Shown: positions 1-64,000 of the stretch, one piece after another
How positions within the stretch are numbered: position 1 is the first letter of the stretch
Layout: each line of letters starts with the position of its first letter
Source of the DNA: a virus
Lineage: Duplodnaviria > Caudoviricetes
IMG/VR virus record: IMGVR_UViG_2936514734_000001
Span: 96,001-160,000 of that record
Length of the DNA stretch: 64,000 nucleotides
Direction: 5' to 3' (one strand)
Made by a program: the position numbers and the translations under genes
Notes under the pieces: model-generated
Databases searched by the model: none
Seen by the model: the letters and a program-made list of their open reading frames with translations, nothing else
What the model was told of the DNA's origin: nothing

Positions 1-915
1 GTACTCTTCTAAAATACGAGACTCTAATTTGTACGAATCAATTAGTGGAAGTTTTACAGTTTGCAATACTTCTACAACTGACTTTGAACTACTACGTAAA
101 GCGCGAATTCTACTACCTAGATTGGTTGTAATTCCTATTTTGTAATAAGAACCGATTTTCATGTAATAAACAAGACTATCTCTTTGAGCAATTTCAGGTT
201 CTCTCTCGAACAACTTATCATTATATCCTCCACACAGAATGCCTGTATCTATAAGTTCCTCTACTTTACACTCAAAACAACCTTGCCCAGATAAATGTTT
301 CTGAGCGGTTTTCTTAAATGGCCCATGAGTAGGACAGATTATATCGATTACAGTTTTTCTATTTATATAAATAGATGAATTCGTTTCTGGATAGGTATAA
401 AAGTCATTGTGTTTGATTTTAGATTTCTCTATAAAATCTTCATATGGTTTTGTTTTAGAACTATTCTTTCGTTCCATTCCACAAAACTTACAACCACAAT
501 TACTTACAAGTATTGAACGCGGAACGTAATCACTCGGTCCGTGTTTTGGACAGGTCAGAGTAACAGTACCCTTTGTTAAACCTTCATAGTTTGTAAGGTC
601 TATAGTGAACTTGTCTCCGTATTTTTCTTTAACTTGGTCCATGTAATCTTCTGGAGAAACCGGTGGTCTTTCCACATTCTTTTTCGGTCTATAAGCTGCC
701 TTAAAGATAGCTGTACAAACCGGACAAGGAATCTTACCATTCAAGTGCTTGTCAGGAGTTTGCTCAAAAGGACCATGTTCATCACATATGATAATAGATT
801 TTGTTTTTGCATTTACATATTTAAAGTTAGAGTAATCAAATTTATCCCCATATTTATCTTTCGCTTTTTGTATAAAACGTTCTTTATTAATTTCCTTGTT
901 ATTGGTCTTCTTCAT
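1..915 (-). CDS. Intron-encoded homing endonuclease, 3'-partial (runs off window): three Zn-ribbon repeats (DUF723-like) plus GIY-YIG/T5orf172-like domain
   Basis: Not in ORF track. GGAGGAA RBS at 921-927, ATG at 915, open to base 1: MKKTNNKEINKERFIQKAKDKYGDKFDYS..ICDEHGPF..CPVC; repeats CPKHG..CKFC and CPTHGPF..CFEC; then VYYMKIGSYYKIGITTNL. Confidence 0.85.
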   Translation of the reverse strand, partial: MKKTNNKEINKERFIQKAKDKYGDKFDYSNFKYVNAKTKSIIICDEHGPFEQTPDKHLNGKIPCPVCTAIFKAAYRPKKNVERPPVSPEDYMDQVKEKYGDKFTIDLTNYEGLTKGTVTLTCPKHGPSDYVPRSILVSNCGCKFCGMERKNSSKTKPYEDFIEKSKIKHNDFYTYPETNSSIYINRKTVIDIICPTHGPFKKTAQKHLSGQGCFECKVEELIDTGILCGGYNDKLFEREPEIAQRDSLVYYMKIGSYYKIGITTNLGSRIRALRSSSKSVVEVLQTVKLPLIDSYKLESRILEEY

Positions 916-1315
916 TTTTCTTCCTCCGATACGATTTATGTATATAACATAACCATACCCGTGACAATAATCAAGCCGGACTATATCATCATCCTGTATT
1001 TTTCATACAGGAGCCTCCCTTTTCGATTTAAGGGGATCTCACCCACTTGTTCTAATAAACAAGCCCTACTCCTATAGCGGACTTACACCGCACCAATTGG
1101 ATAGTCTCTGAACCTTCTCCCTCGCCTTATACGTTAGGGGCTTGGATGCGTTTAGATGATTGCTCAAGTATTTTGCGTTGTTACCATACCAAAGGCGTTA
1201 CCCTTTGCCATATAATTGTTTCCAATTATACTTGGTAGCAAAACCCTATATGAACGTCCCCGCAATTAAGGAGAGTGGTCATTTACCTATTACTAGGCAA
1301 CGGGGCCATAAGTTA
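1..1315 (-). mobile_element. Group I intron in the NAMPT-like gene (3' end outside window)
   Basis: P1: exon GGGU pairs with intron GCCC (U.G at splice site 1316/1315); P element AAUUGCGGGGAC (1256-1267); R element GUUCAGAGACUA (1102-1113); S element GAUAUAGUCC (978-987); endonuclease ORF follows S. Confidence 0.9.
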
Positions 1316-2555
1316 ACCCGATTCCAAATACAATGTTTGTACTAGCGAAGCCTTTAGCTTTTAACTTCTCACAAATTTGAGTGATACGTTCTAGATTCAT
1401 AGAGTCACCATAGATAGCGCCGATATGGGTATCAAGAACTTTATATCCTTGCTTAGAAACCGTACCACCAAAGATATCCCATAGGGCTTCAATTAAGCCT
1501 TTGCGCTCTAATTCCGTTTTCCCATCTGGTGTACCGCAAACGATATCTACAGGATCACCACTATCAGGACGGATAACAACTCGTCCATCACGATTCAAGA
1601 TTGTTTCTTTCAATGCAGGTAAATACTCGCCTACAACCTTCCAGAAATCCCACGTATCAGATACTACAGAGAAGAATCCAGTAGGATATACATTAGTCAT
1701 AAGGTGTTTGAACAATTCAAATTCATCCGTTTGACCATATGAGCACATTACTGAATGTTCAGTCGCGCTGATAGAAGTACCCACTAATTCTTTTTCTACG
1801 TTTGCATTGTAGAATTCTTCTAGGTGGAAGATTGCAGGAATAGTATCTGTACCAACAAATGATAATAGATGTCCTGCACCAGAAGCTTTTGAAGCGTCTA
1901 ATGAAGCCATACCGCGCATTGAGAAATCGTGTCCTTGATATGGAACACCTTCAGTAGTACCTACTGTTTCTAAAGCATACTTATCTAATAGCTTACGGTA
2001 CGTATGAGCAATCGTAGCACTTGTCATTGGCAACCAAACTTCATTAGAGATAAGAGTTTCTAAGTAGTTTGTAATCCAAAAAGTTGCAGCCATATCAGGT
2101 CTTGTATTCACTACTGTTAATACAGGGACTTTAATTGGTGCTAGCGTACCTTCTTTTAAGGCTTTTAATTTCACCGGAAGATACCCTAAATCGTGTAGTT
2201 CCTCAATATGATTGATACGTGGATTTTTTACACCTAAAGTGTTAGTAACAAAACGTACATACTCTTCAACAACTTCCGCTTTCGGACGGCTAAAGAAATG
2301 AGTGTTGAAGTGATCAATTAAGTATTTCTTCACAAAAGCTTGAATACCAAATACAACTACTTCATTAGCGGCAGGGTAATACTTGTTGCTACGTGGAATG
2401 AATGTTGAATAAATAGTTTCAGTACCTTCTGGATATTGGTCATAGTGTCCTAGTTTATAGTAGTCACATAGTAAAGGTGATGGATTAGATGTTTTGTTAG
2501 TCTTTTTAATATAAGCAATTAATTCTTCTTGAGTCATAGTATCGAAATGAGACAT
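1316..2555 (-). CDS. Nicotinamide phosphoribosyltransferase-like protein (NAMPT/Namat), exon 1
   Basis: DYYKLGH, HDFSMRG, ATEHSVM, SVVSDTWD, IRPDSGDP, GAIYGDS; homology stops at VFGIG where the intron begins. Confidence 0.92.
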
Positions 2556-2593
2556 TATAATTCCTCCGGTTGTAAGTTAATTTTTTAGTTTGA

Positions 2594-3448
2594 TTAAGCT
2601 ACTTCAGTTACTTCATTTTCTTCTTTTTGCATCCATCCAAGACTTGAGATAATTTCTACTTTCTCATGTTTGGACTCATTAATAATTGAATCTGTTGTAA
2701 ATACTTTTGTGATTAAATCAGAACCAGGGATTTTTCCTTTAAAGATGCTGTCTTCACAATGAGTTACAGCAAGGAAAATATCTCCCGCTCCTAGTTCTTT
2801 GAGCTTTTCTGCACTCGCCATGAACGTTCCACCATAGCTGCTAAGATCATCAAGGATAACTACTTTGCGACCGGGTTCGATGTTGCCAACAACTTGCAAA
2901 CTATCAATCTTACCTGTCTCAGTATTACGCTTCTTAAATCCTACTAGCTCATTTGGAATTCCTAGCTTGCCGTAACGTTTTTGAGCGCCGGCATCCGGAT
3001 AAAAGATATAGTCTTTCTCTTTATCAAACCCAATCTTTTCTGAAACAAGCTCAAATAATTTACGGCCAGTTTCTAAAGCGTAGCAATTGTCCAATAAGGC
3101 AAGAGTTACATCTGAATGGGATTCGACTACATATACGCTGTGAAATTTAAGTGAATTGATAAAATCACATACATATTTCAGCGTAAATACATCAGTACCC
3201 ACTCGTCTGTCCATACGGCTATATGGCATATAAGAAATGTATAAAACAGTTTCCTTATCTGTTGTTTCATCTAAGAATCGTTTAACAAGCATAAGCTGGA
3301 TAAGATCAGCATCAGATTCATATTTAAATTCAACTTCATTGCTATCTCCAATCAAATTCCAAGAATCTAATAATTGTTGCCCATTTAGGTGTGTCTCGCC
3401 ATTTGGAAACTTCTTAAATTCAATTAACTCATGATTTAACTTAATCAT
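2594..3448 (-). CDS. Ribose-phosphate pyrophosphokinase-like protein (Adps-like)
   Basis: KFPNGE, YMPYSRMDR, YPDAGAQKRY, VILDDLSSYGGTF, LAVTH; adjacent to NAMPT-like gene. Confidence 0.88.
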   Translation of the reverse strand: MIKLNHELIEFKKFPNGETHLNGQQLLDSWNLIGDSNEVEFKYESDADLIQLMLVKRFLDETTDKETVLYISYMPYSRMDRRVGTDVFTLKYVCDFINSLKFHSVYVVESHSDVTLALLDNCYALETGRKLFELVSEKIGFDKEKDYIFYPDAGAQKRYGKLGIPNELVGFKKRNTETGKIDSLQVVGNIEPGRKVVILDDLSSYGGTFMASAEKLKELGAGDIFLAVTHCEDSIFKGKIPGSDLITKVFTTDSIINESKHEKVEIISSLGWMQKEENEVTEVA

Positions 3449-3466
3449 TCTTTTTCCCCCTGTAAT

Positions 3467-3682
3467 TTACTCAACATATATGAGTTCTGTTTTTCCTTTG
3501 TGAGCATGCAGTACCTGAATTTCATCTATGCTGTCATAGATGGCAATGGACCGATACTTCGTAGTCCATTCCATCACCGCTCTCCCACTAGGAAGAATAA
3601 CGCCATGACCAATTATTCCAGTTCCACTTACCCCTGAAATGTCATCTTTTCTATTTAAATAAAACTGTTTAAGTCTTTCCAT
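3467..3682 (-). CDS. Conserved phage hypothetical protein
   Basis: ORF in operon; DISGVSGTG motif. Confidence 0.6.
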   Translation of the reverse strand: MERLKQFYLNRKDDISGVSGTGIIGHGVILPSGRAVMEWTTKYRSIAIYDSIDEIQVLHAHKGKTELIYVE

Positions 3683-3702
3683 GTTGTCTACACCAGTTTT
3701 AA

Positions 3703-4134
3703 TTAAGCAAAATGCTTTTGAATAACTTGCTTTGCAAAAGAGCTATCTACTTTACCTTTTTTATCTTTCATCAAGATACCCATAGTCGGGCCGACAGCTG
3801 CTCCCTTCTTAATACCTTTCTCAGTTAAGAATGCAATGATTTCTTCTTCAGTCATCATTTCTGGTAAATAAGATTCGATAATTTCAATCTTAGCTTGTTC
3901 AGCTTCTACGATGTCAGTACGTCCTGCTTTTTGTGCCTCAGCTAAGGAATCTTTTGTTTGCTTTAATTCACGTTGTACAATAAGTGTTTCTTCAACATCA
4001 GTAAGCGGTGCTTTCTTTTCTTTTTCAGCAGATGTTAAACCTGCACGTAGTAATGTGATAACTGCTTTTTTAACAGTATCCTTATTTTTCATTGCTTCTT
4101 TTAAATGGTTCATTAATTTTTGATTTAAAGTCAT
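3703..4134 (-). CDS. GatB/YqeY domain protein
   Basis: LKEAMKNKD, QRELKQTKDSL, AGRTD, IIESYLPEMMTEEEI, GKVD. Confidence 0.9.
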   Translation of the reverse strand: MTLNQKLMNHLKEAMKNKDTVKKAVITLLRAGLTSAEKEKKAPLTDVEETLIVQRELKQTKDSLAEAQKAGRTDIVEAEQAKIEIIESYLPEMMTEEEIIAFLTEKGIKKGAAVGPTMGILMKDKKGKVDSSFAKQVIQKHFA

Positions 4135-4148
4135 AGTCCTTACTCCTT

Positions 4149-4589
4149 TTAGTATTTTTCAACTCGATAAGTAAACTCTAGTTCAGCGGTGAAATCATCA
4201 AGTGTCTTCACTCGAACTTCTGGAGCATTCCAACCATATGAATCCTCCCAATAATGGGAGAAGGTTTCTCCTCGATGAACGATAACTACTCTACCCTTTG
4301 CATAGGTCCCGTTCTTCTTTCGGGGAATCTTATCAAAGATGTCTTTCCAGTCCCAATGTTTATACTCGAGAATAGCCTTAAATGCTTCTTCATCTTCTGC
4401 ACGTTCTTTTGCTGTATATCTGTCATCTTCATGCGAGTATGTTCTAGGGACATTGTTAATCCCATACTCTTCATCATCCGGATCTACATTTAAAAGAGGT
4501 TGGATATCCCGGGAAATACTTTCAAGGTCTCCAACAATATTAAAAGTGCGTCCTTTTGGATCTAGCTCTGCATATAAAATATCTTTCAT
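4149..4589 (-). CDS. Hypothetical protein
   Basis: ORF with RBS in operon. Confidence 0.6.
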   Translation of the reverse strand: MKDILYAELDPKGRTFNIVGDLESISRDIQPLLNVDPDDEEYGINNVPRTYSHEDDRYTAKERAEDEEAFKAILEYKHWDWKDIFDKIPRKKNGTYAKGRVVIVHRGETFSHYWEDSYGWNAPEVRVKTLDDFTAELEFTYRVEKY

Positions 4590-4773
4590 ATCTATCCCCC
4601 ATTATTCTTTTTCAAGGAAGTTATCAATAAAAATTAGTAGTACGCTAATAATTAAGCCTGCAACTAGGAAAAACCCAGGTACAGGCATTTCGTGACGCAA
4701 ATAAAGATGAATACAACACAAGTAAGCGGTCAGCATCATAATGATCTGAACAAATTCAACTAACCTTCTCATG

Positions 4774-5031
4774 TTAGATATCCTTCTCTTTCTTTAATCC
4801 AAAACCAAGAGGTAGAAAAGCAATAATTAAGGACAGGTCTACGTTAAACAAAAAAGCCCATAAGTTAATATCTTGTTGTGCGTACCCAATTATTGCTGTG
4901 TACATGATTAGTCCTCCGTAAGCAAACCAGAAGCCTCTTGTACTCCATAGCCACTCCCTATGAGGAACCATTCCTTTTTTAAACTCTTGTTTGAATTTCG
5001 CAAACTTTGTTTCTTTCTTTTCTTTCTTCAT
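4774..5031 (-). CDS. Small membrane protein
   Basis: Two hydrophobic segments. Confidence 0.55.
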   Translation of the reverse strand: MKKEKKETKFAKFKQEFKKGMVPHREWLWSTRGFWFAYGGLIMYTAIIGYAQQDINLWAFLFNVDLSLIIAFLPLGFGLKKEKDI

Positions 5032-5040
5032 GTTTTTCTC

Positions 5041-6237
5041 CTATCCATTAACCATCTGAGCATAGCGTTGTGCTCCCGCTTCTGAAACTTCACGACAGAA
5101 TGCCATCTCAGGAATAAACTCAAAGAATGCTCTACCTTTAAAACTACTAAACTTGTTTTTACCTATATGCACTTCATATACAGGTTGCTTATTAGGATTA
5201 TCAGCACGCATCCAATGCACAGTAGCTTGTTGTCCACGTATTGATACTTCGTTATAGCAAAGCATAACTGCTTTTGCTTCATATAAAATCTTTACTGATT
5301 CACGAATATCATCTACACCTGGACGTCTGTTTCCGTTTAACTTACGGAACTCAGCTGTACATACGATAGGGCAATCATATTTAGTTGCAATCTTTGTTAA
5401 TTGGTCAGCAATATGATCATATTTTTCTCCGCCCGTTTTACCACGAAGCTTTTCATCCCCAATCGTAATATCATGAAAGTTATCAATAAAAACAACTAGC
5501 TGATAAGTAGGATCTTCTTTCTGCAGTTCAACATGGTATTTTTCCATTGTTTCCTCAATGTACTCAATATCAGAACCGTTATTTACGTCCTGCATGTTAA
5601 TGTAATCTGCATTTTCTCGTAACTTTTGTACACCTTTAGCACGCTTTTCCATGTATGTAGCATTGTCTTTATATTTCTTAGGGTAACGAACAACATTAAT
5701 AGGAATACGTTGATCGATTGCTACTAAACGAGGTAATAACTCATTGTTGTTATCATCTAAAGAGAAGTACAGTACAAAAGCTTTTCTAGGTCTTTCTTTT
5801 GTGACAACTTGGTTTGATTCCGCCACCTGCCAAGCAACCTGCAGCATGAATGATGATTTACCAATGTTAGATTGACCAGCCACTAAGTGAACACCAGTAT
5901 TTAATCCTTCAAATGCATCATTCAGAGTTTTGAAACCCCAGTCCAAACCCCCTAGTTCACCACGATTCCATGAGTATTCTTCTACTGCATCAATCGTCTG
6001 TAACATCTTCGCTCGATAGAAAGGTTCAGTGTTACCCGCTACTTCACGAATTAAATCAGGGGTTATGGCATTAGGGTTATTTTCAACTGTTGGAGGGGTA
6101 GCCACTACATTGAATGGCGTATTATTACTTGCGTTTGAACCGGAGTTATCCGGCCAAAATATATCTCCTGCTACTGCAGAAGATGCGAATGGATCAACAA
6201 TTTCTTGTTGAATTGCTACGGGGGCATCTGCAAACAT
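5041..6237 (-). CDS. DnaB-like (SF4) replicative helicase
   Basis: Walker A AGQSNIGKS, YFSLD, Walker B VFIDNF, IRES, KNK; follows primase. Confidence 0.85.
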   Translation of the reverse strand: MFADAPVAIQQEIVDPFASSAVAGDIFWPDNSGSNASNNTPFNVVATPPTVENNPNAITPDLIREVAGNTEPFYRAKMLQTIDAVEEYSWNRGELGGLDWGFKTLNDAFEGLNTGVHLVAGQSNIGKSSFMLQVAWQVAESNQVVTKERPRKAFVLYFSLDDNNNELLPRLVAIDQRIPINVVRYPKKYKDNATYMEKRAKGVQKLRENADYINMQDVNNGSDIEYIEETMEKYHVELQKEDPTYQLVVFIDNFHDITIGDEKLRGKTGGEKYDHIADQLTKIATKYDCPIVCTAEFRKLNGNRRPGVDDIRESVKILYEAKAVMLCYNEVSIRGQQATVHWMRADNPNKQPVYEVHIGKNKFSSFKGRAFFEFIPEMAFCREVSEAGAQRYAQMVNG

Positions 6238-6262
6238 TTATTACAACTCCTTATTCATGGTG

Positions 6263-7381
6263 TTAGGTACTTTTGTAGAACTTACAATCATTTCTACACG
6301 TAGCCGGACAAGAAGCATACTGCTTAATCGTGTTACAACCATAAACATAGTGACCCTTAAAATTGGAGCGGAATAAAGTTTGTAGTTCTCTTTCAGGAAG
6401 ACTTCCATCATTCCAATCGATTAACATATCCCATGCTTCTTGTTCCGTATATCCCCTTTGTCTCCAAAAGGCTACTAACATACTAGCTACATGGTTTCTG
6501 GAACCTTTTGCTGGTCCAGTATCAATCATTTCTGCATAACAAGGCGGATCAAAATCAATCGTCTGTCCTTCAGAAGAATTGCTAAATACTTTTTTAAAAC
6601 GTTGAGCAAATTTATGTTCTGCTTCTTTGAAATACCGAGAAGCGTCTAAGATGACTCGCGGTTTATCATATTTAATCCATGAACCGTAGTTTGGATCTTT
6701 ACTTAATTGTTGAATATCCTTTTCAGTAAGAACTAATAAGTTTCTCAACTCCATAGGAACTTTATAAGAGCCTGTAGATGGATGTTGACTACCACGTAAG
6801 CGGAACAATCTACGTCTCTCATAAACTTTTAAATCCAATGTCTTATTAGGTGCAAAAGGAATTAATTCTTCCGCCATAATCTTGTACACCTTATCTAAGT
6901 GAGGGTGCCATTCAATACCAAAACATTGATAAGGTATCGTTACGTGGATTCCTTTCTTTCCACTAAAAAACACCTTAATCATGTTTGGCGGAATTCTGTA
7001 ATTCGGACTAATGGTTAAATGCTGAATAATACGTAACGCATCCTCTTGTGCATTCTTTATATTGTCTTCATCATCAAAGTCCAAATAGAAATCACCACGT
7101 AAATCAGCTGTATATGGATCCGTGGTACTGTACTGAAATGCTGTTGAATATAATCCCCATCCTGTATGTTTCGCAATATAATCCGCTACTGTCTTATGAA
7201 CATTTGTCCAGTTAACTTCCTTATATTCATTGCGAATAAAGATATTAGCACCGTCCTTATTCGGTTTATTTCTTCCGAATTCAATATAAAAAGGTCTTGG
7301 GTTTGCTAACGACTCCGGCATACTAGGAGTTTGTATCTGATCAATTACAGGATGGTTAGCTAATTGCCCTTGGAAGAACAC
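6263..7381 (-). CDS. Archaeo-eukaryotic primase (AEP) with Cys-rich C-terminal domain
   Basis: YLDFDD, FSGKKGIH, RLFRL motifs; C-terminal PPCY..GSRN..GC..CPATC..C. Confidence 0.8.
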   Translation of the reverse strand: MFFQGQLANHPVIDQIQTPSMPESLANPRPFYIEFGRNKPNKDGANIFIRNEYKEVNWTNVHKTVADYIAKHTGWGLYSTAFQYSTTDPYTADLRGDFYLDFDDEDNIKNAQEDALRIIQHLTISPNYRIPPNMIKVFFSGKKGIHVTIPYQCFGIEWHPHLDKVYKIMAEELIPFAPNKTLDLKVYERRRLFRLRGSQHPSTGSYKVPMELRNLLVLTEKDIQQLSKDPNYGSWIKYDKPRVILDASRYFKEAEHKFAQRFKKVFSNSSEGQTIDFDPPCYAEMIDTGPAKGSRNHVASMLVAFWRQRGYTEQEAWDMLIDWNDGSLPERELQTLFRSNFKGHYVYGCNTIKQYASCPATCRNDCKFYKST

Positions 7382-8078
7382 GGTCTAAACCCTCCTCATA
7401 ACATGTATTCTTTCTAGCTTCATAGACCGCTAAAGCTTCTTCTTCGAAATGCTGAATGTCTAATGGTGATTTAGGCATTGGTCTTCCGTTATCGAAAGAT
7501 ACAGCAAACGCTTCATCAATTAAGTACAGGATGAAATCTACATCCCAAAATCTCAGCATATGTTCAAAAGCTCCAATATCACGATTCAATGTAGCTGGTT
7601 GTGGCACAGCATTCATTTTGGAATAAAAGTACTCAACCAAATCTTTTTTCGTGATTTTATCAATGATCTCCAAAAAGAATGGTTCATCTTCATAAGAAGC
7701 ATTTATTGTTCCATCATCATTAATTTGCAACATAGGAGGTGGCGGAGTTACCTGCAACCTTGGATGGAAATAAAATTGCCCTAACACTAAAAGATTGTCA
7801 GGATCACTGTAAGGCTTTCTTATGAATTTAATTTTGTGACTCTCTAAAATGTTGCACGGTTTATAAAAAAGAGCTTTTTGAGGATTGTCTTTTTCCTTCT
7901 CAAATAAATCATTGAGCTGAGCAGCAGTTACAGATTGACCGGCTAGGATTTCTCCGATGTCATTGATAACTTCTTTTTTATAGTTGGGATCACAGTCAAT
8001 CTTTCCATGAGAGCCATATTCAAATTCCTTAATCTCATGTAAAAACTTAGAAGATAAAACAATCATGTGATTATTCAA
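7356..8078 (-). CDS. Hypothetical protein, first gene of primase-helicase operon
   Basis: ORF with RBS overlapping primase start. Confidence 0.65.
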   Translation of the reverse strand: MNNHMIVLSSKFLHEIKEFEYGSHGKIDCDPNYKKEVINDIGEILAGQSVTAAQLNDLFEKEKDNPQKALFYKPCNILESHKIKFIRKPYSDPDNLLVLGQFYFHPRLQVTPPPPMLQINDDGTINASYEDEPFFLEIIDKITKKDLVEYFYSKMNAVPQPATLNRDIGAFEHMLRFWDVDFILYLIDEAFAVSFDNGRPMPKSPLDIQHFEEEALAVYEARKNTCYEEGLDRVLPRAIS

Positions 8079-8165
8079 CTCAGTCTCTCCTTTCGAACTC
8101 CATAAAGAGTGAGGGCGTTAGCCCTCAATCCCTTATAAAAAAATTCCGTTTCTAATTAGCGTTTG

Positions 8166-8194
8166 TAACATAACCCTTTGTTTAAGAAAGTCAA
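8166..8194 (-). promoter_or_regulatory. SigA-like promoter
   Basis: TTGACT-16-TATGTT upstream of replication operon. Confidence 0.5.
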
Positions 8195-8217
8195 GATATA
8201 AAAAAACAAGCGGGTGT

Positions 8218-8682
8218 TTAACCCACTTGCTTCTGTTTTTTAGCTATAGCTTTTGGATTGACATAATATTTATCCATATCCATCTTTTCCTTTACCACAA
8301 GACCTTTACTGTACTTTTCAGAAGGTAAAGTAATGGCATTCGTTAAAATTGCCTTATACATCTCTACTTCCTCTTTATCAGCATGTCGAAGTAAGAAAGC
8401 AAATGCCTCTTTCTCAAGTTTTGAACCTGCGAACTTATCAATCGCTTCTACAAAGTCAAGAAAGTGACCTAGGCGAATACGTCCTTCATTCTTAGCTACA
8501 GCTTCTTTTAATGCAACGTCTGCTAAATGAATAGCTTCATCTTTTAATAGTTCTAACAATTTATCAGCAACTTCATTGTCTTTAATGTCATCTAATAGGG
8601 TTTGCTTAGCTTTACTTGTTGAAGCCTTTGCTAGTTCTTTAAAAAGACTAATTGCATCATTTATCTGTTTTATATAATCCAT
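8218..8682 (-). CDS. Stand-alone protein resembling the N-terminal DNA-binding domain of T4-type ATP-dependent DNA ligase
   Basis: ELAKASTSKAKQTLL..KDNE, FLDFVE, KEEVEMYKAIL resemble remembered T4 ligase N-terminus; no KxDG catalytic domain. Confidence 0.5.
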   Translation of the reverse strand: MDYIKQINDAISLFKELAKASTSKAKQTLLDDIKDNEVADKLLELLKDEAIHLADVALKEAVAKNEGRIRLGHFLDFVEAIDKFAGSKLEKEAFAFLLRHADKEEVEMYKAILTNAITLPSEKYSKGLVVKEKMDMDKYYVNPKAIAKKQKQVG

Positions 8683-8828
8683 CTTTACACCACCTTTCAG
8701 CGTTAATTCATTAGAACCTTTTCATCTATAGGAAATCAATATCTAGCAGTTAGGAATTGGCAAAACAACTGTTTGACATATCCATCTTCTAAAGGTTTTT
8801 TTTAACATGTTAGAGAGGTGACAACAAG

Positions 8829-9026
8829 ATGAACAACCGAAAAAGAAGAAGATATGAACTCGCGGAAAAATGGGTTGAATGCCTTAATTGTTCCCAAGAA
8901 TATGTGATTGAAAATGTAATTGACGAGCGAGATACAAAAGGTTGCCCTGTATGTGGTTCCCATGCTTATGAGGATCCAATAACGAATTTTACGATTGGGG
9001 CGAATAGTTATGATCGAATATATTGA
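8829..9026 (+). CDS. Small Zn-ribbon protein
   Basis: CLNC..CPVCGS; GAGG RBS. Confidence 0.6.
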   Translation: MNNRKRRRYELAEKWVECLNCSQEYVIENVIDERDTKGCPVCGSHAYEDPITNFTIGANSYDRIY

Positions 9027-9254
9027 GAACGAGCAGCCAGAACAAAAACCGGTCAATGTATTCATTGGAGTCGAAGAATGGGCTAATTACTCATTCGAAA
9101 ACAAAGTCCGTCTCCTATATCGTTTACGTGGCTCTAAGAATGTGCTCGCAAAAGAGTTAGAAAAATCTATCTCACTATTAGTTGAAGAAGAACATAGAGA
9201 AAGACAAATCGATTACGAAGCAACTATAAGAAAAGCCGAAGAGGACGTGGATTA

Positions 9255-9500
9255 ATGGCAGGAATAAAAAATATCTACCAACAGTATGGAGCAACTCCAT
9301 TTAGTCCAGTACAAGGTGATAATATCTTCGACAGACATATGCAGTTTCAACTCCAAGAATATACTCCCTATTGCCAATTCTGCGGAAGAGAAATTATTAG
9401 CTCTTCAAAAGACGAGCATGGACACAATGTAGACCCTGAATGGGAAAGACTTAATCGTGCTCATTATCGTTGCTACGCAATGCGATCAAGAGGCTACTAA
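9255..9500 (+). CDS. Small Zn-binding hypothetical protein
   Basis: CQFCG..HYRC. Confidence 0.55.
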   Translation: MAGIKNIYQQYGATPFSPVQGDNIFDRHMQFQLQEYTPYCQFCGREIISSSKDEHGHNVDPEWERLNRAHYRCYAMRSRGY

Positions 9501-9513
9501 GGAGTAAAATAAC

Positions 9514-10317
9514 ATGACAAAAATAGAAATAAGTATGGATGATGTTTATACGTTCATGCAATGCCCGCTCAAATATCAGCTCACTAAAATTCATGAGATT
9601 CCATCTGAAGATGATTATAAGAGTGCAGTGCTGTATTCAAAGGGTATTCACCAAACCATATCGTACTTCTACTATGAAGTAATGCAAGGAAGACTCCCCA
9701 CTCTAAGACAAATGCGTGATAAATGGGCTCACTACTATTACTCCATTTTTGAAGACGATAAACGAACAAAAGACAACTTCTTACTTGCTCGTACAGGTAC
9801 AGATCACCAACGAACGTCACAAATTTTAAACCGGGGCATGGAAGCTATCTATGCATTCTATGCTGAAAACAAGGACAACCCCGGTACCCCTATCGCCGTC
9901 AATTACCCATTCCGTATTGCAGTTCAAGACGACCTAATACTTACAGGTGAGTTTGAACTAATTCGCGAGTACACTGATTCAAATAATCAGCGAAAAATAG
10001 AAATCGTTGATTTTAAAACCAGTAACAATAAAACAGATGCATCATCTGGATTTTTCCTTCGTCACGATCTCCGTGCCACCGCTATGTTTTATGCCTTTCA
10101 AGAATTTTTCAATTCTACACCTGACCGATTTGTTTTTGACTACATCGGAACCGACAAAAGATTGTCTTTGTATAGAGACGAAAACGAAATTAAACGATTA
10201 AAAAGCGTATTAAAAGGAGTAAGTAACGGAATAAAGCAGGAGGATTTTTATCCAAGACAAAGTTTCATGTGCAAAAATTGCTCGATGATGAACTACTGCG
10301 ACAGATTACAATTTTAG
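9514..10317 (+). CDS. PD-(D/E)XK nuclease, RecB/AddB/Cas4-like with Cys cluster
   Basis: FMQCP, EIVDFKTS, C-terminal CKNCSMMNYC. Confidence 0.8.
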   Translation: MTKIEISMDDVYTFMQCPLKYQLTKIHEIPSEDDYKSAVLYSKGIHQTISYFYYEVMQGRLPTLRQMRDKWAHYYYSIFEDDKRTKDNFLLARTGTDHQRTSQILNRGMEAIYAFYAENKDNPGTPIAVNYPFRIAVQDDLILTGEFELIREYTDSNNQRKIEIVDFKTSNNKTDASSGFFLRHDLRATAMFYAFQEFFNSTPDRFVFDYIGTDKRLSLYRDENEIKRLKSVLKGVSNGIKQEDFYPRQSFMCKNCSMMNYCDRLQF

Positions 10318-10340
10318 CTCCAGAAGGAGGTAGTCGCTGT

Positions 10341-10775
10341 ATGACTCCAGAAGATTTAAACAGTGCTCACAAAATAATTAATGGAATAACTGAAGGAGAT
10401 AAACCCTTCATGACACTCTTCTGTATCATCATGCTCTTTGTCATCTTCATGTCCGTTAAAGTAATGGCTTATGTACGTAGCGTTAGTGATAGCCACAAAG
10501 ACCAAATGACAGCCATGACTGAACATATGAAAGAACAAAGAGAAGATCATTATAGAATGGTAGCGGAAGATCGCTTACGTTCAGATAATCGTGAACGGGA
10601 ATTGTTCACTAACCTAGAAAAAAATACAGAACAACTCGAAGGCATTGCTACTACTCTAAAAGAAGTACAGTTTAACTTCACAAGTCTTGAAAATAAAGTT
10701 ACTCAAAACTTTAATTATCTTGAACGTGAAATTGAGAATGTCAAAGAGACCATTACAAAGAAAGACCGTGGCTAA
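10341..10775 (+). CDS. BhlA/UviB-like holin-like membrane protein
   Basis: GGAGG RBS before ATG 10341; one TM helix then RERELF coiled coil. Confidence 0.5.
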   Translation: MTPEDLNSAHKIINGITEGDKPFMTLFCIIMLFVIFMSVKVMAYVRSVSDSHKDQMTAMTEHMKEQREDHYRMVAEDRLRSDNRERELFTNLEKNTEQLEGIATTLKEVQFNFTSLENKVTQNFNYLEREIENVKETITKKDRG

Positions 10776-10796
10776 TCCATGGTCTTTTTCTTATGC

Positions 10797-11633
10797 TTAA
10801 ATTTCAAAAGTTTTTATGCCAAATGATTTATATTCATCAATCTTACCCTCTGGTATTACATTTCTTTGAGGATAATTAGAATAGTCTTGAGCATATCCTA
10901 TTGCATTCATATGAAAGTTTACTCCATCTTTACTGAATTCTCTTTGCATATGATCATGGCCGCAAATCCAATGTTTTGCATTCATGAATGGAAGTGTAGT
11001 CATATAACACCCATTAGGCTCAAAAGGTGAAAAAGGATTGTGTATTGGTGGAACATGAGATACAAACACATCGATTTCTACATCTTCTATTGTGTCGTAC
11101 CAATCCATAGAATCCTTATATAGCTTTCTAGGTATATCATTTGCAGTATGCCCATTTATTTTAATGTACTCAGAATCATTAGATACTCCTCTATAAAAAT
11201 CCCAGTCCTTTTGTGTTTTAGGAAGATACCACATAGCATCTCCGGCGAACACTTTTCCTTTGAATGTATCAACATTCTTAATTAAAGGAATTACGTTAGG
11301 AATTTCAGAAGCTCTTGTAACAAGGTCATTTAATCGTCCTAGAGAATCTATATATTTCTTTCGTTGATTCTTAGAGATTAGGTACAAATCATGATTACCG
11401 AATGTAAAATAAACTCTCTCATATGACTTGGCCGCTTCATCTAATATCCATAAAGCTTGATTGTTCCATTCACTAAAATCACCAGGAAGGACCAATACCT
11501 CTCCATGTCCATTTTCTATTAATCTATTAGTTAATTGTCTTGTTCTGTATTCCCATTTCATCTGATTATTTGTCCAGGTCATCCAGTGATTAGCATGTAA
11601 ATCAGATGCATAATCTATCTTCATATATGTCAT
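10797..11633 (-). CDS. Calcineurin-like metallophosphoesterase
   Basis: SDLH, GDFS, FGNHD, SHVPP, GHDH. Confidence 0.9.
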
Positions 11634-11979
11634 TCCTTTTATTCTTCTAATCTATCAACAATAATTCTACACTTCTGTCTACGATACATATGGTTAGAAT
11701 CTTCTTCAGTGTAAAATGATATATCTCTTACAATGTAACTAGTCAGAACACCCTTGTCCTTAAACCCTCTTTGGTTAAATGTCATGTATTCAATTGTGGA
11801 ACCAACTGGTGGTAACACATAAAGAGGATTATTCCAGCCTCCATAGTAACTTTTGGTTGCATCACTGTGATTATTGATGATTTCTCCATCACAAATAATT
11901 TCCATCTTCATTTGTCCTAACCCCATATTAACCCTCCTTAAAATCAAAAAAGGTAGGGGCGTTAGCCCCACCCTCTCTC

Positions 11980-12246
11980 TTATTCAATCCAACTATCTAG
12001 AATATAAACAACGCCGTTTTTTGCATCAAAAGTGATATGTCCTGCGTAGCCCATAGGTTCGTCCATATCCTTAAATATGTCTGCTAAATCCTGAAGACTA
12101 TCGATTTCTACATCTTTTAAGATAAACCACTTTTTATTTTCATAGCTCATTTCCGCTAAATGACTATCCATATTGGCAATCTTGCCTCTGAGGTACTCCA
12201 TGTACGGCTCAAGCTCTCCTGCAAGCGAACGAATTTCTATTTTCAT
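11980..12246 (-). CDS. Hypothetical protein
   Basis: ORF with RBS, followed by terminator. Confidence 0.55.
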   Translation of the reverse strand: MKIEIRSLAGELEPYMEYLRGKIANMDSHLAEMSYENKKWFILKDVEIDSLQDLADIFKDMDEPMGYAGHITFDAKNGVVYILDSWIE

Positions 12247-12501
12247 TTTTACCCCCTAACAATTCACAAGCAGAGGAGGCTAACGCCTCCACCCGTTTTC
12301 TTTGTTCTCTACGCTTCTTACGCCACATTGGTTTCCTTCCCCAACTATGACTGCTAGGTTTTCTTCCTTTTTCCCAGTACCAATCTCTAATATAAGGATT
12401 GTTTTTCTTGGGTTTAAAAGGAATAGGGTATACATCCCAAACCTTTGGCTGCTTAAGTTCATATTTCATGCACTCTTTAAAGGGAAGGTTATCGTAGTTT
12501 G

Positions 12502-12783
12502 TCACCATGTTAACCACCCGTATGTGTGATACTCTTTCTTTGGTGGATGATGAGCATCATCTTTAACCAGTCTGTATTTTGCACGAATGTGACGTTTCCA
12601 CTTCTTCTTGTTACTGTATGATTCTGTATAGCCACCGTACTTCATTGTGAAGTATTTACGTGCTTTAAATAAACGTTCTTTCTTTGGATCGAACAAGCGG
12701 GTGTTTTTAGCTGCACAATAACGACTGCTCACCTTTTCTACTTGTTCTTGTTCCCATAATTCGATTTCTTTTTGATTAAACAA
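12502..12783 (-). CDS. Basic hypothetical protein; possibly extends to ATG 12888 across an in-frame TAA
   Basis: ORF track plus upstream in-frame mini-ORF. Confidence 0.45.
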   Translation of the reverse strand: MFNQKEIELWEQEQVEKVSSRYCAAKNTRLFDPKKERLFKARKYFTMKYGGYTESYSNKKKWKRHIRAKYRLVKDDAHHPPKKEYHTYGWLTW

Positions 12784-13337
12784 TACTATCCCTGAAAACT
12801 TGAGTAATATTTACGCTCGTCTTATTGGCGTAGGCTCATAGTTTTCAGAGTGTAGTAATTCCGATGGTTCCATATATCCAAAATACATACTATCTACCTC
12901 ACTTTTTTAATAAATTATCTAAAGCTTCTATTCTTGTATCCTTACATTCCTTAATTAATACAGGGATTAACTGCATTGCAAAATCAGCCATATCTTTTTT
13001 ATCCCCTTTGTCAACTTTACTGTTGAATTCGGCTTCGACTTTTTCTAAGTCTAATGCGTAGTTACTCACTTTTTTCCCACCCATCTTTTTGCTTAGCTCC
13101 ACCTTTAACTGCTTTATCTGCACATTTATTACAGATTAAAAGATTCTTCTTCTTAACAACAAATGCTAAGAAAGTATCATCTTCTTCCTTAAAATCTGTT
13201 TTACAAAGTTCACAGCTAGTAATATCTTTTCTTGTTCTAAAGAATGTTTTAAACTTCATAAAATTAAACATCACAGTAGTTATTTCAAAATCCTCAGTAT
13301 AATGCTGTGTGAATTTATAACTCATAAACTTCCCACC

Positions 13338-13652
13338 TTATAAACAAATAACTTGATTACTTTGAATCGTTATTATTTCCTGGTCAATAACACTACCTTT
13401 ATGTTTTAGCTTGTTATAGATACGTCTAGATCGCTCATTAAGAGTTTCATTCATTCCAATACTAAATTTACAGTAAGGAAGGTTTTGCTTGTCACATGCA
13501 ACGAACATTATGTTAGTACCTTTCTTATTACGTTTTACTAACATAGAAGCACAAGTTGGACAAGGAACTTTATTGAAAGCTAGTTCCTCGCCTGTCATGG
13601 TGTAATGATTCATTTTTATATGACTAAGATATTTAACCGCTTGAATATTCAT
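13338..13652 (-). CDS. Topoisomerase-type Zn-ribbon protein
   Basis: CPTCASMLVKR..FVAC..PYCKF. Confidence 0.55.
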   Translation of the reverse strand: MNIQAVKYLSHIKMNHYTMTGEELAFNKVPCPTCASMLVKRNKKGTNIMFVACDKQNLPYCKFSIGMNETLNERSRRIYNKLKHKGSVIDQEIITIQSNQVICL

Positions 13653-14955
13653 TTACTAGCACTCCTTACCTAGTAATTTAAATAATTCACCAACTGATAA
13701 TTCTTTTACTGGTACACTAGATAAAGGTAGTTCTCTTTTATTAGTAATCTTTGAATAACTGTTATCAACTTCATAATCAGGATCTTTTAAATTTAATGAT
13801 TCTTCTAGCTTTGAATCACTTTCAGATAACACAATTGCTGTTGTGGATCTACCTGGCGTACGATAAAATACTCGAAATGCTCTCATATTATTTCTCCTCA
13901 CTTTTAATCAATCAAAAATATCAAAGTCGAAGTCGAAGCTTCCTCCTCCACCTCCACCAAATCGTGCGATTAGATAAAGAGTAGTAATAATAAATGCAAC
14001 TAACCATCCCCAATGATACTCAACAAACATCATGATGATGGAAATAACCCATAAAACAAAACAAAGAAACGAAAACACAGTCAACCCTCCTTTAAATTCT
14101 TTTCTTCTAATAACCTACTGAAATAATTCTTATGCTCTATCAATTTTTGTTCATAGGATTTTTTTCTCTCAGCACTTTCACCGTATAAATTCATAACACG
14201 AATAATGTTCTCCAATTGATTAATTTGAATTTCTTGTTCGGCTATTTTTTTGTTTATATTCACTTACTCCCACCAGAACCTTTCAGTTAGCCTTTTAAAG
14301 CCTTCATTGATGGAATCAGTAACATATTCTTCTTGAAATTGTTTAATAACTGTCCGCTTAGCATGGTCGTAAGACATACACCAGTCTTCTTCAAATATTT
14401 CATCTACTAACCTTGTATTTCTATATATAATCTCTTTTTCAACTTCTTCATCAGTGCCTTTGTATCCATAATTCATTTCTAACCACTGCTCAAAAGTTAA
14501 TGCCTTAGACAACTTTAGAACTGTCACTTTAATCTCTCCTTTACGATAAAGGTTCTATTGATTCAAAATCCTTAACCTTAACATAGATAATAGTTTCTTT
14601 CGGAGACTTATAATAATAGGACACGTCAGATACTGTTCCTTGGTATGTCCAATTACTTGGCTCATCATGAATCACTTTTTCATTGATGCGAGGAACCGTT
14701 ACTGGACCGCATACAATTTCTTGAGACATATAATTCTGACCGTTTTGTTCATTAATGAATTTAATTTGAAATAGCAACTTTCTCTTCTCCTTACTTATAT
14801 AATTTTTTGATTTTCAAATATAAGAGCATGTAATTTTTGTAGGCGTTCATTTTCCTCACGCAATTCCTTATTTTCTTTTAACAACTGTTCATGGCTTTTA
14901 TATACATGTTTAAAATCATCTTCTAATAACTGATACTTTAATGGTGTTTCCATAA

Positions 14956-15270
14956 TCATTTCTCCTTTTTAATGTTCATTTGGGGAAAGGTTACATGGAC
15001 GATTTCAAAATCACTATCATAAGAAACATTTACAACCGTTCCTTTTTGTAAAGCTTCATATAGACCTTCATCATTAGAAGACAATTTCACTTTCTGGTCA
15101 TCCTTTTTAAATACAATGCTGTATTCATCCCAACAACCTTTCATACAGTGTTCTATTTTCTTTTTGTCTTCCACTACAACATTCTTGAAGGTGCCACTTA
15201 CTTTAGGTGGTTCACTTGAACAAGCGGTTAATAATGATAAAGATAAAAATAAAGTTATAAATTTTTTCAT
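14956..15270 (-). CDS. Lipoprotein
   Basis: Lipobox LTAC after hydrophobic signal. Confidence 0.8.
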   Translation of the reverse strand: MKKFITLFLSLSLLTACSSEPPKVSGTFKNVVVEDKKKIEHCMKGCWDEYSIVFKKDDQKVKLSSNDEGLYEALQKGTVVNVSYDSDFEIVHVTFPQMNIKKEK

Positions 15271-15365
15271 ATTATTTTCCTCACGATTTCTATTCTTAAT
15301 AAGCTAATTCTCTCTAAATAACAAATAGAAGTGACAAGTTAACTTAGCCACTTCTATCTCTTTTG

Positions 15366-15992
15366 TCAAATGGAATTTGCTCTTCTAAGAATAGGTTTTA
15401 ATTCTTTCATACGTAATCGGTTTGCACCTGCAGCGGTAATGTATACCTCTGTTTCAACACGAATAGCACCTTTAATAGGATCTACATAAATCCGTGCCGG
15501 TTTCTCTTCATAAAAACCTTTAGATACAGAAGTTAAATATGGTTTGTAATCTTTCTTTAAAACCTTTTTCTCATGAAGCATTTGAAGTAATGAATCAACA
15601 GGGTTGTCCTTCATATATTCTTCTAATCCATTTTCATAAACATGAACAAAGTCATGTAGAAATTGACGTAAAGTTGTACGGTTGTTCTTATAAATACAAC
15701 GAATAAAACGATTAGAGTTTTGTCCTGTTTGCAAAAGAACAACATCTTTCTCTAATTTTGTTTTCATCAAATTCTCTACTTGTTCAATAAGTAGTTCTCT
15801 TTCTTTTCCTTTTAGTTCAATTTCTTCATTTTTAATATTGAGAAGTTTTGTTTTCTCTTCTTTTTGAACTCTTTGAGTTTCCATTTCCAATGCCTGTTCC
15901 GCTATTAGACGTCTTTGTTCTTTTAAGAAATCCTGTGCCATTAATAAGTTTGTTTTCACATTAGATGTTGATTTAATTAGACTTTTCCCCAT
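15366..15992 (-). CDS. Coiled coil plus KilAC/ANT-like DNA-binding protein
   Basis: C-terminal KPY..KGFYEEK..VYITAAG; next to Bro-N/ANT gene. Confidence 0.5.
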   Translation of the reverse strand: MGKSLIKSTSNVKTNLLMAQDFLKEQRRLIAEQALEMETQRVQKEEKTKLLNIKNEEIELKGKERELLIEQVENLMKTKLEKDVVLLQTGQNSNRFIRCIYKNNRTTLRQFLHDFVHVYENGLEEYMKDNPVDSLLQMLHEKKVLKKDYKPYLTSVSKGFYEEKPARIYVDPIKGAIRVETEVYITAAGANRLRMKELKPILRRANSI

Positions 15993-16051
15993 ACTATTTC
16001 GCTCCTTTGTAAAATAAAAAAAGACAGAGGATTATCCTCTGTCTCATGTGT

Positions 16052-16873
16052 TTAAAGATTAAAATGTTTATCAAGTTCACCACATAAGTAATCAAAACCC
16101 TTTTTAGTGATAAAAACTTGATTCTTTAATACCTTTAAAATATTTCTTTTTACAAGTTGTTTATGCGGCATATTTCTTGTGTTCCCTTCAGAACCAAGCA
16201 TACGCTTATTACGCATCCATTTGAACAAGCGGTTGCGCCCTAGATTATATCTTGGATGCATAATTCGAGCAAAATCATCTATAGTCATCAAAGCATCTTC
16301 TGCTAAAAACTCTTTATATTTCTTGGCATATGGTTGTAATTCTTTAATTGTATTGTCAATTGAAGAAATCTCTTCTTTAATTTGTTCAGTTTGCTCATTC
16401 AACATATCTACTTCTAAATTAAGTTGAGCAATTTCTGATTCTTGTTGAAATAATAATTCATCTAATTTATTTAATAAAACAGATGTTTGTTGTTGAATAG
16501 TTAGATTTTGTCCAAGCGTTACCCCAGTAGTTCTAAGTTCTTTCATGTGTGCCTTCACAGCTTTCTTACACTCTTTAGCAACAGGTTTACGAGATTGAAA
16601 TAAAACCTCATATACTCCCTGTTCTGTTAAAAGCCATGATTCTTGGGCACCGCTTGGGGTCGGAACAATTCTCCGAACCTTTTCATCTTCATCTACATTC
16701 TTTAACATCTTATTAATAGATGAAAGATCATATTGAATCCAAATAGCTACGTCTTTTGCAAGGAATAATGGATTTTCATATGTCCCATATATTGAAATGG
16801 TGTGCCCCTCAAAGAGAACTTCTGAGATTGGAACTAAAATTTCTACATTCATTACTTCATTTGTCATGTACAA
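16052..16873 (-). CDS. Phage antirepressor (Bro-N plus KilAC/ANT)
   Basis: PLFLAKDVA, LTEQGVYEVLFQSRKPVAK, GRNRLFKWMR, ITKKG. Confidence 0.9.
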   Translation of the reverse strand: MYMTNEVMNVEILVPISEVLFEGHTISIYGTYENPLFLAKDVAIWIQYDLSSINKMLKNVDEDEKVRRIVPTPSGAQESWLLTEQGVYEVLFQSRKPVAKECKKAVKAHMKELRTTGVTLGQNLTIQQQTSVLLNKLDELLFQQESEIAQLNLEVDMLNEQTEQIKEEISSIDNTIKELQPYAKKYKEFLAEDALMTIDDFARIMHPRYNLGRNRLFKWMRNKRMLGSEGNTRNMPHKQLVKRNILKVLKNQVFITKKGFDYLCGELDKHFNL

Positions 16874-17636
16874 TCCTCCAAATTAAAAAGAGACAACCGC
16901 GCTGTATATCTCTTCCTAAGAATCTAATTGGTCTAGGATAGAATACATATTAAGGAGAGTTTCTTTCCCTCTCCAAAAGACAAATAAAGATATAATATCA
17001 ATATTAAGTTGAATATTATTATGAATATCTAGAAGAACTACTTCTTGAAAAGAATAATCAAGAATACTCTCCTTAATTAGTTTCCCCTACTTTCTAAAAA
17101 ATTATCATCACCCGGTGCAAACCTAGCTTCTAATAATATGTCGTTGATAATATTACCAACATTAAAATTCTCTTCCTCTAAATCTAAGTAGATGGGTCTA
17201 GCACCTAATTCTCTTTTAATATAAAGTTCATCCATATCTTCTACATTCTCATTGTCTAAAATATCTGGCCTATCTCTTTTAGGCTCAATTATTGCTATAC
17301 CAATGGTGGGGAAATATAGAAGAACCTCTGTGGAACCTATTTTTATATTCTCTTCATACATAAGATGAAAAAATGAGTTCCTAACAATCTCCAAAACCTC
17401 AGACTTGTTAATACAAAACACCTCCAAAAAACCATTAAACCTCAATTTATTTATACCACATAATAACAAAATCTAAAAGGTAATATGGCATAGTAACAGA
17501 AGATTTTCAGATTAATTTTATAGTAATTAAGGACTAGAAAACTAACCCATCTTTAAATATTTGAGCTTATTCTTTACAAGTAAATCCTTAATGGTTCAAA
17601 TACTTAAAGACAAGTTAGTTAAGAGGAGGAAATAAT

Positions 17637-17789
17637 ATGTTGAAGATTGTAGATAAGAATGGAAAAGTTGTAATGGAAATGCAAGATAGCGGTGCATTAA
17701 CATTCCATGATGCAAAGATTGAAAAATCTTTCAAAGAAAATCCTTTAAAAGAATCTAAAAGTTCTAAGGAGGAACCACAACATGACTAA
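17637..17789 (+). CDS. Small hypothetical protein (50 aa, not in track)
   Basis: AGGAGG RBS; MLKIVDKNGKVVMEMQDSG..; overlaps next start. Confidence 0.55.
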   Translation: MLKIVDKNGKVVMEMQDSGALTFHDAKIEKSFKENPLKESKSSKEEPQHD

Positions 17790-18369
17790 TACTGTTGAGA
17801 AAACTGAACAAAAAGAAATGTTGGGAATTCTTATTACTAAAAATGAAGTATCAAATATGAACATGGAATATATTCATGTTGCTAACTTTGCTATTGAAAC
17901 TATCTTAAAAACTATTCGATTAAATGAATCTGCTCAAATAGAAGCGGTTCATAAATTAGTAGATCGTACACCTAACTGGATGGAGTTAGAACCAGAAGAA
18001 CAATCTTATAAAATCAAAACCGTTTTAACTATTGAAACTGTTATTGAATATCTTCGTTTAGAAAATTATATTCGTGAAGATATTGATATGATTGAAGTAG
18101 GTGTTGATCCGGAAGGAACAATTATTGTTTCTGCTTTCTATATTAAAAAGAATGAAATTACAGATAAAGTATTTAAAGAACAATATACAGAAGAACAAAT
18201 CGAAGAAATGGAAAAACAATTAAATATCTTAGATGGTTCTATTAATATCTACGAAGAAGCTAAGAAACGTGTTGAACAGATGAAAAAGAACAATGTAGTT
18301 CCTTTTCAAAATCGTGCTGCACGTCGTCTAGCTAAGAATGCTAAGAAAGTGAGGCTCCCACATAAATGA
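17782..18369 (+). CDS. Hypothetical protein
   Basis: RBS, operon. Confidence 0.7.
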   Translation: MTNTVEKTEQKEMLGILITKNEVSNMNMEYIHVANFAIETILKTIRLNESAQIEAVHKLVDRTPNWMELEPEEQSYKIKTVLTIETVIEYLRLENYIREDIDMIEVGVDPEGTIIVSAFYIKKNEITDKVFKEQYTEEQIEEMEKQLNILDGSINIYEEAKKRVEQMKKNNVVPFQNRAARRLAKNAKKVRLPHK

Positions 18370-19007
18370 GTAAAGAACAAGTAAAACAAAATTCTATTCC
18401 TAACTATGTAGTTGAAGAAGAAAATGAGGAAGAAACTTTCACTTTAGATTTTAAAAATAAAACAGCATTTTCTAAAACTGAAGGTGTTATTATGAGTGAA
18501 AATATTAGTGCTTCAAATATTGACACTTCAAAAATTGTAGATGGTTCGAAAATTGTAGCTAACACAATTACATCTAATGAATTTAATAATGTATATCCAT
18601 TCCCAGGAACTCCTTATCCATATTCAGAAACACCAGTTAGACCTCTTCCTCACAATCCTTTACCAGTAGAATTAAAACCTGCTGAACCAACTTTCAAAGA
18701 TGAATTACAAGATTTATTGATTAATAGTGTAACTTCAAAAGCCATTGCTTCTCTTTTAAGCAAACATCGTGCTCTAGATAATGAATTGGATGAACTTATG
18801 AGCAAGCGTCGAATGGGTGAACTAGGAGATATTCTTGACCAAGAAATGGATGAAATGATGAATAAACGTCGCCAAGAATTACGTGCTTGTTATGTAGGTG
18901 GAGACGTTCGTTATGAAAAGATTCCAGAATGGGCTAAACGCTATGTTAAAGAATACATCGGAAACATGATTCACGGATTAGCTATTTTAGTAGAAGATGG
19001 GGAATAG
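18366..19007 (+). CDS. Hypothetical protein
   Basis: ATGA overlap with previous ORF. Confidence 0.7.
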   Translation: MSKEQVKQNSIPNYVVEEENEEETFTLDFKNKTAFSKTEGVIMSENISASNIDTSKIVDGSKIVANTITSNEFNNVYPFPGTPYPYSETPVRPLPHNPLPVELKPAEPTFKDELQDLLINSVTSKAIASLLSKHRALDNELDELMSKRRMGELGDILDQEMDEMMNKRRQELRACYVGGDVRYEKIPEWAKRYVKEYIGNMIHGLAILVEDGE

Positions 19008-19062
19008 TATTTTTTTCTAGGTTATTCCCCTAGATTTTGTTATAATATAGGAGAGGATACAT

Positions 19063-19545
19063 ATGTTTTTCTTAGGATTAGATCCCTCAACTAAGTGCAC
19101 AGGATACTGTGTCATGGATGAAAAATACGACATTATTGAAAGCGGAAAGATTAATATTCCTGAACATGAAGATGAAGCAGGTAAAATCTTTTATCAAATC
19201 GAACAGATTGAAGCTATTTTCAATAAATATAAAATTACAAAAGCATTATGTGAAGACCAATTTAGTAAATTAAACATCGATACTTTAAAGAAACTTACAA
19301 GAGTTTCTGGAACAATTCTTTACCTCGCCCGTAAACACAAGATTGATACTAGCCTCATATACCCTACAAGTTGGCGAAAAGTTTTTCACGGTTCCGGTAA
19401 AGCGAAAAAAGAAGATACCTTCCATAAAGTTCTCGCTCTTTATGACTTTGAGAATTTAGTTTTTAAGCATGATAACGATATGACAGATGCCATAGGTATT
19501 GCCTGGGCGTGTGTAGACTTACATAAGGAAGGTGTAGCTGCTTGA
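19063..19545 (+). CDS. ruvC: RuvC-like Holliday junction resolvase
   Basis: LGLDPST..GY, CED, G.GKAKKE, DMTDAIGIA. Confidence 0.85.
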   Translation: MFFLGLDPSTKCTGYCVMDEKYDIIESGKINIPEHEDEAGKIFYQIEQIEAIFNKYKITKALCEDQFSKLNIDTLKKLTRVSGTILYLARKHKIDTSLIYPTSWRKVFHGSGKAKKEDTFHKVLALYDFENLVFKHDNDMTDAIGIAWACVDLHKEGVAA

Positions 19546-19811
19546 GGATATACCGTGGAAACATAGGTGTAGAACTAACTCTTGAAGAATTCTCCGATCT
19601 GATACAAGATGAAGATCAAATCGATGACTTACTTAACCTTATCTATGAAATGGAGATGGATGAAGTCATGAACTATGATACTAATGAAATTAAAGCATTT
19701 GAGCAAGACTTATATAAAGAAGTAGCAGAGTATCAACGAAAGCAAGATGCTAGTAATGATACGATCAAAATGGAACGTACTCTTGCCCGCTTAGAAAAGT
19801 ATGGACGATAA
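19542..19811 (+). CDS. Acidic hypothetical protein upstream of sigma factor
   Basis: Overlapping operon ORF. Confidence 0.6.
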   Translation: MRIYRGNIGVELTLEEFSDLIQDEDQIDDLLNLIYEMEMDEVMNYDTNEIKAFEQDLYKEVAEYQRKQDASNDTIKMERTLARLEKYGR

Positions 19812-20613
19812 AGAACTTCAATATCAACGTATCGAAGAATTAGTATTTGAATATCAAGCAGGTTCTTCTAAGGCTGGGTTAGAAATAATCCAGTCTTTTG
19901 GTTATGATCCAGCAACAAAAGAACTGTCTAGGTATATAGGCAAATACTTTAATTTATTAAGATACGGCGTAATCAATTTTAAAGATAAAGATACTCGTCT
20001 GTTTATTAGAATGTTTGTATCAGAACAAGCGGTTAGAGATGGCCTTATCCCCTTCTACCAATATGCAGATATTAAAAAGGCTGCTCGTAAAAAAGTTCAA
20101 ATGATAAACTTCCGCTTGAGACATTTAACAGATGAAGAAATTATTAATGACCTCTGCTACATTCTCCTTAAACTTGCCAAACGATATAAGAAAAAGGGTT
20201 CTAAAAAGAATTTCTGTGGATTCGTCTATAACAAATCTTTTCGTGGGGAACTAAAAACTCACTATAAATATTTATTTGAGGATTTATTGTACTCAAAGGA
20301 TATTGAGCCATTAGAGGATTTTATAGATGAAGATAGTGAAATAACTATAGATGACAAATGGTATTTAGATTTATATTTTGAAAAAGAAACCCAAGAACTA
20401 GGATTCAATTGGATTCTAGGCAGAACCGCTACTTTTCCCTTCAATCAATTAACTCGATTTGAACGAACCCTCATATCACTCTATGACCATAAGGGTATGA
20501 CGTATGAAGAAGTAGGTGCTCAAATGGGCTACCATCGTGATACTATATGGAGCAAACGAAAACAAATCAAAAACAAAATTCAAGAATTATTAAAGAAACC
20601 TCCCTGTGATTAG
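19801..20613 (+). CDS. Phage RNA polymerase sigma-70-type factor
   Basis: Region-4 HTH LTRFERTLISLY..GMTYEEVGAQMGYHRDTI; region-2-like LAKRY..FCGFVY. Confidence 0.7.
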   Translation: MDDKELQYQRIEELVFEYQAGSSKAGLEIIQSFGYDPATKELSRYIGKYFNLLRYGVINFKDKDTRLFIRMFVSEQAVRDGLIPFYQYADIKKAARKKVQMINFRLRHLTDEEIINDLCYILLKLAKRYKKKGSKKNFCGFVYNKSFRGELKTHYKYLFEDLLYSKDIEPLEDFIDEDSEITIDDKWYLDLYFEKETQELGFNWILGRTATFPFNQLTRFERTLISLYDHKGMTYEEVGAQMGYHRDTIWSKRKQIKNKIQELLKKPPCD

Positions 20614-20627
20614 CAAGGAGGTTCTTT

Positions 20628-21218
20628 TTATTCTTCAATTATCTTTAATGTTAATGGACCTCCTCCTACTTTGTCCTTGTAACTAACCTCATACGTAATA
20701 CCTCTGTAGGAATAAGTACGCTTTTCTCTATCTTCAAGTGTTTTAAAGATTTTAAGTTTATCATTCATAATTGATTCTCTTTTTTTATGAGAGAGATTTG
20801 GATCTGCGGTAAGGATAGCCAACCCTAAAGCCAGTCGTACATTATCATTATTTTTTATAGCTTTCTTCGAATCCCCATACATTAGCCTGCCTGATACTGA
20901 TACGAAACCAAAATCTCCATCAGCATCTCGATTAGTATTCAGTCCTACATAGATATTGTCTTTAATTTTACCTATCTTTGTAGGGCCCATATTTGTTTGA
21001 TCTACAGCTTCATTTTTAATTTTCCCAAGGTTCCCTACACCCTTGTAGGAATTAGCTTCTTTTTTCCACCTTTTTTTGAACCCTTTCCATGTCAAAGCAA
21101 AGGATTTTTTCTTTTTCTCTTTAGCCTCTACTACACTGACAGTTGGATCAGCGACAAAATAACTTGTAACCGCTGACAAGGTAAATACCAAAACAATACT
21201 CACCAGTATTTTTTTCAT
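20628..21218 (-). CDS. Secreted hypothetical protein
   Basis: Signal peptide MKKILVSIVLVFTLSAV. Confidence 0.7.
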   Translation of the reverse strand: MKKILVSIVLVFTLSAVTSYFVADPTVSVVEAKEKKKKSFALTWKGFKKRWKKEANSYKGVGNLGKIKNEAVDQTNMGPTKIGKIKDNIYVGLNTNRDADGDFGFVSVSGRLMYGDSKKAIKNNDNVRLALGLAILTADPNLSHKKRESIMNDKLKIFKTLEDREKRTYSYRGITYEVSYKDKVGGGPLTLKIIEE

Positions 21219-21426
21219 CTTACTCCCCCTAAATTTCTTCGTAGCATTAATATATTACTAGGTATAGGAAAAATATTCTATAGTTCATGACATAATACCT
21301 GTACTTTTAACTCAAAAAATTTATTAACTAATTTAAGGAAGCATTTTTCGGTTTATAAAGAAATACATATTAGAAGAACCTACGAAGAAACCTCCCTGCG
21401 ACTGACAAGGAGGTTTTTCATATTAC

Positions 21427-21897
21427 TTAAGTAAGAATTGGTTTAAATTCCATGGCACATTTAATATGTCTGCTTAAATCATAATTAGCTGGACACCTAA
21501 AGATAAAAGCCCTAAGCTCATCAAAGTCACTATCTGTAAATAAACCCTTTAAAGGACTACATTTAAATACACCTACTAGAATCTTACTTATTTGTGTATG
21601 CACATTATTAAGAGGAATCTTCTCCAATCGTTGATTTTCCCATATCATTAAATTATCATAGACATTTGATAGCCTTCTATAGTTAATAACATGGGCAATT
21701 AAATTCCCAACAATACGATACTCCTCTTCATGATACGGTGGTATCTTAGAAAAAACTTTTAATACTTTATCAGGTATCTTAATAGCTAATTCCGCTTGTT
21801 CGTTTATCATATATTTTTCAATATCTTCCTCTGGTACCATAGACAACTTAATTGGCTTTAAAGGTTTATAATCTCTCATAGACCGGCTCCATTTCAC
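21427..21897 (-). CDS. Hypothetical protein
   Basis: ORF. Confidence 0.55.
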   Translation of the reverse strand: MKWSRSMRDYKPLKPIKLSMVPEEDIEKYMINEQAELAIKIPDKVLKVFSKIPPYHEEEYRIVGNLIAHVINYRRLSNVYDNLMIWENQRLEKIPLNNVHTQISKILVGVFKCSPLKGLFTDSDFDELRAFIFRCPANYDLSRHIKCAMEFKPILT

Positions 21898-21958
21898 TTA
21901 ATATATTCCTTTAGGTTATATTTCGACGGAAAGAAACAAAATACCTTTTATTAATCTA

Positions 21959-22651
21959 TTAAGCGTATTTAACACCTTGTTCACCTTGAACATACTGTGC
22001 ATTCAATATTTCAAGTTCTTTAATACGAGCCTGCAACGCATCTACTTCTTCATAATGTTCTTTGATTTCAAGTAGATGTGGCTTAATAGCTGTCTTAGCT
22101 GAAAGGAAATAAGCTGAATATCTTGGATAACGCTTCATCGCTTCTTTAAAGAATGGGAAGAAGAACTTCTCAGTCTCGATAGCTTGTCTTAGTTTCTTTT
22201 CAGGTGTAGCACTACGTAAAGTGCTAAAGTTATGTTTTCTATCTCCCGCTTTTAATACGCAAGGATCTGGATTTTCTAACATTGGGTCTAAGTAAAGAAC
22301 TTTAATTAAATCACCTTGTTTATAATTCACACCAGGCTCTTTTGTAACTGCACCAACCATTTTTGCAACACGGGTATTGAATTTATCATCAATCATACGC
22401 AAAGTAATACCTGGTACATCTTCTACAGCGTCATGTAGTAGTGCACCTACAATGAGGTCTTCATCTCGAATACCATGATTCAATAAATCCTGTGCCACAT
22501 CAACTAAATGATTATAGTAATGACTACCATCATGACGAGCATAATTAGGTGCTGCCATTTCTTCCATCATCCAATCTAATGCTCGAAGGGCCTTATCATA
22601 CCCCATATCACTAATACGCTGTTCAAAGAATCTCACTCTGCTTTCACTCAT
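21959..22651 (-). CDS. HD-domain hydrolase, SpoT/Mesh1 (small alarmone hydrolase)-like
   Basis: RHDGSHYYNH, ALLHDAVED, VTK, LKAGDRKHN. Confidence 0.85.
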   Translation of the reverse strand: MSESRVRFFEQRISDMGYDKALRALDWMMEEMAAPNYARHDGSHYYNHLVDVAQDLLNHGIRDEDLIVGALLHDAVEDVPGITLRMIDDKFNTRVAKMVGAVTKEPGVNYKQGDLIKVLYLDPMLENPDPCVLKAGDRKHNFSTLRSATPEKKLRQAIETEKFFFPFFKEAMKRYPRYSAYFLSAKTAIKPHLLEIKEHYEEVDALQARIKELEILNAQYVQGEQGVKYA

Positions 22652-22671
22652 AATAAATTCCTCCCCAATTT

Positions 22672-23400
22672 TTATTTAGTAATAGAAACTACATTAAAGC
22701 CTAAATCTTTTGCTGTTTGTTCATTAAACTTTTCATCTAAATGCATGCAATAAACTTTATGTCTTAATTCATAAGGAATTAGTTTAGTTAGTTTACGTAG
22801 AGATAAGTGTACATTTCCTTCATAATCCGCTTGGCATGTATCTTGATAAAAATAATCGATATGTCCATTTTCTAAAGCTTTAAGAATATCTCCGGGAATC
22901 ATGTTAGAATCTCCACTATAATAGATTGTTTTGTCCTCAGAAAATAGAACATAGCCAAAGCAATTTAATTCTTCCGCATGTTCAACAGAGATTGGGCCTA
23001 ATCCTTTTAACCCTACTTGATCAAAATTAAAGTCATATGCTAAGCCTAACTCATAGCTGTCATAAGTATTTGATTCTACCCCTGTTAGTCTAAGAATTTC
23101 CCCAAGTTCTTCTACAATCTGTGTTGGTACAAGAACTTTCACTTTTCTTTCAAACATAGGAGCAATACTGTAATAGCTATAAAATATTAAATCTCCTAAT
23201 GAACCAACATGATCAGGATGTAAATGAGTAATTAATACAGTGATATTCTTTACTCCATCTAATAAGTTGGATTCTATTAAGCGGCTAAATGTCGAGCTAC
23301 CACAATCAATTAAAAGTAAATGCTCACCCTTCTTAATATAGGCACAGTTGTTACCTTCTTTTGTATTAAACGCACTACCTCTTCCAATAAAATTAAGCAT
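22672..23400 (-). CDS. MBL-fold phosphodiesterase, Apyc1 (anti-Pycsar)-like
   Basis: Start at ATG 23400 with AGGAGA RBS; GSAF, NN, LIDCG, THLHPDHVG, YSGD, VHLSL, CMH. Confidence 0.75.
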   Translation of the reverse strand: MLNFIGRGSAFNTKEGNNCAYIKKGEHLLLIDCGSSTFSRLIESNLLDGVKNITVLITHLHPDHVGSLGDLIFYSYYSIAPMFERKVKVLVPTQIVEELGEILRLTGVESNTYDSYELGLAYDFNFDQVGLKGLGPISVEHAEELNCFGYVLFSEDKTIYYSGDSNMIPGDILKALENGHIDYFYQDTCQADYEGNVHLSLRKLTKLIPYELRHKVYCMHLDEKFNEQTAKDLGFNVVSITK

Positions 23401-23896
23401 TGTTTTCTCCTTCTGTCTTTTCAAAACTTAGATATTGTAAACCAAGTCCAAATTGAGTATTATCTATAATTACTCCTTTGATTTCTTGGGTCTGATAAAA
23501 GTCTCTATCGTAAATTTCCTCCCATTCGCCAACCATATGTTGTACGGTTTCTTGTGAATCTTTGCACCCTGATAAGAACTCCATTTGCTGTAAAATCTGC
23601 TTTCTCCAGTGTTCCTTGTAATTGGGTTGGAGAATGATTGTGTGGTCGATAATCATATCCGTATCATACTCAACTGGATCAAGCGGGTGATTACATTGAT
23701 AACTGTGTGGACGGAAAACAATTAGCACCTCTGAATCGTTTATGTGTTCATCAACATAATCTATTGAACTTCCACCCCATTTCAGTAGCTCCTCAATAAA
23801 ATCCTTTTGCTGGTCATCAGGATCATAAAGAGAATCCTCTATGACTTTTATGACTTTACCTTTATCACCAATAATTAAGCGTATATAAGCAGGCAT
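23393..23896 (-). CDS. Hypothetical protein
   Basis: RBS, operon. Confidence 0.6.
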   Translation of the reverse strand: MPAYIRLIIGDKGKVIKVIEDSLYDPDDQQKDFIEELLKWGGSSIDYVDEHINDSEVLIVFRPHSYQCNHPLDPVEYDTDMIIDHTIILQPNYKEHWRKQILQQMEFLSGCKDSQETVQHMVGEWEEIYDRDFYQTQEIKGVIIDNTQFGLGLQYLSFEKTEGENNA

Positions 23897-23928
23897 GTTA
23901 TCACTCCTATATAATAGAAGCTCCCTAT

Positions 23929-24807
23929 TTAGGAAGCTTCAGGTTCTTCAAAATACATTTCTAGCCATTCTTCTTCACTAATAGGCGTATGGCATAGGTT
24001 ACGGAAATCACAATAACGACACATAATATCTAATGCATTTCCTTCTTTTTCAGGTAATTCTCGACGATCTACATAATCAAGAATTTCTTTTATATCTGAC
24101 TTAACTTGTTGTACTAATTCTTCGTCATAAAAGACATGAAAGAACTTAGACTCTTGTGTATCTTTATTTTCGTAATACACCATACCTCGTCTAATACCAG
24201 TTAGATAAAAATACAATTGCAACTGCATTTCGTGCTTTTTGTCGGGCTTAGACTTAGGAAGTTTTAGATAGTTCTTACTCTTAATTGACTTGAATTCTAC
24301 GATAAGGATATGATTAGCTGGACCTTGATAGATGATCTTTTCTTTATCGTTAGGGTCATAAAGAGTAATCTCTTCTGCATCCTCTTCATCATCGGACTTT
24401 AAAAAGTTCCAAATGATTGCATCGGATCGTCCGCTAATTCTAAGCTCTTCATCTTTTAAAGAAAGTTCAGGAGCAACTAGAATTCCCATCTTTTCAAAAA
24501 TATCTTCCATTCGATTATGAAAGCTTGTTCCATTCTCCATAATTAAAAGATTTTGTCCTGGTATTGGTTTAGTTGGATATCCCAACATTTGATAAACCAC
24601 AGAACGTTTACATCTTCCTATTGAAGATGGATAGAACTTTCCTAATCGTCCTTCTTCGATACGCTTTTGTTGGTTAGCAGCATTCTCAGTAGTGAGAAAC
24701 TGATGAACCATATCGATGATGTCAATATCCCCATAGCGGTCTTGAATTTGTTTTATTTTTGACACTTCAACTTCTTCGCTATTTTGATTTAGTTGAATTG
24801 TTGACAC
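23929..24807 (-). CDS. Cas4-like PD-(D/E)XK exonuclease
   Basis: PSSIGRC, GTSFH, GRSD, VEFKS, QLQLY, CRYCDFRNLC. Confidence 0.85.
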   Translation of the reverse strand: MSTIQLNQNSEEVEVSKIKQIQDRYGDIDIIDMVHQFLTTENAANQQKRIEEGRLGKFYPSSIGRCKRSVVYQMLGYPTKPIPGQNLLIMENGTSFHNRMEDIFEKMGILVAPELSLKDEELRISGRSDAIIWNFLKSDDEEDAEEITLYDPNDKEKIIYQGPANHILIVEFKSIKSKNYLKLPKSKPDKKHEMQLQLYFYLTGIRRGMVYYENKDTQESKFFHVFYDEELVQQVKSDIKEILDYVDRRELPEKEGNALDIMCRYCDFRNLCHTPISEEEWLEMYFEEPEAS

Positions 24808-24837
24808 TTAATCACCTCTTTCGAAAGGAGTTTTCTC

Positions 24838-25281
24838 ATGGATAAAAAATATAATTTTGAAGACACAGACAATATACAAGGTCTGGTCAAAGAAGAAGAA
24901 ACCCATTGGAGCGAATTCGGAGAGCTCGCTCAAGAGACCTTTAAGAACTGGACCAAATACAATGATGGTACTTCTGGTGAAGTAGCTAAGTCATGGCAAG
25001 ATTCTGGTCGTGGTTGTATTCGTTGTGGTGGCTCACTCATGGTATTTGAGGAGTCAGATAACGGATATATTATGTTAGAGTGTAGAGATTGTGGTATGCA
25101 CCAATGGCATACTGATATTGAGCCTGACTCTAAAGAAAAGCTTAAGCAAATGGATAAAGAAGCTAAAGCAGCGGGAGCCGCTGGAGCTCGTCATTTGCCT
25201 GATGAAATGTACAGAACAATACCAGACCTTCTAGTCATTCAATACACTGAAATGAGGAACCGAAGTTTGCAGGGGAATTAA
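24838..25281 (+). CDS. Zn-ribbon hypothetical protein
   Basis: CIRCGG..CRDCG. Confidence 0.65.
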   Translation: MDKKYNFEDTDNIQGLVKEEETHWSEFGELAQETFKNWTKYNDGTSGEVAKSWQDSGRGCIRCGGSLMVFEESDNGYIMLECRDCGMHQWHTDIEPDSKEKLKQMDKEAKAAGAAGARHLPDEMYRTIPDLLVIQYTEMRNRSLQGN

Positions 25282-25295
25282 CCCCTGCTTTTTTA

Positions 25296-25970
25296 TTAAC
25301 ATGCATATGTTACTGTTTCCGGTCCAGAGGAACGAATATAACCAATATCTTTTAATGTCTTACCAATAAAAGCAAGTACAGATTCTTGGTCTTCCTTGTT
25401 GTTTGCAAAGTCTAAATTACCTACATTGATTAAGACTTTTGCAGAATGCTTGTAGTTTTCATACCAGTCACTATACTTTTGATTTAATCGTTCCCAATAA
25501 CTCATTTCTACTGTGCTTTCTAAACCTCGTCCACGGTTATCAATTCGCTGTTTAGCGACTTCTGGACTGCATTCTAAATAGATTAATAGATCAGGTGGCT
25601 GAGCATGTTCTAACATGTTATCAAGTAACGTATCATATGTACGATACTCTTCATATGTCATACCTTCTTCACCAGCTTCCCTATCTTCTGCTAACATTTC
25701 TGCGAAGATATTGTCACCGAAGATCGAGCGGTCTAAAATACCACGACCTTTTTTATGAATCTCCTTGATCATACGAAATCGCTCATTCAAAAAATGAATC
25801 TGAAGAGTAAAAGCCCATCTCGTCTTATTTGCATAAAAACGATTAAGCAAGTCTTCAGTATCTGCATTTGATAACTCCTCAAATAGAGGAATATTGAATC
25901 TCTCACTTAGTAGTTTAGCTAAAGTTGTCTTACCTACTCCTACTACACCATCCACCAGTATAATGGTCAT
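25296..25970 (-). CDS. Deoxynucleoside kinase
   Basis: DGVVGVGKTT, LDRSIFGD, PDLLIYL, RGRGLE. Confidence 0.92.
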   Translation of the reverse strand: MTIILVDGVVGVGKTTLAKLLSERFNIPLFEELSNADTEDLLNRFYANKTRWAFTLQIHFLNERFRMIKEIHKKGRGILDRSIFGDNIFAEMLAEDREAGEEGMTYEEYRTYDTLLDNMLEHAQPPDLLIYLECSPEVAKQRIDNRGRGLESTVEMSYWERLNQKYSDWYENYKHSAKVLINVGNLDFANNKEDQESVLAFIGKTLKDIGYIRSSGPETVTYAC

Positions 25971-26311
25971 CGCCCCACTCTCTTTTCACTGTTCTTTTTC
26001 TTAATTGAGAAATAATAATATGGCCAAAACACAAAGCTAAAAGAAAAAGTCTGAAGTAAATACTTCAATTGATTTTCTTTATAGAGAAGATATTCGTCGA
26101 TTGCATCTTTCTTACGAATGTGCAAATCTTGAAGCTTGGTATAATACTCAGCACCAGAAGGAGTTAATTCATACATTTTAATCATTTCTCTTAAATGTGT
26201 ATCCTCTCTTCCCGCTTCTTCAACTACTTTGACTATCTTGACCAAGTGCAGCACTCCATAAATTAAGCCTATTAGTAGGTATAAAAAAACAAAAGGCATG
26301 AGGTAGTTCAT
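25967..26311 (-). CDS. Membrane hypothetical protein
   Basis: N- and C-terminal hydrophobic segments. Confidence 0.55.
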   Translation of the reverse strand: MNYLMPFVFLYLLIGLIYGVLHLVKIVKVVEEAGREDTHLREMIKMYELTPSGAEYYTKLQDLHIRKKDAIDEYLLYKENQLKYLLQTFSFSFVFWPYYYFSIKKKNSEKRVGR

Positions 26312-26670
26312 TACGCTACCCCTTTCTGTTCTAAATACTCGAACAACATATTCTCTTGTCCTGATAAGAACAATTGATATTGCTCCACATTTGAATGAAT
26401 TGGCTCTACTTTATAACCAAAGACCACTTGAAAAGGATTTTCTTCGTTAACAAAAATACCTATTAAGACTTTCATACCGTTATGGGTCATGACTTCTTCT
26501 TCATCAAATGATGCAAGAATTTCATGTCCGAATAGTTCAAACAGAAATTCATCTGAGATGGTAATGCCACGCTTTAATTTCTCATTCCATTTAATATGAA
26601 GCTCAGTTAGCTTTTTAAAATGTTTGAGGTTGTATTCGAAAAGTCTATTTCTTAGTTCATACACATCCAT
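26311..26670 (-). CDS. Hypothetical protein
   Basis: Coupled ORF. Confidence 0.55.
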   Translation of the reverse strand: MDVYELRNRLFEYNLKHFKKLTELHIKWNEKLKRGITISDEFLFELFGHEILASFDEEEVMTHNGMKVLIGIFVNEENPFQVVFGYKVEPIHSNVEQYQLFLSGQENMLFEYLEQKGVA

Positions 26671-26981
26671 TAAAATGCCACCTCCATTACATGATCAGCA
26701 TATTTTTGTTCGTAGTATTTAATTTCTTCCGGGGTAATACATTCGATTTCTATCTTCACCATTCGAAAACCATGACCAGGTACTTCTCGTACTTCGCCAT
26801 ATACTTCATAGCAGCCATTTCCCATACCGGGAATAAAGGACACCATTTCATGCAGTTTTTGTTGTGAGCCAAAGATAAACATACGGTTTAATTTGACTTC
26901 TACAGCACCTAAATAAACACGCCCCGTTTTATTAAATTCAATGGGTTTAGGTGTCTGTAATTGGTTAGGATAAGAGTTCAT
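26670..26981 (-). CDS. Hypothetical protein
   Basis: Coupled ORF. Confidence 0.55.
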   Translation of the reverse strand: MNSYPNQLQTPKPIEFNKTGRVYLGAVEVKLNRMFIFGSQQKLHEMVSFIPGMGNGCYEVYGEVREVPGHGFRMVKIEIECITPEEIKYYEQKYADHVMEVAF

Positions 26982-27060
26982 AATATTGCTCCCCTTTCAC
27001 TTGTTAGAATGTATCCATTAGATTTTTAAATTTCAAGGTAAAAATAAAAAAGACTCAGGC

Positions 27061-28548
27061 TTATAAGCTCGAGTCTTTTAATGTTTTGGGTTCTCTTTGA
27101 AATACCAATGTAAAAGTTGTTAATCCTATTGGCTTGCTTATTACTTCAACATTTCCACCATAAAGGTCCATTACTTTCTTTGTAATAGTTAAACCTAAAC
27201 CAGATCCCTGTCTAGCGTTCGATTTCCCTCTGAAGTGTCTCTCAAATATATGCGGAATTTCTTCAGGTGGAATATAGTCGCCCCTGTTCCTAACAGATAT
27301 ACTAATGTCATTTGATTCCCATTTTGAACTTACAGAAATCAAAATCGTTTTAGATCTTTCAAAAGAATACTTAACGGCATTCTCTATAATTGGTTTTAAA
27401 GCAAGAAAGAAATGGTCTTTATCTATATTCATATCAGAATTAACCAGATTGTATTTCGTTATAAAAACAAATTCAGGATAAACTTTTCTATAATGATTTA
27501 TAAAAGCTTCAACAAGTTCTTTTGCAGAATGAGTTCTGATATCGGTTTTAATGCTACCCTGGTTAAGTTTTGCTAGGTCTAATATAGTACTCATAATACT
27601 CGACATTCGAATTATATTTGTATCAATTGAATTTAGCCTAGCCTCCAAAATCTGAGGGTTATTGTTACCATACAAGCGAATTACATCCACGGATTGCTTG
27701 ATAGATGTCAAATGAGTATTTACTTCATGAGAAACATCCTGTAATGTTTCAATATTCTTTTCAACAATTTCATTCATCTTTTCTAATATTTCATTTATCT
27801 TTAATTTCACGCTAGTTATCTCTTTTCCATACTTTCCTGTTATCGTAAATCTTGCTTCATAATTAGTTTCCTCTATCTCTCTAAACCCATTATCAAGTGC
27901 TCTCCCTAGCGGTCTAAAAGTTATTGACACCGCTACGTAACCTACAATACTACCAATCATTATATACCATATTAAGGATATATAGAGTGAATACATAAAT
28001 CCCTTTATTGGTTTAATAACTACACTTGAAACATTTCGAATCACTTTTACACTTACTTTGTGATTATTATGTTCAAATTCATAATTGAGTACTGCGTACT
28101 GATACTTATTGTTAGGATCTGTATATGTTGATAGACCTCTTTCTTTAAGTTCATGATTAAAAATCCCAGCCAATATACCAATAACAAAGGATGCAAATTT
28201 TCTTTCAAGCATACCTGCAGAATTTTTTACAGCCGTTGGATTTTTATATTCAATATATTTAGGTTCTGTTCTATCATAAATCTGAATTGTTTCATTTCTA
28301 GCCGTAGAAGCTCTTAAAAAATCTCTGTCTACTTTTGATACGTACTCAACTCTTCTAACCTCGTTCTCGATTTCTATAGTTCTATAAACCATATCTTCAT
28401 ATTTCGCATTGCCCTTTTCCATAATATTTGTATATAAAAAATATAAATTTATAGGCAGGCAAACGATTAGAATACCTGCTATAGTTAAAGCAGCTATTCT
28501 AATCCTCAGACGATTATCATGGTATCTCTTAACGATATTTTGCTTCAA
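27061..28548 (-). CDS. Membrane sensor histidine kinase
   Basis: TM segments, H-box VSHEVNTHL, N-box ENAVKYS, IFERHFRG, G-box GSGLGL. Confidence 0.92.
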   Translation of the reverse strand: MKQNIVKRYHDNRLRIRIAALTIAGILIVCLPINLYFLYTNIMEKGNAKYEDMVYRTIEIENEVRRVEYVSKVDRDFLRASTARNETIQIYDRTEPKYIEYKNPTAVKNSAGMLERKFASFVIGILAGIFNHELKERGLSTYTDPNNKYQYAVLNYEFEHNNHKVSVKVIRNVSSVVIKPIKGFMYSLYISLIWYIMIGSIVGYVAVSITFRPLGRALDNGFREIEETNYEARFTITGKYGKEITSVKLKINEILEKMNEIVEKNIETLQDVSHEVNTHLTSIKQSVDVIRLYGNNNPQILEARLNSIDTNIIRMSSIMSTILDLAKLNQGSIKTDIRTHSAKELVEAFINHYRKVYPEFVFITKYNLVNSDMNIDKDHFFLALKPIIENAVKYSFERSKTILISVSSKWESNDISISVRNRGDYIPPEEIPHIFERHFRGKSNARQGSGLGLTITKKVMDLYGGNVEVISKPIGLTTFTLVFQREPKTLKDSSL

Positions 28549-29245
28549 GAATATAACCTCTTCCCCTTACGGTCTTTATGTAATCTGAACCAATCTGTTG
28601 GCGTAATCTTTTTATATTAACCTCTAGGGTGTTAGTTAATTGACAGCTCGAAGGATCAAAGTTCCAAATATTTTTATACAACTCTTCCTTAGAAATTATT
28701 CTATTTTGATTAGACATAAAATAATGAAGTAATTCAAAAAGCTGGTTGCTTAATTGTACAGAACCTCCATCTACTTTAACTTTGTGAGTGTAGAGATCAA
28801 TTTGAATTCCATCAAACTCTAGTACAGAACTTGGTGCTTGTTCCTGAATTGTTTTCACCCTTCTTAAACAGGTACGAATCCTTGCAAGCAAAACTGTTAA
28901 ATCGTAAGGTTTAGTAATGTAATCTTCCGCTCCTGAATCTAATCCTTGCATAATATCAGTTGAGTCGCTTCTAGATGTCAGAAATATATATGGAGTATCA
29001 TTATGTTTTGATACAAACCTAGCCACTTCTATACCGTTGGTAAAGGCAGAGTTTATACTTGTAGATGTTTTCTTTAATGTTATATCTAAGATCATCAGAT
29101 GATATTTTGAATTAAGAGCGGCATCGACAGCCTCTTCACCTGATGTAAACCAATCTACCTCATATCCCTCCATTTTTAATACCATTTCAAGATTGCTACC
29201 AATTTCAAATTCATCTTCTAGCAATAAAAGCTTATACATAAACAT
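28529..29245 (-). CDS. OmpR/PhoB-family response regulator
   Basis: LLLEDE, ILDI, FLTS, GAEDYITKPY, winged helix IKTVRGRGY. Confidence 0.95.
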   Translation of the reverse strand: MFMYKLLLLEDEFEIGSNLEMVLKMEGYEVDWFTSGEEAVDAALNSKYHLMILDITLKKTSTSINSAFTNGIEVARFVSKHNDTPYIFLTSRSDSTDIMQGLDSGAEDYITKPYDLTVLLARIRTCLRRVKTIQEQAPSSVLEFDGIQIDLYTHKVKVDGGSVQLSNQLFELLHYFMSNQNRIISKEELYKNIWNFDPSSCQLTNTLEVNIKRLRQQIGSDYIKTVRGRGYILEAKYR

Positions 29246-29313
29246 ACCCTCCTAAAGGCTTCGCATGAACTAAAAGTTCGAATGCAACACAGTGCCTATA
29301 AGAGGGGTGTAAG

Positions 29314-30231
29314 TTAAACTACTTTAGTTTTTCCATAAACTTTCTTTTTGTACATGAGGTAGTCAATATCTGAAAACTGAACATTACGAGAATAATCACC
29401 AATTCTAAAAATGCCCCGGTCATTAGTTATTCTATTTTCCACTTTCATTTGACTACCATCTTTTTTTATAACGTTTATAGTCACTGCATTTTTAAGTTCA
29501 CTTTTTATTATCTTATATAATTCAACATTGCGTTGCATTTCTTCACTTTTGTCATACTCTTTGAATTTTTGTTCAACGTGAACCAGTATAGATGCCCTAC
29601 TGTCTGCGCTTAAATGCTCAAGCGCATCTTGCATAATGTCCTCGCCTCTTACGTATCTAATCATATAAGCAAGAATTTTATTTTCAATAGGTCTTATGCA
29701 ATCGGTATTTCTTACTACATAATCAATTGGAGATAAGCCTTTGATGTACCAATCAGCGACTGAGGACTCATGATACGGGTACTCTTCCTTTTCTTTATCA
29801 TCTATACCAAGTTCTTTGGATAAGATAATAGACTGTTTAAGCCCCACCAGAAAATGCTTCTGCATCTCTTCTCGAAGTTGGTCGCCTGTGAATATCTTTA
29901 TTGTAGATGTCAAACCATCAAAATACTTAGAGTCATAACTGCTTTTAAAGATCATGATTTCTTCGTCCACCAAATATACAGCGGTTACATCAACATTATA
30001 CATTTGCCCGAAATTGTCAACTTTGTAAACATCTCTATGGTAACTCATTACAATAAACGGAATTATCTTAGCACCTTCCTCCGCCAATTTTATAATAGTG
30101 ACATTTTCATGTTTTGGGGAAAATTTACTGTTTACGCTACACTCATATATGGAATGAGTGCTTTCACACATAAATTCCTTGAATCTGGATTCACAAAATA
30201 TAGAATACACGTTTGATTTAACCATTGCCAT
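29314..30231 (-). CDS. Hypothetical protein
   Basis: 305-aa ORF. Confidence 0.65.
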   Translation of the reverse strand: MAMVKSNVYSIFCESRFKEFMCESTHSIYECSVNSKFSPKHENVTIIKLAEEGAKIIPFIVMSYHRDVYKVDNFGQMYNVDVTAVYLVDEEIMIFKSSYDSKYFDGLTSTIKIFTGDQLREEMQKHFLVGLKQSIILSKELGIDDKEKEEYPYHESSVADWYIKGLSPIDYVVRNTDCIRPIENKILAYMIRYVRGEDIMQDALEHLSADSRASILVHVEQKFKEYDKSEEMQRNVELYKIIKSELKNAVTINVIKKDGSQMKVENRITNDRGIFRIGDYSRNVQFSDIDYLMYKKKVYGKTKVV

Positions 30232-30335
30232 AAGAAAAACCTACCACCTTTTCTATTTATTAATATAAAAAGGACAACTTGGAAGTTGTCCTTAAAATCC
30301 CAGTTTAGTAGGGGCGTTAGCCCCTAGAAAACGGT

Positions 30336-30947
30336 TTATAATGGGAGTGTATTTTTAATCGCCTGAGTGTAATTATAAAAATCTTGCGTCTGTGTATTTT
30401 GTCTATCTGCAGCTGTGTTTTTACCAAAGAAAACGTTGCGTTGAGCAGTACTAATCTCTAATTGAACGCCCATACCACGAGTTGTTTTATTGCAAATATT
30501 TTCTTCGTTACTGCCCGCCAGTGCTGTTCCTTCTTCAAGGATTTCAGCACTAAAACCATGTGCAACTAATGACTCGTACACTTTCTGTTTCAGTTCTTTG
30601 TCAGCACCGCCGATTTTTGTGTTCTTGTTAATTGAATCTGCGTAACCATGAATAGAGTATGCATAATCTGCTTTAGACACCATTTCTAATGCAGTAGGTT
30701 CATCAAAATTTGTTGAAGTAATATGAAGATCACCATTTCCTGAAGATTTCATTCCCTCAAATAAATAAAGAGACGTAATATCTCCAGCAATGCCAATAGC
30801 TACTTCTGATGTTCCTGTTTCTATACCTCCACCATGGATAGCCATAGTGATAATATTAGATGGGCGATTTGCAAAACGGATACGATAATCTACACCATAT
30901 TCTTCTGCTTCTGATAATTCTTCGAAATTCTTATATTTGTCTGACAC
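30336..30947 (-). CDS. Poly-gamma-glutamate hydrolase (PghP/DUF867 family)
   Basis: AIHGGGIETGTSE, LHITSTNFDEP, SIHG, GVQLEIS. Confidence 0.88.
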   Translation of the reverse strand: MSDKYKNFEELSEAEEYGVDYRIRFANRPSNIITMAIHGGGIETGTSEVAIGIAGDITSLYLFEGMKSSGNGDLHITSTNFDEPTALEMVSKADYAYSIHGYADSINKNTKIGGADKELKQKVYESLVAHGFSAEILEEGTALAGSNEENICNKTTRGMGVQLEISTAQRNVFFGKNTAADRQNTQTQDFYNYTQAIKNTLPL

Positions 30948-30979
30948 TCAAGGTTCCTCCTGTTTTTTGGATATATATA

Positions 30980-32764
30980 TTAAGCTGCTGATGCGCCTTC
31001 TTTTTTAATAGAAGAAATAAGTCTATTCATCATGCTTCTTTCCGATTGATTACGTTCAATTACCGCTTCTCCTAATTTCCGCTTTTCTTCTAATGTTTCT
31101 TGTATTTTTTCATCAATAGTACCCAATGTAACAAGGCTTATTATGTCTACTACATTATGTGTAGAACCTATTCTATGAACTCGCCCTGCTCGCTGTTCAA
31201 ATACAGCTGGATTCCATGGTGAATCATAATTAATCAAAGTATTAGCGAATTGAATGTTTAAGCCATAGTTTCCTGCGTCTGTTAAGATGAAAAACTTGTA
31301 GTCAGGATCATCTTTGAATGTGACTAACTGTTCCTGCCGCTGAGCTGAAGACATTGCTCCATTTAGTACAGCAACTTTTCCTATCTTACTTAACTCTTCA
31401 ACTATGAGACTTTGCATCTTTGCAAACTGAGTAAAGATAACGATCTTCTGCACCCCTGATTCAATTCGCTCTTTGCATATATCTACAAGCTCATTCAATT
31501 TAGGTGATTTGACCTTTTCAGGTATGAGATTTTGATAATGCTTAGACATACCGCCACCACCCATTGTTAATAGCAAAGGATGATCAGAAGATGCCACCAT
31601 CATATATAGATAACCTAGTACCTGATCTTCTTTTTTACGTTTTTCTTCAACCCAGTTTCCTTCTTCGTCATACCTTCCATTAACTTGTTGAGAAGACAGC
31701 TCTTCTAATAGAGCTAAGAAATCTTCCTGTATCTTGTTGTACAAAGCGGATTGGTCATTATTCATTTCAACATCTCGACGATGGAATATCATTGGCGGTA
31801 AGTCTTTTGCTACATCTTTCTTCAAACGACGTAACATATAAGGAGAAATGATACGGCGAAGTTCGCCTAATCGTTTTGGGCCAATAGGAACGTATCTACG
31901 CCCAAATTTAGAAGCATAAACAATGTATTTCTTACGAAACTCTGTTATCTTGCCTAAAAGACCGGGCTGAACCCATTCCATTAAGGCGTATAACTCTTCA
32001 ACATTGTTTTGGAGTGGTGTACCTGTACTTGCGAATCGGTAAGTAGAAGGCAATGATTTAATTGCTTTATAGGTTTGAGACTCTTTATTTTTCAATCGAT
32101 GGGCTTCATCAGCAATAATGACGTCATAATGAAATTCCTTCATCATATCTGCCATATTTCTTACTAGTTCATAGTTAGCTATACCAAACAGATAGCTACC
32201 ATTAATAAATTTAAGAAAAGCATTCTTTTTCTCTTTTGTATTTTTTCCATCTATAACAATATTTTTATGTCCTAGGAATTTATCTATTTCAGATGACCAC
32301 TGATACTTTAAAGAGCTAGGACAAATAACTAACACTTTCTTAACTTTTCCTTGTTTCCACAGCATATGAGCAGCACCCATTGTTTGTACGGTTTTACCTA
32401 ACCCCATGTCGTCGCCAATAATACCGCTTCCTACATGAGCTAGAAATGAAATCCCTTGCTGTTGAAACTCATAGGGCTGTAACTCGAAGTCGCTAAAATC
32501 CGTTAACATTGGAAATTCAGGAACTAATACTTCCTCAATGCCTTTTATGGATTCTATAGTTGTAAACCAAGCAGTTACGTCCTCATAACGCCTTGCAAAT
32601 TCATCCACATGACGTTTTGGGACCATCCACTTGTATTTCTCTTCAATGTAATAAGCGCCCGGTAGTGACCTCATAAACTCTGTATAAGACTTAAATGATT
32701 CACTAGATAATTTTGACTCTATACGAATATCTAAATAGTTATCCTGTAATCGGAGCGAAAACAA
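30980..32764 (-). CDS. SNF2-family helicase
   Basis: DDMGLGKT, DEAH, TGTPLQN, WNPA..QRAGRVHRIG. Confidence 0.95.
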   Translation of the reverse strand: MFSLRLQDNYLDIRIESKLSSESFKSYTEFMRSLPGAYYIEEKYKWMVPKRHVDEFARRYEDVTAWFTTIESIKGIEEVLVPEFPMLTDFSDFELQPYEFQQQGISFLAHVGSGIIGDDMGLGKTVQTMGAAHMLWKQGKVKKVLVICPSSLKYQWSSEIDKFLGHKNIVIDGKNTKEKKNAFLKFINGSYLFGIANYELVRNMADMMKEFHYDVIIADEAHRLKNKESQTYKAIKSLPSTYRFASTGTPLQNNVEELYALMEWVQPGLLGKITEFRKKYIVYASKFGRRYVPIGPKRLGELRRIISPYMLRRLKKDVAKDLPPMIFHRRDVEMNNDQSALYNKIQEDFLALLEELSSQQVNGRYDEEGNWVEEKRKKEDQVLGYLYMMVASSDHPLLLTMGGGGMSKHYQNLIPEKVKSPKLNELVDICKERIESGVQKIVIFTQFAKMQSLIVEELSKIGKVAVLNGAMSSAQRQEQLVTFKDDPDYKFFILTDAGNYGLNIQFANTLINYDSPWNPAVFEQRAGRVHRIGSTHNVVDIISLVTLGTIDEKIQETLEEKRKLGEAVIERNQSERSMMNRLISSIKKEGASAA

Positions 32765-32783
32765 TAACGATCCCTCCTAGTAA

Positions 32784-33680
32784 TTAGTTAAGGATTTCAA
32801 TTTTTATATTTCTCTTACCGAAATCAATAGCATGATCTAAAGATGTCATATAGATATCTACTCTATTTCCATCAATGGCACCGCCACGATCTGCAACCTC
32901 ATAGACTCCATTAATAGAAGGGTAATCTTCGCATGTGATTCTTACTTTTGTTCCTAATGGAACCCAGCTATCCATTGCGACCATTCCAGGTTGCACAGTT
33001 TTTCCTGAAGCCGTTACTCCTGTAACACCCGGTTCATTTAAGGTATAAGCAGAAGCTACACCATTTACGACCTGTTTTGTTTCGGTAGTATTTTCTACTG
33101 GTTGTGATGTTTGATTACTAACTTTTTCTACCTTTGATTCTTCTGCTTTTAGTTTTTGCGGTTGTACATTGTTAGTAGCAGAAGATTTAGGAGTAGGTAT
33201 GTTAGTAACAGAAGCCTTTTTAGTCTGTTCTGATTTTACTGGTGAAGTTGTTTTAGCAGACGAATTATCGGCTTTTACTTGCCTGGGATAGTTCTTCTGT
33301 TCTTTTAATTCACTAGATAACGAACTGTTCTTTTGTTCAAGCTCCTTATTTTTTGCTTCAAGATTACTTTTCTGTTCAGACAGAGCTTCCTTTTCTTTTT
33401 TTAAGGACTCTTTTTCCTTGGAAAGTTTTTCTACTTGTTCAGCAAGTTTATCTATTTTTTCTTGCTCTTCTTTTTGATGCTGCTCTATTTCTTTGGCGTA
33501 TTTATTAGCAGCGGCTAATTGATGGACAGTTTTTTTATGGTCTTTACTTAAGGTGGTTAGATCCGCGTTTAGATCATGGTTCTCGTGAAATAGAAATCCT
33601 ACGCCGCCAGCCACTACAATTGCTGCTGAAACCTTCATGCAGTTTTGTATTACTTTGCCCTTTGTGATTTTTTGTTTCAT
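32784..33680 (-). CDS. Membrane-anchored coiled-coil 3D-domain cell-wall protein
   Basis: N-terminal TM, coiled coil, ASAYT..TASG..AMD..ADRGGAIDGNRVDIY. Confidence 0.88.
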   Translation of the reverse strand: MKQKITKGKVIQNCMKVSAAIVVAGGVGFLFHENHDLNADLTTLSKDHKKTVHQLAAANKYAKEIEQHQKEEQEKIDKLAEQVEKLSKEKESLKKEKEALSEQKSNLEAKNKELEQKNSSLSSELKEQKNYPRQVKADNSSAKTTSPVKSEQTKKASVTNIPTPKSSATNNVQPQKLKAEESKVEKVSNQTSQPVENTTETKQVVNGVASAYTLNEPGVTGVTASGKTVQPGMVAMDSWVPLGTKVRITCEDYPSINGVYEVADRGGAIDGNRVDIYMTSLDHAIDFGKRNIKIEILN

Positions 33681-33885
33681 GTTGAATCAATCCTCTCGTG
33701 TTTTATTTCTGTTGTATTGGTAGTTAAATAAAACTTGGTGGATAATAAGATATGGAGAATAAAAAAGAGTCCACCAAATAACGATGGACTCTTTTAATAT
33801 ATTTTAAATACATGTTTAATTTTAGTTGTTGGGTACTAGTCGATTAGTAAATGGATATGTAATGGGTTACACACACTGCATAGTG

Positions 33886-34128
33886 TTATTCACTAACAGG
33901 TGGGAACTCCTTCTTTTCATACCATTGATGACGACATGCACGCTTCAAGCAAGTATACTTAATACGAGTCTTCCATTCATCTTTATAAGACTTCGCATTT
34001 CCACACTCAGGGCATTGATTCTCGACGTAACGATCCTTGTAGGTATTGCCCTTAGTTTTATGACCTCTTGATTGTGCATTGTATGATACTACTTGTTTAG
34101 TTTCCATATCTATTCCACCCCTACGCAA
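33886..34128 (-). CDS. Small Zn-ribbon protein
   Basis: CPECG..C..ACRHQW. Confidence 0.55.
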   Translation of the reverse strand: MRRGGIDMETKQVVSYNAQSRGHKTKGNTYKDRYVENQCPECGNAKSYKDEWKTRIKYTCLKRACRHQWYEKKEFPPVSE

Positions 34129-34253
34129 TTTTACAACAGTTATTTTTCACCTTAAATATTCCTAAACCATAATATTAAATGTCCAAGGAGAAACATAAGC
34201 ACTTCCCCTACCATTTGGCAAGTGCTTATTGTTAAAAAAATAAAATACAGTAA

Positions 34254-34853
34254 TTATTTTTTATTGTTGTAATGTTCTAGTAGATCGTATAGGATAGACA
34301 GTCTTTTTTCTTCATAACTCTGGTGGAGCTGAAAGTTTGCCTTGACCGCTTCCACACGATCGATATTGCCTGCAACTAAGTTTTCTACATCTTCTAAGAT
34401 TGCAGCCATCTCTTTATGAGCTTTACCAAACACTTCATCGAAATCCTTTGAAACAGCAAGAGGAAAGATACTATAGATTTTGGTAAATTCATTCATCATA
34501 TGACGATGAACATACATCATATATTGTTTAATCTTAGCTACTTCTTGTAAGCCGATAGAAACAGCTCTTGCTTCTTGATCACGGGTAAGGGGTGGCAAAG
34601 GTGTTCTACTAACGAATTGTTCCCATTTGTCGTCACCAATAGAAGGAGGAATATAATCCTGAGCTGCTTGTTCCATTTGTTCAGGTGTAAGTTCTTTCGC
34701 TTCTTCTGTAAATAAAGTATCTTCTAGTGTTTCATTAGCTTTGGGCATTACAACATTATTTTTCTTTGGTTCTTCACCATTTAGTAAATCGCCAAAAGTT
34801 TCTTCGAATACATTCTCTTTTTTGTTATCTTGGTTTTTTTGGTTTTCTTCCAT
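34254..34853 (-). CDS. Hypothetical protein
   Basis: RBS, ORF. Confidence 0.65.
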   Translation of the reverse strand: MEENQKNQDNKKENVFEETFGDLLNGEEPKKNNVVMPKANETLEDTLFTEEAKELTPEQMEQAAQDYIPPSIGDDKWEQFVSRTPLPPLTRDQEARAVSIGLQEVAKIKQYMMYVHRHMMNEFTKIYSIFPLAVSKDFDEVFGKAHKEMAAILEDVENLVAGNIDRVEAVKANFQLHQSYEEKRLSILYDLLEHYNNKK

Positions 34854-34859
34854 ATAAAA

Positions 34860-35051
34860 TTACTCCCTCTTTGAAAAAATAAGTTTGTTACAATTAGTGC
34901 ACGAATATCGTATTTCAGTTTTTTCAGGGAGCTCGTTAAACTCTATCACTCTTCCAGCGGAATCTTTTTTATACGAGGCTAATACGCAAACCTCTTTTCT
35001 TAAATAGGCTTGTTCGCATTCACACCTAGTAAAATCCTCATGAAGTCTCAA
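34860..35051 (-). CDS. Small Zn-binding protein
   Basis: CEC..CTNC. Confidence 0.55.
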   Translation of the reverse strand: MRLHEDFTRCECEQAYLRKEVCVLASYKKDSAGRVIEFNELPEKTEIRYSCTNCNKLIFSKRE

Positions 35052-35332
35052 TCATAATTCCTCCCTTGGATGTATTTACTGGTAGAAGTTATTTCCCCAT
35101 GTCTAACAACAAGTTATCTGCTATCCTAGGATAAGTAACTTGTTATATATTTCTATTCTTATATACCTTCAAAGTTAAAATCATTTATATCTGTATAGAC
35201 TTGGAAGATAAAAAGAAATATTAGTAAATAATTTGACAATGTTTTCTAATATAGTATAAATCGGTTTGTAAATTGAGTAAACATACTATTCGTGACTCAT
35301 AAGAAAACGCTTACATTAAAAAAAGAAAGCCT

Positions 35333-35740
35333 TCATCGGAAAGATGGCCGCTTTCTTAAAGTTACTGATCTATTAAGATTTCTATACTCTGATTTATTTA
35401 GATGGTTGTAGCACCTCTTAGTAATGGGTAGGCGCATTATTTTTAGGTCTGCCCACCACGGACCATAAGTAGCATTGTCCCATCCATAACCTATTAGCTT
35501 ATCGAGGTTAATTGCTGCATATCGGGTAACTTTTTCAAACCTGCAGTTACGCCTGTTGAAATAGTTAACCCAAAATGACAGCGAATCTTTAAATCTGTAT
35601 ACTACATTATTTGACACATACACAAGAACATGATGCTGTGTTTCTTCATCAAGCTTGATGCAATATATCTTTTCGTGAAAAGGTTGAAGTTCTGTAATTT
35701 CGTCTGGTAGCTTGCCTTGTACTTCGTAGATATCAGACAT
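35333..35740 (-). CDS. Stand-alone LytTR-type DNA-binding protein (no receiver domain)
   Basis: SLSFW..RFEKVTRYAAINLDKL..LPITKR resembles LytTR F.R.HRS.IVNL..I..LPVSR. Confidence 0.6.
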   Translation of the reverse strand: MSDIYEVQGKLPDEITELQPFHEKIYCIKLDEETQHHVLVYVSNNVVYRFKDSLSFWVNYFNRRNCRFEKVTRYAAINLDKLIGYGWDNATYGPWWADLKIMRLPITKRCYNHLNKSEYRNLNRSVTLRKRPSFR

Positions 35741-35751
35741 ACTTTTTCACC

Positions 35752-35907
35752 TTAATGCCACCACCAAGATAAGCTTGAGGCTTCATATATAGATGAATCA
35801 TCAAAACCTGCCTCAGCTTGCATTGTGTCAGCTTCAGCATAAGCAACAGTGGCGAAGGTAGCTAAAATTAGAGACATTACAAAACCTAATGTAATTTTTC
35901 TAGTCAT
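35752..35907 (-). CDS. Secreted 51-aa peptide precursor (not in track)
   Basis: GGAGGTG RBS; MTRKITLGFVMSLILATFATVAYA|EADTMQAEAGFDDSSIYEASSLSWWWH; Sec signal with AYA site. Confidence 0.8.
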   Translation of the reverse strand: MTRKITLGFVMSLILATFATVAYAEADTMQAEAGFDDSSIYEASSLSWWWH

Positions 35908-36604
35908 GCTTGTTCACCTCCTCGATTGGTTTTAAGAATTGGATTTCATCGTGTTCTTTCTTTAAAGCATATGCTAGTAGAAAAACGAACACAAAAAATG
36001 AACTAATTGATAAGAATGTTAAGCTAGGGGTAATAGAATTAAGGTGTGTAAATATAATAGTAGAAGGAAGACAAAGTGATGCGCAAATTGATATTCCAAT
36101 TACTAAGTTACGCTCCCATTTGAAACGAATTCTTTCAAAATCAAATGTAAAACCCCATCCTTTTAGATAAAGCAAAACTGCTATTAAGCTATAAACCAGA
36201 CCAGAAGTAATATCCAAGGCATAATTGCGCCATATATGTTGTTTCAGTTCCGCCGGCATAAAAAAGCCAAACGAACTAAATATAATCCCGAGTTGAACCA
36301 CAAGCGGAAGAATAAGACCTCCCGAAACTGTCACCATTAATGACCAGATTGTTGGGATTTTAACTACAGCTGTTAGGTAGAGAAAGGTGATTAAGACTGA
36401 TATGATCGGGACCACATAACCAATTTTAGCATCCGTATTAAAATAGACTAAATAATTGATTATGCTATTTAAAAGTGAAACAACCGCAATCTTTTTAAAA
36501 TGACGACGTACCCTTAGTTGAAATAGGGCTGACATGATTACAAAAGTACCAATATTATAGATACTTTGTGATAGTACAAACCATTCTAAATTAGCGGAAT
36601 TCAA
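35900..36604 (-). CDS. Polytopic membrane protein (~7 TM), AgrC-sensor-like without kinase domain
   Basis: Multiple hydrophobic helices; AGGGGAG RBS; stop overlaps peptide start. Confidence 0.7.
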   Translation of the reverse strand: MNSANLEWFVLSQSIYNIGTFVIMSALFQLRVRRHFKKIAVVSLLNSIINYLVYFNTDAKIGYVVPIISVLITFLYLTAVVKIPTIWSLMVTVSGGLILPLVVQLGIIFSSFGFFMPAELKQHIWRNYALDITSGLVYSLIAVLLYLKGWGFTFDFERIRFKWERNLVIGISICASLCLPSTIIFTHLNSITPSLTFLSISSFFVFVFLLAYALKKEHDEIQFLKPIEEVNKHD

Positions 36605-36745
36605 ATATTTCTCCCCTTTTATTCTCTACTTCTACCTAGTAAAAATTTCATGCAGTTAATGTTTTCTTCCTTAATTGGGTGTCTTTTATCACAGGAATTA
36701 TTTTCGCATATATAGCCAATATAATCCACAATTTGATGATGAAAA

Positions 36746-37528
36746 TTAGATGACATTTCTGTTATTTTTCTGACCATTTTTACTAATTTGACTTCTCAAT
36801 TCTTCTACTTCTTCACGAAGTCTTCTTAGTTCCTGGTACATTTCTATTTCCATGTCAAATGACTTTACCAAATAAATAGATTCGTCATTTTTATAGCGGA
36901 ATGGTATTACCCAATACGGTCTGTTTTCTTGAAATGCTTCAAGCTCTTGCTTTTCAAGCCATTCTTTAGGAATACTGATAGTTTTCTCTCCTCGTGCATT
37001 TAACGTTCCCCTCTCTTTACATTCCATCAAATAGTCTTGGGTTTTGATGTCTCCTTTTGCATACCACATTGCTCCACTGTTGGCTTGACGCTTAGCGTCT
37101 TCAATAGGTTTTTTTCTCATTGTTGGTGTGGCACCCATTGTAGATAATGAAACTCGTGAAAGAGGATTTACAGGTATTTCTTTAGGGACTTCTTCCTTAT
37201 CATCAGATGATTCTACCTGTATACGAGGTTTTTGTATTTTAGTCTTTTTGTTCGATTGCTTGAAACCCGTAGAGGAAGTAGGACTTTTTGCTTGATAAGC
37301 TGAATTCCATTTCTTTGCTACGGTCTTTTCAAAGGCCATCCCCTCCTTTCGTTCGTCTTTATGAATTCGAAAAGCCGCATTACGCTCAGCTTGTTTTTTC
37401 TGTTCTCTTATTCTGAGCTTTTCTGCTCTTTCCTCATGACTGTTTTTATACAACCGCACACCATCACATAGGTGACAGAGTGCGGAATTCTCACACTTGT
37501 TATGAGTTTCTTGGCTACACTTATGCAA
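36746..37528 (-). CDS. Hjc-like PD-(D/E)XK resolvase/endonuclease
   Basis: GMAFEK, NSGA..KGDI..LMECK. Confidence 0.7.
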   Translation of the reverse strand: MHKCSQETHNKCENSALCHLCDGVRLYKNSHEERAEKLRIREQKKQAERNAAFRIHKDERKEGMAFEKTVAKKWNSAYQAKSPTSSTGFKQSNKKTKIQKPRIQVESSDDKEEVPKEIPVNPLSRVSLSTMGATPTMRKKPIEDAKRQANSGAMWYAKGDIKTQDYLMECKERGTLNARGEKTISIPKEWLEKQELEAFQENRPYWVIPFRYKNDESIYLVKSFDMEIEMYQELRRLREEVEELRSQISKNGQKNNRNVI

Positions 37529-37799
37529 CAGCCATCAACTCCATTTCTAACTTTTCATTGTATTTATAATTAGTTGCATCTTCATTTAAGCGATAAATAG
37601 TTACAACACGGCTCTTATAGCAGACCGCTTGATACTTAGAAGTTACTAAGATATAGTGATCCTTTACCTTAGAAGGTTTACGGTACCTTACATCTCGTTG
37701 CAAGTCTCTATTTATTTGGGTAATGATTCGCTTTCGAGAAGCGGTTTTCTTACCGATACGCCCTTTATACCTCCTTACCGCATGTCTTGTAATTGTCAT
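37521..37799 (-). CDS. Basic hypothetical protein
   Basis: ITRHAVRRY..R, VVTIY. Confidence 0.55.
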   Translation of the reverse strand: MTITRHAVRRYKGRIGKKTASRKRIITQINRDLQRDVRYRKPSKVKDHYILVTSKYQAVCYKSRVVTIYRLNEDATNYKYNEKLEMELMAVA

Positions 37800-37825
37800 A
37801 CGATTAGCCCTCCTTTCTTTGAGTA

Positions 37826-38368
37826 TTATGAGTTCCTTGCAAATGAAGAAAATGAATCTTGTGAAACCATTAAGTCTTTATCTAGTTTCAATAAGCCATT
37901 AATTGTAATTAAGCGATTTTGCTTGTTAGTCAGAACATCAAGTATCCCTTTTACATACATATAACGGTCGGTTGTTTCACGTTGCATGTCATAGAGGGTT
38001 AAACCACTATCAGTTTTAACTTTTTGCACTTCTAACACCGCATTACGTTTACGATCATCTTCATTTCTACCTTTAAGACCTACTCTTTCAATCTCTTTTA
38101 CCATCAAGTCGATTCTCTCTTTAGATGCTTCTAAGTCTGAGAATTGTAAACGAAGAAAAGAATAAATGTTATCGATACGTGATAAGATACTAATCGCCAT
38201 ACCAGCATTAACATCTGTAGGGATTTGAATAGATGTAACATTTGCACTAAGAGCAGAACGATAACCGTTCCACTCCTCTTTTGTCATATCAACTATTGGG
38301 TTAGTTGCATGAACAACTATTGGATTTTCTCTAGGCGTAGTTGCTGGATTTACATTATTCATGGTCAT
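37826..38368 (-). CDS. Helical hypothetical protein
   Basis: Operon ORF. Confidence 0.6.
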   Translation of the reverse strand: MTMNNVNPATTPRENPIVVHATNPIVDMTKEEWNGYRSALSANVTSIQIPTDVNAGMAISILSRIDNIYSFLRLQFSDLEASKERIDLMVKEIERVGLKGRNEDDRKRNAVLEVQKVKTDSGLTLYDMQRETTDRYMYVKGILDVLTNKQNRLITINGLLKLDKDLMVSQDSFSSFARNS

Positions 38369-38979
38369 GCCACCTTCTTTTCTTCTAAAAGAGAAAGTGT
38401 GCGATCTAGGATTTGCTTATGCAATTCTTCAACTTCCTTTGTACCATCCAATATTAAAGCTCGATCTGATTCTTGCTCAATAGTCATGATGCGTAGATAA
38501 TTGTCGCGAGCTTTACTTAATAGAGCACTATCACTTTCATACTTGTCATTCTCTCCCCATTTACCTTTACGCTTCATAGATTCTTCTGGTGAGATATCTA
38601 AAAAGAATTCAAAATTAGGCTCCGGCATACGATCTAACAAGCTTAAAGTAAAGTCAATATCAACTCCATTAGCTGTGCTATAAGCAAATTGACTTGTAAG
38701 ATAGCGGTCTAGAATAAGCACATCTGTCTTTTCCTTAATTTCTTCAAACCAATCTAACTGAGCATACTTATCCGCTGCCATAATACATTCAATAGCAAGT
38801 TGATTTGCCTGGTATTCGCCATCTAAAAACTTACGAATAAGTTGACCCGTTGGTGTGTCATAACGATGAAATTCAGATTTCTCTACGTTATAACCACGTT
38901 CATATAATGCCTGATATAGTAACTCAGATTGAGATTTCTTACCGCTCTTATCTAATCCTTCAAACGTAATAATAATCAT
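38365..38979 (-). CDS. tmk: Thymidylate kinase
   Basis: FEGLDKSGKKSQ, LDRYLTS. Confidence 0.92.
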   Translation of the reverse strand: MIIITFEGLDKSGKKSQSELLYQALYERGYNVEKSEFHRYDTPTGQLIRKFLDGEYQANQLAIECIMAADKYAQLDWFEEIKEKTDVLILDRYLTSQFAYSTANGVDIDFTLSLLDRMPEPNFEFFLDISPEESMKRKGKWGENDKYESDSALLSKARDNYLRIMTIEQESDRALILDGTKEVEELHKQILDRTLSLLEEKKVA

Positions 38980-39461
38980 GCTGCCTTCACTCCTGTGCTT
39001 CCAAATCCTCCATTACGTTCCAGCTTACTAGATTGAGCATCTTCATCTGCTTTTAAGTAAGGTAGGAAAATTCCTTGGGCAATACGGTCCCCATGATTAA
39101 CTCTGAAGACTTCTTCTCCCTCGTTTCGAAGTAAGATTAAGATATGATTACCATAAAAATCTGAATCAATGACTCCTGTAGCATTTTGTAAAGTTAAGTT
39201 ATTTCCATAAGCTAACCCGCTTCTTACAAATAAAGCGAGCCATTCATCTACTCCCATATAAGCAGTTAAGCCAGTATTAACAATAGCTTTAGTGTTTGGC
39301 GGGATAACGTAATCGCCAATTGCACAAATATCGTATCCCGCTGAATCATTTGTTTTACGAACAGGCTTCTTTACTGATCCATTAGCAAAATGCTCCTGAA
39401 AGTTTTCCAATACTTCAAAACCTCTACGCTTTTTTCTTTTAAAAAAATTAAACAATTTCAT
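38976..39461 (-). CDS. dut: Trimeric dUTPase
   Basis: SAGYD, RSGLA, GVIDSDF, RIAQGI, RNGGFGSTG. Confidence 0.95.
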   Translation of the reverse strand: MKLFNFFKRKKRRGFEVLENFQEHFANGSVKKPVRKTNDSAGYDICAIGDYVIPPNTKAIVNTGLTAYMGVDEWLALFVRSGLAYGNNLTLQNATGVIDSDFYGNHILILLRNEGEEVFRVNHGDRIAQGIFLPYLKADEDAQSSKLERNGGFGSTGVKAA

Positions 39462-39490
39462 GTTGATTCTTCCTCCTGTAGAAAAATTGG

Positions 39491-41455
39491 CTATGCAGTT
39501 TGTACCATGACCGTTTTGTAATCTCCTGGTATTTCATCTAAAAACGGACTAGGTTTTTGCCTAATCGGTTTTTGAGAACCATACTCATACTTAAAGGCGG
39601 AATGGGTTAGATATAAACGTTTTCCTGCCCTGGTCATAGCTACATACATCAATCGCCGCTCTTCTTCCATATCAGCAGGATTTCCTTTAGAACGATAATG
39701 TGGGAATACATCATCTTCTAAACCAATAACGAATGTTTCAGGCCATTCTAAACCTTTTGCAGAGTGTACCGAAGTAAGAGTTACAAAATCATCTTCATCT
39801 TCTTCTGCCTCTCCATCTAAACTTATCTCTGAAACGAATTGAGCTAAGGTATTAATATCCTTTTCTTGTGCATCCCAGTGTCGTGCATAATCTCTCAAGT
39901 GGGTTACGTTCTCAATCCTTGCTTCATCCTCTTCTTTATCCCTATCAAATTGCTTCATAAAGTCAGTTTTCTTCAACAAGATACGTAAGAACTTAGCTGC
40001 AGAAAACTCCTCTTCTAAGCCAGCTTGATAAAGCTCCTGCATAATTGAGACATAACCTTTTATCTTCGTCACAGTACCTTTATTAATCTTACTTTGAGCT
40101 GCTACTTCATCAATATTCTGCAAAGCAACAAACATCGGTATTTTACGTTCTTGAGCAAACAATCGAACCTTATTAACAGTTGCTTCACCAATTGCTCTCT
40201 TAGGTACGTTAATCGTCTTTTCAATCGCATAATCGTCTGCCAGGTTATGACTAGCACGAATATAAGAAACGATATCTTTGATTTCTTTTCTGTCATAGAA
40301 AGAGGTTGTTCCTACTATTTTGTAAGGAATATTTTCATCTCTCAATGCAAGTTCTAGATGTTTTGATTGGAAGTTCATACGATACAGAACCGCGAAGTCT
40401 TTCCAATCACACTTCGATGTTTTACGGATATTCACTATTAATCGAGCTACAAAATCAGCTTCTCTTGAAGCATCATTAAAGCGGAATACATGAATATCGT
40501 CACCGGTTGTTCCAACGGAGAAAGCTTCTCTTTCTAATCGCATTTTGTTATGAGAAACCAAAGAGTTAGAGGCGTTCACGATTTTTTGTGTAGAACGATA
40601 ATTTTCTTGAAGTAAGATTACTTTTGTATCAGGATGTAATCTTTGATAATTTAGGATGTTTTCGATCTTAGCAGAGCGGAATGAATAGATAGATTGATCC
40701 GCATCACCTACTAAAAAAATGTTTCCGTGCTTCTGTGATAGCATTTCAATTAATTCAAATTGAACTTTGTTTGTATCCTGAAACTCGTCTACTAAAATGT
40801 AGCGAAATAGATTTTGATACTTCCCTAACAATTCGGGATTTGATTTAAATAAATTAACTGTCTTTAATAACAGATCATCAAAATCAAAATAATTATGAAC
40901 AGCTTTTAAATCTTCATATAATTGATAAACATTAGCTGCATCTGCTTTGTCTCGTTTCCCCTGTGTTTGTGATTGTGCTTCACCAGGTGTAATAGCATCA
41001 TTTTTCCATGAAGAAATTTGACCAAGAAGACTAAATACCGCCTGCTTATCGACTTCAATGCCTAACTGAACAGCCGCTGTTTTTATCATAGCCTTCTGAT
41101 CTGAATCGTCCATTAACGTAAACATTTCTAAGCCTAAATGATGAAGGTTAGTAGATAAGATTCTGTTACATACACTATGAAATGTACCTATCCATGCTTT
41201 AAATGCTCGAGAATCAATATTGTTTACACGTTCTTTCATCTCTTTTGCACTTTTGTTTGTAAATGTGATAGCTAAAATACGCCAAGGATCTACTCCTTGC
41301 TCTAATAAGTACGCAATACGAGTAGTTAGCACTTTTGTTTTTCCAGAACCAGCTCCTGCTAAAACAAGATTACGTCCTTCTGTTTCTAGTACCGCTCGTT
41401 TTTGGCTATCATTTAGCCCTTGCAATAAAGGGTTTTCCAATGCTGTTGTTAGCAC
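39491..41455 (-). CDS. pcrA: PcrA/UvrD superfamily 1 helicase
   Basis: AGAGSGKT, TFTNK, VDEFQD, GDADQSIY, HSAKGLE, EERRLMYVAMTRA. Confidence 0.95.
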   Translation of the reverse strand: MLTTALENPLLQGLNDSQKRAVLETEGRNLVLAGAGSGKTKVLTTRIAYLLEQGVDPWRILAITFTNKSAKEMKERVNNIDSRAFKAWIGTFHSVCNRILSTNLHHLGLEMFTLMDDSDQKAMIKTAAVQLGIEVDKQAVFSLLGQISSWKNDAITPGEAQSQTQGKRDKADAANVYQLYEDLKAVHNYFDFDDLLLKTVNLFKSNPELLGKYQNLFRYILVDEFQDTNKVQFELIEMLSQKHGNIFLVGDADQSIYSFRSAKIENILNYQRLHPDTKVILLQENYRSTQKIVNASNSLVSHNKMRLEREAFSVGTTGDDIHVFRFNDASREADFVARLIVNIRKTSKCDWKDFAVLYRMNFQSKHLELALRDENIPYKIVGTTSFYDRKEIKDIVSYIRASHNLADDYAIEKTINVPKRAIGEATVNKVRLFAQERKIPMFVALQNIDEVAAQSKINKGTVTKIKGYVSIMQELYQAGLEEEFSAAKFLRILLKKTDFMKQFDRDKEEDEARIENVTHLRDYARHWDAQEKDINTLAQFVSEISLDGEAEEDEDDFVTLTSVHSAKGLEWPETFVIGLEDDVFPHYRSKGNPADMEEERRLMYVAMTRAGKRLYLTHSAFKYEYGSQKPIRQKPSPFLDEIPGDYKTVMVQTA

Positions 41456-41750
41456 ATATTTCTCCCCTTTCTATATCAATAAACCTTGGCTAATGGGTAA
41501 AACGATAATACTTCTTTACTTACTTTCCATTCAGCAGCAGCATCTTTAATTGCCTTTTCATCACTGTCTGCCATATACGTGCCAAGAACAACTTCTTTTG
41601 GATTCTTAAGCTCTACCCATCCTTCTCCATCACGTTCTCCATCCGGATTACCAAGAAAACCTGTGGGATCTGTATAAGCCTCATTTGTGACTATTAGATA
41701 TTCCCTCATATAAAATCTCCTTTATATCGTTCTGATTAATTCCTCAAAGA

Positions 41751-41780
41751 AACGTAAGCAGTTAAAACTGATTCGTCAAT
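41751..41780 (-). promoter_or_regulatory. SigA-like promoter
   Basis: TTGACG-17-TACGTT. Confidence 0.55.
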
Positions 41781-41835
41781 AACTGAAGACAAAAAAATAA
41801 GACGAGCATGTAAGCCCGTCTTGGTGAGGTGACTA

Positions 41836-42057
41836 TTATTTAGTTTTTTTCACTTCTTTTTTAGCCTTATTGTCACCTAATAGCGCCCATACAGACACTA
41901 CAAAAGTGATTACGCTAGATACTGCTTCTTCGTCTAAGACAGGAAGCGGTTGTAAACCTTTTGATACTAGATACTGGTTAATCCATGCTAGTAAGAAAAG
42001 AATGACACGAATTAAAGCTACTTTGTTAAAACCAAGTGAACTCAACATAGGCAACAC
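41836..42057 (-). CDS. SPP1-family holin
   Basis: IRVILFLLAWINQYL..G..PLP..SVWA. Confidence 0.8.
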   Translation of the reverse strand: MLPMLSSLGFNKVALIRVILFLLAWINQYLVSKGLQPLPVLDEEAVSSVITFVVSVWALLGDNKAKKEVKKTK

Positions 42058-42138
42058 CTCAAAAGGAAGATATGGTACATAGTGACTATAACGGTATTAT
42101 GTCAATTATATCCATCTCTTCCTTCGCCTTCTCCCAAC

Positions 42139-43038
42139 TTAAATCACACTTGATAAATCCCCTTGTTGGTTAGCAAATGGACTAGCTGCTTGTTGTTGGT
42201 TAGCAGCCATCCGTGAATCATGAATTTGTTTAATTTCATTCGACATTTCATTAATTTTTACAGCGGCTAACTCAGCTGGCATTTGTTTTGTGATTTGATA
42301 CTTTTCATAAATAGATTTCAACTGTGAAGTCGTTGATTCCTGTGTAGCCCCTGGACCTAAAGTTAAAGATGCAATCTGAACTGCTTTTTCACGTATATCG
42401 TTCATTTGCTGTTGTGTAATCATTTGCACCTGTGGAGGTACAAACTGTTGTTGTTGCTGTTGATAAGCACCTTGTTGTTGATAGCCTTGTTGCTGATAAC
42501 TTACAGGAGCCGTATTAGCTCCTGTTGATTGTGATTCATCAGCATCCGTCGGTAAATCTTCACCTGCATAAACATATAATCCTAGTCCATGACCGGCAAT
42601 CGCTTTTACTTTAGCACGTTGAATATTTTTATTAATATCAAACACAGTCGGTTTAGGAATAGGTTTATTTTTATAATCAAGTACTGGGAAAGGCTCAGAT
42701 ACAGAGATACCATTCACAATAACTTCTACCTCTACAAAGTAACCTAATGACGTTTTGATATATGGAACAGGTACTCCACCCATTTCCGGATCAGGGAAAC
42801 GTTTTACAATAATTTGAGCATCAGGGTGTTTTCTCTTTAGTTGTTCTACAGCATGGGCCCAACTTAAATATGAGAAACCATTTTTCTTTTCAAGAAATTT
42901 ACTTACATCAATACTAGCTAATTCAGCAAAATAGTTTTCGAGTACAACCGGATTTTCTATAATATCCTGAACTACCTCTTTTGGGTTTTCTAATGTATTT
43001 ACCTCTTGATCCGATTGTTGGAATAGTGCTTGAGTCAT
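42139..43038 (-). CDS. Sak-like single-strand annealing protein (DUF1071)
   Basis: EKKNGFSYLSWAHA, PVLDYKN, INKNIQRAKVKAIAGHGLGLYVYAGEDLP. Confidence 0.88.
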   Translation of the reverse strand: MTQALFQQSDQEVNTLENPKEVVQDIIENPVVLENYFAELASIDVSKFLEKKNGFSYLSWAHAVEQLKRKHPDAQIIVKRFPDPEMGGVPVPYIKTSLGYFVEVEVIVNGISVSEPFPVLDYKNKPIPKPTVFDINKNIQRAKVKAIAGHGLGLYVYAGEDLPTDADESQSTGANTAPVSYQQQGYQQQGAYQQQQQQFVPPQVQMITQQQMNDIREKAVQIASLTLGPGATQESTTSQLKSIYEKYQITKQMPAELAAVKINEMSNEIKQIHDSRMAANQQQAASPFANQQGDLSSVI

Positions 43039-43523
43039 GCTACCACCTCTTCTTTCGCATCTAAATTGTGTTTTTCATTGTATGTTTTAATATTTTCTTC
43101 AGTAAACTGAAGGTAAAAGTCATCTTTTTCACTCACTACCCATAAAACAAACTCTTGTAATAACATTGGTTCATAAGCCGATTCATTAACCGTGCCGTCA
43201 CTGTTATAAAGATTAACTTCGTTATATGCATCCGTAATTTGAGTAGACGTGATTTTCCTTAACAATTCATAGTTAAGAGTTAGATCTTTTCCTTCGTTAC
43301 TACTAACCAAGTACTCTTCATCAAATTCGCGCATCTCTACTCGAATAACAAGGTACCCTTCTTCATTGATAGCTACCTGTTTGCTATTACTTGCCCAGTC
43401 AAATACAATTTCGTCCTGGTCTTCACCAACAGTAAATCCACCAACTGAAATATAAGCAACATCTTCCGCTTTATAATTAGCTTTATTTACTGAACGAAAT
43501 GTAACATATCCTCTTACCATCAT
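43035..43523 (-). CDS. Hypothetical protein
   Basis: RBS, operon. Confidence 0.6.
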   Translation of the reverse strand: MMVRGYVTFRSVNKANYKAEDVAYISVGGFTVGEDQDEIVFDWASNSKQVAINEEGYLVIRVEMREFDEEYLVSSNEGKDLTLNYELLRKITSTQITDAYNEVNLYNSDGTVNESAYEPMLLQEFVLWVVSEKDDFYLQFTEENIKTYNEKHNLDAKEEVVA

Positions 43524-43603
43524 AATAATTCTCTCCTCATATATTTATTTGAGGTATTAATTTATAAGGAAGGGAAACCCCCTTAAATAAGGAGGCTTCG
43601 GTT

Positions 43604-43738
43604 CTAGTTGTCTTTCTGCTTTGCATCTTCTTTCTTACTTACAACTTCCAAATAACCTTTACCTTTGCACATATGGCAAAACCCTTTTTCAGTTATTCCA
43701 GTGTGGTCGCACGCTGAACAAGAACGATGTTTTAGCAT
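43604..43738 (-). CDS. 44-aa CxxCxxxG Zn-finger peptide (not in track)
   Basis: MLKHRSCSACDHTG..CHMCKGKG; AAGGA RBS. Confidence 0.55.
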   Translation of the reverse strand: MLKHRSCSACDHTGITEKGFCHMCKGKGYLEVVSKKEDAKQKDN

Positions 43739-43795
43739 AGTAACTCTTCCTTTCGAAAGTATATTTTGAACAAATGATGGTTTAAATCATTTGGT

Positions 43796-44605
43796 TCATA
43801 CAGCAACATCAAAATATATTTGTGGATGTTTCTCATAGTTTTCTAAACGGAAGTCATCTGCTGTAAAACTATAAAAATCTTTCTTTTCTGGATTAATCCA
43901 TAGAGTAGGAGCACTATACGGCTCTCTCTCAAGAATCTCTTTTGCCTGTTCTAGGTGCTTGTTATAAATATGGCAATCGCCTATAACATGGACTAGCTCT
44001 CCTGCTTCTTGTCCAAGATGACGAGCTACCATATGTAGAAGTATTGAATATTCACATACATTAAAACTGTTTGCTGTTATAAAGTCTTGTGAACGTTGTT
44101 TAAGTATGAGATTTGTTTTCTTTGAATCAGACCAGAACTGTAAGTGATGGGCACATGGAGGAAGATTCATCTTTGTAAGATCATCAACGTTCCACATTTC
44201 AATTACTGCTCTTCGAGTGAATGGATCTCTCTCAAGTTCTCCTAAGACATAATCCATTTGATTGTCATATCCATACACAGGTTTAGCTACTTGTGCGCCG
44301 TAAGCTTCACCAATAGAACCTGTTTCATCTGCCCACTCGTCCCAAATTTTTGCCTTCATATCGTTTATGTTGTTGGAACGTTTACGATAAATCCAATCAA
44401 CTTCATCAAAGATAGTCTTTAGTGGTAATGGGCGTGTTGTTGGTGCAGGAAATTCTTTAGATAAATCGTAGCGGTTAACGACACCAAAAATTCGTTTTGT
44501 CATGATTGGTGTTCCATCTTTCCAAACAGCTCGATTATCTGGAGTCCATTCTTGCGCCAATATGCGTTCTAATGTCTCTTTTTGATATTCATCTATTAAA
44601 GCCAA
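43796..44605 (-). CDS. thyA: Thymidylate synthase
   Basis: IWDEWAD, AYG, LPPCAH, QRSQD, GDCHIY. Confidence 0.95.
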   Translation of the reverse strand: MALIDEYQKETLERILAQEWTPDNRAVWKDGTPIMTKRIFGVVNRYDLSKEFPAPTTRPLPLKTIFDEVDWIYRKRSNNINDMKAKIWDEWADETGSIGEAYGAQVAKPVYGYDNQMDYVLGELERDPFTRRAVIEMWNVDDLTKMNLPPCAHHLQFWSDSKKTNLILKQRSQDFITANSFNVCEYSILLHMVARHLGQEAGELVHVIGDCHIYNKHLEQAKEILEREPYSAPTLWINPEKKDFYSFTADDFRLENYEKHPQIYFDVAV

Positions 44606-44683
44606 TCCTTATCCTCCTTAATTCTTTTTCTTGCTATAACGTAAGGATTTACAAAATAGAAAGTCAATGCTCTGTCATTAAAA

Positions 44684-45061
44684 TTATCGCAACTTGATAC
44701 GTTCTACACTTTCTTTTTCGATGTAATTATCAAGTAAAGATAAGAGAAAATCTTGAGAGGGTTTATTGATTTTAACATCATCAAAAAACTTAATCTGACC
44801 ATTTACTACACCCTTAGATTGAGGGCCGCGCAAATATAGATCACCTGAATTTTCTTTTGAATTAAAAACCACTACCTTTGTTTCTCCTATACCTGCATCA
44901 ACTAACATGGTAGTAACAATCCCTATGTTCTGCTGCTTAGCAGTAGGCTTGAATAACTTCACCTTACGAATACCAAGCTCTTTGTTGATAAAGCCGGTAT
45001 TGTTTTCTATAGTGAAACGAACATCTGAATCTTTTGTGATTGTGTTTTCTGTAGTTGTCAT
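44684..45061 (-). CDS. Hypothetical protein
   Basis: RBS, ORF. Confidence 0.6.
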   Translation of the reverse strand: MTTTENTITKDSDVRFTIENNTGFINKELGIRKVKLFKPTAKQQNIGIVTTMLVDAGIGETKVVVFNSKENSGDLYLRGPQSKGVVNGQIKFFDDVKINKPSQDFLLSLLDNYIEKESVERIKLR

Positions 45062-45126
45062 GTTTGCTCTCCTCCAAATAAAAAAGCCCTCCGCTAGGGA
45101 GAGCTAATTTTTCATATTATGTTCTA

Positions 45127-46749
45127 TCAATCCCAGCGATCAAGCTTATAAGTTGCTGTTCCTGTTTTTGTTGTAACGCGAATTAAAGTATTCCAATTTG
45201 AGCCATATTGTAATCGAACGCCACAAGCTGAAGCTTCGTCATAGCCTTCAATAGTTTCATTTCGAGAATATGCTTCAATAGTTGAACGAATCGCACGTAA
45301 TTCTGATTTAAGAGTTTCTGGGAACAACGCATTGCCTGCACCTTGATGTCTATTGTCTTTTGCACCTTCGATAATAAAGAACACACTTTTACCTTGATGT
45401 GCATTTTCATCATGCCACATTGAAGGCTGTAATGTGATTCCTGTAACCTTACGATAACCAGGAGAAAGATTCCATCTGTTAGCTGGTGATCCACCATTAT
45501 ATACATACCAAGAGAATGGATTTCTTTTTTCCTCTGTATCCCATTTTAGAATAGGTGGTGCATCTTCATGTACAGCCGTAAGAATAGCAGAGTAGTTGTC
45601 GCTTACACTCTTAACGTTATATTCAATTTCTTCAGCAAATGGAAGAACTGTTTCAGAAAACTTCTTCCATGTCATTGTAATTGCAGGCATGTCCATTTTA
45701 GGAAGCGCTTTTTTACCTTTCGTTTCAAGGTGCGAGAACATTCCTCCGCTTTTCACCGCTTCTTTTTTACCTTTTGGTGTCCATAATGTTTCTAGTTCAT
45801 CTAAACGTGCAAAACGACGAGCGAATGATTTCTGAATACCTAGTTTCTCAACAATTCTTTCTGCCTCAGCAATATTACCTGCAGAAGGAGCTGCTTGTGG
45901 ACGCTGATATTGTAAAGGATGCATTTTATCTGCAAATCGACGACTCACATCTTCAAATTCCATACCTGAAGCAATGTCATCAAGTAGAGTACCAATCATT
46001 GAACTTCTGATATGACAGAAACCTACAGGAGCTGTAGCAACCGCTAACCATACAAGGTTTTCTTTGTTACGGTAGTTTTTAATAGCAGCACGATGCTCAA
46101 TTAAGCTTAAGAACCATTCAGCTACACCTAAGCATTTTTCTGAGCGGTACAGAGATTCAGTCTTAAGAAGTGCAACTGCTTGTTCAACTACCTCTTGGGA
46201 GTAATCTAATAATGCATTAATTAACATTTTAAAGTCTTCACGCTTTTCTGCGCTGAGTTGTCTTGCGTTTAATAGATTAGGACGAAAAACTAACTCTTTT
46301 GGTAGTGATACAGATAAATGCTCCCACTCACCTGTAAATGGTTGTCCTAACGTTTGGAACTCAGAATAAAATACACCACTTACTTTTTCTTTGAGTACTA
46401 ATTCTTTCATATTATAAACAGACTCAACAAAGAAAGATGGTGTTTCATTTTCATCCCATAGTGCGGATTGCATTTCTCCACTATCAGAAATCGTTACTAA
46501 CGAACCGTATCTTTCAATAAAATTCTTACAACATCTACAATTGTAATGCTGTCTTGCTTCCTCTGGTAATCCACCTAGATAAGCTTCATACAGGCCTGTA
46601 GCATTTGTTGTGAATAGTTTTGTTCCTGCATTAACTAGTGATTTAAATCGTTTACGAACAGAGCTTAAAAACTCATTATATTGATCATCTTCATTTACAT
46701 ATGTACCGCTTGCCATGTCGTTATGAATACTTAATTTAATTTTACTCAT
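45127..46749 (-). CDS. Conserved hypothetical protein (540 aa)
   Basis: HYNCRCCKNF, YQRP motifs; function not recognised. Confidence 0.75.
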   Translation of the reverse strand: MSKIKLSIHNDMASGTYVNEDDQYNEFLSSVRKRFKSLVNAGTKLFTTNATGLYEAYLGGLPEEARQHYNCRCCKNFIERYGSLVTISDSGEMQSALWDENETPSFFVESVYNMKELVLKEKVSGVFYSEFQTLGQPFTGEWEHLSVSLPKELVFRPNLLNARQLSAEKREDFKMLINALLDYSQEVVEQAVALLKTESLYRSEKCLGVAEWFLSLIEHRAAIKNYRNKENLVWLAVATAPVGFCHIRSSMIGTLLDDIASGMEFEDVSRRFADKMHPLQYQRPQAAPSAGNIAEAERIVEKLGIQKSFARRFARLDELETLWTPKGKKEAVKSGGMFSHLETKGKKALPKMDMPAITMTWKKFSETVLPFAEEIEYNVKSVSDNYSAILTAVHEDAPPILKWDTEEKRNPFSWYVYNGGSPANRWNLSPGYRKVTGITLQPSMWHDENAHQGKSVFFIIEGAKDNRHQGAGNALFPETLKSELRAIRSTIEAYSRNETIEGYDEASACGVRLQYGSNWNTLIRVTTKTGTATYKLDRWD

Positions 46750-46770
46750 TATTAGTCCCCCACTTTTTAA

Positions 46771-47094
46771 TTAGTTAATTTTATATTTTCGTTTAATGTT
46801 ATTAATTTCAATTTCATACATCTTTTGATTTAATGTATCTTCACCTAAGTTAATAAGCTTTTGTGCTTCATAATCCAACTTGTGAACTTCATGTCTTAAG
46901 TTAGACTGTTTATTGCGAATCTCTTTTTCTTTCAAAGCGCCCTCGCATTCACAATAATATTGGTCTTCTTCATTTCTGTGATAGCTACCTTCATATACTT
47001 TAACTTGTTCTCCACAGTGACAGCACAATACGACTCCTAAGATTTCTTTTGTAGCTGTAATAGAATAAGCCAAGATACCCCATCCCCTTTTCAC
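46771..47094 (-). CDS. Zn-binding hypothetical protein
   Basis: CCHCG..CEC. Confidence 0.5.
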   Translation of the reverse strand: MKRGWGILAYSITATKEILGVVLCCHCGEQVKVYEGSYHRNEEDQYYCECEGALKEKEIRNKQSNLRHEVHKLDYEAQKLINLGEDTLNQKMYEIEINNIKRKYKIN

Positions 47095-47330
47095 TTCTTG
47101 GTTTTGACAAACTTCTTATTTTTATCTATAGGTTCAATCTTTGAATAACTATCATTTAAAATTTCTAACCTGTAATTATCTCTTAAGTCAATAGCTCCAG
47201 AAGATTCTAATCTATCTTCATAGCATTTATTACAAAAAGGATTAGCTAAATATGCTCTACCTGAAACATTCATTTCACTTTTACAAAACTTACAGATATG
47301 CTTTTTAGCTACTACTTTAATTTGTCTCAT
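47091..47330 (-). CDS. Zn-binding hypothetical protein
   Basis: CKFC..CNKC. Confidence 0.55.
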   Translation of the reverse strand: MRQIKVVAKKHICKFCKSEMNVSGRAYLANPFCNKCYEDRLESSGAIDLRDNYRLEILNDSYSKIEPIDKNKKFVKTKK

Positions 47331-47389
47331 AGTTGCCTCCTAAACCAAAAAGGGTAAGGGTGTTAACCCTTACCTTGGTAATCTATATA

Positions 47390-48508
47390 TTAAGCTGCGT
47401 ATTGTTTCATAAGTGTTTTAACGTCCATCAATACTCCAAATAATCCATCAGCAGTTGTCGATGTAAAAGGAATATTATTTTCATTACAAATAGCTGCAGC
47501 AGTGTTTGTTGTATCGTGACTATTCTCATAAGTACTTAACAGTACATAATCTGCTTTTAAAATATCGCCACGAATACGGGCTTTATTTTCGTCGCCTGTT
47601 AAGTGAATCAAGTTAATATCTTTATTCTTGTGTAGAATACTAGCAAAACCTTTTTTACGACTACGTAATCCAATTAATACAATTGTTTTATTCAGAAAAG
47701 GAGTTGTATCAAGTCGATCAATCATGGAGAGTCCCGATTCTGATTCAGTTTGATTATTTTGTCTATGGTTTAATTTGCGTGATTCAATAGATTCGACCTG
47801 CCCGTTTGTGCTTGTGTCAATCTTTTGTGTTACACGAAAACTGTTCGTTACATTATTTGTATAGAAGCGTCCATTAACTACATCTCCGTCTTTAATTTTC
47901 AAGCGGTTTGCATCTTTATCATTAATGTATAAACAGATAAACTTATCGTCATTTTCTGCATCTCTAATAGATCCGCTAGCTGTTTCCGTAATAACCAATC
48001 GTTTACCTACACTTTTGACAAATCCATAATTAATTTCTGCTAATGTAGGGTTCGGAATAATTGTCCGATCCACTACTTCAAAGTTGTAAATAGGGGAACC
48101 ATTTTCAAAATTCCCATCTGTACCGCTAATATATAGTTTATTACCGTTTTCCAAACCTCTTTTATATACAATTTCTTCTGGTATTGGATAATCTAACTCT
48201 TCAATAACCCCACCAAATGCTTTCTTTGTAAATGTTAGAGTATGACCAATAGGAAACGTTTCTTTTGCGGCCTCTTCAACATTTACTTCTTCCGGTGATT
48301 TTATTTCTTCTATAATATCTGGACTGCTTATAACGTCTTCTGAAGTTTGAGGCTTATAATCTATATGAGTTAATTTATTTAACTGTTCCATAATTGTTAG
48401 GTTAGGTTTTAACCATTCATAAAATCTATCAAAATCTTGTACGTTTACATTATTAAATTCTTGCAAAACTTTTGCTTTAACATCTTCAAATACACTCTCT
48501 GTATACAT
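47390..48508 (-). CDS. DUF2325-like C-terminal domain protein
   Basis: IVLIG..KADYVLL..NSH..NIPF. Confidence 0.6.
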   Translation of the reverse strand: MYTESVFEDVKAKVLQEFNNVNVQDFDRFYEWLKPNLTIMEQLNKLTHIDYKPQTSEDVISSPDIIEEIKSPEEVNVEEAAKETFPIGHTLTFTKKAFGGVIEELDYPIPEEIVYKRGLENGNKLYISGTDGNFENGSPIYNFEVVDRTIIPNPTLAEINYGFVKSVGKRLVITETASGSIRDAENDDKFICLYINDKDANRLKIKDGDVVNGRFYTNNVTNSFRVTQKIDTSTNGQVESIESRKLNHRQNNQTESESGLSMIDRLDTTPFLNKTIVLIGLRSRKKGFASILHKNKDINLIHLTGDENKARIRGDILKADYVLLSTYENSHDTTNTAAAICNENNIPFTSTTADGLFGVLMDVKTLMKQYAA

Positions 48509-48717
48509 TTATTAATTCCTCCAAAAATAAATTACAAATGTTATTATAACTCCAATAATTTGACAATGAAGAAAAATGACAGAGATGTCATATAGTATTC
48601 ATAATACCTATGTATCTCTGCCATTCCTTTAATTTATCTAAAAATATTATATTTTTTCTATATACAGAATAAAGTTTTCGAGTAGTTTTTTTCTTGTAGA
48701 AACGTATTCTGTATTAA

Positions 48718-49803
48718 TTAAGCAGCGGCTTGAAGTTCTTCAGTTGCTACTTCTGCTTCACCATAGCCATCTTCATCTACGCGTTCACCATCTGGAAGCT
48801 CAACTTCAACTCCACGGATTTTTGCCTCTAACTCTGCAGTTAAATCAGGGTTTTCATGTAAAAATGCTACAAGCTTGGCTTGTCCATTAAATTTAAGCTC
48901 AACACCATTATGCTGACGAATCTCGCCTGTGTCTTCATCAACAATACGGCACCAACCACCATTCTTTTGAATAATTCCAGCAAGAATAGCTACCTGAGCT
49001 ACTTCATCAACATTATCTACTCCATATCCATAAATAAGAGAAAATGAAGCTTCTTTAAATGGAATAGCAATTTTATTTTTGACGACTTTAATTTTCACTA
49101 AGTGACCAATAATGTCATTTCCATCTTTAATATATTCACCCATTTTAACTTGAATACGTTGAGAAGCGTAGAACGGTAATGCACGTCCACCACTTGTAGT
49201 AGTAGGTGTTCCAGCAGGGCTAAATCCACCGATTTTCTCACGAATTTGGTTAATGAAAGCTACTGTACAATCATGTTCATAGGAAATACCCGTTAGCTTT
49301 TGCATAGTTGTACTCATAAAACGTGCTAACAAACCCATTGTTTGTTGTTCAGCGGAAGATTCTACGATTTTAGTAGGAACCATTGCAGAAACTGAATCAA
49401 CTACAATTAGACGAACTTCACCTGAACGAATAAGACTATCAGCAATATCCACAGCATTTTCTGCTGTCTTTGGATTCACATAAATTAACTTATCTAAGTC
49501 TACCCCATATTGTTGTGCTAATTCTTTATTCATGGCATGCTCCATATCAATAAAGGCAGCATATCCATCACCTGAACGTTGCACTGCCGCAATATGAAGG
49601 AATGCAAGAGTAGTTTTACCAGCCATAGAGTTACCAAAATACTCTACAATACGGCCGTTAGCTACACCGCCACCTAATGCTAAATCCATTGTTAAAGAAC
49701 CGCTTGAATAAGTTTTAATCACTGGACCAGTGTTAACACTAAACCCAATAGTGTTGTCACCTAAAGTTTTATTGATTGTAGACATTAATTTATCTATGCT
49801 CAT
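48718..49803 (-). CDS. recA: RecA recombinase
   Basis: GRIVEYFG..GKTT, IDMEHA, VVDSVSAM, FINQIREKIG, TSGGRALPFYAS, VKNK. Confidence 0.97.
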   Translation of the reverse strand: MSIDKLMSTINKTLGDNTIGFSVNTGPVIKTYSSGSLTMDLALGGGVANGRIVEYFGNSMAGKTTLAFLHIAAVQRSGDGYAAFIDMEHAMNKELAQQYGVDLDKLIYVNPKTAENAVDIADSLIRSGEVRLIVVDSVSAMVPTKIVESSAEQQTMGLLARFMSTTMQKLTGISYEHDCTVAFINQIREKIGGFSPAGTPTTTSGGRALPFYASQRIQVKMGEYIKDGNDIIGHLVKIKVVKNKIAIPFKEASFSLIYGYGVDNVDEVAQVAILAGIIQKNGGWCRIVDEDTGEIRQHNGVELKFNGQAKLVAFLHENPDLTAELEAKIRGVEVELPDGERVDEDGYGEAEVATEELQAAA

Positions 49804-50132
49804 TTATTGCCCTCCGTCATGTTGTATTTTGCTAGAATCTCCTGAGCATTCATCAATGCTTCCATTTCTTCATAGAGTTCATGCTGTTTAACGGAGTCTT
49901 GTTCGTTTCTAGCAAGTTGTTCAATTTTCTTAACTAATTCAGCAAAATTAAAAGATTCATCTTGCTTTATAGCTTGTTTAGAGTAATACTCGTACTCTTC
50001 GGCTAAACAATCACTAATCTGCTTCACCGCTTCTTCATGTGATAAAGATTGACGATAAGAGTGGTACAAGGACATAGAGTACTGATGAAGTCCCTGTTTT
50101 AACTCTGATCGCATTCGTCGTTGCTCTGACAT
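49800..50132 (-). CDS. Hypothetical protein
   Basis: Coupled to recA. Confidence 0.6.
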   Translation of the reverse strand: MSEQRRMRSELKQGLHQYSMSLYHSYRQSLSHEEAVKQISDCLAEEYEYYSKQAIKQDESFNFAELVKKIEQLARNEQDSVKQHELYEEMEALMNAQEILAKYNMTEGNK

Positions 50133-50166
50133 ATACTCACCTCAAGATAGAAAACAACCTACCGTA

Positions 50167-50697
50167 TTAAAACGGTAAGCTGTCATCACTGATATTCATT
50201 TCCATTCCAGCAAATTGATTTTGTCCTGGTTGTTGGAACTGTGGTTGAGCATATGGATTTGGTTGTTGTTGTTGATACATTTGTTGTTGCTGTTGGTAAG
50301 GATTTGGTTGAAACTGTTGTTGTCCTTGTGGTTGAAATTGTTGTTGCTGTTGATACTGCTGTTGTTGCCCTTGTTGTTGACCACCGTTACCTTGTCCGCC
50401 ATCATTGTTAGAAGAAAGGAATCGAACCTGATCAGCACGTAGTTCCCAATAAGTTTTGTCTTCTTTTTTACTAGATTTCATCTTACCTTCTACTAAAACA
50501 ACTGCACCTTTATGAGTGAATTTCTGTACATTTTCACCTTGTTTTCCCCATGCAGAGCAATTAAAGAAATCAGTTTGTTTCTTTTCGCCAAAACCATCAT
50601 CTACAGCAACAGAAAATCGACATACTGTATTTTCTCCATATGTGTTGCTTTCAGGATCACGAGTTAAACGACCTACAATAATTTGTTTTTGATACAT
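50167..50697 (-). CDS. ssb: Single-stranded DNA-binding protein
   Basis: VGRLTRDPE, TDFFNCSAWG, Q-rich linker, DDSLPF tail. Confidence 0.95.
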   Translation of the reverse strand: MYQKQIIVGRLTRDPESNTYGENTVCRFSVAVDDGFGEKKQTDFFNCSAWGKQGENVQKFTHKGAVVLVEGKMKSSKKEDKTYWELRADQVRFLSSNNDGGQGNGGQQQGQQQQYQQQQQFQPQGQQQFQPNPYQQQQQMYQQQQPNPYAQPQFQQPGQNQFAGMEMNISDDSLPF

Positions 50698-50730
50698 AGT
50701 AAATTACCTCCAAGTATTGTTTTTAATAAA

Positions 50731-51231
50731 TTAATAGCTCATATAAGTTTCATTAGCCAAATAATCATTAAGTGGCTTTAACAGTGAGAACACTGCATCT
50801 TGATTAGACATCTTCTTTTCCTTAAAGTCTTGAACAAACTCGATTTCTGTTAAATCAACACCTTCGTTTCTAGCGGTGTTATTTCGCATCTGTGATTGTA
50901 ATTTTTCTCGAGCTTCTTCTACTTGATTAGGTGTAGGATATGGCATATCTGAGTCACATGAATGATAAATATATGCTCTACATCCTACTGCCACAACATT
51001 GTCAGGAGCGTGTGAAATTTCTTGGTGGCGAATCCCTAACTTATCCAGTGTAGGAATTAAAGTTCTCGGCACACTAACTCCATTTGATCTTTCTCGACGG
51101 TTGTGAATATAAAGTGTCTTAAAATAAATTGTGTATTTTTCTCTGCCATGACGATGACCGTAGTAATTGTACTGCGGGTCATGGTAGTTAAATAAGATAC
51201 TGCCAACATCTAATTTCTTGTGCATTGCCAT
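50731..51231 (-). CDS. Hypothetical protein
   Basis: Operon ORF. Confidence 0.6.
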   Translation of the reverse strand: MAMHKKLDVGSILFNYHDPQYNYYGHRHGREKYTIYFKTLYIHNRRERSNGVSVPRTLIPTLDKLGIRHQEISHAPDNVVAVGCRAYIYHSCDSDMPYPTPNQVEEAREKLQSQMRNNTARNEGVDLTEIEFVQDFKEKKMSNQDAVFSLLKPLNDYLANETYMSY

Positions 51232-51233
51232 TA

Positions 51234-51821
51234 TTACATCACTCTTTTCTCTCTCTCAGATTCGTTTTTGGCTTCTCTGAAACAGCGGCGGCATACACTT
51301 ACATATGATTCATTACCACCTGGTTGAATGACTTCTCCTTCAAATACAGGCTTAGAATCTAGTAAACGCATATTATGTGTTGCCTTACTTTCGCAATAAA
51401 GACATTGGTTTTTAATCTCTCGAAGACTTGCTCCTTCTTCAATCAGCTTTTTTGAACCTTCAAATAGCTTTCCTTGAAAGTCTGTTACAAGCCCATAGCA
51501 AATTACATCGATGTTGAATTGATCTACAACTAATGCTAAGGTGCTTATCATTTCTTCATCCATAAATTGCACTTCATCGACAAATAACCAATCAATTTCA
51601 TGCGTTTGAACAAGCTGAAGAATTTCAACAAAATGTGAAATTGGAGTACAATCCATTTCAGTATTCAAAGCCCTGGACTTAATCTTTGTATCTCTTGTAT
51701 CCTGTGAGCTTTTAATAATATGAAATTTCTTTCCCTGTTGTTCAAAATTAAAGGCATTCATAATAAGCTGTGCCGTCTTTGAACTGTTCATACTGCCATA
51801 GTAAAATACTAATTTAGCCAT
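51234..51821 (-). CDS. tdk: Thymidine kinase
   Basis: YGSMNSSKT, VDEVQF, YGLVTDF, YVSVCRRC. Confidence 0.95.
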   Translation of the reverse strand: MAKLVFYYGSMNSSKTAQLIMNAFNFEQQGKKFHIIKSSQDTRDTKIKSRALNTEMDCTPISHFVEILQLVQTHEIDWLFVDEVQFMDEEMISTLALVVDQFNIDVICYGLVTDFQGKLFEGSKKLIEEGASLREIKNQCLYCESKATHNMRLLDSKPVFEGEVIQPGGNESYVSVCRRCFREAKNESEREKRVM

Positions 51822-51847
51822 ATAGACCCTCTCCCTCTAGCGGGCAA

Positions 51848-52285
51848 TCAATGTTGAATGCTGCTTATTTTATTAAGACGTTCGTCCTCTGCAATTAAAA
51901 TGTGTGTCCATTCAAAGGCATACGCTTTTAAAAAACTAAAGTACGCTTTTTGTTCCGGTGTAGATGGAGTTAAGTTAAACACTCTGATTAATCCATTTAC
52001 TATATCAAAAGACTCTGCTTTGTTTTTCTCATTAAACACAAATAAAAAATGCGTTTCCCCTTGCTGGATTTTAATCTGCAAATTTGTTAGCAACAGACTT
52101 GCTATTGTCTGATTGCTAGAACTAGGGAAGAGACGCCTACATGTTTCAATAGAAATATGATTATCGTTATTTAAATCATGATCCTTAAAAAGAGCAGTAT
52201 TCTTTAAATCAGTAACTGATAAGATAAAGTGATTTGGATTAAACGATGTTAGTTTTTCTTCATTAATAGTGGATAAATGGATCAA
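51848..52285 (-). CDS. Hypothetical protein
   Basis: ORF with RBS. Confidence 0.55.
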   Translation of the reverse strand: MIHLSTINEEKLTSFNPNHFILSVTDLKNTALFKDHDLNNDNHISIETCRRLFPSSSNQTIASLLLTNLQIKIQQGETHFLFVFNEKNKAESFDIVNGLIRVFNLTPSTPEQKAYFSFLKAYAFEWTHILIAEDERLNKISSIQH

Positions 52286-52441
52286 ATAAATAACTCCTCT
52301 CAGAACTTAAGCACTTAAAAATTAAAAATCAAGAAAAAAAGAACCTTCATTTGTAGTTTTTCTACAAAGGAAAGCTCTTTTAAAAGGTAAAGTAATTATG
52401 AAAAATTAAATATCAAATCGAGGGAGAGTAATATGATTTTT

Positions 52442-52515
52442 TGGCAGGGGCAGTAGGAGTTGAACCCACACTGACGGTTTTGGAGACCGTAGTTCTACCT
52501 TTAAACTATACCCCT
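52442..52515 (-). tRNA. tRNA-Trp(CCA)
   Basis: Cloverleaf, ACGGT-CTCCAAA-ACCGT, CCA end. Confidence 0.92.
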
Positions 52516-52527
52516 AGAATATATTCA

Positions 52528-52723
52528 TGTGCTTACAGCGGGAGAGTCCTGACCCCTAGACGACATCGCTCCTTCCCCAGCCAGTAAAAGGTGAGAAATC
52601 TTTTACAGCAAGGTATGTAACACTGTACCCTAAAAAAGTTTCTCAGGCTTTTCTAAGTATTTTCAAGTGTATACGCAAAACGAAGCACGGATTCGAACCG
52701 TGGTTGCTCCCCTTGTAAGCACA
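52528..52723 (-). ncRNA. Circularly permuted tRNA-like RNA (YrlA/Y-RNA-like topology)
   Basis: T arm precedes D arm; ends closed by a 10-bp stem. Confidence 0.65.
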
Positions 52724-52881
52724 CGAAATATAAGGCGAGGTAATGGGGAATCGAACCCCAATAGTCACACCAGCGATAACCTACTTCTTTTAACTAGTAT
52801 TATACAAAGTAGAAAACAGGAATCGAACCCTATCGGTCAACCATGCTTACCTCATAAAAAGTGGGGGCGTTAGCCCCCGTA

Positions 52882-52994
52882 TAGACAAGGCAGGACTTGA
52901 ACCTGCAGTGGAGTTATTTATATATATCCTCTCATCCCATTTTTCAGGGCGTGTTTGCCAGGCGCGATCGCAACCTATATTCCACCACTTGTCT
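52882..52994 (-). ncRNA. Aberrant Leu-like tRNA with expanded D loop and broken anticodon arm
   Basis: AGACAAG/CTTGTCT acceptor, GCAGG-TTCAAGT-CCTGC T arm. Confidence 0.55.
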
Positions 52995-53136
52995 AGTGTC
53001 CTTTGACCTGTACGCCTCCGAAGGGACACGTCTTTTAAGGGGAGACGCACAGGTTTTGCATTTCGCTAAGCTTAGATAGCTTAGACCGCCTGCTTGGCTA
53101 ACTTTTATAGTTCACATTAAAATGGTGAACCATTAA

Positions 53137-53209
53137 TGCCGACGATAGGACTTGAACCTACAACCTCCTGATTACAAGTCAGGCGCACTACCAATTGTGC
53201 TACACCGGC
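53137..53209 (-). tRNA. tRNA-Thr(TGT), no encoded CCA
   Basis: Cloverleaf CCTGA-CTTGTAA-TCAGG. Confidence 0.9.
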
Positions 53210-53278
53210 ATAATAGCAATCAACTAAGGGGAATTGAACCCTTTTCGACTACCGACAAGTCTCTTAGTTGACCTTGAG

Positions 53279-53349
53279 TGATCTTAACAGGAGTTGAACC
53301 TGTGAGTGATAGTGTTTATCTATCGCGTTGACCGCTTCGCCATAAGACC
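53279..53349 (-). pseudogene. Cys-like tRNA with non-canonical anticodon loop ATAAACA
   Basis: Intact stems; D and T arms resemble tRNA-Cys at 53881. Confidence 0.6.
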
Positions 53350-53360
53350 ATATTACTGTG

Positions 53361-53552
53361 TTAGCTGCTTCTAACTTTAGAACGAATTGAATTATGTCCA
53401 TTTGGAAGACCAGTAGATGAAAACAACATACTTCCTGCATAATCTTTCTCCGCTACTTCACCGCATTCACATGTAGTTTCTGTTGTACCCATCTTTACGA
53501 TTTTCTCAAAAGATGTATCACATTTTTCACAATTAAATCTATAGATTGGCAT
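53361..53552 (-). CDS. FmdB-family Zn-ribbon protein
   Basis: MPIYRFNCEKCDTSFE..CECG. Confidence 0.8.
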   Translation of the reverse strand: MPIYRFNCEKCDTSFEKIVKMGTTETTCECGEVAEKDYAGSMLFSSTGLPNGHNSIRSKVRSS

Positions 53553-53554
53553 TG

Positions 53555-53773
53555 TTAATCTCCTAAGATTGGATTATGCGTTGAATACATAGGTGAACAA
53601 CCTTCATGAGATGGGAAAGTTAATTCTTGAACAGGTTCTTTACTTGTAAGAATTAGCACAGTATTATCTCTTTCAGCATCAAATCTTACATGAGAAATAT
53701 CTACTTCTTCAGGTAATTGCATAATCTTTTTTAATACAGATTTGCGTATAACAAGTTGTCCTTTAGCAGACAT
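53555..53773 (-). CDS. Hypothetical protein (start MSAKG at 53773)
   Basis: GAGGGG RBS; upstream part of track ORF overlaps tRNAs. Confidence 0.6.
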   Translation of the reverse strand: MSAKGQLVIRKSVLKKIMQLPEEVDISHVRFDAERDNTVLILTSKEPVQELTFPSHEGCSPMYSTHNPILGD

Positions 53774-53801
53774 ATTGATCTTCCCCTCTATTAAATAAAG
53801 A

Positions 53802-53877
53802 TGGCGATCCCGACCGGATTTGAACCGGCGATCTCCTGCGTGACAGGCAGGCGTGTTAACCGCTACACTACGAGACC
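53802..53877 (-). tRNA. tRNA-Asp(GTC)
   Basis: Cloverleaf, CCA. Confidence 0.93.
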
Positions 53878-53880
53878 ATA

Positions 53881-53958
53881 TGGAGCGCAAGACAGGATTC
53901 GAACCTGTGAAATAATAGGGTTGCAACCTATCGCGTTAAGCCGCTTCGCCACATGCGC
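53881..53958 (-). tRNA. tRNA-Cys(GCA)
   Basis: ATAGG-TTGCAAC-CCTAT, U73, CCA. Confidence 0.85.
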
Positions 53959-53962
53959 GTAA

Positions 53963-54040
53963 TGGTCCGGGTGGAAAGACTTGAACTCTCGGCCTCCTGC
54001 TCCCAAAGCAGGCGCTCTAACCAAACTGAGCTACACCCGG
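53963..54040 (-). tRNA. tRNA-Pro(TGG)
   Basis: Cloverleaf, CCA. Confidence 0.9.
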
Positions 54041-54046
54041 ATTTTT

Positions 54047-54220
54047 TGGCGTGCACGGGCTGGAATCGAACCGCCCTTCCACTATGGTCTATCCTATTCT
54101 GACAATAGGGGTTTGTCATAGCTGATCTCTCGCCAACCTAACCGTATCCTTTCCTTCATGTTGTCAGATGCATGAAATACTCCAACGCTTCGTGAAAGGT
54201 TAGCTTCGCCTGAGCTGCAC
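54047..54220 (-). ncRNA. 174-nt tRNA-like RNA with acceptor, T arm, CCA and large structured insert
   Basis: GTGCA/TGCAC-G-CCA, GGTTCGATTCC loop, internal pseudoknot-like pairing. Confidence 0.6.
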
Positions 54221-54231
54221 ATATTAAATAA

Positions 54232-54305
54232 TGGCTCTTGATTGACTTGAACAATCGACCTTTCCCTTATGAGGGGAACGCTCTAACCAACTGAGCTAAA
54301 GAGCC
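54232..54305 (-). tRNA. tRNA with CAT anticodon (Met or Ile2)
   Basis: TTCCC-CTCATAA-GGGAA. Confidence 0.8.
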
Positions 54306-54309
54306 GAAG

Positions 54310-54386
54310 TGGTGGACCTTACAGGATTCGAACCTGTGACCGGACGGTTATGAGCCGTCTGCTCTAACCAGCTGAGCTAAAGGTCC
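54310..54386 (-). tRNA. tRNA-Ile2(CAT)
   Basis: GGACCTTTAGCTCAG..GACGGCTCATAACCGTC, like the Bacillus lysidine tRNA. Confidence 0.85.
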
Positions 54387-54389
54387 ATT

Positions 54390-54462
54390 TGGTTGCAGAG
54401 GCAGGAGTTGAACCTGCGTAGTCTTGGTTATGAGCCAAGATGGAATACCCATTCACACTGCT
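54390..54462 (-). tRNA. fMet-like tRNA(CAT) with shortened D arm
   Basis: 1:72 mismatch, GCAACCA end, CTCATAA loop. Confidence 0.65.
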
Positions 54463-54596
54463 ATAATGAAAGACTCCTATGATATTCCCACACATCATAG
54501 GAGTTATTATGATACGGCTATATATCATAATTCTTCTTTTCATACTTCAAGAAAGGAGTGACTTCGTGGCGGGTTATCTTCATAACCCATAATAAA

Positions 54597-54669
54597 AGGT
54601 GCGCCTTACAGGAATTGAACCTGTCCTCGCCCGCGCGGTTGGGCAGTACTACCGCTATACTAAAGGCGC
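54597..54669 (-). pseudogene. Gly-like tRNA with 8-nt non-canonical anticodon loop
   Basis: Intact acceptor, D and T arms; loop AACCGCGC. Confidence 0.6.
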
Positions 54670-54735
54670 ATTGCGCTCAAAGGGATTAAGGAGACCCCTA
54701 AACCTGTAGGTTGTATTTTATGAGCGTCTTGGTAA

Positions 54736-54808
54736 TGGAAGATGAAGGAGTTGAACCTCCGACGCGTAGATCTTCAATCTACCGCTCTACCAACTGAGCT
54801 AATCCTCC
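54736..54808 (-). tRNA. tRNA-Phe(GAA)
   Basis: GTAGA-TTGAAGA-TCTAC. Confidence 0.85.
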
Positions 54809-54809
54809 A

Positions 54810-54884
54810 TGGAGCACCTCACGGGAATCGAACCCGTACTGTCTGCTTGGAAGGCAGAAGTCATAGCCATTAGACCAGAAGCGC
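54810..54884 (-). tRNA. tRNA-Gly(TCC)
   Basis: Cloverleaf, CCA. Confidence 0.9.
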
Positions 54885-55039
54885 ACAATCTACGGTTTTC
54901 CGATACCGTAGAAAGAATAAAATAGAGTTCTTATAAAGTGAAAGGAAGGATTTAAATGATAACAGGAAAAGCTATAAAACTAACCCGTACATTATTTAAA
55001 CGGTGACAGGAAGTACCTTTCGGTAAGCCCTGTCATGTA

Positions 55040-55127
55040 TGGAGGAGGGAGCGGGATTCGAACCCGCGGATGTTTTACCACCTCTGGTTTTCAAGACCAG
55101 TACAATAAGCCTCTCTGTCACCCCTCC
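55040..55127 (-). tRNA. tRNA-Ser(TGA)
   Basis: Long variable arm, CCA. Confidence 0.9.
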
Positions 55128-55128
55128 G

Positions 55129-55219
55129 TGGCGGAAGGTAAGGGATTTGAACCCTTGCGCCGACTTAGCGACCTACACCCTTAGCAGGGGCGCCTCTTCA
55201 GCCTCTTGAGTAACCTTCC
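55129..55219 (-). tRNA. tRNA-Ser(GCT)
   Basis: Long variable arm, CCA. Confidence 0.92.
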
Positions 55220-55221
55220 AT

Positions 55222-55305
55222 TGGCACCCATTGAAGGAATCGAACCTCTTGGGAATGGTTTTGGAGACCATCGACTTACCTCTCGTCTTTAACCCTCTAA
55301 TGGAT
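55222..55305 (-). tRNA. Second tRNA-Trp(CCA) with ~9-nt insertion before the D arm
   Basis: ATGGT-CTCCAAA-ACCAT, GCCA end, 11-nt acceptor-D connector. Confidence 0.65.
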
Positions 55306-55310
55306 ATTGA

Positions 55311-55384
55311 TAGCACTGACGGGATTCGAACCCGCGTATGACCGATAGAAAGTCGGCTGTGTTAGGCCACTTCACCACAGTGCT
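55311..55384 (-). tRNA. tRNA-Glu(TTC)
   Basis: GCCGA-CTTTCTA-TCGGT. Confidence 0.88.
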
Positions 55385-55418
55385 AGATTAAGATGTGACT
55401 TAGAGCCACATCGATTAA

Positions 55419-55811
55419 TTAACTTTTTAATAAGAAATTGAAGTTAGTAAACACTCTTCGTTCAGGGCTAGTATCCCATTGTGATACTTTTTCTTCTGGA
55501 AAATGCACAAAGTCTACAATAACATGAGCATTTACATCCGGAAGTAAGTAAAGGAGTTTCACTATTTTGATGTAATTATTGTCTTGGATAGTTTCAGCTT
55601 CAACTAGTTCAGCTTCAATAGTAGGAAAATCCGTTGCACCGCTTCCTTTATAATTCAACGAAGAAACATAGGTACGGGCATCTGTTAAGCTATTTCTAGA
55701 TGTGTCATTGATGAATCGAGTATTAGTTAACCCATCTACATAGGCAACTACTTGTTCTTCTAAACCATCATACTTAAATAAATAAGTAGCTTCTTTTTTT
55801 ACTACTGACAA
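55419..55811 (-). CDS. Hypothetical protein within tRNA array
   Basis: ORF with GAGGG RBS. Confidence 0.6.
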   Translation of the reverse strand: MSVVKKEATYLFKYDGLEEQVVAYVDGLTNTRFINDTSRNSLTDARTYVSSLNYKGSGATDFPTIEAELVEAETIQDNNYIKIVKLLYLLPDVNAHVIVDFVHFPEEKVSQWDTSPERRVFTNFNFLLKS

Positions 55812-55833
55812 TTTAACACCCTCTTCAAAGATT

Positions 55834-55908
55834 TGGCTGCGGGGGAAGGATTCGAACCCTCGTATCCATGAACCAAAATCATGTGCCTTACCGCTTGGCT
55901 ACCCCGTA
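55834..55908 (-). tRNA. tRNA-Gln(TTG)
   Basis: Cloverleaf, CCA. Confidence 0.88.
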
Positions 55909-55911
55909 ATA

Positions 55912-55987
55912 TGGCTCCACCTGCAGGTCTCGAACCTGCGACCACTTGATTAACAGTCAAGCGCTCTACCAACTGAGCTAAGGTGGA
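55912..55987 (-). tRNA. tRNA-Asn(GTT)
   Basis: Cloverleaf, CCA. Confidence 0.93.
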
Positions 55988-56062
55988 ATAATGAGTAAGG
56001 AGCAACCCTCTGCACCACGGACTCGAACCGTGACCCCTACTACTTAATGTGACTGTTTGAAT

Positions 56063-56091
56063 AAGGTAAACACTTCATTTCCATTTGTCAA
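56063..56091 (-). promoter_or_regulatory. SigA-like promoter driving tRNA array
   Basis: TTGACA-17-TACCTT with AT-rich upstream region. Confidence 0.7.
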
Positions 56092-56125
56092 CACTTTTAG
56101 AAAATATTTTTATTTTTTATAATAT

Positions 56126-56452
56126 TTGCTACCTACACTGCCTAGCAGTGATTGAAGGTGTGTATAAAAGCCATTTTACTGTTATCCAGGGTTTTTAAAG
56201 AATGTTAAGGCCTTTACCATTTTAGCTTTAGAAATTAAAAAACTTTAAGTCCTAAGCTTTACTCTTTATAACTTTAAGGTTTAAACTTTTCACCCATTTG
56301 TCTTGTATCTACAAGATATCTGTATTGTTCTCTCTTATTATGAGAAACCTTTTAGTTTAGCCCTATGCTATACAAAGTAATTGGAGCGGGGAAAGTTTAA
56401 CGTCCTCCCTGCAAAGACGTATACACGTTTTAACGTTCCGTGTAAGTAGCAA
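56126..56452 (-). ncRNA. Putative ~327-nt structured RNA with 7-nt periodic repeat core
   Basis: 13-bp terminal stem with G.U favouring minus strand; TAAAGnn repeats. Confidence 0.6.
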
Positions 56453-56467
56453 GTTATAATTTAGCTA

Positions 56468-57088
56468 TTAGTCTAATTCGATGAATGTAGTTGCGTTTAC
56501 CTCAGATAAACAAGCATCTACCTCAACTAAGAAACTATTAATTTCTTCTTCAAGTTTCTTGATTTCTTCACGAATTGAAATAGGATCAACCATGTTAGGT
56601 TCATTACGTTTCTTGAAGTCAGCGGTTGTTTTCTCTACTTCTTCAGCAAAGTTCTTACGATCCTTACCAAAGTCAGAATTCAAACGTTGATCAAGACGGA
56701 TCTCCATTTCACGACGTTCACGTTCAATCTCTTGATTTACTACAGCGAGTTGACGATTTAATTCATGGAGTAATGACTGCTTATAGTGAATAGCATCTTT
56801 CTGATCAATTGCCTCAGCAATAGTCATTACGACACCAGCAATCTTCACTTCAGTCGTTGCATTTACCAGAATTAATTTAGATTTAATTTCGTTACGACGT
56901 TTGATTAGGTCATTAGCAGATTGGTATCCGCTTTTCGCTAATTCTTCGAACTGCTCTTTAGAGTTATATCCACGAGGCTTCTCGCTTCCTGTTTGAAAAG
57001 TAACAAACTTCTCTCCATTAATAGCTCCTGCAATTCGTTTGTCCAGCATCTTTAATTCAGATAGTGCACGGTGTAAAGATAATTTCAT
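56468..57088 (-). CDS. Long coiled-coil protein (DIP1984/septicolysin-annotated-like family)
   Basis: MKLSLHRALSELKMLDKRI, MTIAEAI, VDP, LSEVNATT. Confidence 0.7.
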   Translation of the reverse strand: MKLSLHRALSELKMLDKRIAGAINGEKFVTFQTGSEKPRGYNSKEQFEELAKSGYQSANDLIKRRNEIKSKLILVNATTEVKIAGVVMTIAEAIDQKDAIHYKQSLLHELNRQLAVVNQEIERERREMEIRLDQRLNSDFGKDRKNFAEEVEKTTADFKKRNEPNMVDPISIREEIKKLEEEINSFLVEVDACLSEVNATTFIELD

Positions 57089-57269
57089 CTATTATCGTCT
57101 CCCTTATGTTTTTATTCTCACAGATTGTAAAAGAATCTATAAAGATTACCCTAGAATCTATTTAAAAAACGTTGATTTTAGTGGAATCAATTACTGTTTT
57201 ACTAATTCAACCCTAAGAGAATAAAAAGTCAAGAGAAAAAGATGGATTTCTCCATCTTTTTTAAAAAAA

Positions 57270-57974
57270 TTATTTAAGTTTTAATACCTGTCCGATGCTA
57301 AGTAAATCAGACTTTAAGCCGTTGAGAGATTTTAGCTTTTCAACTGTCATCTTGTGGTCTTTAGCGATTCCCCAAAGAGTGTCACCTTTTACAACTTTGT
57401 AATTCTCACAAGTTGAAGGTGAACCTGATACTGTTTTACCAGTTAAAGCATGAACAATTGCATTACATGCTCTTTCGATGCCACCGCTAACCATTAATTT
57501 GTTCATATCATCTTTATTATCGATGAAAGCAACTTCAATTAAGATAGCCGGTGCATTAGTACTATTGATAAAACCAATTTTCTTACCATCTTTAGGTCCG
57601 CGATCTGTCGTACCTAATTTAGCAGAAAGTTCTTTTGAAACTTTAGCAGCTAAATCTTTTTGGTTATAGAAAAGAACTTCAGTACCATGTCCTTTTCCAT
57701 TACTAGCGTTTAAATGAATACTAACGTCTAAACGACCAGATGCAGAGTTTTTGTTGCAGTTCTTAACTGCATTAGACCAAACAGCGGTTTTAGTTCTACC
57801 TACATCATCAGTACAGATTTTCACATTTTGACCAACTGATTTTAACTGCTTCTCTAATTCCTTAACAATTGTACGAGCTACTTCGTGTTCTTTATAGCCA
57901 CATCCACTTGCTCCAGGTATGATTGCGTTATGACCAGCGGTTAATGTAATAAGTTTATAACTCATATTAGCCAT
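57270..57974 (-). CDS. N-acetylmuramoyl-L-alanine amidase (Amidase_3) plus one LysM
   Basis: AGH, E, SIHLNA, AILIEVAFIDN, YKVVKGDTLWGIA. Confidence 0.93.
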   Translation of the reverse strand: MANMSYKLITLTAGHNAIIPGASGCGYKEHEVARTIVKELEKQLKSVGQNVKICTDDVGRTKTAVWSNAVKNCNKNSASGRLDVSIHLNASNGKGHGTEVLFYNQKDLAAKVSKELSAKLGTTDRGPKDGKKIGFINSTNAPAILIEVAFIDNKDDMNKLMVSGGIERACNAIVHALTGKTVSGSPSTCENYKVVKGDTLWGIAKDHKMTVEKLKSLNGLKSDLLSIGQVLKLK

Positions 57975-58067
57975 GCACCTCCGATAATTTGCATTAATAA
58001 TGCATGGCTAAATTAACCAGTTCACAAATAAAGCTCAAGCCTAAGCTTGAGCTAGTTACACCGATTA

Positions 58068-58913
58068 TTATGCTACACGGATTTTTTGACCAACAGTGAT
58101 TTTATTAATGTCTTGAATATCAGGATTCAAAGCTTTAATTTTATCAACTGTTGTATTGTACTTAACTGCAATTGCAGAAACTGTATCACCTGCTACTACC
58201 GTATAGTACACCGCTGTAGACTTCACTTTTAACACTTGACCGATAGTGATAATGTCTGAAGTTAAACCGTTTAATTGTTTAAGTTCATCTACAGTCATTT
58301 GATATTTATTAGCGATAGACCAAAGAGTATCACCTGCTACAACTGTATATGTGTCAGTTGCAAGAGATGGTTCAGTAACACCAGCAACTTTACCTGTTAA
58401 GGTTTTAACAATTGCTTGAGCTACTTTCTGAACACCACCAGGGCCCATTACTTTGTCCATATCAGATTGAGTATCAATGAAGCCAGTTTCGACAAGAATA
58501 GCCGGAGCATTTGTTGAGTTAAGGAAACCAATTCCTTGTCGCTCTTGAGGACCACGATCTTTATAACCCATTGCAGTAGCAAGGTCTTTTGATACTTTAG
58601 CTGCAAGTTCTACTTCGCTGTAATAAAGAACCTCACAACCAGTTCCACCACCAGCATTTAAGTGAATACTTACATCTAAACGTCCTTCTTTTGGAAAGCT
58701 ATTAGCTTTTCTTACAGCGTTAGTCCAAACTTCAGTTTGAGTTGTTCCAATGTCATCTGTTACAACTTCTACGTTTTGACCTACTGCCTTCATCTGCTTT
58801 TCAAGTTCAGCAACAATCAATCTAGCTACTTCATGTTCCTTGTAGCCACATCCGTATGCTCCTGGAACAATCGCATTATGGCCCGCTGTTAAAGTGATTA
58901 AATTATAACTCAA
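58068..58913 (-). CDS. N-acetylmuramoyl-L-alanine amidase (Amidase_3) plus two LysM
   Basis: Paralog of neighbour; two YTVVAGDT LysM repeats. Confidence 0.93.
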
Positions 58914-58998
58914 TAGTCATGCACCTCCGGTAATATTTCGCACTATAAACGATGCATGACTAAATTAACCAGTTAATTACCAAATCTCAATGTTTTAC

Positions 58999-61482
58999 TT
59001 ATGCTATTTTGTTAAAGTTACCTAAACGCATAGTTACTACATGTCCAACTTGTGCTTGAGAGAAGTTTACTACTTCTAGGATTGTTGCTTCATGTTGTTT
59101 GCCGTCCAACAATACAGCTTCAGTCATAGACGCTAGCCCTTGCGCTACAATCTGACCTTCCTTACCTAGAATTGAAACTACTTTACTAGTAATAGGGCCA
59201 CCGTTCATTTGTAATTCACTTACTACTTGAACCCGTTTGCCGACGGATTTTTGCCAAGAGACAGGAGGGAATCCTGTTGTGAATTGAATAACGGTTTCTG
59301 TTTCAGATAGATTGCCTGATCCATCTTGAATGTTACCTACTACTTGTGTTGTTTGCTTCTCTTCTGTTTGAGCATGAATACCTGTTTCTTTTAAAGTCTG
59401 AGTAATCACACCAGAAATTGCACCTTGTGCTTGATCTAAGACATTTTGACGATCCTGTGGTGTTAAAGCCGTTTGGTTACGAATTTCTTGTACAGCTCCA
59501 CCCGGATCTTTTGATTGAGATGTTACTAATTCTTGATAACCTTGAGCATAATTTGCTTGCGGATTTGGTTCTAGCAATTGTTTAGCTTGTTCTGGATTAT
59601 AATCTTTGTTTAATACTTGCTCCGCTGAAACAGTTTGTTCAGCTGCTGGTTGTGTTGCTTCTTGTGTATTTACAGATTGAACTTCTTCTGTAGTTTGAAC
59701 CAGTTGAGAAGCAGCTTTAGCTTCTTCTTGTTTTTGTGCAAGTTCGCGTTGTCTGAACGCAAATGCATCTTCAGTGATTGGTGCAAAGCTAGTTACATCT
59801 AACACTTCATCTTTATTTTCATACGGGAATGCATCTACTTCGATTAAGTAATCAAACTTAACAACTAATTTCTTACGTTGCGTTGATTCATCAGTTACTA
59901 AATCAACATCTGTTAAACGGGCAACCCATTTAGAGTTACGCATTTGTTGTTTGGATAAGATATTTTCTGTAGTAGCCATTTCAAACACGTCATACATTAA
60001 CGCAATACGGTTTGTGTTGTCTGATGTATTATGATAGAATCCCAAACTTAATGACTGTCCAACCATAGCTTTAGCAGCTTCTAAACTAAACATTGCCTCT
60101 GCTTTAGGGTGAAGTACTAACTCTAGTTTATCAGTTACAGGGAAGTCAGCTGGAACTTCACCTTGTGCTTGTAATTGAACTGCTGGTTTAGCAGGTTGTT
60201 CTTGAGTAACTGGCGGCGCCTGCACAGTTTCCCCGATCACTTCTGCATCTAATTTAAATTGAATAAATGTATTACCATTTGCTTCTTTAATTGTATAATC
60301 TAGAATTTTAGCAGAGTAGTTGTTTGGTTTTAATGGTGATTTTTCATCAATACCAATAACTACTGTTCCGTTAGCGTTCTTAGTAAAGAAACGAGCTGTA
60401 CCATTAGCACATGTAATTCCATAAGGTTGTTGTACAACTACGTCTTTTTGATTTTTAAAGATGTCTACAAAGTTAGGGTGAATTAAGAAGCTAGTAACTA
60501 AGAAAGGTTTTTCTTCAGTTGTTGCTTCTTCTTGAACAGGTTGGACTTCTGATTGAGTAGTAACCTCTTCATCCTTTTGTTCAGTAACTGTTGTTTCTTT
60601 AGCTGATTCCTCTTCTTTTTCCTTAGCATGTTCTGGAACCTCTCCTTTTTCAAGAAGGTTTCTCACGTTCTTAACAATCCAATGATCGTCATCTAGTAAT
60701 TGAAGATTTTTATAAGTCACATCTGTGTAACGTGCACGAGATTTCTTAGTGATTTCACTAAATGACACAACTTGTACAGAGATAAATCCATTATTCTTTA
60801 AGTGGTCTTGTACATGTTGTGGGAATTGTTCTAACTTAATTGTTTTTGCAATAGCAACTACTTCATCATCTAAGCAAAGAACTAATGTGAATGAACGTTT
60901 TTCACGGAACATTACACCGCCACGTTCAATGATAGTATCTAAATGTTTATCATTTGTTGGTGAAATAAGTCCAAAAGTTTCTACATACTCCGTTTCATCT
61001 ATAGGTTGTGTCTCTGCAGATACTTCAGCTTTTACTTCTTGCTTAACTTCAGCAACAGGTGCTTCTGCAACTACAGGAGCTGGTTGAGTTTCAACTTTAA
61101 CTTCCTCTACTTCTAGGCTCATTTCTTCTTGAAGTTCTTGCGCTGGTTCTGTTTGCTTTTCTACTACAACAGACTCAGTTGCAACTTCCTCTTGCTTAGC
61201 TTCTTCATTTGTTGTTTCCTGAACAGCTGGTGTTTCAACTACCTCAGAAGTAGTTTCTTCAATACTTACAGGTTCTTGGATTTCTTTCGTAGCAGATGGG
61301 ACAATATCGTCGATTGCGCGTTCAATATTAAAATCCGGTGCTTCCACATTTGCTACTTCTACGCCTTCAACAGCGAATACTTCTAAGTATTTATGAATAG
61401 CAGAGATAATCCCTTGCTTAACCTCAGTATCTTCTTCAAAATTTACACGTTTTAATAGTTTATCAAATTGTTCTACTTTCAT
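58999..61482 (-). CDS. Large acidic, low-complexity hypothetical protein (start MKVEQ at 61482)
   Basis: AGGAGAG RBS before 61482; E/Q/T/P-rich linkers between globular segments. Confidence 0.75.
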   Translation of the reverse strand: MKVEQFDKLLKRVNFEEDTEVKQGIISAIHKYLEVFAVEGVEVANVEAPDFNIERAIDDIVPSATKEIQEPVSIEETTSEVVETPAVQETTNEEAKQEEVATESVVVEKQTEPAQELQEEMSLEVEEVKVETQPAPVVAEAPVAEVKQEVKAEVSAETQPIDETEYVETFGLISPTNDKHLDTIIERGGVMFREKRSFTLVLCLDDEVVAIAKTIKLEQFPQHVQDHLKNNGFISVQVVSFSEITKKSRARYTDVTYKNLQLLDDDHWIVKNVRNLLEKGEVPEHAKEKEEESAKETTVTEQKDEEVTTQSEVQPVQEEATTEEKPFLVTSFLIHPNFVDIFKNQKDVVVQQPYGITCANGTARFFTKNANGTVVIGIDEKSPLKPNNYSAKILDYTIKEANGNTFIQFKLDAEVIGETVQAPPVTQEQPAKPAVQLQAQGEVPADFPVTDKLELVLHPKAEAMFSLEAAKAMVGQSLSLGFYHNTSDNTNRIALMYDVFEMATTENILSKQQMRNSKWVARLTDVDLVTDESTQRKKLVVKFDYLIEVDAFPYENKDEVLDVTSFAPITEDAFAFRQRELAQKQEEAKAASQLVQTTEEVQSVNTQEATQPAAEQTVSAEQVLNKDYNPEQAKQLLEPNPQANYAQGYQELVTSQSKDPGGAVQEIRNQTALTPQDRQNVLDQAQGAISGVITQTLKETGIHAQTEEKQTTQVVGNIQDGSGNLSETETVIQFTTGFPPVSWQKSVGKRVQVVSELQMNGGPITSKVVSILGKEGQIVAQGLASMTEAVLLDGKQHEATILEVVNFSQAQVGHVVTMRLGNFNKIA

Positions 61483-61567
61483 TATTATTCTCTCCTTTGC
61501 AAATGCTTGTATTGTATTTTCAATTTCAACTAATGTACTCAAACGACTTACTCCTCTCAGTCTTTTG

Positions 61568-61847
61568 AGCAACCTTCTAGGCAAGGCTGGGTTAGGGCGT
61601 CACACCTAACCCATTCTCCTTTGCCTTTAAAACAGAAAAGGATGATATCTGTATGTCCAGAACAGAAAAGGAGGGTAGTCAGCCCTCCCTAGAAGGTTGC
61701 TAATGCTTTTGTTTTAACAGTCCTCTAGGCAAGGAAAGATGTTTCATCACGACATCTTTGTAATCCTCACCCAATCTAAAATCTGGAGGTAAAGTAAAAT
61801 AATTTACGAAAAGCTGGAGGATAGTCACCCCTCCCTAGAAGACTGTT
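61568..61847 (-). ncRNA. Two tandem ~133-nt structured RNA elements
   Basis: Shared CTAGGGAGGG-NTGACTA-NCCTCC and CCTTGCCTAG, each closed by a 14-bp stem. Confidence 0.6.
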
Positions 61848-61863
61848 TTAAATGACTGAAAGT

Positions 61864-61892
61864 AACGTAAGCAGTTTGTATAAAAAAATCAA
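61864..61892 (-). promoter_or_regulatory. SigA-like promoter
   Basis: TTGATT-17-TACGTT just upstream of tandem RNA elements. Confidence 0.5.
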
Positions 61893-61985
61893 TGCTTGGG
61901 CTATTTAATTTACTTAATTTCGGCAAAAAATTTAGGCAAAAGAAAAAGCCCTTCGGCAAAAGGACTCTTTCGTTTAACTAAATTC

Positions 61986-62012
61986 AAAAAGGATAGGGGC
62001 GTTAGCCCCTAT
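61986..62012 (-). terminator. Intrinsic terminator with cUAACg loop
   Basis: ATAGGGG-CTAACG-CCCCTAT followed by U tract. Confidence 0.75.
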
Positions 62013-62824
62013 TATTTGATTGGCAACAATGTTGCTCTTGAAGAATGCGTAAGTGCATTAAAGTTAGTGTAGTGATGATACAATCTTCTCTCCGCTAGGA
62101 TTTGATTCAAATAACCCATCGTAATCAAAGCGGCCATCTCATTTGATTGCATTCTTTGTGGTTGAGATACTACATTTTGTCCACAACTTTGAGAAGGTAA
62201 AAGACTCTCTTCATCTTCTAAAATATCAGGATATACACTAGCTACCGGTGGCAGAATTGTATCGTTATGATGAATTCCACATACACAATGACCTGCATAG
62301 CCTGAACGTCTTTTGTCTTCATCGGTTCCTTCTTGCAAGATACCATCTACTCCACAATCAATATAAATAAGATTTTGGTCTTGTTCGAAATATTTATGCA
62401 TAATCTTTCTTGAAGCGTGATTATCCACCGCTCCAATAAGAACCCTAAATAACAAACGTGATTCTTCTAAAACAAATGTTTCTTGATTAGATTGAAAGCA
62501 TTTTGCTAATTCTTCTTCAGACTCTACATATTCTTCTCGATAGAAGATAGGAAACTGATAGGACTTGCCGTAACGTTCCGCTAATATTTTAGCCTTGTTC
62601 TTATTTAAGTCCCTTGGTAGAAAAGGTTGACGCTGTAGATTCTTTTCTTCAACATGATCTAAATCGACAATCGTGTAAGAAAATGTAGTATGAGAAGAAT
62701 TGCTAGATAAAGAGGATAATAACTTAGCTAAACGCTGAGTTATGTACCCACCATTCCCTCCCGCACCAACCTGTACAATATCAAAGTGAATTGTTTTTTC
62801 AGGGAAAAAGTCTAGTGCTTTCAT
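62012..62824 (-). CDS. ThiF/E1-like adenylyltransferase (PRTRC-type)
   Basis: VGAGGNGG, DLDHVEEKNLQRQ, NKA, GAVDN, SCG. Confidence 0.88.
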   Translation of the reverse strand: MKALDFFPEKTIHFDIVQVGAGGNGGYITQRLAKLLSSLSSNSSHTTFSYTIVDLDHVEEKNLQRQPFLPRDLNKNKAKILAERYGKSYQFPIFYREEYVESEEELAKCFQSNQETFVLEESRLLFRVLIGAVDNHASRKIMHKYFEQDQNLIYIDCGVDGILQEGTDEDKRRSGYAGHCVCGIHHNDTILPPVASVYPDILEDEESLLPSQSCGQNVVSQPQRMQSNEMAALITMGYLNQILAERRLYHHYTNFNALTHSSRATLLPIK

Positions 62825-62828
62825 CTAA

Positions 62829-63395
62829 TCACCCTTTCTTTGCGCCTGAGACAACAGGAACAACAAGCTTTTTCTCTTCATCTACTTCCATACGACAACG
62901 TTCCTTTGAGAGTTCAGGGTAATCTAATTCCAGCCATTGTCTTAATGCATCTAATGTCATATCGTCCTCTGGTGGATTATGTTGTTGAGCAGCATAAGCA
63001 ACAGTCCATGTTTTATCTACCTTCATATCTTCTTTCTTTTTAACCTGATTCTTAATAGCTTTCGATACAGCGGAATTTTTCTTAGGCTTAGCTTTACTCT
63101 CCTTTTTAACAGGAACTACAGGTGGTTCTTCTTTTTCCTCTTCCTTTTTAACTTCTACCACAGGTGGTTCTTCTTTTTTCTCCTGTGCTTGAGGTTGTGC
63201 AAATGGATTGTCCGTTGTATTTGCGTTTAAATTAGCAAATGGATCAGCGGCAGGCATATTAAATAAATCCGCCCCTGCAGGTTGTTGAAACACGTTATCA
63301 AACCCTTTTGCTTCATTATTTTCTAAGAATGTATTAGCTGTTAAATCTACACTTCCAAATAAATCGTTTGTTTTATTGTTATTATTTTCGCTCAT
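62829..63395 (-). CDS. Prokaryotic ubiquitin-like protein (PRTRC protein C-like) with long disordered N-terminus
   Basis: MTLDALRQWLELDYPEL, C-terminal GAKKG; lies between E2-like and E1. Confidence 0.65.
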   Translation of the reverse strand: MSENNNNKTNDLFGSVDLTANTFLENNEAKGFDNVFQQPAGADLFNMPAADPFANLNANTTDNPFAQPQAQEKKEEPPVVEVKKEEEKEEPPVVPVKKESKAKPKKNSAVSKAIKNQVKKKEDMKVDKTWTVAYAAQQHNPPEDDMTLDALRQWLELDYPELSKERCRMEVDEEKKLVVPVVSGAKKG

Positions 63396-63424
63396 ATGTT
63401 TAACCTCTTTCTATTATTGTTATA

Positions 63425-64000
63425 TTAAGCTTCTGGATAATATTTTCTAACAAATTGTTTTACGATATCCTGTACTGACCAATTAGTTTCTACGAGTTTG
63501 TCATAATCAAAAACAGATTCATTTTGTAATTTCATAAATACATGTCTTAATGAAGTATTCCAGTTGTTCGTTGTCGCTTCAGAATAATAGTGATCTGTAA
63601 ACGAAGCGGACATCCAGTTATGAATAAACGATGACATCTGCGCTAAGTCTTGTACTTCAGACATAAAGAAGAAACACATGTCGCCATCAGATTGAACATG
63701 CGAAAATGGGAACCTATAAAGTTTTGTTGTGTCCCGTAAAACTTTATCCTTAAAACAGAAACATCTTTTTCTCTCTAGTACATACTTACCTTCTGAAGGC
63801 TTAAATACAAAAATGAATAATAAGTTCGGAAAAAGAACATTATCAAATTTTGTTTCATGATATTTGATATTGTGATTTTTCTGTTTCATCTCCATAAATA
63901 AAACAACCTTATCGTCTGGTAGTGTTAAATACTTCACAGTACCTGGTGGTAAAGCAGGTGTTTCAAATACAGGCATTTCATATTTCTTTCTAGTGGTTTT
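63425..64000 (-). CDS. Prokaryotic E2 family D-like protein (PRTRC protein B-like), possibly 5'-partial
   Basis: PNLLF, LYRFPFSHVQSDGDMC; frame open to window end. Confidence 0.7.
   Translation of the reverse strand, partial: KTTRKKYEMPVFETPALPPGTVKYLTLPDDKVVLFMEMKQKNHNIKYHETKFDNVLFPNLLFIFVFKPSEGKYVLERKRCFCFKDKVLRDTTKLYRFPFSHVQSDGDMCFFFMSEVQDLAQMSSFIHNWMSASFTDHYYSEATTNNWNTSLRHVFMKLQNESVFDYDKLVETNWSVQDIVKQFVRKYYPEA

Follow-up and report, generated by a model that had tools for sequence, protein, structure and literature searches.

A candidate kinase-less peptide-sensing cassette with a stand-alone LytTR-fold regulator in a Priestia phage

Can a phage read an extracellular peptide through a membrane protein that carries no kinase? 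The question is raised by three tightly coupled minus-strand genes in a 239-kb Priestia phage, which a sequence-only reading of the window (the whole stretch of 64,000 nucleotides that was analysed) had proposed to encode a membrane receptor, a secreted peptide and a LytTR-type regulator. To our knowledge, phages that communicate through a known system (arbitrium, Rap-Phr, or an agr or VqmA that they have borrowed) rely on a receptor in the cytoplasm or on a classical kinase, and we found no published description of such a kinase-free layout. The cassette spans about 1.35 kb with its promoter included, and the features of the locus are as follows.

36604..35900, minus strand: membrane protein gene, 234 aa, TTG start
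35907..35752, minus strand: pro-peptide gene, 51 aa, ATG start
35740..35333, minus strand: gene for the LytTR-fold protein, 135 aa
35318..35357, minus strand: hairpin and T run resembling an intrinsic terminator, overlapping the end of the LytTR gene (read from the sequence)
35305..35314, minus strand: box A, GTAAGCGTTT, candidate LytTR binding site, conserved after the LytTR stop
35283..35295, minus strand: box B, TCACGAATAGTAT, conserved block in the multi-locus alignment
35253..35281, minus strand: output promoter, TTTACT-N17-TATACT, from a promoter scan and conservation
34860..35051, minus strand: gene for a 63-aa CxC...CxxC protein, candidate regulated cargo and first gene past the output promoter
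36605..36745, minus strand: upstream non-coding region, which probably holds the cassette's own promoter

The three genes and their products

The open reading frames match the three genes that had been proposed, and all three are kept across relatives and under purifying selection. The membrane-gene stop does overlap the ATG of the 51-aa frame, as claimed, by 8 nt (ATGACTAG); GGAGGTG lies 9 nt upstream of the peptide start, and 11 nt separate the peptide stop from the start of the 135-aa protein. None of the three proteins has a significant match in Pfam, NCBIfam or PHROGs, or a match to a TPR or RRNPP family, and Rfam found nothing above chance in the cassette or in the 650-nt leader of one related locus (L003). 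A tblastn search of phage GenBank records gave no match to the LytTR protein, and the sole blastn match was to 161 nt of flanking sequence in Bacillus phage vB_BauM_KLEB27-3. A lone 205-nt contig from a food-fermentation metatranscriptome falls inside the sensor gene; its RNA origin is not established and it weighs neither way. Metatranscriptome coverage was nil over the peptide and LytTR genes.

The 135-aa protein had been read as a LytTR-like DNA-binding protein with no receiver domain, and both a structural model and a chain of profile comparisons support this assignment. Pfam gave no LytTR (PF04397) match for the protein even at E 10, and a PF04397 search of the whole phage genome returned nothing. 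The AlphaFold2 model (pLDDT 88.8) was used for structural comparison: the top 13 Foldseek matches are all LytTR domains, and VIA-align gives Z 10.0-10.7 to the LytTR domains of AgrA and ComE (92-106 residues aligned, rmsd 2.4-3.5), the next fold reaching Z 4.2. As modelled, the protein is predicted to have the ten-strand beta fold of AgrA and ComE, and AgrA is its nearest solved structure. The fold spans residues 5-114 of 135, and there is therefore no room for a receiver domain. At the sequence level, the Priestia-type LytTR profile is homologous to that of the LytTR-only proteins of Paenibacillus (hhalign probability 97.6%, E 4e-12). The Paenibacillus members, together with the distant matches P0034, P0036 and P0038, pass the Pfam LytTR cut-off, and the Paenibacillus profile matches AgrA at E 4.4e-5, the only PDB sequence match for the regulator family. 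The N-terminal 35 aa are acidic and the remainder is basic (pI 10.3). In alignments read by eye, the invariant R73 aligns with the DNA-contact position N201 of AgrA. The protein may bind DNA repeats near promoters, as is suggested indirectly by the box and promoter that accompany its gene and by the doubling of the box in three loci, described below.

The 234-aa protein, proposed to cross the membrane about seven times, is predicted to form seven hydrophobic helices in an N-out/C-in topology, and lysine and arginine residues number 15 in the loops predicted to lie inside and 3 in those outside. It shows no HATPase or HisKA match in Pfam that would indicate a kinase domain, no match to a DUF2154-type LRS domain and no match in a PDB profile search; a hit to 7TMR-DISM_7TM (E 0.0044) is below the cut-off. 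Its AlphaFold2 model is poor (pLDDT 48). In the ESM Atlas, the model of the protein is similar to HATPase_c_5 (AgrC-type) kinases in their membrane part, with TM-scores of 0.62-0.69, while hhalign against five Paenibacillus AgrC-type kinases found no sequence similarity (probability 0.6), and a search for longer, kinase-fused forms of the sensor found none, which is weak evidence. Cytoplasmic loop 5, with the motif GWGFxFDFExxRFK, is the long segment best conserved when the Priestia group is compared with the Paenibacillus group (0.63); inside the Priestia group the best conserved segment is outer loop 4 (0.83), for which the value between groups is 0.24. We regard this protein as a candidate peptide sensor that would also hold the LytTR protein. 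A MroQ/CPBP-like protease was considered and rejected, as there is no Pfam match and no conserved His/Glu motif.

The 51-aa product was said to carry a Sec signal, and the predicted signal features are present: a K/R n-region, a 20-residue uncharged run and an AYA/EA site at residue 24, followed by a variable linker and the conserved C-terminus SLSWWWH. Conservation of the small frame had been named as a check on the proposal, and a small ORF follows the membrane gene in 16 of 16 related loci. Every one of these peptides (15 distinct sequences) ends in [ST]WWW[EQH] directly before the stop codon and has signal-peptide features, and 13 of the 16 have signal-peptidase motifs. The C-terminus is nearly invariant, in contrast to the pherotypes of agr, arbitrium and Phr, which diversify. 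A lipoprotein reading of the peptide was discarded, there being no lipobox and, in most members, no Cys. The second occurrence of TGGTGGTGG in the window (58645) is unrelated, lying inside an amidase/LysM gene in another frame.

Relatives of the cassette and alternative readings

Homologues of the membrane protein fall into 20 clusters with 53-97% identity. The triplet is present in jumbo-phage relatives, in a second phage type that carries a divergent HTH_3 gene, in a chromosomal integrase/YopX island and on short contigs, so that the suggested synteny check recovered the same gene order in several unrelated mobile backbones. For the membrane gene dN/dS is 0.13-0.31, and the gene for the 135-aa protein gives 0.08-0.10. 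Some close phage relatives have lost the LytTR gene through deletions with two distinct extents; among them is a complete phage of 245 kb whose genome contains no LytTR at all. Because the LytTR-less phages retain the sensor and peptide genes under purifying selection (dN/dS 0.18-0.20), the pair must have some function without LytTR.

The link to agr that had been suspected was found in more distant relatives. In Paenibacillus and Cohnella, AgrB and AgrD-like peptides verified by Pfam lie between homologues of the two proteins, and the family is therefore a kinase-less agr/LRS-like cassette; our search for a published description of these Paenibacillus/Cohnella kinase-less agr-type cassettes, prophages included, found none. 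The two types share the gene order, with the sensor first and the regulator last, and their membrane proteins are homologous over the full length (31-36% identity, E down to 1e-25), although the outer loops differ. The predicted Ser-lactone rings of the Paenibacillus cassettes are S-I-V-Y-I, S-I-L-F-I and S-W-T-F-V, each followed by an xxPExPEEL tail. In the phage cassette, a Sec-signal pro-peptide stands in the place of AgrB and AgrD, and the absence of AgrB, noted earlier for the window, extends to the whole 239-kb phage. Unlike the Paenibacillus-type AgrD, the phage pro-peptide terminates at its active end, and it could not be cyclised in the AgrB way because the sequence ends at the would-be ring residue. 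The Priestia-type output box and promoter are not shared by the Paenibacillus type either. Some Paenibacillus loci lack AgrB, or both AgrB and AgrD, and two loci (L012 and L016) pair the membrane protein with LytTR and have no peptide gene at all. From these comparisons we infer that a Sec-exported linear peptide has taken the place of the AgrBD-made cyclic one in the Priestia lineage.

The persistence of the sensor-peptide pair in phages that have lost both the LytTR gene and the output promoter is also what would be expected if the membrane protein and the small protein formed a two-part membrane device, acting in superinfection exclusion, in immunity or on the envelope, with the small protein as subunit or effector and the LytTR gene and promoter as optional additions. 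The 8-nt gene overlap suggests stoichiometric co-production, the tryptophan-rich end would be located at the membrane interface, and the near-invariance of the peptide C-terminus is that of a part that does not diversify. Against this stands the signalling context of the Paenibacillus homologues, whose operons otherwise make only AgrB, AgrD and LytTR. Unlike bacteriocins, the mature peptide has an acidic or neutral character and a variable linker of low complexity, the signal-peptidase motifs recur in most of the peptides, and the membrane protein is most conserved across groups in its cytoplasmic part. We regard such a device as unlikely, if less so than the other alternatives, and favour a cassette in which the membrane protein senses the peptide.

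If the membrane protein does sense the peptide, the two might be expected to change together, and a test of co-variation between peptide C-terminus and receptor had been proposed. The peptide C-terminus does covary with the predicted outer loop 2 of the membrane protein: peptides ending in E occur with K57...D/E60 and those ending in Q or H with [GPST]57...[KRH]60, a rule that holds in 16 of 16 loci. Among about 240 columns, perfect partitioning is seen in two alone, those of residues 57 and 60, both in outer loop 2. For two loci (L118 and L119) predictions were made before look-up and held, and a third (L120), for whose loop type no prediction had been stated, fits too. The last residue needs to have switched 3 times on the best tree and 2-3 times on bootstrap trees; strongly supported branches force one switch only, so that the covariation represents few independent events, and a tree-aware sign test cannot reach significance because there are too few independent pairs.

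The same covariation bears on the possibility that the peptide mainly interferes with others, the linear [S/T]WWW[E/Q/H] mimicking a five-residue agr-type ring and so jamming or hijacking the receptors of competing phages, prophages or bacteria. The sole invariant hydroxyl residue does lie exactly five from the C-terminus, which is the predicted length of the Ser-lactone ring in the Paenibacillus cassettes, and LytTR-less phages still encode the peptide. Covariation with the adjacently encoded receptor, however, points to a cognate pair, and no chromosomal host receptor of the membrane protein family was found outside mobile elements. A scan of viral contigs with the pattern S-WWW-[EQ]-TAA likewise found the peptide in this lineage only, in three contigs that had been known before; each of the 45 remaining matches lay in the wrong frame or in something other than a small ORF. 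We consider a mainly interfering peptide improbable. Very improbable, finally, is a membrane protein that matures, exports or scaffolds the peptide while LytTR senses something else: the membrane gene always comes first in the peptide-making operons and has no detectable sequence homology to known sensor domains, but a Sec-exported peptide needs no dedicated exporter, no catalytic-looking polar residues are conserved inside the membrane, the cytoplasmic loop is the most conserved part of the protein and, as noted above, L012 and L016 keep it beside LytTR where no peptide is made.

A conserved box and promoter downstream of the LytTR gene

Just past the LytTR terminator, a near-invariant box A and promoter are found in all 12 of the LytTR-bearing loci, with box A lying 17-55 nt after the LytTR stop in each. 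Both elements are near-invariant despite saturated dS between the genes. In the three phage loci that miss the whole LytTR region box A and promoter are both gone, and a fourth locus (L023) is without box A; inheritance of box and promoter follows that of the LytTR gene. Box A occurs once in the window, and its extended form once in the genome. It is doubled with a 21-bp period in three loci (L003, L025 and L119), the same spacing as in known LytTR sites such as ACCACTTAC-12 bp-ACCACTTAC (PMC6193735). Box B starts about 20 nt after box A and adjoins the -35 hexamer of the output promoter, which points away from the cassette and is kept in all LytTR-bearing loci. The terminator-like hairpin (AAGAAAGC...GCTTTCTT) with its T run was not listed by the consensus scanner at 35318..35357; an equivalent hairpin and T run are present in relatives.

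The cargo beyond the output promoter varies by backbone. In the present phage the 63-aa CxC...CxxC protein belongs to no known family, and in L003-type phages the promoter is followed by a sigma factor. Upstream of the operon, neither box A nor a shared 10-mer precedes the membrane gene in any locus, and no LytTR-type direct repeats or any shared motif were found there; the region does hold a lineage-specific conserved block with a TGACA-N4-TGTCA-like palindrome. Positive autoregulation is typical of LRS and agr. The present cassette gives no sign of it, because box A is absent upstream of its own operon.

Proposed mechanism and comparison with known systems

We think it probable that these elements make up a portable four-part cassette of sensor, exported peptide, LytTR and output promoter that senses a peptide without phosphorylation. 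In such a scheme, Sec would export the 51-aa product and a cut after AYA would leave about 27 aa, which might undergo more trimming; the C-terminal [S/T]WWW[E/Q/H] of this peptide would be its conserved working end. Peptide accumulating outside would then bind the membrane protein from the outer side, with loops 2 and 4 as the docking site. The kinase-less membrane protein may hold and release the soluble LytTR via cytoplasmic loop 5 and its tail, in a manner that we liken to the streptococcal LRS membrane inhibitors of HdrR and BrsR. Free LytTR would bind the GTAAGCGTTT box and switch the adjacent promoter and the phage genes downstream, which would be small zinc-ribbon proteins here and a sigma factor in another phage. 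As to origin, sensor and regulator have their homologues in the kinase-less agr cassettes of Paenibacillus, and AgrB and AgrD were probably swapped for the Sec-exported linear peptide in the Priestia lineage. Peptide export and cleavage, binding to the sensor, sequestration of LytTR, the sign of the regulation and the benefit to the phage are parts of the scheme that we infer.

Two features are new here, the output promoter and the peptide in its Sec-type form. More tentatively, we suggest that the cassette could be the first phage system in which a membrane receptor carries the reading of an extracellular peptide to DNA without phosphorylation, in which a receptor family has changed its ligand class from cyclic to linear, and in which a plug-in switch with its own promoter is wired to varied cargo. 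If true, the signalling logic would be both new and very compact, a receptor and regulator that work with no kinase and respond to a plain ribosomal peptide. Bacillus-type hosts would gain a ready-made orthogonal peptide switch, and the cassette would reveal the means by which large lytic or carrier-state phages of soil bacilli sense one another. We know of no natural signal for the LytTR Regulatory Systems (LRS), which would gain a concrete ligand-gated relative. As neither an integrase nor a ParB was found in this phage, a role in phage lifestyle is speculative. The cassette is easily testable because all of its parts are defined: an unmodified peptide that can be synthesised, two predicted specificity residues, one candidate box and one promoter.

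The cassette resembles arbitrium (AimP/AimR) and Rap-Phr in being phage-borne and in having a Sec-type pro-peptide whose linker varies while its active C-terminal end is conserved, and its output element lies just downstream, in the position that aimX occupies in arbitrium. The proposed receptor, however, is an outward-facing membrane protein, whereas arbitrium and Rap-Phr combine a cytoplasmic TPR protein with Opp import. With canonical agr (agrBDCA of Staphylococcus aureus) it would share a logic in which a peptide is exported, a polytopic membrane protein senses it and LytTR provides the output, but AgrB, the AgrD tail, the kinase domain and the receiver domain are missing, and the phage peptide bears a Sec signal where AgrD has an amphipathic leader. 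Agr-related signalling genes on a phage have a precedent in phiCDHM1 of Clostridioides difficile, for which the published account describes agrB, agrD and an agrC kinase (PMC3901668); all three genes named in that account are absent from the present cassette.

The likeness to LRS lies in a receiver-less LytTR regulator co-transcribed with a membrane protein, with no kinase, and by analogy the membrane protein may inhibit the regulator by direct contact. The seven-helix membrane protein is without an LRS domain such as DUF2154, and the peptide gene that lies between the membrane and regulator genes also sets the cassette apart. For LRS (HdrRM and BrsRM of Streptococcus mutans), the regulator gene comes first in all cases reported (PMC6193735), an order that is reversed here, with the membrane gene first and the regulator last in all relatives. 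The box stands downstream of the operon rather than upstream as in LRS, and some members of the phage cassette share with LRS a direct repeat of 21-bp period near a promoter.

The three-gene cassette

The virus record is 239,374 bp long and rated complete by CheckV; the window covers its bases 96001-160000, and rhizosphere metagenomes hold DNA near-identical to it. An earlier reading made from the sequence alone had described three coupled ORFs here, and both its coordinates and its description proved correct when the ORFs were re-read on the minus strand.

ORFs of the cassette
36604..35900, minus: ORF of the membrane protein and candidate sensor (below, the sensor), 234 aa, hydrophobic; TTG start preceded by AAGGGGAG
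35907..35752, minus: peptide ORF, 51 aa; ATG shares 8 nt with the sensor stop, GGAGGTG 9 nt upstream
35740..35333, minus: LytTR-fold ORF, 135 aa; start 11 nt past the peptide stop

The triplet is a real feature, and curated libraries hold no name for any of its three proteins. Just upstream, a 260-aa gene (36746-37528, minus) has a Cys-rich N-terminus and a C-terminal half matching the Holliday-junction-resolvase family phrog_2002 (E 9.6e-17). Ahead of the sensor gene, a non-coding block is conserved in the jumbo-phage lineage (window 36700-36760, minus; …TGACA-N4-TGTCA…AACATTCA…AAnTTAATTGGTAT…TATGnGAAAAT). It recurs in two related loci (L001:3840-3900, L023:2870-2930 and L023:3990-4060), in relatives also ahead of a 63-aa gene, and holds in some loci a short ORF whose frame is not conserved; it may be a lineage-specific promoter/operator or one of the genome's leader RNA modules.

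The 135-aa protein had been called LytTR-like and free of a receiver domain, and both points were borne out. Its model is confident (pLDDT 88.8) and matches LytTR domains only, the 13 best Foldseek matches being 3d6w, ComE and AgrA; VIA-align gives Z 10.0-10.7 across 92-106 residues, and Z 4.2 for the next fold. By profile alignment it matches stand-alone Paenibacillus LytTR proteins (probability 97.6%), which themselves lie above the Pfam LytTR cut-off and match AgrA in the PDB at E 4.4e-5. The LytTR fold takes up residues 5-114, so a receiver domain is absent. The protein is acidic over residues 1-35 (pI 4.25) and basic beyond them (pI 10.3). The family is very small (11 clusters among 5.8 billion proteins; only 6 matches in a profile search of 1.8 billion representatives), and dN/dS of the gene is 0.08-0.10. 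In four related loci (L003:4898-5284, L025:3892-4278, L118 and L119) the LytTR frame is open at full length, is under strong purifying selection (dN/dS 0.08) and starts without ATG, GTG or TTG; an ATA codon 6 nt past AAGGTGA is the likely start of this L003-type frame.

Close to the N-terminus of the peptide stand two basic residues; its sequence also includes an uncharged stretch of 20 residues and, at position 24, AYA|EA. Conservation of this ORF is clear, since a 42-55-aa ORF of the same design follows the sensor gene in 16 of the 16 readable loci: M-x-K/R-K/R, a hydrophobic run, a variable Thr/Ser/Ala/Glu-rich linker and the invariant end [S/T]-W-W-W-[E/Q/H]-stop. The linker evolves freely, and dN/dS of the gene is 0.1-1.0.

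The proposed sensor and its candidate ligand

Seven helices are predicted in the sensor, and the distribution of K/R (15 in predicted inner loops against 3 in outer loops, a clear case of the positive-inside rule) gives an N-out/C-in topology. Homologues of the gene form 20 clusters, which come without exception from Priestia, Cytobacillus or Gottfriedia assemblies or from metagenomes; dN/dS is 0.13-0.31. Its AlphaFold2 model is poor (pLDDT 48). For the ESM Atlas model of the exact sequence, the annotated structures that come closest are membrane portions of HATPase_c_5 (AgrC-type) kinases (TM-score 0.62-0.69); because sequence profiles do not confirm this link, the possible kinship stays a lead from modeling.

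The sequence-only reading had named covariation of the peptide C-terminus with the sensor as a check, and such covariation was found in all 16 loci. Peptides ending in E occur with K57-x-x-D/E60 in outer loop 2, and those ending in Q or H with [GPST]57-x-x-[KRH]60; the columns of residues 57 and 60 are the only 2 of ~240 alignment columns with a perfect partition (MI 0.99 of a possible 0.99). Q/H-type peptides were predicted from the loops of two sensor homologues (P0027, P0029) before their DNA was fetched, both correctly, and a third homologue (P0023), whose loop type had been left unassigned beforehand, has a peptide that ends in Q and obeys the rule. When loop 2 is masked in tree building, three switches of the peptide end are needed on the best topology and two or three on bootstrap trees; strongly supported branches alone force one switch, and a sign test has too few pairs for significance. 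Among the long segments, none is better preserved between the Priestia group and the Paenibacillus group of relatives than cytoplasmic loop 5 (KGWGFTFDFERIRFKWERN; 0.63). Inside the Priestia group, outer loop 4 ranks first of all segments (0.83) but reaches only 0.24 between groups, a pattern that one would expect if the outside reads different ligands while the inside holds the same partner. As these covariation and conservation patterns agree, yet the independent switches are few, contact of the peptide with the sensor can be considered well supported but not proven. One feature fits the signalling reading poorly: across loci the end of the peptide hardly varies, whereas typical pherotypes diversify.

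On balance, we favor a logic that runs from peptide to sensor to LytTR protein to promoter. The earlier proposal of a kinase-free, peptide-gated system resembling the LytTR Regulatory Systems (LRS) is supported by the real and conserved triplet, the LytTR fold and the covariation with loop 2.

The proposed output element, its candidate cargo and mobility

Directly past the terminator of the LytTR gene lies a ~60-nt element that is the same in 12 of 12 LytTR-bearing loci, whatever their backbone: ATGTAAGCGTTT(T/G)CTTATGAnTCACGAATAGTAT(A/G)-TTTAC(T/C)-N17-TATACT. Because the genes next to it have reached saturation at synonymous sites in comparisons among these loci, such identity in non-coding DNA means that the element is under selection.

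Parts of the conserved element after the LytTR gene
35305-35314, minus: box A
35283-35295, minus: box B
35253-35281, minus, pointing onward from the cassette: output promoter

Box A, the candidate LytTR binding site, occurs once in the window, its extended form once in the whole phage, and it was found upstream of the operon in none of the loci compared. It is doubled at a 21-bp period in L003, L025 and L119; known LytTR sites of LRS (9 bp, 12 bp, 9 bp) have the same period (PMC6193735). The element is gone from three phage loci that have lost the LytTR region entirely (L008, L010, L024), and in L023 a smaller deletion took the LytTR gene and box A, leaving box B and the promoter.

Candidate cargo in the window is a 63-aa CxC...CxxC protein followed by further small genes of no known family; L003-type phages instead have a conserved non-coding leader of 650 nt and then a phage sigma factor (phrog_351, E 2.5e-16). 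Given a conserved element with differing cargo, the cassette looks like a self-contained sensor-to-promoter switch. The L003-type leader sequence (L003:5290-6038; also L025, L118, L119) spans ~650 nt, has a mean identity of 80% and contains long invariant stretches. It separates the output promoter from the sigma-factor gene, a position similar to that of arbitrium aimX; it has no Rfam match and may act as a long leader or as a non-coding RNA. In the window, a long near-perfect palindrome (AACAAGTTACTTATCCTAGGATAGCAGATAACTTGTT; 35100-35145) between the output promoter and the 63-aa gene start could serve as an operator or form a hairpin in the leader.

A synteny search for the triplet found it in several different backbones. 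In relatives of the 239-kb phage it occupies the same position, with a resolvase-like gene on one side and small zinc-ribbon genes on the other; in a second phage type it is divergent from an HTH_3 gene, near RusA; it is also present on one chromosomal island with integrases and YopX, and on short contigs. This range of backbones means that the cassette moves as one unit. In close relatives of the phage, deletions of two different extents have removed the LytTR gene, and the sensor and peptide genes remain, subject to purifying selection. No LytTR exists anywhere in one of these relatives, a complete genome of 245 kb, so the pair has some value without the regulator, be it through a different partner, as a signal to other phages or in the membrane. 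LytTR gene remnants are visible after the peptide gene (...EYRHLNILRLRKHASL at L023:3854-3908; ...LRKLASL at L024:3866-3893). A search of the 239-kb phage found no tyrosine integrase and no ParB, and lysis-lysogeny is thus not an obvious output; contigs of ~235-247 kb from its relatives in several isolate assemblies hint at a carrier state.

Kinship with agr and comparison with other systems

A genome scan found sensor homologues in Paenibacillus and Cohnella (31-36% identity), and 18 of 401 sampled class Bacilli genomes carry the family. Operon order there is sensor, AgrB, AgrD-like peptide and a 126-136-aa LytTR-only protein; the AgrB is Pfam-verified (E 2e-19 and 2.6e-16), and the AgrD-like peptides end, for example, in ...ASIVYINQPEVPDELLK. 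Some of these loci are without AgrB, others without both peptide genes. Because homologous sensor and LytTR genes sit in AgrB/AgrD operons, the window's pair is a branch of a kinase-less agr-type family. AgrB had been reported missing from the window, and none was found anywhere in the 239-kb phage; in this branch a peptide predicted to be Sec-exported occupies the place that otherwise belongs to AgrB and AgrD.

The predicted Paenibacillus pheromones have a conserved Ser and four hydrophobic residues, then an xxPExPEEL tail, giving a five-residue lactone ring. The only invariant hydroxyl residue of the phage peptide stands exactly five residues from the free C-terminus, a spacing that fits the kinase-less agr-type reading. 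In the established agr mechanism, AgrB trades the peptide bond of the tail for the ring bond, which cannot apply to a peptide that stops at this point and has no tail; the phage peptide is most likely linear.

The cassette works most like an LRS, but one gated, we propose, by a peptide; it is not a member, because its gene order is reversed, upstream repeats are absent and its membrane protein is unrelated. Without AgrB, AgrD tail, kinase and receiver it is not an agr member either, and without a TPR receptor it is not RRNPP. By evolution, it is a kinase-less offshoot of agr. Nothing published that describes this layout turned up in full-text literature searches; new are the Sec-peptide variant, the covariation of peptide end with loop 2 and the co-inheritance of the output promoter with the LytTR gene. 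At one related locus (L058:1495-3621), the gene of a distant sensor member precedes those of AgrB, an AgrD-like peptide and a complete response regulator (Response_reg and LytTR, Pfam E 4e-12 and 6.6e-12). The 3.6 kb of this locus show no kinase, and its layout may stand midway between the classical and the kinase-less one.

Follow-up and report, generated by a model that had tools for sequence, protein, structure and literature searches.

A candidate gene for a non-decoding, tRNA-shaped RNA in the tRNA arrays of two phage lineages

What is encoded by the 174 nt that lie between two tRNA genes of a large phage, begin and end with the strands of an acceptor-like stem, and terminate in CCA? The element was analyzed within a stretch of 64,000 nt (hereafter the window) taken from a complete virus record of 239,374 bases. 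It is located on the minus strand at window positions 54047-54220, and its ends were placed exactly there by a covariance model. The minus-strand array in which it lies includes 17 tRNA genes (ARAGORN), 16 of which passed the Rfam tRNA threshold. The spacers at the element are short (11 nt after the upstream tRNA-Met and 6 nt from the CCA to the downstream tRNA-Pro):

54232..54305, minus strand: tRNA-Met (CAU), upstream neighbour; ARAGORN; 71.5 bits with the Rfam tRNA model
53963..54040, minus strand: tRNA-Pro (UGG), downstream neighbour; ARAGORN; 68 bits with the Rfam tRNA model

The genes near the array include RecA, SSB, thymidine kinase, thymidylate synthase, dUTPase and two Amidase_3-LysM endolysins. 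This gene set, combining recombination, nucleotide metabolism and lysis by Amidase_3-LysM proteins, is in keeping with a large phage that infects a Gram-positive, Bacillus-like bacterium. When covariance model R1 was applied to the window, no second copy of the element was found. Promoter and terminator counts around the array were no higher than in shuffles, with no site flanking the element, and in the public-run search the RNA-labelled runs matched only about 8 % of the words.

A first-pass annotation had described the element as a novel RNA with the top half of a tRNA and a pseudoknotted insert, and all of the sequence strings that it cited are present on the minus strand within the element. 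The novelty held in our searches: ARAGORN reported nothing, and none of the Rfam 15 models (tRNA, tmRNA or any other) matched there, whether at its gathering threshold or, under permissive filters, at E ≤ 10. The family was likewise missing from every annotation seen, and none of the GenBank records that carry the RNA annotates it.

Homologues of 179-182 nt were found in nine Tsarbombavirus records (Bacillus cereus-group phages of the Herelleviridae), in uncultured relatives and in kin of the window phage, and all of them lie within tRNA arrays. By blastn, the 3' 100 nt of the element matched nine Bacillus phage records at 78-82 % identity, all from the genus Tsarbombavirus (carriers TsarBomba, QCM8, PBC6, BC01, MarvelLand, BC-T25, McCartney and Emiliahah). 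When 50,697 phage records were searched in this way with three different family members as queries, only these nine were recovered. The Tsarbombavirus copies occupy an unannotated gap of about 185 nt in the tRNA array, from tRNA-Asn or tRNA-Ser to tRNA-Gly, with spacers of 3-7 nt. One further variant was identified by pattern scans on uncultured viral and metagenome contigs (loci L007, L008, L010, L015, L017 and L020). More diverged copies were found in three relatives of the window phage that were reached via RecA (L054, L055 and L056), where they lie in a tRNA-Ser/tRNA-Cys interval and score 103-107 bits with R1. Pattern scans with four motifs over viral, metagenome and genome contigs revealed no lineage beyond those known; 21 other loci from these scans were rejected by nhmmer as chance tRNA pairs. 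Four further phages gave no hit with model R1, namely Edson, vB_BceM_WH1 and SP-15 of Bacillus and Sundance of Brevibacillus.

The window phage and TsarBomba have only 18 ORFs in common at E<1e-5, so that the RNA gene is present in two otherwise very different phage lineages. The common proteins are ordinary nucleotide-metabolism, recombination and lysis proteins, together with an MBL-fold protein and one of unknown family; no evident partner of the RNA was seen among the 18. The MBL-fold protein (window 22672-23424, minus strand) has 250 aa, matches the anti-Pycsar Apyc1 family at 57 bits and shares 48 % identity with its TsarBomba counterpart. As a separate matter of annotation, the BC-T25 record (MN150686.1; L005:198-587) has no tRNAs annotated in this region, and a 'hypothetical protein' CDS (QEG04137.1) overlaps the 5' part of the RNA element (L005:520-698). 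The extension of this CDS into the element is probably a mis-annotation.

When ten distinct sequences were aligned with the covariance model, the consensus was a single nested fold, whose 8 helices comprise 53 pairs. In this alignment 94.9 % of the paired cells hold a pair, against 36-51 % in controls in which the partners were slid by 1-3 columns, and 18 pairs are changed on both sides, a number reached by none of 500 shuffles; a smaller alignment of eight sequences gave 96.2 % and 14 pairs, and as both alignments were fitted to the covariance model, these counts favour the model's own structure. The compensatory changes are also visible in the raw sequences, apart from the fitted alignment. 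The view that the element is conserved as an RNA was thus borne out. The minimum free energy of the single sequence is unremarkable (z = -1.44), and the case for the element therefore rests on comparison and not on folding energy.

Comparison of the homologues shows a predicted four-way junction composed of an acceptor stem, a T arm, an arm I placed in the D loop and an arm II at the position of the anticodon arm. The parts are as follows, in order from the 5' end of the RNA:

54216..54220, minus strand: 5' strand of the acceptor stem, GUGCA (RNA 1-5), pairing with 54051-54055
54212..54214, minus strand: CUC (RNA 7-9), 5' strand of the 3-bp helix that stands where a tRNA has its D stem, pairing with GAG at 54127-54129
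54205..54211, minus strand: conserved unpaired AGGCGAA (family form AGGNRGAA), just ahead of arm I, where a tRNA has its D loop; AGG invariant in the homologues
54132..54204, minus strand: arm I (RNA 17-89), a long irregular hairpin in the D-loop position (helices 3 and 5)
54161..54168, minus strand: UCUGACAA in loop I (RNA 53-60), the complement of the loop II segment
54127..54129, minus strand: GAG, 3' strand of the putative D-stem relic (RNA 92-94), within a conserved GAGAUC; invariant
54078..54125, minus strand: arm II (RNA 96-143), at the anticodon-arm position; helix 6 99 % paired
54098..54105, minus strand: loop II segment UUGUCAGA (RNA 116-123), complementary to loop I
54057..54076, minus strand: T arm (RNA 145-164), GGGCGG / UUCGAUU / CC-A-GCCC, with a bulged A160 and a canonical 7-nt T loop
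54047..54055, minus strand: 3' strand of the acceptor stem, UGCAC (166-170), discriminator G171 and encoded CCA (172-174), pairing with the 5' strand

The top half of a tRNA described earlier (acceptor GUGCA/UGCAC followed by G-CCA, and a canonical T arm) was confirmed and is conserved in the homologues. The acceptor stem (helix 1) is 100 % paired in the ten sequences with one-sided changes only (U.G/U-A, G.U/G-C and C-G/U.G); pair 2-71 varies only between U.G and U-A, and pair 3-70 only between G.U and G-C. Upstream of G1, UAU occupies positions -3 to -1 in all ten homologues; bacterial RNase P prefers a U at -1. GCCA is encoded in eight of the ten homologues and GCCG in two Tsarbombavirus records. 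The T arm (helix 8) is 98 % paired with two pairs changed on both sides. In L054 and L055 it has no bulge, a G.A mismatch being found instead, and its 3' side is one base shorter. By our count, acceptor and T arm stack to about 12 layers (5 bp, a G opposite a G or A, and a 6-layer T stem; in the window G6, at 54215, faces G165), and this number is kept in L054 and L055 despite the exchange of the bulged A for the mismatch. In tRNAs, an acceptor/T dimension of about 12 layers is what RNase P, the CCA-adding enzyme and EF-Tu read.

The CUC/GAG helix (helix 2) is invariant in the ten sequences and thus gives no covariation signal, for or against. The likeness of GCUCAGG...GAGA to a tRNA D arm leads us to read it as a D-stem relic. 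The AGG segment may touch the T loop in the manner of tRNA G18/G19. In arm I, a lower helix is formed by 17-30/77-89 and an apical hairpin by 44-50/61-67; pairs changed on both sides number six in helix 3 and four in helix 5. The UUCAUG/CAUGAA hairpin proposed before corresponds to helix 5, whose stem covaries in the relatives. Single nucleotides (A95 and A144) link arm II to the D-stem relic and to the T arm, respectively. Arm II begins with a proximal stem of about 9 bp, which an internal loop separates from the apical stem CCUAU/AUAGG. In the L007 variant its stem sequence is replaced (GUGGUGAG/CUCAUUAC) with pairing retained, and in L054 and L055 the apical stem (helix 7) reads C(A)CUG/CAGG, with a compensatory change from A-U to G-C. 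The pseudoknotted insert did not survive this comparison. The local UGACAA/UUGUCA hairpin on which it was built (UGACAA at 54112-54117) is specific to the window and has no counterpart in any relative, so that the H-type pseudoknot is unsupported; CCUA and UAGG, its other component, are indeed conserved, though what they form is simply the apical stem of arm II.

At their tips, arm I and arm II carry loops that are complementary to each other. In the window, UUGUCAGA in loop II, which the first-pass annotation had paired locally with UGACAA, is the exact 8-nt complement of UCUGACAA in loop I (shuffle p about 0.0005 or less). The corresponding loops are UCUGU/GCAGA in Tsarbombavirus (shuffle p about 0.03) and UCUGA/UCAGA plus a U.G in L054 and L055 (shuffle p about 0.005). 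The core UCUG/CAGA is kept in all three lineages and, being invariant over its four nucleotides, carries no covariation signal itself. When the loops are anchored on this core, the fifth pair covaries: Tsarbombavirus has U.G where the window and L054/L055 have A-U. The stems that bear the two loops have entirely different sequences across the three lineages. A loop-loop (kissing) contact between the tips of arm I and arm II is therefore likely, as judged from the sequences. A rough layer count of ours gives about 24 layers for arm II with the D-stem relic and about 30 for arm I. Two arms of comparable length that leave the same junction make an intramolecular contact sterically plausible, and the sequence alone fits pairing within one molecule and pairing between molecules equally.

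Natural variants were collected from assembled contigs of four public runs, and close variants of the window-type element were found in three of them, from different studies. All ten variant sites fall at RNA positions 13-90, in arm I or the junction. Among these contigs, arm II, the T arm, the acceptor stem and both apical loops showed no variants. C22>U and G84>A occur together in two runs, and C22>U occurs alone in a third, leaving a U.G pair. U44>G is accompanied by G67>U with arm I pairing kept, so that two variant pairs compensate (C22/G84 and U44/G67), and C47>U and C61>U lead to wobble pairs. The C22/G84 pair also sets the register of the lower arm I helix. CTAACC and GGTTAG, which the first-pass annotation had paired, can indeed pair, yet it is an adjacent register, GCUAACCU/AGGUUGGC, that is conserved. 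Two of the runs (X9 and X12) cease to resemble the window at 54042, five bases beyond the CCA, and continue with a different tRNA; the element thus behaves as a unit with a tRNA-like boundary.

Several familiar identities were considered and rejected. The element resembles a canonical tRNA in its array position, spacer lengths, U at -1, T loop, discriminator with CCA and ~12-layer stack, but lacks an anticodon arm, a 7-bp acceptor stem and a normal D arm. A decoding tRNA was rejected, as neither U33 nor an anticodon loop of 7 nt is conserved in arm II and both RF00005 and ARAGORN were negative. An intron-containing tRNA or a small ribozyme was discarded, as there is no Rfam hit and removal of the arms leaves no tRNA. 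The agreement in length with phi29 pRNA (174 nt) is coincidental; there is no Rfam match and the context is different. Complementarity that could suit a T-box or anti-Shine-Dalgarno targeting is weak and not conserved. Protein coding was excluded on either strand, with no ORF and with compensatory substitutions in the stems.

On balance, we think that the element is probably the gene for a non-decoding, tRNA-shaped stable RNA. The RNA would be co-transcribed with the phage tRNA array, cut by RNase P before G1 as for a tRNA, and trimmed at its 3' end, with repair by the CCA-adding enzyme where needed. In the fold that the comparison shows, the acceptor stem and T arm keep the ~12-layer stack and the T loop by which tRNA-handling enzymes recognize tRNAs, the D loop bears the inserted arm I and the longer arm II stands in place of the anticodon arm. 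The complementary arm tips probably pair with each other, and an RNA so paired has no free anticodon. Such a molecule could offer the top half of a tRNA and its CCA to a host or phage tRNA-binding factor without decoding, and may act as a mimic, decoy or scaffold and not as a translation adaptor. Candidate targets that we considered are host toxins or defence enzymes acting on the acceptor end, tRNA-processing or modification enzymes, and translation factors.

An adaptor which is aminoacylated would make different use of the same end. It would be charged by a synthetase that does not depend on the anticodon (of the Ala or Ser type) and would then serve in ribosome rescue, like tmRNA, or in aminoacyl transfer away from the ribosome. 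The encoded G73-CCA end, the intact acceptor/T minihelix and a long arm adjoining the T arm, as class II tRNAs have, are all consistent with this, as is G3.U70, the main alanine identity pair, which is present in six of the ten homologues. The first-pass annotation, which had seen an echo of tmRNA in the layout and inferred an RNA able to be charged or to interact with the ribosome or SmpB, had noted no G3.U70. This is correct for the window, which has G3-C70, but not for the family. Since Emiliahah, L054 and L055 share G3-C70 with the window, alanine identity is not conserved. The likeness to tmRNA (SsrA) consists of a tRNA-like acceptor/T module with CCA joined to a non-tRNA body, and of the G3.U70 pair where it occurs. 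The element is at most half the size of tmRNA, however, and has no P2 helix with a ring of pseudoknots; its body is formed by two arms on a four-way junction. No reading frame is conserved and no stop triplet falls in one alignment column across all ten sequences, the tmRNA models of ARAGORN and Rfam were silent, and no SmpB gene was found in the phage genome. The tmRNA-like reading was accordingly abandoned. The acceptor stem, moreover, has just 5 Watson-Crick or wobble pairs, and we regard a charged adaptor in general as unlikely.

The two remaining alternatives turn on the arms. If the loops paired between molecules and not within one, the RNA could form rings or chains with the tRNA-like ends facing outward, as a structural scaffold, and the rings of phi29 pRNA are built by intermolecular loop pairing of this kind. 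Both loops are complementary and conserved in every lineage, and the sequence is as compatible with this arrangement as with an intramolecular one. The rough layer count makes pairing within the molecule plausible for arms of one junction, though, and the element matches neither pRNA nor any other Rfam family, so that such a multimer seems to us improbable, to the same degree as the adaptor. Lower still is the probability that we give to a decayed tRNA, kept for the processing signals of its acceptor/T module, which would direct RNase P and 3' trimming of the array, with arms that have no function. The D-arm-like GCUCAGG...GAGA, a 3' strand in which we read seven nucleotides at acceptor positions, and the other odd tRNA-like pieces in the array would suit such an origin. 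Functionless arms, however, are hard to reconcile with stems that stay paired through many changes on both sides, with loops that remain complementary across lineages with so few ORFs in common, or with natural variation that spares arm II and the loops and is compensatory in arm I. Processing sites are, besides, already supplied every few bases by the neighbouring tRNAs. The reading as a non-decoding, tRNA-shaped stable RNA remains the one that we prefer.

The bacterial Y RNA YrlA (RF02553) is likewise a non-decoding RNA with a tRNA-like module, and some of its members are phage-encoded (PMC4201824). The tRNA-like domain of YrlA, however, lies inside the molecule, and it is the Ro60-binding stem that its ends make up, whereas the ends of the element form an acceptor stem with CCA. 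There was no RF02553 match at the element, and no TROVE/Ro60 gene was found in the 239-kb phage.

The element most resembles T4 species 1 RNA (rnaC), a likeness of architecture. The T4 gene and its alignment partners are:

L036:1409-1547, minus strand: T4 rnaC; homologues at L058-L061

This RNA is a discrete late transcript in T4, confirmed by Northern blot (PMC9697503), and its role has been called unknown (PMC3014915, PMC12685909). When T4 rnaC was aligned with four diverged Tevenvirinae homologues, two of which lie directly between annotated tRNA genes, a number of common traits were observed. As with the element, the gene is inside a phage tRNA array, and there is a canonical T arm near the 3' end with an acceptor-like stem stacked on the T stem to about 12 layers (CGRUUCG/CGUUYCG, with R-Y covariation). 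A 3-bp helix (AGG/CCU) right after the 5' acceptor strand encloses a long arm I, which is followed by another arm and then by the T arm. At the tips of both arms the loops are complementary over 6 nt (UUGACG/CGUCAA), and in Yersinia phage fHe-Yen9-01 both sides are changed, giving UUGAUG/CAUCAA (shuffle p 0.001-0.02). The rnaC RNA differs from the element in being shorter (139 nt), in having an annotated 3' end UA with no encoded NCCA, a 7-layer acceptor stem that contains tandem U.U, and some 10 nt of linker ahead of arm II, and in its hosts, which are Gram-negative enterics. Model R1 scored T4 rnaC at 7.7 bits (E 0.12), below a T4 tRNA, and model R2, applied with filters off to six element loci, recovered ordinary tRNAs only and missed the element. 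As the covariance models did not detect each other's members, the likeness is one of architecture and genomic setting and not of detectable homology.

In the searchable literature, which is thin in older subscription papers, there was no description of the element RNA or of the pairing between the rnaC loops. Deletion of T4 species 1 RNA is not known to cause a phenotype, which weighs against the reading preferred here; the T4 RNA now gains a comparative partner. The same predicted architecture (the top half of a tRNA and two arms with complementary, covarying loops) is found in unrelated Bacillus and enteric phages, and phage tRNA arrays are usually annotated as tRNAs alone. It is conceivable, if rather speculative, that arrays in phages of both Gram-positive and Gram-negative hosts carry recurrent 'capped' tRNA mimics, with arms locked tip to tip and with a specific job, of which T4 species 1 RNA was the first to be seen. 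If so, a candidate job is the soaking up of a host defence or toxin enzyme which is directed at tRNA and reads the acceptor/CCA end, such as a nucleotidyltransferase or an acceptor-end nuclease toxin; an alternative job is that of a charged, non-ribosomal donor of amino acids. The Bacillus-phage family would then be a second, independent system for a 50-year-old question. Processing, loop-loop pairing and the tRNA-binding target are predictions that are testable in culturable pairs, e.g. TsarBomba and Bacillus thuringiensis. A host defence factor or translation factor as target would represent a new phage use of tRNA mimicry.

Other features of the phage were also noted. At window 54598-54669 (minus strand), a tRNA with a four-base anticodon (ccgc) was reported by ARAGORN with no amino acid assigned (Rfam tRNA 43.6 bits), and its anticodon loop may be enlarged. 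A tRNA-Phe with the unusual anticodon AAA lies at 53278-53349 (minus strand; 46 bits), a partial tRNA-like match below threshold at 55233-55288 (minus strand; 24.5 bits, model positions 9-63), and several unannotated gaps of 135-620 nt occur in the array. The AAA tRNA-Phe, the partial match and the gaps together suggest more non-standard tRNA-like genes in the array. Outside the window, a 512-aa open frame contains a match to the PolyA_pol family, to which tRNA nucleotidyltransferases of the CCA-adding type belong (G000:C1:194968-195336, minus strand, locus L062; 87.7 bits). The two endolysins, each with Amidase_3 and LysM domains, are adjacent paralogues (window 57270-57974 and 58068-58913, both on the minus strand). 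Finally, a 540-aa protein with no Pfam match (window 45127-46749, minus strand) is encoded two ORFs away from thymidylate synthase (43796-44605). With tblastn it was matched in 534 phage records, among them phages of Salmonella, Klebsiella and Rhizobium and Bacillus phage SP-15, and its nucleotide-metabolism neighbourhood hints at a role in DNA modification.
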